A stretch of 63,506 nucleotides of DNA, counting the filler, from Octopus bimaculoides (Eukaryota), in NCBI RefSeq assembly GCF_001194135.2. It is 6 parts of 6 records of this genome, joined end to end, with 100 filler letters (N's around TTAATTAATTAA, not from the genome) between each part and the next. Parts side by side here need not be neighbours in the genome. Positions count along the whole stretch, not along the records: positions 59,274 to 62,365 come from NW_026319268.1; 5 more parts are not named here. The stretch is one strand, 5' to 3'. The notes beneath the pieces are model-generated. The model was not told the DNA's origin. It worked only from the letters and a program-made list of their open reading frames with translations, and did not search any database. Positions within the stretch are counted from its first letter, which is position 1, and each line of letters begins with the position of its first letter. Positions 1 to 63,506 of this stretch are shown here, piece after piece. Made by a program: the position numbers and the translations under genes.

Positions 1-48
<48 letters not shown>

Positions 49-1590
49 CATATTCATATATATATGTATATATATATATATGTATATATATACATATTCA
101 TATATATATGTATATATACATATTCATATATATATGTATATATATATATTCATATATATTTATATAATCATCGTTTAAAGTCCTCCTTCCATGCTGGTAT
201 GGGTTGGATGGTTTAACAGGGGCTGACCAGGCAGGAGCCTGTGCTATGCTTCTGAGTGTGTTTTGGCATGGTTTTTACAGCGGAACACCCTTCTTAACAC
301 CAACCGCTCTGTAGAATGGGCTGAGTGCTTTTTATGGGGCACTCGTACAGATGAGGTCAGTTTTGGCATAGATTTTATAACTGGATGCCCTTCCAAATGC
401 CATCCACTTTATAGTGTGGACTGGGTGCTTTTTAAGAGGCACCTGCACTGGCGGGGTCACCAAGTGACTTTGCAAGACAAAGAGCCTTTGAGAGGGGAGG
501 GGTTTTGGAGGAGGTGATCTTGTGTCAGACGATGAAAGATTAGAGTGTGACAGAGAGACAGAAACAAGTGTCTTGCATTAGAGGAGGTCCATGATTACTC
601 AGCCAGAGAGTAGTGCAAGAGAAAAAGAGAGAGAGAAAGAGTAGGAGACAGTAAGAGCAGGAGAGGGATGGTGGCAAGTGCCAGGGTATACTTGCAAGGA
701 ATGGGGATGATAGATGGGATGGTAGAGTAAGGAAGAGGGAGATGAATTGTGGCAGGTGCTGGAAGGGTATCGCCAAGGAGTCGAGATTGGGGAAATGCAG
801 TGCCTGGTGAGAATCTGGGTATATAGAGGGGGAGGGGATGGGGGAAGCATACACACACCAATTCCATCTAATGACACTTACCTATTATTATTACTACAGA
901 AAACAAATGACCTAATCAAAAGAATGAGATGGAAGCCTAGCTGTTTCTTGCATTATACACATCCAAAGCAAAATTTTTTTATGGACCCTTAAAATACTAC
1001 TGTGGATCTCGAATTTACTATTTGCTTGTGAGGACCTCCCTCCCCCAAAATCTTATATGGACCGCCAGGGGTAACATGGACCCTGCCTGAGGACCACTGC
1101 TGTGGAGGATCTACATGATTGGTCCCATTTTAGAAGAGAGAGAGAGAGGGATAGGGTGGAGCTGGAAAGCAATGAAAGTAGTGATAATGAGGTGAGATTG
1201 TATGAAGAGGATAGGAATGAGTGGGGCATTGGGGCCAGGAATGAGTAGGGAAGTTGGTGATGTGTGGAGCATGAGTAATGACGATGCAGTAAACAAAAAG
1301 AGAAAGAGAGAGAGAGAGAAAGGACTTGCAGTTAGTGATGGGATGCAGATATGGATGGGGGGGGGGAGGCAGGAGTAGTGTATGAGGGATGTGAGACATA
1401 CGGTTGTGAGGGACGAGAAATAATTTGATGATACAGTAGGGGTGGGTGATGAAAATGTGGACAGAGAACAATATTAATGGATTACAGATGAAGAGGTTGT
1501 GGGTGGTAAGTGGTGTCAATGAAGAACTGCAGTTAGGGGTGGTGTAGGGTATTTTGTGGAGGTGGAGGGAAATTGGGCAAAGGTCCAGTT

Positions 1591-1631
<41 letters not shown>

Positions 1632-2063
1632 GGCATGTGGCCTAGCGGTTAGGGTATTGCACTTATGATCACTAGATCATGGATTCCATTCCTGACTGGG
1701 TGGTGTGTTATGTTCTTGAGCAAAACACTTCATTTCACATTGGTCCAGCCCACTCAGCTGTAAATGGATCACCCTGTGACAGAATAGTTCTGATCAGAGG
1801 TAATGTTGGTCTGTTCACCTAGCCAGTGGGGTGGCATTATTCAAAAGCTAAAACAATGTGAAGCACATTGTGATCAGTGATGTACAACAACACCCACTAG
1901 TCTGGTGGATATTATGAAACCATGATATATATATAAAGAGAGAGAGGGAGAGAGAGAGAGGGAGAGAGAGAGAGGGAGAGAGAGAGAGACGCACACACAC
2001 ACACACACACACATACATATGTAGCTCTACCAGAACTCCTAGGTGGGTGGGTCTTTTGAAAAG

Positions 2064-2102
<39 letters not shown>

Positions 2103-2363
2103 AAGAAATGGGAGGAAGAGGATTTCGATTATTCCCATGTGGTGAGTTGTAATGCAAAAAATATATATATCATAAAAGAAGGAAAATGCGCACAGCTTAC
2201 ATAGTTTTAATATATTTTAAATGAAAGAGTATTGTGGTTGTCGACCGGTTTCACTTTCCCTAATCATGACATTGAAATTATTGTGATTTCATATTTTAAG
2301 AAGATTTTTATCCAAGTTCTTGTATGAAAGTTTGTGAATGAATCAGGCTGAACTTTCATACTG

Positions 2364-2467
<104 letters not shown>

Positions 2468-2699
2468 ACACACACAAAATTCAACAGTCAGAAATTTAGA
2501 GATTTCTAAATGAAGTATTTGACAAAACAAGAGAAGAAGGACTACTAGAAGTTTCTTATTTCTTTATTACCCACAAGGGGCTAAACATAGAGGGGGACAG
2601 AAGAGGAAAGAGGACAAAGACAAAGAGGACAAAAGACAAAGACTGAGGGTGACATGATGGTGCAACAGTGAGATAGCTAGGGCTATAAAACTAAAACAC

Positions 2700-3990
2700 T
2701 GGCTCTTTCTAAGAGTGGAAAAATGGGGATAGCAGAAAACTATATCTGGTAGCTTGAAGAGAAGCTATGCAACAGGTTTCCATAGCAAAAGGAGATGCAG
2801 AAAGTAGCATGAGAATTAGAGGCATTAGGTGTTTTGAATTGTAAGATGAAGTATAAGAGAAAATCAAGATGTTTTGAGTAAGAAGTGTGTATGAGTAAAT
2901 AATGGTATACTTGCACTTAGTAATTCTAAAAAAAAAAGATAGAGGCATGAAAGTGCTTCTATGAAAAGTTATTAAACATGAAGAACAGGAGAAAGAGAAT
3001 TTTCCCAATGTTGACCCAACAGAAGGACTGGCAGCCCTAGTTGACAGCAGTATGATAGATAAGGCAATTAAGGATTTGACAGTAGGGAAAGCTCTTGGTC
3101 CAGAAGGAATCACCATTGAAATGCTTAAACTATCTGGCAGAGTAGAATATAGCCTAATCCTACGTATAGTTAATAAGGTTGTACATGAAGGTGTCACATC
3201 CAGTGACTTGTGTAGATGATTTAGACAGAAGTAATTGTAGACGTATTGCTGGACCAGGTCATGAAAGTTACAGAAAAAGTTATGGATTAACTGATTAGGG
3301 ACAGAATTAGTCTAGATGAGATGCAGTTTCATTTTGTTCCAGGGAGAAAATACTACAGATGCCCTCTTTCTAATAAGACAACTAGAGGAAAAGTATTTAG
3401 ATGAAAGTAACCCATCCCACTTGGCTTTGACAGAGTCTGTCACTATATATATAATCTGGTGGTCTCTGAGGAAGCTTGGGGAAGATGATTGACTTGTGAA
3501 AGTCATACAAGCCATGTACAGGGATGCTATCAATAATGTGAGGGTCTACCACAAATACTGTCACGAATTTAGAGTACAAGTAGGAAATCATTAGGGTTCA
3601 GTTCTCAGTTTCTTCCTATTCATCATAGTCTCCCTGGCTATATCAAGAACTTAAGACAAGCTGTCCTTGGGAACTACTACAGGCTGACAACTTCATTCTA
3701 AAAGCAGAATCTGTAGTAGAGTTAGAAAAGAAATGACAAATGTGGAAGCAAAACCTGGAATTAAAGGGCTAAGTTAGCTTAGCAAGGACCAAAATTCCAG
3801 TAAGCTGGAAACTAAGCAGGACTCTACTCACATCAGATAAATGGCCCTGTTTGATGAATAGGAAAGGTTTAAGCAGGAATTGCATAAGAGGTACAGTGGC
3901 ATCACAGGAATTATTAGAGAGATTTTAATGTGGAAGATTTGAAGGAGTCATAAATACTAAGGACACATGAGAAATAGGTTTTCTTGAATG
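2700..3990 (+). mobile_element. RTE-clade LINE RT, decayed
   Basis: GKALGPEGITIEML, MQFHFVPGRKYTDALFLIRQLEEK, LYRLTTSF(YADD-like) remnants with stops and frameshifts. Confidence 0.8.
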
Positions 3991-5078
3991 CTTTAAAGGC
4001 TTCCTAGAGATGGTAGTAGATAGATTCTGTTACCTAGGTGACTTAAAGAGCAATAGAAGAGAATGTTTGGTAAGTATAGTTGCTACAATAAGAATAGGTT
4101 GGGTAAAGTTCAGAGAGCTATTATCATTGTTGGTGACAAAGTGTCTCTCTCTCAAAGAGAAAAGGAGATTGTATGATGCTTGTGTATGAGCATATCTTGT
4201 TCTCCTAACACCCATCCTACCATCAGTTTCTAACTATGAAATTACTTAGCTTCTGTAATCATTTGAGAGGAGATTTGTTACATATTTTATCCCCAACCTT
4301 TTTTTTTATTATCATTTGCCTCCTTTTTTTTTCCCCTTGGGACCACTTCCAATCAGCATCTATCCCTTGTTCTCATTGTCATCCCTTCCAACACAATTTC
4401 CCCAATTAGCCTCTTTCCAAGTCTCCAGTTATATCTTCCTCTCCTCTGAGCTATGTTTTAGGCCTGCCAGATCTCCTATCTTATCTGCTTTCATTCTCAC
4501 TGTACACGCTAATATTCCTCCCTACCAACTACAGTTGTAGCCCCCCAACTCCCTATAATCACTCTTATATTCATTTGATCTCCATCACTACCTGCCTCCC
4601 TCCCCACTTCTCCTACACCTTACACATCTTTCTCTCCTTTCTGATCTACTCTCCTTTGTGAGCCACTTCCATCTCTCACACTTTACTCCCTCCCTCCTAA
4701 TATTTCCCATCAACCATACCTCTACCCTTGTTCATCACTTACCGTATACACCTTTACCCCTATCTCTGTATGTTGCTCTTCTCTCATACTCTTATGAAAT
4801 GGCACCCCCTCTACCCCCTGATTCACTAGCCATATCCTCACTTATACTCACCTTGTATCTTTAGTGATCACTCTGGCACCTCATCACCACCATCCTTATC
4901 TTCTTCCCAGCTATTTCCACCCACCCTTAAACAATGTTGAGTTGCCGTGTATTCAGCTCATGACCATAAGGTCACGAGTTTGATACCCAGTGGTGTATTC
5001 TGTCCTTGAGCAAGACACTTTTGTTTCATATTGCTCCATTTCACTCAGCTGGCAAAAGTGAATTACTTCAAAGAGCCA

Positions 5079-5590
5079 GCCTTGTCACACTCTGTGTCAT
5101 GCTAAATGTCCCTGAGAACTATGTTAAGGGTACATATGTCTGTGGAGTGTTCAGCCACTTGCATGTTTATTTCACGAGCAGGCTATTCTGCTGGTCGGAG
5201 CAACTTGGACATTCATTGTCGTAACTGACGGAGTGCCTTCTAGTAACACACTCCTTGTCACACTCTGTGTAACACTGAATCTCCCTGAGAACTACATTAA
5301 GGATAGGTGTCTGTAGAGTGCTCAGCCACTTGCACGTTAATTGATGGGCAGGCTGTTCCGTTGATCAGATCAACTGGAACATTTGTTGTAACTGTCTAAT
5401 GCTGTCTATAGTAACATGCTCCTTGTCAGATTCTGTGTTACACTGAATCTCCCTGAGAACTATGTTAAAGGTATACATGTCTGTGGAGTGCTCAGCTACT
5501 TGGACATTAACTTCATGAGCAGGCTGTTCCATTGATCAGATCAACTGGAACACCCTTCATAACTGATGGAATGCCATCTATAGTAACATA
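5079..5590 (+). repeat. Three tandem ~170-bp units of a SINE-C body
   Basis: CTTGTCACACTCTGTG..CCCTGAGAACTA..AGCCACTTGCA..GCAGGCTGTTC recurs at ~5079, 5250 and 5420. Confidence 0.8.
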
Positions 5591-5978
5591 TTTGTCTCTC
5601 AATCATACTTTAGCTTGTCCTTTGATCACACTTTAATGTCTCAGCACCAGGCGTAAAGCCACCACTCCTCTCAAATACCACCCCCAGATGTCTTGATGTA
5701 TGAATGTGTGTGTGGATATTTAGGTTTAATGTAGCATGCATGAGTGTGTGTGGGTACAGTATGTGTGATGTTAATTCATTCTTTGTCATTGGGTGAGACA
5801 CTGTTTTGCCTATGGCAAACTTTGTAAATTCCTATGAACAGATGCTTCATTTGTCTACCTGAGAGCAGAATATTTGAAGCTGATATCATAAACTTGTCAA
5901 TGAGCTGACCACTTGCTTCCTTTATCTTTCATTTATGACAGTGAATTCTCATACTGTAATCATTACTATTATTATTAA

Positions 5979-6177
5979 GGCGGTGAGCTGGCAGAATTGT
6001 TAGCATGCTGGATAAAATGTTTAGCGCGCTACATTCTGAGTTCAAATTCCACTGAAGTTGACTTTGCTTTTTATCCTTTTGGGGTCGATAAATTATGTAC
6101 CAGTTGAGTACTGGGGCCGATGTAATCGACTATTCCCCTCCCACCAAATTTCAGGCCTTGTGCCTAAAGTAGAAAAT

Positions 6178-6209
<32 letters not shown>

Positions 6210-6443
6210 TATTATTATTATTATTAAGGCAGTGAGCTGATAGAATTGTTAGCATGCCGGATAAAACGCCCAAGAAGTATTTCACCTGTCTTTATGTTGT
6301 TCTGAGTTCAAACGCTACCAGGGTTGACTTTGCTTTTCATCCTTTTGGGGTCAATAAATTAAGTACCAGTGAAACACTGGAGTCGATGTAATCGACTGGT
6401 CCCCTCCCCCAAAATTCCAGGCCTTGTGACTATAGTAGAAAGG

Positions 6444-6487
<44 letters not shown>

Positions 6488-7231
6488 GAAGGTGGCAAGC
6501 TGGCAAAAATCATTAGCACGCCAGGCAAAACGCTTAGTGATATTTCATCTGTCGTCATGTTCTGAATTCAAATTCCACTGAGGTTGACTTTGCTTTCCAT
6601 CCTTTACGGTTCCATAAAATAAGTACCAGTTGAATAACTGGGGTCAATATAATCAACTTACCCCACTCCCCTGTAATTGCTGGCCTCGTGCCAAAATTTT
6701 AAATTATTACCTCCGCCTTCATTATTGTTTGCAGTCCTGTTTGTTTGTTTGTTTGTCCGTGGATAAGATATCTCAAGAACCACTGGATGGATTCGGATGA
6801 AACTTTCATGGTTGTTTGGTCTTGTAACTGGTTTTTCTTACTTAATTTTTGAGAATGATCAGGTTCATTGTCAGTGTTTTCGTTTGTGAGAGCAGTTGAG
6901 TTTATTTTCAGATATTCTCATTTTAAAAATCATCTCTGGCTAATCGTTGAGAGGACGTTGGTGTTGCCTTGGTGGAGGTTTGCACTCTCTGAGTACTCTT
7001 GTTATTATTATTATTAAGGTGGCGACCTGGCAGAATTGTTACTTTGTCAGACAAAATGCTTAGTGGTGTTTCATTTGTCTTTATGTTTTGAGTTCAAATG
7101 CTGCTGGGGTCAACTTTGCCTTTCATCCTCTCTGGGTTGATAAAATAAGTACCAGTTGATCATCATGGTCATCAATATAATCAACTTATCCTCTACCTTG
7201 AAATAGCTGGCTTTGTACCAAAATTTGAAAC

Positions 7232-7289
<58 letters not shown>

Positions 7290-7500
7290 GTGGTGAGCTG
7301 GCAGAATTGTTACCACTTTGGATAAAATGCTTAGTGGTGTTACATCTGTCCTTACATTCTGAGTTCAAATTCCGCAGAGGTTGACTTAGCCTTTCATCCT
7401 TTCAGGGTTGATAAAAATAAGTACCAGCTGAGTACTGGCTCAATGTAACTGACTAACCCCATCCACCAAAACTTCAGACCTTGTGCCTATAGTAGAAAAA
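5979..7500 (+). mobile_element. Five same-orientation tRNA-headed SINEs (family A) separated by (ATT)/(ATC)n tracts
   Basis: Heads GG(C/T)GGTGAGCTGGCAGAA at ~5979, 6228, 6489, 7018 and 7291. Other copies at 9408-9620, 28036-28240, 29280-29500 (-), 32290-32503 (-) and 32626-32850. Confidence 0.9.
6703..6995 (+). mobile_element. Helentron/DINE-like non-autonomous element
   Basis: Subterminal inverted repeats ACCTCCGCC / GGTGGAGGT and 3' CTCTCTGAGT..CTTGTT; related copy at 12448-12820. Confidence 0.5.
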
Positions 7501-8338
7501 AATTATTATTATTATTGTTGTAGCTGTTGTTAGTGTTGTTGATGCTGCTGTTGTCCTGTTACTGAGTCTACATGACTCAGTGGTTATTGCTTTCCTTTCT
7601 TGCTTCTTTGTTGTGTGTATGTGTATGAATAGTTGTGTGTACAAGTGTATAGATGTATCTTACCTTATGGGTATGAAAGGGCATGACATTGACCTTTCTT
7701 TCTTCTATTTACTATATCCTACTACACTGTTGACAAATGTTCCACCACTCCACTGATGTTGATAATTTGCAATACGAGGATATATTTTGAGTAACTTAAC
7801 AACATGTATTCTTTTACTGAACACTGATGAGGAAATTTTGTTAAGGTTATGTAATTTTCAACAAATAATTGTGTAATCCTTTCAGTTGATTTCATGCAAT
7901 GCATGTATGCTTTATAAAACTTAAAACATCAAATATATTTTCTTTATCTTATTAATACTATCATATAGTTGGAATTCTGTACACTTGTCTTTTCTGTGGT
8001 TGGATGCCCTCATGTAACTGCACTGAATATAACCTATTACTGAGTTTGTCATGCTACAGGTTGGATTCCAGGATCATTCAGAACAAACACAAAAAAAAAA
8101 AAAAAAATCATGTTGCTCCTATGGAGAACATTTGTTCTCAGTTACTTGGATCACTACTCCCAATTGTGGTTTCCAAACTAAAAGCAGAACTCAATTCAAT
8201 GCTGCTACACCAAGAAAATTGCCTTGATGCAGCAGATGAGCTATTGAGAGAGGCTAAAAGAACTGAGGTTACTCCCTAGAGAGAAGATATGAAAGATATG
8301 CAGTGATGAATATCTAGTGACATCTTATAGCAGACGAC

Positions 8339-8734
8339 TGTTATATGTTCAATGTCCGGAGTTTTATCCACGCATGTGCAGGGACTAGTTCCGGAAGGAA
8401 TACAGGAAGAGTCTCATGCACATGCGTAGAGTTCAACACCCAGCTTTGGCGCCTTTTCTCAGCCTGTTCGTTGACTGATCTGCGTCGAGCCAAGACGTCC
8501 AACAGAGCTCTCTCACATGTCAGCACCAGAGCTTCACAAATAACCACGGAAATCATTCAGAAGGCGTCTCAGTAACCGAAGGCGACGAGCTACCGAATTC
8601 CCTCCAAGCGTGAACTGAATTCCACTGTAAATAAATATTGTTATGTTGTTCAGAATCTGCGTTCCGTTGTTTCTTCTAGAAATTTAATGTACGGAAGCGG
8701 TGTACACCTAATGGTGTATAACCAGTTCCCTACA
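8339..8734 (+). mobile_element. Possible solo LTR
   Basis: CpG-rich ~400-bp island starting TGT and ending ACA with an AATAAA-like signal; no clean target-site duplication. Confidence 0.35.
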
Positions 8735-9116
8735 AATATATGGAAAATCCTGGAATGTGTAGCGTTTAACTTTGGGTTTGAAAGCTATACCAATCACTAG
8801 GCTGGATGCTACTGCATAGTGTTAAAGATCCTACTGTTTCTATCCAGAGAAAGGACCCAATACTGTGATGACTTGGGGTTCAGGGGCCCCCCCATAAGTT
8901 TTCAATACTTAGCTAAAAGGCCTCAGATATCTATGAGGTGTAGATGTGAACTGAAATAATCCGAGACCATAAAGAGAAAAGTATTAACTCTTGACGTTTA
9001 GCAGCAATTCAAGGGATTTGAAACCTAATATTGGTTGAGTAATTCGTCCGATGGAAGCTTAACCTGCCAGTTTTATACCCTTCACCAAAACAAGTAGAAA
9101 CAAGTCCTATTATTAT

Positions 9117-9400
9117 TATGGCCTAGTGGTTGGGATGTTGCACTCACGATCGCAAGATCGTAATTTCAATTCCTAGACCGGGTGGTGCCTTGTGTTCTTG
9201 AGCAAAACACTTCATCTCACGTTGCTCTGCGACCACTTCGACACTTGATATGTGGTACACTGTGCACCTGTTCAGACAACCTCGATTTGATGGAGAGAGA
9301 GTGAGCTAATGTGCGGCACGAACATTTGATCACTATAAACAAATCATTTGTGCGGGTCGTTCGGCAAAAGCTGAACGCTCAAACGTCGTCTTCGATGGGA
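9117..9400 (+). mobile_element. tRNA-headed SINE (family C)
   Basis: TGGCCTAGTGGTT..GTTGCACTCACGATCGCAAG..TTCAATTCC head. Homologs at 1630-1920, 4935-5240, 35105-35330 (-) and 44275-44600 (-). Confidence 0.85.
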
Positions 9401-10290
9401 GAGGCCAGGCGTCGAGCTGGCAGAATCGTTAGCACGCTGGACGAAATGCTTAGCGGTATTTCGTCCGTCTTTATGTTCTGAGTTCAAATTCCGCCGAGGT
9501 CGACTTTGCCTTTCATCTTTCGGGGTCAATAAATTAAATACCAGTCAAGTATTGGGGTCGATGTAATCGACTATCCCTCTCCCCTCAAATTCCAGGCCTT
9601 GTGCCTATAGTAGAAGAGATTATTATTATTATTCAAAATAATCAACTGTTCAAACAAACTTCATTTTCATTAAAATCTGACACACCTTAGTTAAGGCTTA
9701 CTAAACAAGGGAGGTAACTCTTACTGTATTTCCAATAGATATCGTACCTTCTTGGTATATCTCTGAACTTTTATGTTTAGAATACATCGGAGAGAAAAAG
9801 GAATATTTTAGCACTCGTAACATTTATATTTATTTGGGTAAAGTCGATAATCCATTTTGTAGTTACACCTAATTTCACCCATGATAATATCGTGAGGCAG
9901 TGTATGAAGTTTGTGAATATTGTAAAGGTTAATGCAGGGATCGAAGTCTATTGGCGTTTTAGTTATTTGAGAACACACACACACGCACACACATATTTTT
10001 TTATTTGTTTCAGTCATTGGACTGCGACCATGCTGGGGCACTACTTTGAAGGGTTTACTTGAAAAATTGACCCTAGCGCTTATTTTAAGTCTGGTTTTTA
10101 TTCTATCGATAGTTCGCGGGGACGTAAACAAACCTTCAGTAGTTGTTAAGCGGTGAAATGAGAGGTGGGTTGGTTTTTGGAAACAAACACCCGCACACGT
10201 GTATATACACGATGGGCTTCCACATAATTTCCGTCTACCCAATTTACTCACGGACTGAACCCAAAACCAAGTTGTTGCAAAGCGTGCTTC

Positions 10291-10329
<39 letters not shown>

Positions 10330-10339
10330 CTATGTAAGT

Positions 10340-10822
10340 TGTTGTTATCTGTTTGGTGTGATATTTAAGCCCAAACCAAACGATAACAAAGATCTACTGT
10401 GAGCAGCTTGAGCAGTTTAAGTCAGAGCAAGAAGAAAAACGACCATCTTTGGTTTCAAAGCGAAAAGTACTCTTCCATCAGGATAATTCTCAGCCACTTA
10501 CAGTGAGGATGACATTCCAAAGGCTGGAGCAGTTTGAATGGGAAACGATGCCCCACCCACCATATTTGCCGGACATTGCCACAAAATCATTCAGACGGAA
10601 AAATATGAATTCTGTAGATGAAGTCAGAACAGTACTGGAGGAGTATTTTTCATCACAGATAATTGAATTTTGGAAGAGGAGCCTTACAAGTCTACCAGAC
10701 AGATGAAAGAGTGTTGTAGAAAATGAAGGAGAGTATATTTTAGATTAAAAAAGAACTTTGTTTATCTTAATTTTGAAGAATAAAAATAAATATAAAAACC
10801 TGCTTTATTTATGGGATGACCC

Positions 10823-10824
<2 letters not shown>
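10340..10824 (+). mobile_element. mariner transposase 3' fragment
   Basis: VLFHQDNSQP...WETMPHPPYLPDIA motif; TIR-like end TTTATGGGATGACCCAA. Confidence 0.85.
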
Positions 10825-10862
<38 letters not shown>

Positions 10863-11295
10863 GACAATAACTGACAGAATCTCTAGTATGTCAAACAAAA
10901 TGCTGTGTGGCATTTCTTCTAACTGTTTATGTCCTGAGTTCAAATCCTGCTTAGGTCAACTTTGACGACATCTTTTCAGGGTCAATAAAATAATGTTCCA
11001 GCCAAATTCTGGGGTTGATGTAATCAACTTGACCCCTCTCCTCAAAATTGACCTTGAACAAAATTTAGAAAGAATACACACACATACACACTCACTTTTA
11101 TGTTTTACTTGTTTCAATCATTAGACTGCAGCCATGCTGGGGCACTGTCTTGAAGAGTTTAGTCAAATTAATTGACTCCAATACATTTTTTTTGGCCTGC
11201 TACTTATTCTATCGATCACTTTGGCTGGACAGCTAAGTTATGGGGATGTAAACACACCAACACACATTCATACATACACACACAGACACACACAG

Positions 11296-11339
<44 letters not shown>

Positions 11340-12002
11340 TTATATATATATGGCAGGTAGTCTGGTTTCTTCTGGGTGGGTTGTTGGTCCCCTACAGAAT
11401 AATCAGATGATGACACTGCCATCTTGGTGATGAGCTGATGTGCCATGGGTCACTGTTAGTCTGGAACCTCCTCAAGAAACCAGCTTACTACCTAGGGTAG
11501 CCCTATCAGGAACAAAGCTCTGGATGGTAAAGCTCCCTTGGATCTATGGAACATGCAAGCCCCATCCAGGAGGATGTAGAGGGGCTGGCATGGAACTGCC
11601 AGCAATGGAGAGCACTGGTGGATCTAGTCGGCTCTACACATTATGATGACTCTGGGACCACTAACTTGGAATGAACCCAGCTCTATCAGGCAAGATCATG
11701 AAGCCAAGAAGCCATATATGATGGGCTTCTTTTAGTTTCCACCCACCAAATCCACTTACAAGGCTTTGGTCAGCCTAAAGCTATAGTAGAAGGCACTTGC
11801 CTTAAGGTACCATGCAGTGGGATTGAACCTGGAACCATGTGGTAAGGAAGCAAGCTTCCTACCACACAGCCATACCTGTGCCTACATATATGTATTTATT
11901 TACAAATACAGGTATATCAAATACCATACAACATAGATTCTTGATTTATCAAAATTATCCCAGCCTCTAGACGGTGTACCATAATGACCAAATATCACTT
12001 AA

Positions 12003-12292
12003 CCCATTACCTCCCATAATTCTATTAACTGGAATTTTTTTATGAAACTTTGATTTCTAGCATAAAACAGCCTAAGAAACACACTGGAATGATCAAAATA
12101 ACATTTCAAAATAACATTTTAAATAGAAATAAGCGAGATATTAGGTGAAAAATTAGCAAACCTCATTTGAATATCAGAGAAATATACCTAGTAGATATAA
12201 CAAAAAGGTTAGATATGTATAAATATTTACAGATAATTACGAAATTTGTAATTTTTAAGCGGTCTCATATGAGATCACTGGTAGGTAATGGG
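12003..12292. mobile_element. piggyBac-type MITE
   Basis: TTAA flanks; TIR CCCATTACCT/AGGTAATGGG. Confidence 0.8.
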
Positions 12293-12447
12293 TTAAGACA
12301 AGCTCTACATGAAAAGGGGAGATAATATCAAGAATCAAGAATTCTCCAAAGTTGACATGCCATTAAGAAAAGACAGGCTTAAAGCCTGGAAGTAACATGA
12401 CAGTTGTGGGTACCTGTCTCTGGCTCTTCCTTTCCCATGTAGAGCTT

Positions 12448-12820
12448 GTTACCTTTGCCTTAGCGAAGGCGGAGGTATTGTTTTCAGTTGTGTTTGTATG
12501 TTTGTTTGTCTGTGGGCAAAGTATCTCAAGAACTGCCAGATGGATTTGGGTGAAACTTTCAGGGATGTTTGGCCTCGTGATGGGCACGAACTGATTAGAT
12601 TTGGGGATTGATCTGGTATTGGACAAGGATTCTGGATGATTTTTTCTGTTTTTTATTCCATTTTTGAGAGCGGTTGGGTTCATTTTTAGTATTCTCATTT
12701 GTGAGAGCAGTTGAGTTTATTTCAGATATTCCCATTTTAAAAATTATCTCTGGCTAATCATTGAGAGGACATTGGTGTTACCTTGGCAGAGGTTTGCGCT
12801 CTCTGAGTGTCCTTGTTTTA
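12448..12820 (+). mobile_element. Helentron/DINE-like non-autonomous element
   Basis: 5' palindrome ACCTTTGCCTTAGCGAAGGCGGAGGT and 3' CCTTGGCAGAGGTTTGCGCTCTCTGAGTG; homologous to 6703-6995. Confidence 0.5.
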
Positions 12821-13167
12821 ATTGGTTTCAAATTTTGACCCAAGGCTAGCAGTTTGGGCAAGGGGGTAAGTTGATTACATTGACTCATGTTCAATTGGTA
12901 CTTATTTTATTGAGCCCAAAAGGATGAAAGGTAAATTATCATTCAGTGCTCAAAATAAGGAGTAGAAGGACAGCTGACAACTGATGAAGGGTCGTTTTTT
13001 ATGTTACTTGTCTTGTTTTCCATTTCTTTCTCTTGTTCTTTGCATACCCAATATTATTTTCGTATTTCATGTTGTTTACGTTTTGTGATGTACCCATATA
13101 TGCATACCTATATACATATATATGTATGAAGATATATGTATGTATATGATGATGATCATCATCATCA

Positions 13168-13510
13168 TCGTTTAACGTCCGCTTTCCATGCTAGCATGGG
13201 TTGGACGATTTGACTGAGGACTGGTGAAACCGGATGGCAACACCAGGCTCCAGTCTAATTTGGCAGAGTTTCTACAGCTGGATGCCCTTCCTAACGCCAA
13301 CCACTCAGAGAGTGTAGTGGGTGCTTTTACGTGTCACCCGCACGAAAACGGCCACGCTCGAAATGGTGTCTTTTATGTGCCACCCGCACAAGCCAGTCCA
13401 GGGGCACTGGCAACGATCTCGCTCGAAAATCCTACGGGAGCCAGTCAGGCGGTACTGGCAACGGCCACGCTCAAAATGGTGCATCTCATGTGCCACCCGC
13501 ACAAGAACCA
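13168..13510 (-). mobile_element. RTE-tailed short repeat (family D) ending in (GAT)n
   Basis: Near-identical copy at 34440-34612 (2 mismatches in ~165 bp by eye); others at 54021-54275, 168-440 and 52078-52170. Confidence 0.85.
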
Positions 13511-13589
13511 GTCATGCATATATATATATTATTTATATTATTATTTTGATTGAATGCCACACATCCATTTCCAAGTAAGTTTATCTTTA

Positions 13590-13620
<31 letters not shown>

Positions 13621-13956
13621 TGTGTGTGTATGTGTATTTTCGTATTTGTGTATGTTTCCATCACTGCTTGACGACTAGTGTTGGTTTGTTTACATATTCT
13701 TTATTTAACTAAATTCTCTCTCAGACACTTTTTTGTTTCATTTTAAAGTCATATTACAATAAGGGTTTTGGAAGTTGTATGAAAAATACAGTCATGAGTG
13801 CAGGCATGGCTGTGTGGAAGAGACTTGCTTCCCAACCACATGATTCCAGGTTCAGTCCCATTGCGTGGCATCCTGCGCAAGTGTCTTCTACTATAGCCTC
13901 AGGCTGACCAAAGCCTTGAGTGGATTTGGTAGATAGAAACTGAAAGAAGCCTGTCG

Positions 13957-13988
<32 letters not shown>

Positions 13989-13990
<2 letters not shown>

Positions 13991-38968: not shown

Positions 38969-39155
38969 CTTTAATATCTTTTGAGATTTATTTTGAGATT
39001 TTTCACTCAGAACAAGAGGTAGTTGTGAAGCTGTGACAATATCATCTGTTTCAGGTCTTTTGCTATGGGCAGAGTCAGCAATGGAGAGCTTTTGGAGGAA
39101 CTCATTGGCATCAACCATACCATTGTTTTGAGAGATACCATACTTGCGGAACAAA
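38969..39155 (-). CDS. EF-hand gene exon A (LFRKYGISQNNGMVDANEFLQKL...KILK), multi-EF-hand EFCAB6-like protein
   Basis: Acceptor tttttcAG and donor AG|GTAACT; 187 nt, phase 2 to 0; EF-loop-like G-x-V-D-x-x-E-F-L. Confidence 0.75.
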
Positions 39156-39886
39156 CTGAAAAATTTTTAATGTTAGCAACCAAAGTACTGTTGAAATAAC
39201 AAATTTAAACTTATCTACTCAGATGTATATTATAAGATTATATCACTGGTAACATGAATTCAATAGTGAGCTTTGCAAATGCACCACAACCATAAGTCAA
39301 TGGCAAACAAAAGGACTGTTTCTATGAGCTCTTATTGCAGTCTACCTTGATAAAAGTTGATATCAATATTCTTATAATGGCTGATAACTTTAATGGACAT
39401 GTTAGGCAACACTACAATGGCTATTTCCCATGCACATGGAGGATATGGCTATGGTAGAGAGAATGAAGAGAAATCAATGTTCTGATCCTGTGTGGGAGTG
39501 TTAATGTTTACTATACCAGTGCTGTATTAATTTATTATTGAATTTAATCTTGCAGATGCATTGTTATGGCATTCCAGCAAATAGTTCTTACATTATTTAT
39601 ATAGAGTCATAGAATGGCGATTTGATTCAAACCCAGTGCAGTTCAAATATGTGATGTTGATAAGCCACAAAAATGGGCAAAATTTCAGTATCCATCACTA
39701 CTGAATTCAATCAGAGGCTAGTTGTTTTGCCTGCCTATGATTTTCAGGTGTTTTAACACCTAGTGTGCTGAGAGAGTCATCCCCAAATGCTATATTGCAG
39801 CAAATCCAGTGATTAAACAAAACACATACAATGAGTATTTGCAATCAATGTTTACAACACTAATGCTGTTTTTAATTCATTATTAA

Positions 39887-39927
<41 letters not shown>

Positions 39928-40104
39928 TAATTTAGAGAAGAACCACCAATATACAATTCAAATAATGAAGTAGACCAATCACCATCAAGAAAAGCATACT
40001 CTACAAAATACTAATTTAAAATCTATAAAAGAACCCTCACCAACCATTCATCTATCCCTAGTTTCCACATTGACCACTAGATAAGGGAGAGGAGGACCCT
40101 GACT

Positions 40105-40680
40105 TAGGCTTTCTCCATGTTAACAAAAGCCAAGTACAGAGGTTTGTTTTTGGTTAGATACTTCTCCTGCAGCTGCCTTACCAGGAATATAGCATCAGTG
40201 GTACTTCTCTCTGACACAATATCAAACTGCATCTCGTCTAGACTAACTCTGTCATTAATTAATTGGGCTATGACCCTCTCCATAACTTTTGTCACTTGAT
40301 TCAACAATTTGATACCACTGTAATTATTTCTGTCTAAGGCGTCAACTTTACCTTTGTAACAGTTAACTATGGTGCTGTTACAGCAGTCGTTGAGTATGAC
40401 TCCCTTGTGCACAACCTGATTAGCTATATGGGTGACTAAGCCATAACCCATACAAGCACATATTTTAAACATCTCAATGGGGATTCCTGATGGAGAGGGG
40501 GCTTACTCTGTCTTCATATCCTTCATGGCTTTATCTACCAAGCTACTGACTATCGGACAGGTGGTCCCTCTGTTGGATCAACATTTGGTAGACTCTCCTT
40601 TTCCCATCACTTCTCTATATTTAGTAGCCTTTCATAGTGGGACTTCCAAGCCTCTTTCTTTGCAGAGTCACTAACTGCAA
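40105..40680 (-). mobile_element. RTE-clade LINE RT fragment
   Basis: YKGKVDALDRNNYSGIKLL...STTDAIFLVRQLQEKYLTKNKPLYLAFVNMEKA. Confidence 0.9.
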
Positions 40681-40689
40681 GTGAACCAT

Positions 40690-41590
40690 CATCCACGTGA
40701 ATACACTTTATACACACACACATTATCCAAAATGTACAGTATTATATATCCAGCACAGTTGATCTTACCAATTGGTTTTACACTAGGAATACAATGGGGT
40801 GTTAGGCAACAATCCGATTATATAACCCTATACTCATCAGAGCTAGCCAATATGGAAGGGAATATGACTGCTCTCTATTGTTGGAGGGGAATTGACACAT
40901 CTGGTTTGCAGTTGTTGTGGAAAAGATGGCACAACGAAAAAGGGCAGGGGATTAGGCTATGAGTTATGTTGGAATCGCTGTAAAGCTGGTAAGAGTTATC
41001 TTGAAGTGCTTGTGGGAAATGTGTGCATTATTAAGTGTGGTGCTTCTGTGGGGATATAATATGTGTAGTGGTGTCATGTGTATAATTTTATCTAGGAGTG
41101 TAGGTATATATATAATTGTGTTCATTAGTCTGTTTTCGTTTTGCATTGGTTAAGGTCATGGGGGGTTTATGTTAGTGTGCAGTGTGTAATGTGTGTGTGG
41201 GGGGATCTATATATATGTGGGGGTACAATGTGTGTGAAGTGGTATATTCTGGAGGGAGGGGGAACAGTCTATTTTGTGGGGTGTCCACCTTGTTGGAGAG
41301 TGCATGTATGTACAAGGGTGCATTGGTGTGTGCTCTGGTCAAACTCTTTGCCAGGCTTGAGGGTATAGGTGGACCTGTTGCTGAAATCATGGTGGGACGC
41401 AAAGGTGTGATAGGATGTACTTCTTTTCTTGTGAGCGAGGATTAAACACTTCATGCCTGCTATTCAGTTAAATATCCGGGCGCTGGGTACCCTTTAAAAT
41501 CGCTCTCTTCTCAGCCAGGCACGACCTGCTGCTATCAGAGTACAGTTTACATTTCTCTGGGATCTTCCACTTTATGTTGTACTCTCTGGC
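40690..41590 (-). mobile_element. Penelope-like 3' end (C-terminus of endonuclease) plus terminal repeat
   Basis: Minus strand EYNIKWKIPEKCKLYS...CLAEKRAIL...LNSRHEVFN...KKYILS resembles the Penelope C-terminus; CTGATGA remnant at 40834-40840. Confidence 0.6.
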
Positions 41591-41594
41591 ATTT

Positions 41595-42412
41595 TTCTTT
41601 CAAACACCAGAGGAGTTGGAAGTTTCTAAAAGTACAGCTCATGAACACCAAGTAAAGCTAGGATACATTTCTTGCTATAATGTATGGGTTCCTCACAAAC
41701 TCTCAGAAAAGAATTGCTTGGACCGGTATTCTGTTTGTGATATGCTTTTGAAACAGAATGAAAGCATGCCTTTTTTTAAATAACTTGTGACTGGAGATGA
41801 AAAATGGATTGTGTACGAAAACATAGTGTGAAAAATATCCTGTAGTATGTAAGAATCCCCCAAAACAGCAACCTAAGAAGAATATCTATGCCAAAAAAGC
41901 TATGCTTTGTGTTTGATGGGATCATAAAGGCTTTATTAATTATGAGCTTCTCCCACAAAACCAGACCATTCATTCTGATGTGTACTGTCATTAGCTGGCT
42001 AATTTCTAACAAAAAGAATTTAAAGAACTGAGGCTGGAGATTGCCAACAGGAAAGGGATAGTGTTCCAACAAAACAATACCCGATCACGTGTCTTTGGCT
42101 ACCCAAACAAAGTTACATATTCTCTGAATACTGTGCCATCCAACTACAACTTGTGTTTGTCTCTATAGAACTCATTGCAAGGAAAAACATTTAATGATTT
42201 AGATGGAGTCAAAATGCATCTAGATAACTTTTTTTTCTTGAAAACCAGTCAAATTTTATGCTGATGGGATATTTAAATAGTCTGAGAGAGGGGCAAATGT
42301 CATTAATAATAATGGAAATTATTTCATTGAATAAAATTTTGAAAGGTCAATTATTTATATCCCTTTTTTCATATTAAAAAAATGCTCAGAACTTTCCAGA
42401 CAACCTAATATA
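41595..42412 (+). mobile_element. mariner transposase fragment
   Basis: WVPHKLSEKN...LVTGDEKWIVY; ends AACTTTCCAGACAACCTAATA. Confidence 0.85.
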
Positions 42413-43149
42413 TAACTTAGAGACACTTTAAAGCAATAATGATAAGTTAGAAGAATTTAAAATACAACTGACTACTTTTTAATAACCACATGGTTCTTAC
42501 TACTTAGTAATTATTCACTACAACTATTAATAACCTTCACAAATTCAAATAATATAATCAACTTTGAAATCCATCAAAATACCCTGTGACTATAAAGTAT
42601 GTAGAATCAATCAAAAATAAGTATTCTGTAAGTAACCACACCCCACCAAGCCAAGATCATTTGCTAACTTCAACAAATGCTACTGCTACTGAATTTTCCC
42701 CAAACAAACAGTTGAGAAAGACATCTCATAGAAGAATGTCATAGTTTACTACTACTACTACTACTACTACTACCAAGCCTAATTCAAACTAATAGCAGAG
42801 GAAAATTCCTCTTTAAACAATGTCATACTTATATGCCCAGAAGAGATTGTACTAATAATGCATAAATCACTGCATATGAATACACAACAATATGCAGTTG
42901 GTGTGATTGACACATGTGGTGGACTATTATTATGAATATACTAATTGGAAATAAAAATAAAGTTTGAATGTTCAAATTCTTCATTTTCCTTATCAATACT
43001 ATACTTTATACTAAGTAGTCAAGAAATAAACTGGAACATCGGCTGGGAGTTAAAGAAAGATTACCAAAAAACGCACTATCAGAAGGAACCAGCCTTCACT
43101 TCTTACTCAGAGAAATTCGCTAGCTGCCTGGATGTTATATCCCTCCTCT

Positions 43150-43198
<49 letters not shown>

Positions 43199-44819
43199 CA
43201 ATGTGTCTGTGTGTACATTATAGAAACATGTATATAAATAGTAATGTTGAATAAGAAAAAACAAAGTAAAGAAATGATAGAGGATAAAGGAGATTTGTAT
43301 AGCAGTGCTACTGATAACCTCTTTAGTGTCAATGGCATGATAAAATGTACAGAGACTATGTTGGAATATTGTGAAACCTGTCTAAATCCTCCTAACTTGA
43401 AGGAAAATGGACTCAAAATTATGATGTTGGTATTTACATGTTACAAGCACACACACACACACATTTACATATTTTCATGTGTGCATGAGTATGGTGTGTG
43501 TGTAAACTCACATACACCATACACAGACACACGTGCACATATAAAATGTAGCTGGTTATAAACACAGTTAAGTCTAAATATTACATATTACAAATTACTA
43601 TAGACAGTTATTAAGTTATTGATAACTGATTGCATTTCAAAGCAATCACAATATATCCATTGATCAATTCCCTATTGGCAGGCACGCATTATTCTAAAAT
43701 ATATAATTAATTTGAACAGAGATAGAACTCAACGTCCAACTAAATGTTCCTTACTTTTATTCTAATGTCTAACAATCTGAACTTAAGTGCCCAGGTTCAG
43801 CAGTAAGTTACAAAGAAAATGTTTGATGTATCACAGCAGTCAGGTGCCCATACATTAACATAAACCATGTTGAAGAGTCCCTCTTGGTAGACAGTTAAGC
43901 TTGTATTTGAGAGATAACAAAGATTATTTAGTGTTAACCACTGCTGCTTAAAACATAAATGTATTCCAGACCAACAAACAAACATTAGACATATCTATAG
44001 GTGCAGGTGTAGATGAGTGGTTAAGAGGCTTGTTTCTCAACATGTGATTTCAGGTTCATTTCTAGAGCAGTGTACCTTGGATAAATTTCTTCCATTATAA
44101 CTCTAGGCCAAACAAACAGATTTGTTAGACAGAAAATGAAAGGTCATTGTGTGCGTGTGTGTGTATGTGTGTGTGTGTGTGTGCATACGTGCGCCTATGT
44201 GTGTGTGTACATATATATATTGATATAAATATATATATGTGCATGTGTATGTTTATATATGTGTAAAAAAAAAGGGTAAAGACCCCCTTCAGGCATGAAT
44301 GACCATGAGATTGCACCTACAAAGTTACTCTCTGAGGCACAAGTCTGGACAAGACCAGCAGTTGCCCATGCATACCTGCTTCCACTCTCCACGCCACCAG
44401 TGTTATCCAAGGGAAAGGCAAAGGTCAATACAGCTTGGCACTAGTGACATTGCAGCTCATTTCTACAGCTGAGTGAAATGGAGTAGCATGAAATAAAGTG
44501 TCTTGTTCAAGAACCCAACACACAGTCCAGTCCAGTCCAGGAATCGAACTCACTACCTCATTATTGTGAGCTCAATGCTCTAACTGCTGAGCCATGTGCC
44601 NNNNNNNNNNNNNNNNNNNNNNNNNNNNNNNNNNNNNNNNNNNNTTAATTAATTAANNNNNNNNNNNNNNNNNNNNNNNNNNNNNNNNNNNNNNNNNNNN
44701 TCGCTTGTGACACACATGGTAATTCTTGGGGAGGCATGATGGACTGACGGGCTCATGTGGGTTCGAAGATGCTGGTAATATGCATAATTGCCTGCATCTT
44801 CAGACCTGCAAACTAGAAT

Positions 44820-44879
44820 ATCATACTGATGACGGAAATGAAAGTTTTTACCATTCTAATCCAGAAACGCGTCTATGAT
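44820..44879 (+). ncRNA. Minimal type-I hammerhead ribozyme motif
   Basis: Stem I ATCATA/TATGAT (6/6), CTGATGA at 44826-44832, stem II GGA..AATG/CATT..TCC, GAAAC-GC-GTC with palindromic stem III ACGCGT, predicted cleavage after C44873. Confidence 0.75.
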
Positions 44880-46079
44880 TAACTAAGACCGGTTAGTTTC
44901 GTTGTTTCTTCTTCTTGTTTTGCCTTTGTGAGTTACAAGTACTACTATCTGTTGGAGTTTTAACACTTTAGCTGCTATTTCTGAACTTCGGTATGTGGTG
45001 AAGCAACTGTTGCTGATCCCTTAACTATGTTTATANNNNNNNNNNNNNNNNNNNNNNNNNNNNNNNNNNNNNNNNNNNNNNNNNNNNNNNNNNNNNNNNN
45101 NNNNNNNNNNNNNNNNNNNNNNNNNNNNNNNNNNNNNNNNNNNNNNNNNNNNNNNNNNNNNNNNNNNNNNNNNNNNNNNNNNNNNNNNNNNNNNNNNNNN
45201 NNNNNNNNNNNNNNNNNNNNNNNNNNNNNNNNNNNNNNNNNNNNNNNNNNNNNNNNNNNNNNNNNNNNNNNNNNNNNNNNNNNCTTATTTATATAAAAAC
45301 AGGTGTTTTGGGGGGTTTTGTTTATAACAAAACATTATTTTGTTTTTTTGTTTTTTTGGGGTGAGGCTTTGGAGACAATGGAAGATGTATAAGTAGATAG
45401 ATAGATAGACAGGCAGATAGAGAGATAGATAGATAGATAGACTGATAGTCAGACAGATAGAGAGATGGATGGGGTAAAAGAGAGAGAGAAGGGCCATTGT
45501 ATTGAAATGGTCTTTTTAAGGAGTGTCAATAAGAGAAAGAAAAAAAAAGTTAAAAGCTTGTTTACTACTTACTGTATTGTTTTGAAAGGATTTTTAGGGA
45601 TGGTAGAAGAAGAGAAGAAAAATAGAGAATAATGAATAGAAAATATAAAGAAAACAAAAAATGCCTTCCTGTTTTTTCCTTTTTGCTTTTAGTTCGTTCC
45701 TTTTATATTCTTTGTCCTTTCTTTTTATATACTTTGAGTCCTATTTAGAATATATTCCTGTCATACATTCATTTATTCTTTTTTTTTTTTTTGTAAGGTG
45801 TAGTTCTGCATGAGAGTATATTAGTATAATATTTGTAAATTTGAAAAATCGAATTAGTAAAGTCAATTAGTAAAAATAACTATATATATCATATTGCACA
45901 TATATACATATATATATATACATACAAAGCGTATTCCTTGTTTTTCTTTTTTCTCTTTCAAACATTTAACTTTGGGGAGAATTTTTTTATGAAGAGTAGT
46001 TCCATTGCCTTTCGGTATTGTGGATCGTCCCGTGTACATTTATAAAAGGGAAAGATTTTGAACTTTCCCTCTCCGCATA

Positions 46080-47030
46080 TTTCATGCTGCTGGAAACACC
46101 AGTGAATGTGAGTTGATTTAGCATGCATCCATTTATATTTATTCCTTTATCTGATCAATATAAGTTTTTTAAAACCTTTTCTGATACAGATGTGAATAAT
46201 TTGGGTGAGATGGTGTCTCCTTGTCTGACTCCTTTACCAATTTTGACATCAGTTAGCTTGTTGTTTATAGTTGTAGTAGTTCTACAGTTGATGTGCACGT
46301 TCTCTAGTAACTTCATATAGTCTCCTTGATTCCCTTTTCTTCTAGTGCTCTTAGTGTATTTCCACAGTATCAAAAGCATTTTCAAAATCTACAACTGTTA
46401 AGCACAATGATAAGTTGTAAGTTTGACATTTCCCCCTCATTTCGTTTATAAACATATGTGTGGTCTATTGTGCTGTAGTTTGTCCTGAAGTCTCCCTTTC
46501 CTGAAGCTTTCTCTCAATTCTGTTTTATATGATATTCGAGCAGATTTTGTAAATGTGTAATAGCAAACTGATTGGTCTATAGTTCTTTAGATTTTTGGCA
46601 TCCCCTTTTTTATAAAGGAGGATAAATTCGAAATTTTTCCACGTATCCAATATTTTATATTGATGTAGGCATTGAATATACTGAAATATGATAAACAATA
46701 AGGAAATATTTAGAAAAAACAAAAGATGATAGATATGGAGTTGATTAAGAAAACAATGGAAAACAACAAAAGTTTTAAAGACAAAGGACCAAGATACCTG
46801 GTGCCAAGCTGTACTCAAGAAGACGCCATACTCTTCAGGAGAAGTGTTAAGACCAATCCTTCTGGTTGTGTAAAGCATTCATGTTGTTGCCACGTAAAAT
46901 GATTATGGGACATAACACAATCATTAGCCTGAATGACAAAGATGGAAACAACTCACAAAAGATGACCAAGTATTAGAAAGAATAAAAGAATTATATGAAA
47001 ACCTATATAAATCAAACAAAGAAGTAGAAT
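46080..47030 (-). mobile_element. RTE-like LINE fragment with an inverted upstream segment
   Basis: Minus: LLYKKGDAKNLKNYRPISLL and KGVRQGDTISPKLF (46080-46680). Plus: linker-like IISLNDKDG...IKELYENLY (46690-47030). Confidence 0.75.
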
Positions 47031-47737
47031 TACCAATATTATACGATAGTGCATAACTAATAATGGACCACGTTAAATCATATTTAATATTCTTATCCTT
47101 TAAATTCCAAATGCATTTACTAAAATTAGTAGAATTACATTTTCTTCTGTATTTAAAGGAATTAGAATGATTATAAAATCTAGATTTCCAACTAGTAGCA
47201 GAAGAACCAATATACTATTACCTACGATGTCTAATTATTACTTTATACTGTTATACTTTATTCTTCTTTAAACACTGATTTCCTAAAGGGCATTGAGTTT
47301 TGTTTACACAATTACACATGAATTTTTCACTTGTAAATTGCCCTCAAAGTTATAAGAATTTCTACTAGCACCCGTTCGTAAAATAGGTGTCCAAATTGGA
47401 TTATAATTATTATTAAAATTAATATTAATACAAGGTAAAAGACTAACTATATTATCAGTGTTTTGGTCAATTATAGAATCTAAACCTTGTTCTAAATGAT
47501 TATCAATGACATTAATTTCGCTATACATATTATCGGTTCTACATTTATTTTGTGCTGCAATAATCTCAGCTAAATTTCAAGTGGTTGAATACGAAAATTT
47601 AACACTATATCTATTAAATAATTTTCCATATTTACTTGGACAAATCCATGTGTAATTGTGTAAACAAAACTCAATGCCCTTTATGAAATCAGTGTTTAAA
47701 GAAGAACATAGTATATCAGTGCAAAGTAATAACTAGA
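47030..47737 (-). mobile_element. Penelope-like retroelement fragment (GIY-YIG endonuclease) with inverted duplication of ~98 bp
   Basis: Minus strand KLFNRYSVKFSYS..., CNCVNKTQCPLGNQCL..., YIGSSATSWKSRFYNHSNSF...WNLKDKNIKYDLTWSII; 47641-47737 is the reverse complement of 47229-47326. Confidence 0.8.
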
Positions 47738-47946
47738 CTTTGTCTGTCTTTGTCTGTTTCCTATACTTTCTCAAACGGCTCGACCAAGTCAAATCAAATT
47801 TTACAAGGTATTAGACCCCATGAATGTAAACATGTAATTTTTATTTTCATTTGGATTAAAACAATATAACACTTTATCTAAAATAATCTTTCTACAGTCA
47901 ACTATAGTAAAGGACATTTCACACGACGATGACATCATATTTTGTA

Positions 47947-48010
47947 TATGAGTGTGTATGTGCCTATGAGTGTGTATGTGCCTATGAGTGTGTATGTGCC
48001 TATGAGTGTG
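47947..48010 (+). repeat. 18-bp tandem repeat TATGAGTGTGTATGTGCC x3.5
   Basis: Directly visible. Confidence 0.95.
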
Positions 48011-48258
48011 TGTGTTTGCACGTTCGTTATGTACATTAAGCCACAGAGAATTAAACATGCACACACATCTACACATACATATACATATGTGTATATAAAT
48101 GTGTATGTGTGTGTTTGCACGTTTGTTACGTACGTTAGGCCTCAGAGAATTAAACACACACACACATATACACATACATGTACATATGTGATGACTGACA
48201 AGTATGTGTATGTGAGAGTGTATGTATGCGTGAGTATACATACATTTTTGTGATGACT

Positions 48259-48309
<51 letters not shown>

Positions 48310-48964
48310 CTGAAGAAAGAGGGAGAGACACAGAGGGGGAGAGATAGGCCGTTATACAGAAAGATATGCAATTAAAGTGTTAGATATTAGAGAGAGAGAG
48401 AGTGTTGCCCTGAGGTGTGCGTGAATGTATGTCTATGTTTTCTTAATATATGTACGAGTGTATGTGAGAATGTATTTGTGTGCGTAAATGTATGTATAAT
48501 AATTTATATTTTCATTCAGATTAAAACAATATAATACATTATCTAAAACTGCTACAGACAACTAAGTAAACAACTCAACGACTATGTCACATTTTGTATA
48601 TGAATGTGTATGTTTCTGTGCGTGTGCTTGTGCGTTCGTTAGGTACGTTATTAAACACACACACACACATCTACACACACATCTACACATGCATATACAT
48701 ATGTAACAACTGACAAAAGAATTGAAGTGGAAAGCTACGTGTGTGTTTGTGACAGGCACACACATCTATGCATACATATACATATGTGACGACTGACAAA
48801 AAGAATGCGGTGAAAAGCCATGTATGTCTGTGTGTGTCTATCTTAGTATATGTATGTGAGAGTGTATATGTGTATGTGTGTGTGTGTGTGTTTATGTGCA
48901 TGCGAAAGTGTATGTATGTGAGTTTATGTTTGTGTGAGTGTATGTGTGTTGCCTGACATAAAAA

Positions 48965-50304
48965 ACAGCTGGAGGTGAAACTCTTGACAAAAAATATGAG
49001 TTTACTTCTTGCTACAATCCACCAGCAGAATCAAATTTCCTCAGCTGTTGCATCTTCTGGCATTGCCTCCTCAATGAGGAAGAACTGCTCATTCTATGTT
49101 GAAGCTCCCTCTAAACCTTGCAATAAAAGAATCTCAAATGTGCAACATTCCCAAAAGCTCTGCAATGGCAACAATTCTCCAACAAACTAACCTCATTGTT
49201 TGGGATGAGTGCACTTGACCATACCCTCCAAGACATAAAAAACAAAAGCACACTCATGGGAAGAGAAACAATTCTTCTTGCAGGAGATTTTTGTCAAATG
49301 TTGCCAGTTATCCCAAAAGGATCAAAAGCTGAGGAGGTCAATGCATGCTTCAAAAAATTGTACATTTGGAGACATGTGGAAAAACTTCACCTTACAAGCA
49401 ACATCAGAGTACTTGTATAAGGTCATCTTAAGACTGGTAATGGGTTATTAACATTTAACATAAGATTTCAGCTACATGAAATTACATGCAATCAAATGAT
49501 ACTTTCTCTTAGGGATCTTATGAATAAAGTATTTCCTAATTTATCTGTCAGTTATACTGATGTAAACTTGGTATGTGAAAGAGCTATACTAGCTCCAACT
49601 AATGAAATGGTTGATAAACTCAATCATGAACTTCTTCAAAAGTTAACAGATACATCAGAAATGACTTTTCGATCTATTGGCACAACAGTCAATCGCTTAA
49701 ACCCACTGGGATGCCACCACATAATTTGACACTAAAGCTGGGTGTTCCCATTATGTTGCTTAGGAATCTTGACTCACCTTGCCTGTGCAATGGCACTCAC
49801 ATAACTGTCACTTCCATGAAGCCCCATATCCTAGAGGCAACAATCATAACAGGTAGTCACAAAGGGGAAAATGTCTTTATTCCCAAAATTCCTGTTCATA
49901 CCTACAGATGTTCCATTTGAATTTAAGAGGCTTTAGTTTCCAGTGAAACTAAATTTTGCTATTTCAATTAACAAATCTCAGGTCAATCCCTCAATGTAGT
50001 TGGACTTAATCTCTACTACACAGCCAACTCTATGTTGCTTGCTCATGAGTTGGAAGCAGCAACAATTTATTCATTTGGATACCAACAAAAAATTACACGG
50101 TTTGAATATTGTTTACCCTAAGGTGCTTCAAGATTGACAGGTTTTATTATCATTATCTAAATTCTATTATCATTATAATTTGGATATTTTTTAATAAAAT
50201 ATATTTTGAAATAATTATGAGAAAAAATATATCTTCATATTCATTGTTTACTAATCTGAATAAGAATAGAAGTAACCCACTACAACACCGAGTAATTCAG
50301 CTAG
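48965..50304 (+). mobile_element. Helitron 3' part (PIF1-like helicase, frameshifted)
   Basis: LLAGDFCQMLPVIPKG, RAILAPTN, PPHNLTLKLGVPIMLLRNLD..CNGT, FPVKLNFAISINKSQ motifs; CTAG|T terminus at 50301-50305. Confidence 0.9.
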
Positions 50305-52774
50305 TTATTATATAAATAAGGTTAATGTCTATTAAAGAGTTTAATGTAATAAATATATAGGTATTTGGTTGTCTTATCTGTAATTTTTAATTTTTAATTA
50401 TCCAGTGAAGTAATTGGTGGGTGTATATGTTGTATAATAATTTTAAAGTTATTATATAATAAGGCCAATTCCTGTAGAAGGATTTATTTTATTAAATAGA
50501 TAGGTACTCTTTTACTCTTTTACTTGTTTCAGTCATTTGACTGCGGCCATACTGGAGCACCGCCTTTTAGTCAAGCAAATCGACCCCAGGACTTATTCTT
50601 TGGAAGCCTAGTACTTATTCTATCGGTCTCTTGTGCTGAACCGCTAAGTTATGGGGACGCAAACACACCACCATCGGTTGTCAAGCGATGCTGGGGGAAC
50701 AAACACAGACACAAACATATACACACATATACATACATATATATACATATATATCCATATATATACACATATGGGCTTCTTTCAGTTTCCGTCTACCAAA
50801 TCCACTCACAAGGCTTTGGTCGGCCCGAGGCAATAGTAGAAGACACTTGCCCAAGGTGCCATGCAGTGGGAATGAACTAAGCATTATGTAGAATTATTAT
50901 CTGTAGTTATTATTCTTTAGTTATCTATTAGGCATAACAGAATTCTTACCTACTGTTTTTGTTCAGTAGATGTCCAGTAATGTCATCAATATTTGTACAT
51001 AAATATACTCATTTTTTAGGTCATGTTTTAGGTTTTCTTTTTTTTTATTATTCTTTTAGATAATTTTTCTATGTAGATTTCAAATTGTCAAAAAATATAG
51101 AATTAGTATGGTATTTTTTATCTTTTATTCTTATAAACTAAATTAGTTATTCAGTGACATCGCTCTTGGTTGAATGAATGAATGTCTAAAGTTAAATTTG
51201 GTTTGGCATTTCTTTTTGTTAGTGTTTTTAAACAGCTAAAATTTTTTCCAGATATTCAGTTAAAATTTCACCAATTTGGATTACCATTATAAATAATGTT
51301 GTATAGACATAAATTTTCATACATATTATTATTAATTTTAATAATATTATGTATATNNNNNNNNNNNNNNNNNNNNNNNNNNNNNNNNNNNNNNNNNNNN
51401 NNNNNNNNNNNNNNNNNNNNNNNNNNNNNNNNNNNNNNNNNNNNNNNNNNNNNNNNNNNNNNNNNNNNNNNNNNNNNNNNNNNNNNNNNNNNNNNNNNNN
51501 NNNNNNNNNNNNNNNNNNNNNNNNNNNNNNNNNNNNNNNNNNNNNNNNNNNNNNNNNNNNNNNNNNNNNNNNNNNNNNNNNNNNNNNNNNNNNNNNNNNN
51601 NNNNNNNNNNNNNNNNNNNNNNNNNNNNNNNNNNNNNNNNNNNNNNNNNNNNNNNNNNNNNNNNNNNNNNNNNNNNNNNNNNNNNNNNNNNNNNNNNNNN
51701 NNNNNNNNNNNNNNNNNNNNNNNNNNNNNNNNNNNNNNNNNNNNNNNNNNNNNNNNNNNNNNNNNNATATATGGGTGTGTGTGTGTGCATATATGTATAT
51801 GTTAATACAATTGAAACAATTGTTTGATTTTTAAGGTCTCATCTAAAATAAAGATATGATTTTCTTTGTATATTACTATAGATTGTGATTAATACTCTGA
51901 ATTTCTTAAAATTCTATGAAAGGATTGTTGGATTTACGTGCTGTACATGAAGATTTACCTGAGATTTGTATTCTACTTAGATTTACTTGTTGGAAATTTA
52001 ACCTTATTCCTTTATACTGAGTGCTTACTTGATACCTGCCAGGATTTTTTAATCCCATTTCTTCTTTTATATATATATCATCGTTTAATGCCCACCTTCC
52101 ATACTGGCATGGGGTGAATGGTTTGTCAGGAGCTTGCCAGGTAGAAGACTATCCCAGGCTACTATCTTTGGAGACATGAACTGGCCTCTCCTCAGTATAT
52201 ATTGAATATCTGCATGTGTCACTGTTCTAATAGTCCACTCCTACACTTGAAGTTCTTTAGCAAAAACTTTTATTTATTTACTGAGATCGATATTGAGAAT
52301 GTTTTGAACCTTTTGGACGAATTGCAGTGTCCTTATCGTGACTGAACATTCAGAATGTTCTTTTTAACACTGATACAGTTGAAACATTCCCACTGGAGGC
52401 TTCAAAGTCCATTTGAACTTTGTATACAAATGACCGTGCAAAATTTAGGAATCTCTAAGTTATTGTGTTCTGTACAAATGGCAACAATGACTACATAACT
52501 TTTCATTTCTTGTGTTAACATTTTATCTGCTATCAGGGATTTGAAAGAAATAACAATCTTTTAATTGTTTGAGGTGAGTAGTATACTAAAAATGAAGTAT
52601 CCTCAAATGCCTTTTACACCCAGTAAATATGTATATAAATATGTATGTATGTATGTATGTATGTGTGTATGTATGTATGTATGTATGTAAGGTTGCTCTT
52701 GGGTGCTACTGGTAACATTTAACCCAGTACACACGATAAGGTATAGATATTGGTCATTACATATTTCAGTTTAT

Positions 52775-53135
52775 TTTCATAAATTTGACTTACAGCTGTT
52801 CTTTAATGTAGTAAATTTGGATTATAGTTACCTTTATTGAAGTAAATTTTATTTACAACTATTTAGTTTTGTTAATTAGACTTGCAGCTGTTCTATTTTG
52901 TAGTAAATTTACTTACAGATGTCTTTATTGTAGTTAATTTGATGTATAGCTGTCTTTCTTGTTGCAAATTTACTTATAGCTGTTATTATTGCATTAAATT
53001 TGGATTACAGTTAGCTTTATTGTAGTAAATTTGACTTACAGCTGTTGTTTATTGCAGTACATTTCACTCACAACTATTCTTTACTGTAAATATGACTTGA
53101 GGCTATTTTTATTGTAGAAATTTAACTTACAATAG
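52775..53135 (+). repeat. Degenerate ~31-bp minisatellite, about 11 units
   Basis: Consensus approximately GTAGTAAATTTGACTTACAGCTGTT(C/T)TTATT. Confidence 0.8.
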
Positions 53136-55564
53136 GTGTCTCTATGAATTTTGAAAATATTTAAATGTAATTTCCTCTGTACTTTTTCTTGGAGTGCATC
53201 CCATCCTTGATACCTCGTTTGTGAAATTTGGGTGAATATTTTAGGAAACAGGACAATTTGAATGGTCAGCAGCATGGTCGAAATTTTGCCTAATTAGTCT
53301 AAATGAATAATTAGCCACCTTTGTGATGTCATATCTTTGAAATTGAGGTGATAATCATCTTGAAATTACACAAATTAAAAGTGACCATAGTAGTGCAGTT
53401 GCCTATTTTTTTCATGTTCTTGGAAAAAATAACTTTTTTGGCAATTTAAAAATTATTTATGTAGAAGTCTATTTTGCTATATGTCACAAACAGATGCAGT
53501 GTTTTCTGACCTCGGTAAATCCGAAAGTACAAGTCACATTTGTAGTTGGCATAGAAATAAATAAATCCTGAGATGTTGGAACATGACAACATTTCAATAA
53601 AATTTTAATGGACTATTAAAAATGGCTATAAATGGCAGAGTTTCAGATCAGGATGCTCACATAAGTTGAATTTTCTCTGCTTTGATGGGGATTTTTCCAA
53701 TTATTTTTGCATCATAGTCTTGGAAATGATAGGGGTAAACATTTTATGAAAAACATTTTGGAAAATTTATGATTCCCCCTCCTCCTCTCGGACCAGTTTT
53801 GGCCAATTTTGTTTGCACTACACACTTAAAAATGATGGAAGCTGCCTTTTTGGTAAGATAAAAAAAAAGAATTTGAAAATATTTTCAAACAAAACGATGT
53901 ATGGTTTAAAGGAGATTTAGCTGTTGTTTCTAGCACAGCACATCTCACAACCACCTTATACTTTCTCAGAATTGCATGTAATCCTCGATTAAAAAACAAA
54001 ACAAAATCATCATCATCATCATCATTGTCGTTTAACGTCCGCTTTCCATGCTAGCATGGGTTGGATGATTTGACTGAAGACTGGTGAACCAGATGGCTAC
54101 ACCAAACTCCAATATGATTTGGCAGAGTTTCTACAGCTGGATGCCCTTCCTAACGCCAACCACTCCGAGAGTGTAGTGGGTGCTTTTACGTGCCACCGGC
54201 ATGAAGGCCAGTCACACGGTACTGGCAATGGCCACGTTCAAATGGTGTATTTTACGTGCCACCTGCACAGGAGCCTATATATATATATACACACACACAC
54301 CAGTTGGTAGATATAATATTTGGTATATACAATATATAAAGCTACAGATTTTTCACTAAATCCCTCCAGAAAAAATCTTTATTGTATTGAAAAATTAGTT
54401 GAAACAGGCAGTCTTCTTGTTAGAAATCAAACCAAGACAGGGTCAACATTAAAAAATCTAGTAACAAAGCAATTAGCAATATATATACATAAAGAAAAAC
54501 AAACTGTGGTAAAAATTAATAAATAAATATCTTTTGTAATTTAATTTTTTTTTTTTTTGGTTTTCCACTGCATTGAAATATGCAGAAAGTTAACTGTGAA
54601 TGTTTATTGCTGATAATGACTAAATGTGGAAACTAATTCCTTGCTTTAAGCATCAAAAACATAAACCAAAGGAAATGACATCATCTGTAACTTACAGAAA
54701 ACTTGATAGTAGGGGAGAGAGAAAAAAAACAAAAACAAATGTGTGAGTACTGACACAAATTATCCCAACTGTATTCGAAATCAGGAAAAAACCCATCATA
54801 TCTAACTTTATTAATTTATAAAATTATATTAATTGTACAGTATAATTTTTATTGACAGAATTTGACCAATGTTTCTCAAAGGAAAACTAAATTTACATGT
54901 AGAAGAGTATCTGCTAGGTTTGCATAGCAGCTCTCTACTTGTTGCTAAAACAGCAAGAGGGAATAAACAACATTCTCAATACAACAATTTCATGCTAAGT
55001 TTGGGCTCTAGAAGACTTATTAAACTCAATTTAGTGTATCTTTTGTAGCAATATATGGCTCTTGAAATTCTGGCTCAAACTTGACATTTGAAACCTTGGA
55101 TTTGTATTCTGTTTGACTTCTCACTGCACACAAATATATCAGGTTGGCAAGTAGTGTCAGTATACTGTGGTATGACGTCAGTGTCTGGGGAGGCTGACCG
55201 GAAGGGCGAGTCGACCGGAAGGGGAAACAGGGCAGAGGGAGCCTCGATCGGCGTTCGTGCCCTTTTCGAACGGGGCTGCGGTCAAGACAAGACGTGTTAA
55301 CCGACGGTCTAGGTTTGGGAAGGTTTGGGAGAAGCAGCTACTATACCTGGTGTACCTTGGGTCGGGGCAAGCTTCAAGGATCGGATACCGCAAGACGGAC
55401 TCGCAGTTGAGGAAAGGAAAACCGAGGTAAAGCGATTACATCNNNNNNNNNNNNNNNNNNNNNNNNNNNNNNNNNNNNNNNNNNNNTTAATTAATTAANN
55501 NNNNNNNNNNNNNNNNNNNNNNNNNNNNNNNNNNNNNNNNNNTATATATATATATATATATATA

Positions 55565-56835
55565 TATATACGAGTAAAATTCATCTTCGTCTGCTGCTAT
55601 TCAACGGATCTATGATTCAAAGACTTGATGGCCTGACAACTCTCGTCTTTCTTCTTCCCACCATTGTTCTCTTCCTCTCTTATTCTTGTTGTCCAGGCTA
55701 CATTATCATTATCCCATGTACCCAATATTTCTCAAGCGGTAGGGTGTAATTTTAGAGAGATTTGGTAAGTTGAGTCACTCCATCTTACACAGGTGGAGGT
55801 TCTGCGACCTTCAGGCCGCCTGTAGCTTTTGAGTATCTAAGTGCGGCTCAGTCCTTTGGAATAAGCTTATAAGCTGGTGTGAATTTAGAAGTTTGAGGCT
55901 CTCCAGGAAGCCAGCTATTCTTGATCTTACTACCCTTTCAAACACTTTAATGATATGAGAGGTGAGTGAGATTGGGCGATAGTTAACTGCGAGGGATTTG
56001 TTTCCCTGTTCGAAAACCGGGATGACAGACTGAGATAAGAGCTCTTTCGGTTGGTCAGAGGGACTGCAAGTTGGTGTCTACATTCCTTCAGGAGACTAGC
56101 GGGGAATCTATCAGGGCACACAGCAGAATAGTATTTGATCTCATTTATTGCTGCTATGATGTCTGAAGCAGCAAAGGTTACGTCCACGATTATACGTTGG
56201 GAATCGACTTCGTTCACATCCCTTACGTCAGTATCAGTGGGATCACTAAAGACAGAGCAGTATTGTTTCTGAAGTACTTCTGCCATTTCTTTAGCATCGT
56301 GTTGGAGGTTGCCGTTATCATCGATCAATGGACCAATGGTTGAAACAGCGGTCCTATGTTTATTTGCATATGAATAGAACACGTTTGGGTTCTGTCTGAT
56401 ATTTTTTGATTACCTACTGTTCCTCTGCAGCTCTTTGATTTTCAATGGAGGTTTTCATGTTGGTCTGCAGATGAAGTTTTTCCAACTCCAGCCTTTTCAT
56501 TGTTGTTGAATATGGATGTTGTATGTGAGAGTATTTTTAATGGTTGATTTTTAAAAATTAAGTCCTTTGATGAGTGTTTTTTTCTCTCTCTAGGGAGCCT
56601 GTTTCTGTTTGTGTTAGTGGATTTCGTTGGAACGTGTTTTGAGCATGTATAGGTGACAATGTCCTCAAAGTGCTGCCATGTAATTTCTATGTCAGTGGCA
56701 CTGAGAGTGAAGGACCAATCGATAAAGAACAGATTCTTTCTGATTGCTCTCCAGTCCGCTTTGTGGAAGGTTATGTTGTCAAATAACTGCAGTGGAGTGG
56801 GATTGGCTGGTTTGGTTTTGATATGCCGGAAATCA
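55565..56835 (-). mobile_element. CR1/L2-like LINE ORF2 fragment
   Basis: FHKADW, NPNVFYSYANK..IGPL, AEVLQKQYCSVFS, PDRFPASLLKEC...LAVPL. Confidence 0.85.
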
Positions 56836-56836
56836 A

Positions 56837-56881
<45 letters not shown>

Positions 56882-57261
56882 TGAGTGTGTGTGTGTGTGT
56901 GTCAGTTTGAGTTAGAGGTAAAGCAACCATCTAAGGGATAATAAATATCCAATATACTGCTGGATGTATAACCACGTATTTATATCTAAGCGCTTACTAT
57001 TGCAGGGCAATTTGAATACTAGGTATGGGTGGGGGTAAAACAGAAATTTACCCAGGATTTATAAGGCAAATAAGAAAATGGAGAGGATAACCAATCGGCA
57101 AACATCAGCCTGTAAACATTCATTTATATCTATTTATTAATTGATTACAATCATATGTATAAGTAATCAAAATAAACAACTGAAATAAGAAAATAAACAA
57201 GTAAATAAATAGAAAAAATAAAAATAAATGAACGAGAATAAATGAGTGAACAAATACTAAA

Positions 57262-57396
57262 CTCTTACAGCTGTTTCTGCTATGGGGTTGCTAAGTTTTC
57301 CACATCACGCCAGTAATATACAGGGATTGTACAATGATTGAACAAACATTGGACAGGGGTTGGACAATGATTGAGCCCCAAAGCTTCATCAGAGAG
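57262..57396 (-). ncRNA. Type-I hammerhead ribozyme motif with long stem II loop
   Basis: Minus strand reads CTCT-CTGATGA-AGCTTTGGGG...(~90 nt)...CCCCATAGCA-GAAAC-AGCT-GTA-AGAG; stem I CTCT/AGAG; base of stem II mismatched. Confidence 0.55.
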
Positions 57397-58099
57397 ACCA
57401 TTATGTTAGGAATCTAACATGTGAGGAAATAAGGTAAAATAATAAAATAAAATAATAATATAATAGAAACAGTAAGGGATGGCAAAACGTCAATTCCAAG
57501 GTGATATCAATAAGCCATGAGATTATATCTTGTGGTAAAGATTAAAGAAAGTCACTTCCAGGAGTAATTTTCACAAGTTATGAGAGTTACATCGTATTTC
57601 AATTTTACTGGGGAAAAATAACGAGGATAAGACGTTGTAGAGTGAGTTTAATGGGATGGTCCATATCACAGGGGTCAAAAGTTAGAGGCTAACTGCTATG
57701 TAATAGAGCATCATAAAAGGAATTGACAAAGTTAACTTAATGTGAACTTGTTTGGAGAAATCAATACATAAGTATATCAATGAAAGAAAAATTGGGGTAA
57801 AACCTTAGCGCGATGTTATTGTTACTTATTAACAAAAACCTCATCCTAATACCCCTATGAATACTAGGGCGAGGCCAAAGTTAATCCTACAACTTAAGTG
57901 GTTCGCTAAAATTGAAAACAATGGCGTTGTTCAGGTCCGTTAAATCCATAAATAAAATACAAGATAAGTAAAAACAAAAACAAAAAAAATTTAAATACTT
58001 AAGGAATAAATTGTCTAAGGAGCCTTACTTAATGAATGGGCTTTGAATATTACTTACGATTATGGATATAGTATATTTTATGAATATATCTGAGATATA

Positions 58100-58374
58100 C
58101 AGGGTCCGCCATAAGTAACTATATATTTTCTTTTGCTTGTAACTTTGTTGATACTTATTCAATTTTTCTATTTCATATGTCATTTGAAAGCTGAAATCTT
58201 ATATTTTTATTTCTTCCCCCCACCCCCACCCTATTTCAGATATACTGTTATATCGATTATGTCCACCCGATTAACAAAAGAGCAAAAGATTGCGGTTTTG
58301 AAACAGAAAAATTAAATAAGTATCAACAAAGTTACAAGCAAAAGAAAATATATAGTTTCTTATGGCGGACCCTG
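58100..58374 (+). mobile_element. Tc1/mariner-type MITE / deletion derivative
   Basis: ~60-bp TIRs CAGGGTCCGCCATAAG(T/A)AACTATATATTTTC... with one mismatch, TA target duplication, and an internal transposase-start-like ATG (MSTRLTKEQKIAVLK). Confidence 0.8.
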
Positions 58375-59453
58375 TATATCAAATTAACAAGTAATTATCT
58401 GAACAAGAAAAATAAAGGACGAAGCAATTAGTGGAAAAATAAACACTGCTGGACTTTATTGGAGATAGGTAGCCGATTAAAATGCAGAGAGAAATTATGC
58501 AATAAAGTAAGATTTAGGAAATGTTATTCCGTTATGGATAGATCTAAGTTATAATTTCAAATTATAGAAGAACAAAGATGAAAATGAATGAATGAAAATA
58601 TTTTGAGACTTATAGACTACAATTGAAGCGGAGTGACTGTGTATTGCGTTTCAATGTTGGGGTGCAGAGAGATATTTAGACACATATAGTAAAGTTGAGG
58701 TTATTTTCAATTATAGAGAGAAACAGAAGGTATTAATGTTAGGATAGGGGTAGAGCTTAGAGAAGATAATGGACCTTACGTGGTATTATAATTGAATCAG
58801 ATTGTTAATATATAAAATTATAAGCTTATGGAATTAATTACAATGGGAGTTATTCTGGCTAAGTTGGATTCCTGTCCAATGCTTGTTCAACCATTGTACA
58901 ATCTCTGTATATTACTGGCGTGATGTGAAAAACCTTGGCAGATTGGGCAACCCCAATGTAGAAACAGCTGTAAGAGTTTAGTACTTGTTCACTCATTTAT
59001 TTATTTTTATTTATCTATTTATTTACTTGTTTATTTGCTTATTTCAGTTGTTTATTTTGATCACTTATACATATGATTATTGTCATCAATTAATAAATAG
59101 ATATAAATGAATGTTTACAGGCTGATGTTTGTCGATTGATTATCTTTCCCATTTTTTAAATTTTCCTTATATANNNNNNNNNNNNNNNNNNNNNNNNNNN
59201 NNNNNNNNNNNNNNNNNTTAATTAATTAANNNNNNNNNNNNNNNNNNNNNNNNNNNNNNNNNNNNNNNNNNNNATTTTCCAAGTGTCCCTTAAGACAAAT
59301 AATGTTTTACGACAAATAATTGCGTATCACACAAGTATAAATAGCCAAGGAGATGTACTTGTGCTCACTCTCAAAGTGAGAGAAGTCTCGTATGACCTGA
59401 GTAGATTTTTCAGAGCGAGCTTGTCAGTCAACAAGTCGTGAAAAGGCGTAATT

Positions 59454-60469
59454 ATGGAGACAGTGAACACAAATGAAACACCTTTCTTGAAAACTCTCGA
59501 ATTTTATGCAAAAATTAATAGTATTCTCAAATCAATGACCGATATATCATTGCTGAAATCAAACAAAGTTAAAGGTTTCTCTTTACAAGTTCTCTCGTTA
59601 CTATTCTATTCGTATTTACTTCTAAATCCTATTCGGCACATTGTTTCCTTAGTAAAAATGGGAAATATGGAAAGCGATGTATTGTTTCTATATATTTACG
59701 TAATATTTTTCCGCATATTTCAATCTTTAACTCTATTGATAAAACTGTTCAAAAAATCTAGACACAAGGAGCTAATTGAAAAGTTTGCCGAACTTAAAAC
59801 TGAACATGAAGAAAATATCTGGTATAACAAACCTATAATATATAAGTCAGTGTATATATTAATATGTCTGGTTATTATTGGGAGCATAACTATGGACCTT
59901 GTAATACCGCTGTTGAGTACTGATTTGTTGACGTATTTCAAATATCCTGCACCCGCTGATTATAAATATATCATCCCAATTTTAGCACTGCAGGTTGTAT
60001 TTAATTCAATGTCAGCTCTAGCCATATTAAGTGATGTGTACATAAATCTCCTAATCACAGCCACTCTGATGCATCACTTTAACAAAGTGGCGAATGAAGC
60101 TCAAAGTTACGTAACGGAGAAGCAATCAACTAAGTCGGATATTATTAAGAATCATAGAGAGATTACAGACATATGTAACACTCNNNNNNNNNNTCGGATA
60201 TTATTAAGAATCATAGAGAGATTACAGACATATGTAACACTCATGATACTCTTAGTTCAATACTGAGTCTAGTAAATCATTCCTTGCAGTTTATTTCAGG
60301 GTGTACCGTGTTCGGTAGTGTCATCAGCTGCTGTATCCTTACTTACGGACTAATAAATGATTCTCTCAAAAATGACATGTATACAAACATTTATGCCACT
60401 GTACTGGTTTTGGTATCTGTGCTTTCTTGGATTGTACTATTTTGGTGCGGAATTCTTTTAAACAAATCG
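59454..60469 (+). CDS. Gustatory-receptor-like (7tm_7 / 7TMIC) chemoreceptor, long first exon encoding TM1-TM6 (319 codons after removing an assembly duplication)
   Basis: ATG 59454 has an in-frame stop upstream. Six hydrophobic segments. Removing the duplicated 49 bp plus 10 N (60184-60242) gives one frame ...KNHREITDICNTHDTLSSILSLVNHSLQFISGCTVFGSVISCCILTYGL...SWIVLFWCGILLNKS ending at a phase-0 GTAAGT donor (60470). TM7 exon not found. Confidence 0.7.
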
Positions 60470-61105
60470 GTAAGTTGTACAAATTTTTTTAATAACTCTA
60501 GGTTATCTAATCTACATCACATCCGTATTGCTATTGTAGTTATAACATATAAGCGTATTGATGAAGTAAAACGANNNNNNNNNNNNNNNNNNNNNNNNNN
60601 NNNNNNNNNNNNNNNNNNNNNNNNNNNNNNNNNNNNNNNNNNNNNNNNNNNNNNNNNNNNNNNNNNNNNNNNNNNNNNNNNNNNNNNNNNNNNNNNNNNN
60701 NNNNNNNNNNNNNNNNNNNNNNNNNNNNNNNNNNNNNNNNNNNNNNNNNNNNNNNNNNNNNNNNNNNNNNNNNNNNNNNNNNNNNNNNNNNNNNNNNNNN
60801 NNNNNNNNNNNNNNNNNNNNNNNNNNNNNNNNNNNNNNNNNNNNNNNNNNNNNNNNNNNNNNNNNNNNNNNNNNNNNNNNTCTCTCTCTCTCTCTCTCCC
60901 TGAATTGGTCACATTTGCTCGTCATATGTCTGGGGTCGAGAAATCAATGCGCACGGAAATGGAGGCCACTAGACTGATGTGATGTTAAATTCTCTTAGCA
61001 AATCTGCTCTGTTAATTGTAGCGTATAAGACAGATGAAATAGATCCAAATTATAAGAAGTAATAGAAACTGCTGCTGGTATCATCCAAACTTCAATTTTG
61101 TGTCA

Positions 61106-62035
61106 TACAAGAGGCAGTCAAAAGTTATCCACACTTTCGCTAAAACTTGCTTTTGTTTGGCTGAACTGCTTTCAGCGCTCTCGTGGCACTTTTTTGGCTA
61201 CGTAACCGTGATTTGACCCTGTTCTCTCTAGTCTTTATTCTCTACTGGAAAGTGAGCACCAAGGAAGGATATTGATCACAGAACTGATTTCTCTGGTTTC
61301 CAGGTGTGTCAGAGGCTGAAATTTATCATAGGTTTCCAGTAGAAGTGTGTGTGACTGGATCGAGAATTCTCAAATTGGACGGACAAGCCCGAAGCACCTA
61401 GAGGGAGAAGGACGGCCACAGCCTCTGCTATTGATGAGAAAATTCAACAAGCTCGAAAGATGGTTCAGGTGAACCGTCGAATGACCATCCATGAGGGGCA
61501 TGTTCTCTGCAAATTAATTATGCTTCTGCTTCTAAAATCTTCCACGACAGGCTTTGATTCCGTACAATCTATACGAGATGAATGTCAAAAGAGCTCACTG
61601 AAGCGCATATGTACAATCGGGCGGCGGTGTGACATCGTTCACTCGACCGCTACGGCGACGAAGGCGAAGCGCTTTTAGAGAGAATAGTTACAGGATTTGA
61701 GACATGGGTCCATCACTTTAAACCAGAATCCAAAAGGCAGAGTATGGAATGGTAAAACCTGGAACCTCTGAGGAAAAAGAAATTCAAGCCTCAACACTCC
61801 GCAAAAAAAGTGACACTGACTGTTTTTCGAAACATAGAAAGACTTGTACTGCAATATGACCTGGGAAAAGGGTCTACAGTCACCAGTGTAAGCTACAGTA
61901 AAATGCTGACCAACAAACTAAAACCAACTATTCGCACGAAACGCCAAGGTTTACTGTCAAATCAAGTGCTATTGTTGCACAACAATACATGTCTACATAT
62001 GGATGTCCATACCATAAAAAACTGGGGCTTTGGGT
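61106..62035 (+). mobile_element. mariner transposon, decayed
   Basis: TIR-like start TACAAGAGGCAGTCAAAAG; ETWVHHFKPESKRQSMEW; VLLLHNN motif. Confidence 0.85.
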
Positions 62036-62466
62036 AACCAGAACAACCTGAACTCGAAAACACTGCACTGACGACCGAGGTTTTTTCAACACAGCAACGC
62101 ATGAAAAAAATAATAATAATAAACCTATCACTTACGCAACTGAATCAATTCTGACTGAGCAAATTATACGACTAGATAAATATGGAGTCATTGTTGGCGT
62201 TGTGGTAAACACATTGACGTTTCTGTATCATTGATATTCTGATTGTTGTTGACTTCGAAGAAAGTGATGTGTTTTAATGAATAGACAAAACATTAGCAAG
62301 CATCCAAACATGCACACATGTAAGCATAATATTTATTATGCCTACATGTGTGTGTGTGTGTGTGTNNNNNNNNNNNNNNNNNNNNNNNNNNNNNNNNNNN
62401 NNNNNNNNNTTAATTAATTAANNNNNNNNNNNNNNNNNNNNNNNNNNNNNNNNNNNNNNNNNNNNA

Positions 62467-62875
62467 TTATATTTTTTCTTTAGTTTATGGGTCTTTGTAG
62501 GTTTGATACTCTTGTCAAATTTAAGGTTTTTCAAACATTCTATGTCAGATCTAAGCAGCTTAATTTGGTGTTGAATGCGTTCTTGCCAAGAAGGCTTTTT
62601 GTGGGAGTGTTGTCTTTTTCTAATCTTTTTACCACATAGAATCGTTGAGATTCTTGCGGATGCATAGTACAGGTGGTTGAGATCTGTAATATCAACATCA
62701 TTAGCTGAAATTATATCCTTAAGTGCAAGGCGGATTTTACCAATTATTTTCAGGTTTTGGTTAGAATTGCGAATTTTGGGGAGAGTGTCGCGTTCATTCA
62801 TACTAGTCTCTTTAATTTTCAGCCATTCAATCATGATTTGATTTTTTAGATCATGTAGTTCTGTTGCGTCGATCT
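62467..62875 (-). mobile_element. R4/Dong-like N-terminal ORF fragment adjacent to a (TAA)n tract
   Basis: LPKI...TDLNHLYYASA...KPSWQERIQHQIKLLRSDI, typical of the region upstream of RT in this clade. Confidence 0.65.
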
Positions 62876-62887
62876 CTGTATGATTTC

Positions 62888-62923
<36 letters not shown>

Positions 62924-62944
62924 CATTATTATTATTATTGTTAC

Positions 62945-63506
62945 AGAGATTTTAATGGGCATGCTGGGTGGCAATCCGGTATCTTCACTGGTGTACATGG
63001 GGGCCATGGTATTGGCTCTCGAAACAAAAAGGGAACTAGGCGACTGGAGTTCTGTGATGCATGTAACCTTTTAATCTGCAACACTAACTTCAGGAAACAA
63101 GACAGCCACCTGATAACCTATCAATCAGGTGACTCTGCTAGCCAGATTGATTTTATCCTCACCAGACAGTGGGACGCGGGGTTGCTCTTAAATACAAAGA
63201 TCCTCCTGGGTGAAGAATGCACCCCCCCCCCCAGCATAGGCTAGTCATTAGTAACTCAAGGCCAGAAGGATACCGAGAAGCAGACCAATCTAAAAAAGAA
63301 GGATTTGGAAGCTAAAGAACCCTCCAAATGGTCAGAGATTTAGGGACATCCTCATCAAGGAATTTAATGAGAGGGAGGAGGAGCTACAGACACCGGACAT
63401 AGAAGGTGGCTGGAAATTCCTACAGGACAGCTTGCTGAGTGCCACAGACCAAGTCTGTGGGTGGTGCAAAGTCCCCTCCAGACATAGAGTTTCATGGTGG
63501 TGGAAT
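62945..63506 (+). mobile_element. RTE-clade LINE AP-endonuclease region
   Basis: DFNGHAG...GVHGGHGIGSRNKKG...NTNFRKQDSHLITYQSG...QIDFIL...HRLV. Confidence 0.9.

What the first reader, a model, noticed from the sequence alone, without database searches (positions are those of the whole stretch)
59454..60469. Hidden gustatory-receptor-like (7TMIC) gene masked by an assembly duplication
Seen: a 49-bp segment (60135-60183) is repeated after a 10-N gap (60194-60242). Collapsing it fuses two ORFs into one 957-nt exon with six hydrophobic helices, an H-x-x-L...V-N motif before TM5 and a phase-0 GTAAGT donor just after TM6. Knowledge: insect GRs and animal GRLs have this topology with phase-0 introns near the C-terminus. 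Inference: an intact mollusc/cephalopod GRL that annotation would split or discard. I am not aware of functional characterisation of GRLs in cephalopods, whose described chemotactile receptors derive from nicotinic receptors instead.
Basis: partly seen in the sequence, partly recalled or inferred. Interest (0 to 1): 0.78.

Follow-up and report, generated by a model that had tools for sequence, protein, structure and literature searches.

The report
Octopus taste-receptor-like exon split by assembly gap
An intact 319-codon octopus exon encoding the first six membrane helices of an insect-type taste-receptor-like ion channel is hidden by an assembly gap, and in related octopus genomes such exons sit in tandem arrays sharing one distant set of small exons for the seventh, pore-lining helix.

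Summary
An exact 49-bp copy flanks the 10-N gap. Removing the gap and one copy gives one open 957-nt exon (ATG 59454, GTAAGT donor at 60470). Five homologous octopod loci carry the 49-mer once, and both gap flanks map onto overlapping coordinates in them, so the duplication is almost certainly an unmerged contig overlap.

The product belongs to the GR/GRL (7TMIC) family. Pfam 7tm_7 scores E=4.7e-5 for this TM7-less exon, and full-length octopus homologues pass Pfam's threshold. An AlphaFold model of a 70%-identical homologue matches only insect GR/OR/Orco structures among its top 15 PDB hits.

The main refinement is that this is probably not a compact stand-alone gene. In Octopus sinensis and O. 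bimaculoides, 5–8 such large exons lie in tandem. Each has its own ATG and a phase-0 donor, and they lie upstream of three shared small exons encoding TM7 (TYILVVIQT). This is the layout of Drosophila Gr39a. The window exon is most like the first exon of such an array, whose shared exons lie 45–80 kb downstream.

No TM7 exon is in the readable piece, and the 306-N gap is unlikely to hold one. Expression and function are untested.

The parts
59336..59343 (+). TATA-like element TATAAATA, 111 nt upstream of the ATG; candidate private promoter of this exon (inferred)
   Evidence: The block cacacaagtataaata[g/a]ccaag is conserved upstream of the orthologous first variable exon of O. sinensis. The upstream region aligns at ~80% to O. 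bimaculoides and L001 back to about -145. Promoter activity is not tested.
59439..59441 (+). In-frame TGA four codons before the start codon, so the exon opens its own reading frame
59454..60183 (+). Large exon, part left of the gap: ATG, cytoplasmic N-terminus, TM1-TM4 and most of intracellular loop 2 (codons 1-243 and the first base of codon 244)
60184..60242 (.). Assembly artefact: the N10 placeholder (60184-60193) plus a second copy of the 49-mer (60194-60242); to be removed
   Evidence: Exact 49/49 repeat. Single copy in L001, L002, L006 and L007 and in all protein homologues. Exact end/start duplicates of 11-32 nt flank 6 of the 17 gaps in the O. bimaculoides locus L007, so this artefact type is common in that style of assembly.
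60243..60469 (+). Large exon, part right of the gap: HDxL..VN motif, TM5 (60284-60340), TM6 (60401-60457), ending ...LLNKS
60470..60475 (+). Phase-0 splice donor GTAAGT
   Evidence: The same position carries GT[AG]AG[TC] (GTATGT in L006 v1) in 13 of 13 paralogous exons of O. sinensis. It reads as '..|VS..' read-through in the metagenomic/Logan ORFs of the family.
60476..62365 (+). Start of the long intron: conserved intron sequence to ~60571, a 306-N gap (60575-60880), (TC)n at 60881-60898, and a decayed mariner-type transposase at ~61300-62040. No TM7 or constant exon is present.

Best explanation
The ORF is an intact 'variable' 5' exon of an octopod gustatory-receptor-like (GRL, 7TMIC superfamily, Pfam 7tm_7) locus. 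It has been cut in two by an assembler that placed N10 between two contigs overlapping by 49 bp. The exon has its own start codon and probably its own promoter. It encodes the cytoplasmic N-terminus and TM1-TM6, the part that forms the ligand pocket in insect GR/OR structures. It ends in a phase-0 donor. By analogy with its closest relatives, it is spliced to three small shared exons far downstream. These are C1 (~23 aa, with an internal alternative acceptor), C2 (30 aa) and C3 (18 aa, TM7 with T-Y-x5-Q). They supply the pore-lining helix and the subunit interface common to all isoforms of the locus. The expected product is a subunit of a tetrameric ligand-gated cation channel of ~375-390 aa. 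Shown here: the exon's integrity after collapse, family membership and fold of the homologues, and the array-plus-constant-exon architecture in two octopus genomes. Inferred: that this window's exon belongs to such an array, that it is transcribed from its own promoter, and that the product is a chemoreceptor channel.
For: Collapse gives a 957-nt open exon. Five homologous DNA loci and all protein homologues have the 49-mer once. Pfam 7tm_7 gives E=4.7e-5 and 23.3 bits for the exon alone. Full-length relatives pass the 26.6-bit threshold: P0005 31.6, P0028 33.8, P0027 30.3, P0018 27.4. The AF2 model of P0002 (70% identical; pLDDT 70.9, pTM 0.67) has as its top 15 PDB matches only Gr64a, Orco, OR28, OR5-Orco, BmGr9, Gr43a and MhOR5, at prob 0.99-1.0 and TM 0.38-0.51. 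The next hits drop to ABC transporters at TM <0.27. Hydropathy gives six TMs, a 36-residue K/R-rich TM2-3 loop and a 51-residue TM4-5 loop, which fits an N-in topology with long inner loops. In O. sinensis, L006 has 8 tandem large exons and L005 has 5. Each has its own ATG, is 936-993 nt long and ends in a phase-0 donor, and 12 of 13 are intact. They are followed by C1, C2 and C3 with AG/GT borders, all in phase 0. O. bimaculoides has 5 large exons plus C1-C3. RefSeq isoforms join different large exons to an identical C-terminus: P0003/P0008 versus P0027/P0018, and P0028 versus P0029 with 100% identity over the last 70 aa. The window aligns at 80% nt identity to the first large exon of both species, including ~145 nt upstream and ~77 nt of intron. 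dN/dS is 0.42-0.45 against three relatives.
Against: Only 1.9 kb downstream of the exon is available, 306 nt of it unread, so membership of an array and the existence of constant exons for this copy are not shown. No read, transcript or expression data could be examined. The RefSeq isoforms are computational models. The exon alone scores below Pfam's gathering threshold. Foldseek E-values are 2e-3 or worse, and the model's TM7 region has low confidence (pLDDT <50). The window is only ~70% identical in protein to any annotated octopus gene, so it may be a paralogue with a different arrangement.
Confidence: 0.75

Rival explanations
1. A stand-alone GRL gene: this large exon has its own private small exons with TM7 just beyond the piece or inside the 306-N gap, and it is not part of a multi-exon array.
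For: Nothing in the piece shows a second large exon. The window is a fairly divergent (~70%) relative of the annotated loci, so its arrangement could differ.
Against: No C1, C2 or C3 match exists anywhere in the readable 1.6 kb downstream. Contig L001 is colinear with the window's intron up to the gap and then runs ~125 nt to a (TC)n repeat without any exon. The window resumes with (TC)n after the gap. In both reference species the orthologous exon lies 45-80 kb from the constant exons, with other large exons in between. All three O. sinensis loci examined use shared C-terminal exons.
Confidence: 0.15
2. The 49-bp tandem duplication is real, so the exon is frameshifted and is a recently dead pseudo-exon.
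For: Pseudo-exons do occur in these arrays: L006 v7 has an in-frame stop. Reads could not be inspected.
Against: The two copies are 100% identical and are separated exactly by a 10-N placeholder, the signature of unmerged overlapping contig ends. The same kind of end/start duplicate flanks 6 of 17 gaps in an octopus assembly of this style. The 76 codons after the junction are open in the collapsed frame and conserved.
Confidence: 0.07
3. An unrelated multi-pass membrane protein that only resembles GRs by hydrophobic composition.
For: The exon's Pfam score is below threshold. The sequence profile finds no PDB GR/OR chain.
Against: Full-length relatives pass the Pfam threshold over profile positions 33-367 of 370. 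The fold search returns only GR/OR/Orco at the top. The relatives' last exon carries T-Y-x5-Q, and there are three phase-0 introns at the 3' end.
Confidence: 0.03

Closest known systems
Drosophila Gr39a (also Gr28b, Gr23a): alternatively spliced gustatory receptor loci
   Same: [quoted passage not shown] The octopus loci L005, L006 and L007 have this layout, including the count of three small exons and occasional pseudo-exons.
   Different: The phylum differs, and structure-based sequence identity to insect GRs is 10-14%. The octopus arrays have more large exons (5-8) spread over 40-90 kb rather than a few kb. The TM7 motif ends Q-T rather than Q-F. Isoform use is known only from RefSeq models. 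For the window itself only one large exon is visible.
Animal GR-like (GRL) proteins outside insects (Robertson 2015, Saina 2015, Eyun 2017, Benton 2020)
   Same: [quoted passage not shown] These are the criteria quoted in PMC7746228. Molluscan GRLs are already reported, for example in Aplysia.
   Different: No cephalopod GRL is described in the papers I could search. An exhaustive HMMER profile search found only 16 representative clusters at E<1e-3. Every hit that carries a name in the word-indexed searches is from Octopus.
RefSeq LOC106880719 (O. bimaculoides, XP_052825891/2) and LOC118764607 (O. sinensis, XP_036361417/8)
   Same: Closest proteins, at 70% and 67% identity over all 319 residues. 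The window matches their first large exon, with conserved upstream and intron flanks.
   Different: At ~80% nt identity the window is not the same locus of the same assembly, so it is either an orthologue in another octopod or a paralogue. The RefSeq entries are named 'uncharacterized protein'.
Clustered protocadherins / UGT1A (variable first exons with own promoters plus constant exons)
   Same: The gene logic is the same: a tandem array of long variable first exons, each with its own start, spliced to shared 3' exons.
   Different: These are unrelated proteins. Promoter choice is not shown here, so this is an analogy only, taken from general knowledge.
Octopus chemotactile receptors (CRs, nicotinic-receptor-derived)
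   Same: They are candidate ionotropic chemoreceptors expanded in octopus (PMC11526382).
   Different: CRs are pentameric Cys-loop channels, an unrelated fold. They have functional and structural data, whereas this family has none.

Membership tests
GR/GRL, 7TMIC superfamily (Pfam PF08395 7tm_7) | Significant match to the 7tm_7 profile at or above Pfam's gathering score (26.6 bits) | tested here: inconclusive
   The window exon alone scores 23.3 bits, E=4.7e-5, over profile positions 68-287, and it lacks the TM7 part. Full-length homologues pass: P0005 31.6, P0028 33.8, P0027 30.3, P0018 27.4.
GR/GRL, 7TMIC superfamily (Pfam PF08395 7tm_7) | [quoted passage not shown] | tested here: met
   There are six hydrophobic helices. 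The odd-numbered loops are 17, 21 and 20 aa. The even-numbered loops are 36 aa (9 K/R) and 51 aa. The helices also appear in the AF2 model of P0002.
GR/GRL, 7TMIC superfamily (Pfam PF08395 7tm_7) | Seventh TM helix with the T-Y-h5-Q-F motif | not testable with these tools
   TM7 is absent from the piece. In the relatives the last exon reads MIGSFITYILVVIQTKSL or LIGSIITYSIVAYQTRS. T, Y and Q are kept and F is replaced by T.
GR/GRL, 7TMIC superfamily (Pfam PF08395 7tm_7) | Conserved phase-0 introns near the 3' end, the last one just before TM7 | tested here: met
   The window has a phase-0 GTAAGT after TM6. In L005, L006 and L007 the relatives have three phase-0 introns: large exon|C1, C1|C2 and C2|C3, with C3 starting 6 codons before T-Y.
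GR/GRL, 7TMIC superfamily (Pfam PF08395 7tm_7) | Orco/GR fold | tested here: met
   This was tested on the model of P0002, not on the window protein. The top 15 PDB hits are all insect GR/OR/Orco, at prob 0.99-1.0 and TM 0.38-0.51. E-values are only 2e-3 to 0.14.
GR/GRL, 7TMIC superfamily (Pfam PF08395 7tm_7) | Forms a tetrameric ligand-gated cation channel | not testable with these tools
   This needs expression and electrophysiology or cryo-EM.
Gr39a-type locus (alternative large 5' exons plus shared small 3' exons) | Large exon encoding TM1-6 with its own ATG and 5' splice site | tested here: met
Gr39a-type locus (alternative large 5' exons plus shared small 3' exons) | Two or more such exons in tandem upstream of one set of small exons encoding TM7 | not testable with these tools
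   The piece ends 1.9 kb after the exon. The feature is met in the related loci L005 (5), L006 (8) and L007 (5).
Gr39a-type locus (alternative large 5' exons plus shared small 3' exons) | Transcripts that join different large exons to the same small exons | tested here: inconclusive
   Only RefSeq predicted isoforms are available: LOC118764607 X1-X4 and LOC118764605 X1/X2, with identical C-termini. No RNA reads were examined.

The most novel reading that the evidence does not exclude
Octopods carry several protocadherin-like arrays of 7TMIC 'variable' exons that share pore-encoding constant exons. At least 14 intact large exons in three O. sinensis loci were read or inferred here. The layout is either inherited from the protostome ancestor shared with insect Gr39a/Gr28b or reinvented. 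These arrays may supply a second, so far unstudied ionotropic chemoreceptor repertoire beside the nicotinic-derived chemotactile receptors, possibly with one exon chosen per sensory cell.
Probability: 0.3. Interest if true: 0.75.

Novelty: new member of a known kind. Interest (0 to 1): 0.5.

Why it matters
Cephalopod contact chemosensation is currently explained by nicotinic-receptor-derived CRs. The insect-type 7TMIC family is barely mentioned for cephalopods, and I found no paper on it. This exon shows that such genes exist, are under purifying selection, and can be lost from annotation through a trivial assembly artefact. The array architecture seen in the relatives gives a concrete, testable gene model: variable ligand-binding half, constant pore half. 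It also gives a direct comparison with insect Gr39a/Gr28b for asking whether this gene logic is ancestral. On the practical side, gap-flanking duplicates in this kind of assembly should be collapsed before gene prediction.

Tried and rejected
1. TM7 in the piece: tblastn with the 57-aa C-terminus and with C1, C2 and C3 separately gave only noise (best E 0.5-2.5).
2. First AF2 run on a 5-sequence alignment gave pLDDT 40.8 and was unusable. It was replaced by a 15-sequence alignment.
3. A sequence profile against PDB gave only ferritin at E~1, so there is no sequence-level link to solved GR/OR chains.
4. Read-through of the donor as coding: the 14 residues VHSIT.SIH.MQFQ in isoform X1 looked like intron read-through of exon 1. 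Mapping shows they are the 5' part of shared exon C1, used through an upstream acceptor. The window has no in-frame alternative donor.
5. Identifying the source species: the Logan run accessions gave no relevant paper. The window is ~80% nt identical to O. bimaculoides, O. sinensis and contig L001 alike, so the species is unresolved. The gap style resembles the O. bimaculoides assembly.
6. Looking for relatives outside octopus: two profile searches of the 5.8-billion-protein set and one exhaustive HMMER search returned only octopus or unnamed contigs.
7. Exact look-up of P0002 and P0003 found no genomic record. The longer isoforms P0005 and P0008 did. LOC118764605 was too long to fetch.

Full report
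**Observation.** The piece (59274-62365) contains one direct repeat. The 49-mer TCGGATATTATTAAGAATCATAGAGAGATTACAGACATATGTAACACTC occurs at 60135-60183 and again, 100% identical, at 60194-60242, with N10 in between.
- As assembled, the ATG at 59454 opens a 270-codon frame that runs into the Ns and dies. A second ORF starts at 60284.
- Joining 59454-60183 to 60243-60469 gives 957 nt, 319 codons, with no stop. It is followed by GTAAGT at 60470, so the intron is phase 0.
- Keeping both copies shifts the frame and produces stops at once.
- A TGA lies four codons before the ATG.

**Gap test.** I tested continuity across the gap with related sequences, because reads are not available.
- Four proteins found by search align to the collapsed product end to end at 62-71% identity. 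They are two RefSeq octopus proteins and two ORFs from Logan contigs. None has an indel at the junction, and all read ...(S)D.I..H.EITDICN(T/A)HD.L... once.
- At the DNA level the left flank of the gap ends at L001:1139 and the right flank begins at L001:1092. The corresponding figures are 10725/10689 on the O. sinensis locus L006 and 10728/10682 on the O. bimaculoides locus L007.
- The two flanks are therefore overlapping ends of one single-copy sequence.
- In L007, an assembly with the same mixture of 10-N and variable-length gaps, 6 of 17 gaps are flanked by exact end/start duplicates of 11-32 nt. This is a recurrent artefact of that kind of assembly.
- A real tandem duplication cannot be excluded without reads. 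I rate it at about 7%.

**What the exon encodes.**
- Hydropathy gives six hydrophobic helices, at residues ~41-60, 78-96, 133-151, 173-206, 258-276 and 297-315. The odd loops are short (17-21 aa). The TM2-3 loop (36 aa, 9 K/R) and the TM4-5 loop (51 aa) are longer, which is the N-in pattern of GR/OR proteins (criteria as quoted in PMC7746228).
- Pfam 7tm_7 is the only meaningful family hit, at E=4.7e-5 and 23.3 bits. This is under the 26.6-bit threshold, as expected for a protein lacking the best-conserved TM7.
- Full-length relatives pass the threshold: P0005 31.6 bits over profile positions 33-367 of 370, P0028 33.8, P0027 30.3, P0018 27.4.
- An AlphaFold2 model of P0002 (70% identical to the window product) built on 5 sequences was useless, with pLDDT 40.8. 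With 15 family members it reached pLDDT 70.9 and pTM 0.67, but the C-terminal 45 residues stayed poor.
- In Foldseek against the PDB, the first 15 hits are exclusively insect Gr64a, Orco, OR28, OR5-Orco, BmGr9, Gr43a and MhOR5. They have probability 0.99-1.0 and TM 0.38-0.51. After them the list falls to ABC transporters with TM <0.27. The E-values are modest, 2e-3 to 0.14.
- dN/dS against three relatives is 0.42-0.45 at dS 0.38-0.54. That is purifying selection of the relaxed kind usual for chemoreceptors.

**Where TM7 is.**
- In the RefSeq proteins the sequence after ...LN(R/K)S continues with (VHSIT.SIH.MQFQ)DIK.EV.AK ILVFLNRLTTESHGIDVGGCFVITPSSTLT M.GSFITYILVVIQTKSL.
- Nothing like this is in the readable part of the piece, on either strand.
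- The Logan contig L001 is colinear with the window's intron up to the 306-N gap. It then runs ~125 nt, without any exon, into a (TC)n repeat. The window resumes after its gap with (TC)n.
- The gap therefore most likely hides intron and microsatellite, not an exon.

**Architecture in the relatives.** This is the main new point.
- RefSeq isoforms of one O. sinensis gene (LOC118764607 X1-X4) have different N-terminal 6-TM parts but the same C-terminus. LOC118764605 X1 and X2 are 44% identical overall but 100% identical over the last 70 residues.
- I fetched the loci and mapped the window product on them.
- L006 (O. sinensis CM016866.1, 83.16-83.27 Mb) carries eight full-length matches in tandem on one strand, at 10001, 25443, 28332, 47244, 55765, 67025, 72456 and 85902. 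L005 (82.74-82.80 Mb) carries five, plus the start of another array 10 kb past its last exon.
- Each match is an ORF with its own ATG shortly after an in-frame stop. Each is 936-993 nt long and ends in a phase-0 donor, nearly always GT[AG]AGT. Twelve of the 13 are intact, and L006 v7 has one stop.
- Downstream of each array lie three small exons with AG/GT borders, all in phase 0.
  - C1 spans L006 91120-91188. It has an internal acceptor 42 nt in, which explains the long and short RefSeq isoforms.
  - C2 is 30 codons.
  - C3 is 18 codons plus the stop, and begins six codons before T-Y-I-L-V-V-I-Q.
- O. bimaculoides L007 has five large exons and C1-C3, in a locus that is 34% N.
- The unnamed ORFs found by the exhaustive HMMER search nearly all end '...N.(S/A)|VS...'. 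That is read-through of the same GTNAGY donor.

**Meaning for the window.**
- The window exon is closest to the first large exon of L006 and L007: 67-70% protein identity and 80% nt identity. The alignment extends ~145 nt upstream of the ATG and ~77 nt into the intron. It is ~40% identical to the other large exons.
- A TATAAATA at 59336-59343 sits in a block that is also conserved upstream of O. sinensis v1.
- In the two reference species the next large exon is 5.7-14.5 kb away, and C1 is 45-80 kb away.
- I therefore conclude, with about 0.75 confidence, that the window holds an intact variable first exon of such a locus. Its TM7 is supplied by shared exons well outside the piece.
- A compact stand-alone gene remains possible (0.15).

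**Mechanism (inferred from the family).**
- In solved insect GR/OR channels, each subunit's ligand pocket is built from the extracellular halves of TM1-6. TM7 lines the central pore of a tetramer and forms most of the inter-subunit contacts. This is general knowledge, reviewed in PMC12635824.
- A locus with many TM1-6 exons and one TM7 module would thus produce channels with different ligand pockets and an identical pore and assembly interface, able in principle to co-assemble.
- Drosophila Gr39a has four large exons, each with six TM domains and its own ATG and donor. They are followed by three small exons encoding TM7 and the C-terminus, and splicing is mutually exclusive (PMC2204066). The octopus layout is the same, down to the three small exons.

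**Comparison and novelty.**
- GRLs are known from molluscs such as Aplysia. The octopus proteins exist in RefSeq as 'uncharacterized' with a 7tm_7 domain. The kind is therefore known.
- I found no paper that describes cephalopod GRLs or their array structure. The literature on octopus chemotactile sensing concerns nicotinic-derived CRs.
- Searches of 1.8 and 5.8 billion proteins returned only 16 representative clusters. Every named hit is from Octopus. The subfamily is therefore narrow or too divergent for HMMER to link to other GRLs.

**Limits.**
- The source species is unresolved.
- No reads or RNA data were examined.
- The structure model is of a homologue and is weak at TM7.
- Promoter use and isoform choice are inferred.

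Noticed in passing
window 61300-62040 (+): Decayed mariner-type transposase inside the intron, with several stops and frameshifts. Pfam Transposase_1 (PF01359) scores 28 bits, E=2e-6, on the stretch reading ...WVHHFKPESKRQSMEW.... GC content rises to 0.42-0.49 here, against ~0.33 in the exon.
   Followed up: partly
window 60881-60898 and L001 1551-1567: A (TC)n microsatellite sits right after the 306-N gap. A (TC)n also sits at the corresponding place in the intron of the homologous contig L001. The repeat probably caused the assembly gap.
   Followed up: partly
window 62305-62365: A near-palindrome (27-nt arms, 85% complementary) runs into a (TG)n tract at the end of the piece.
   Followed up: no
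L007 50545-52809 (-) versus 56117-59271 (+): The O. bimaculoides locus has a second, inverted copy of all three constant exons (C1 and C2 100%, C3 94% identical in protein) about 3 kb upstream of the forward set. A 10-N gap lies next to it at 52337-52346. It could be a real inverted duplication or an assembly artefact.
   Followed up: no
L006 91120-91188: Constant exon C1 has two acceptors 42 nt apart. The long form adds VHSITRSIHYMQFQ. The long isoform scores higher against Pfam 7tm_7 than the short one in O. bimaculoides (P0005 31.6 versus P0002 25.1 bits). The equivalent segment is present in both isoforms of LOC118764605.
   Followed up: partly
L006 72465-73418: Variable exon v7 of O. sinensis LOC118764607 has one in-frame stop (..LGNY*FKI..), so it is a likely pseudo-exon. 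Exons v3-v6 are very recent duplicates of each other.
   Followed up: partly
L005 59368-59583: Another large-exon start lies 10 kb past the last constant exon of LOC118764608, suggesting a further array immediately downstream. L005 and L006 are ~0.4 Mb apart on the same chromosome, in opposite orientation.
   Followed up: no
protein P0022 (360 aa): One family hit is a chimera. An unrelated N-terminal ~150 residues are followed by pieces of two different large exons in scrambled order. It is probably a mis-called ORF over a rearranged or transposon-disrupted copy.
   Followed up: no
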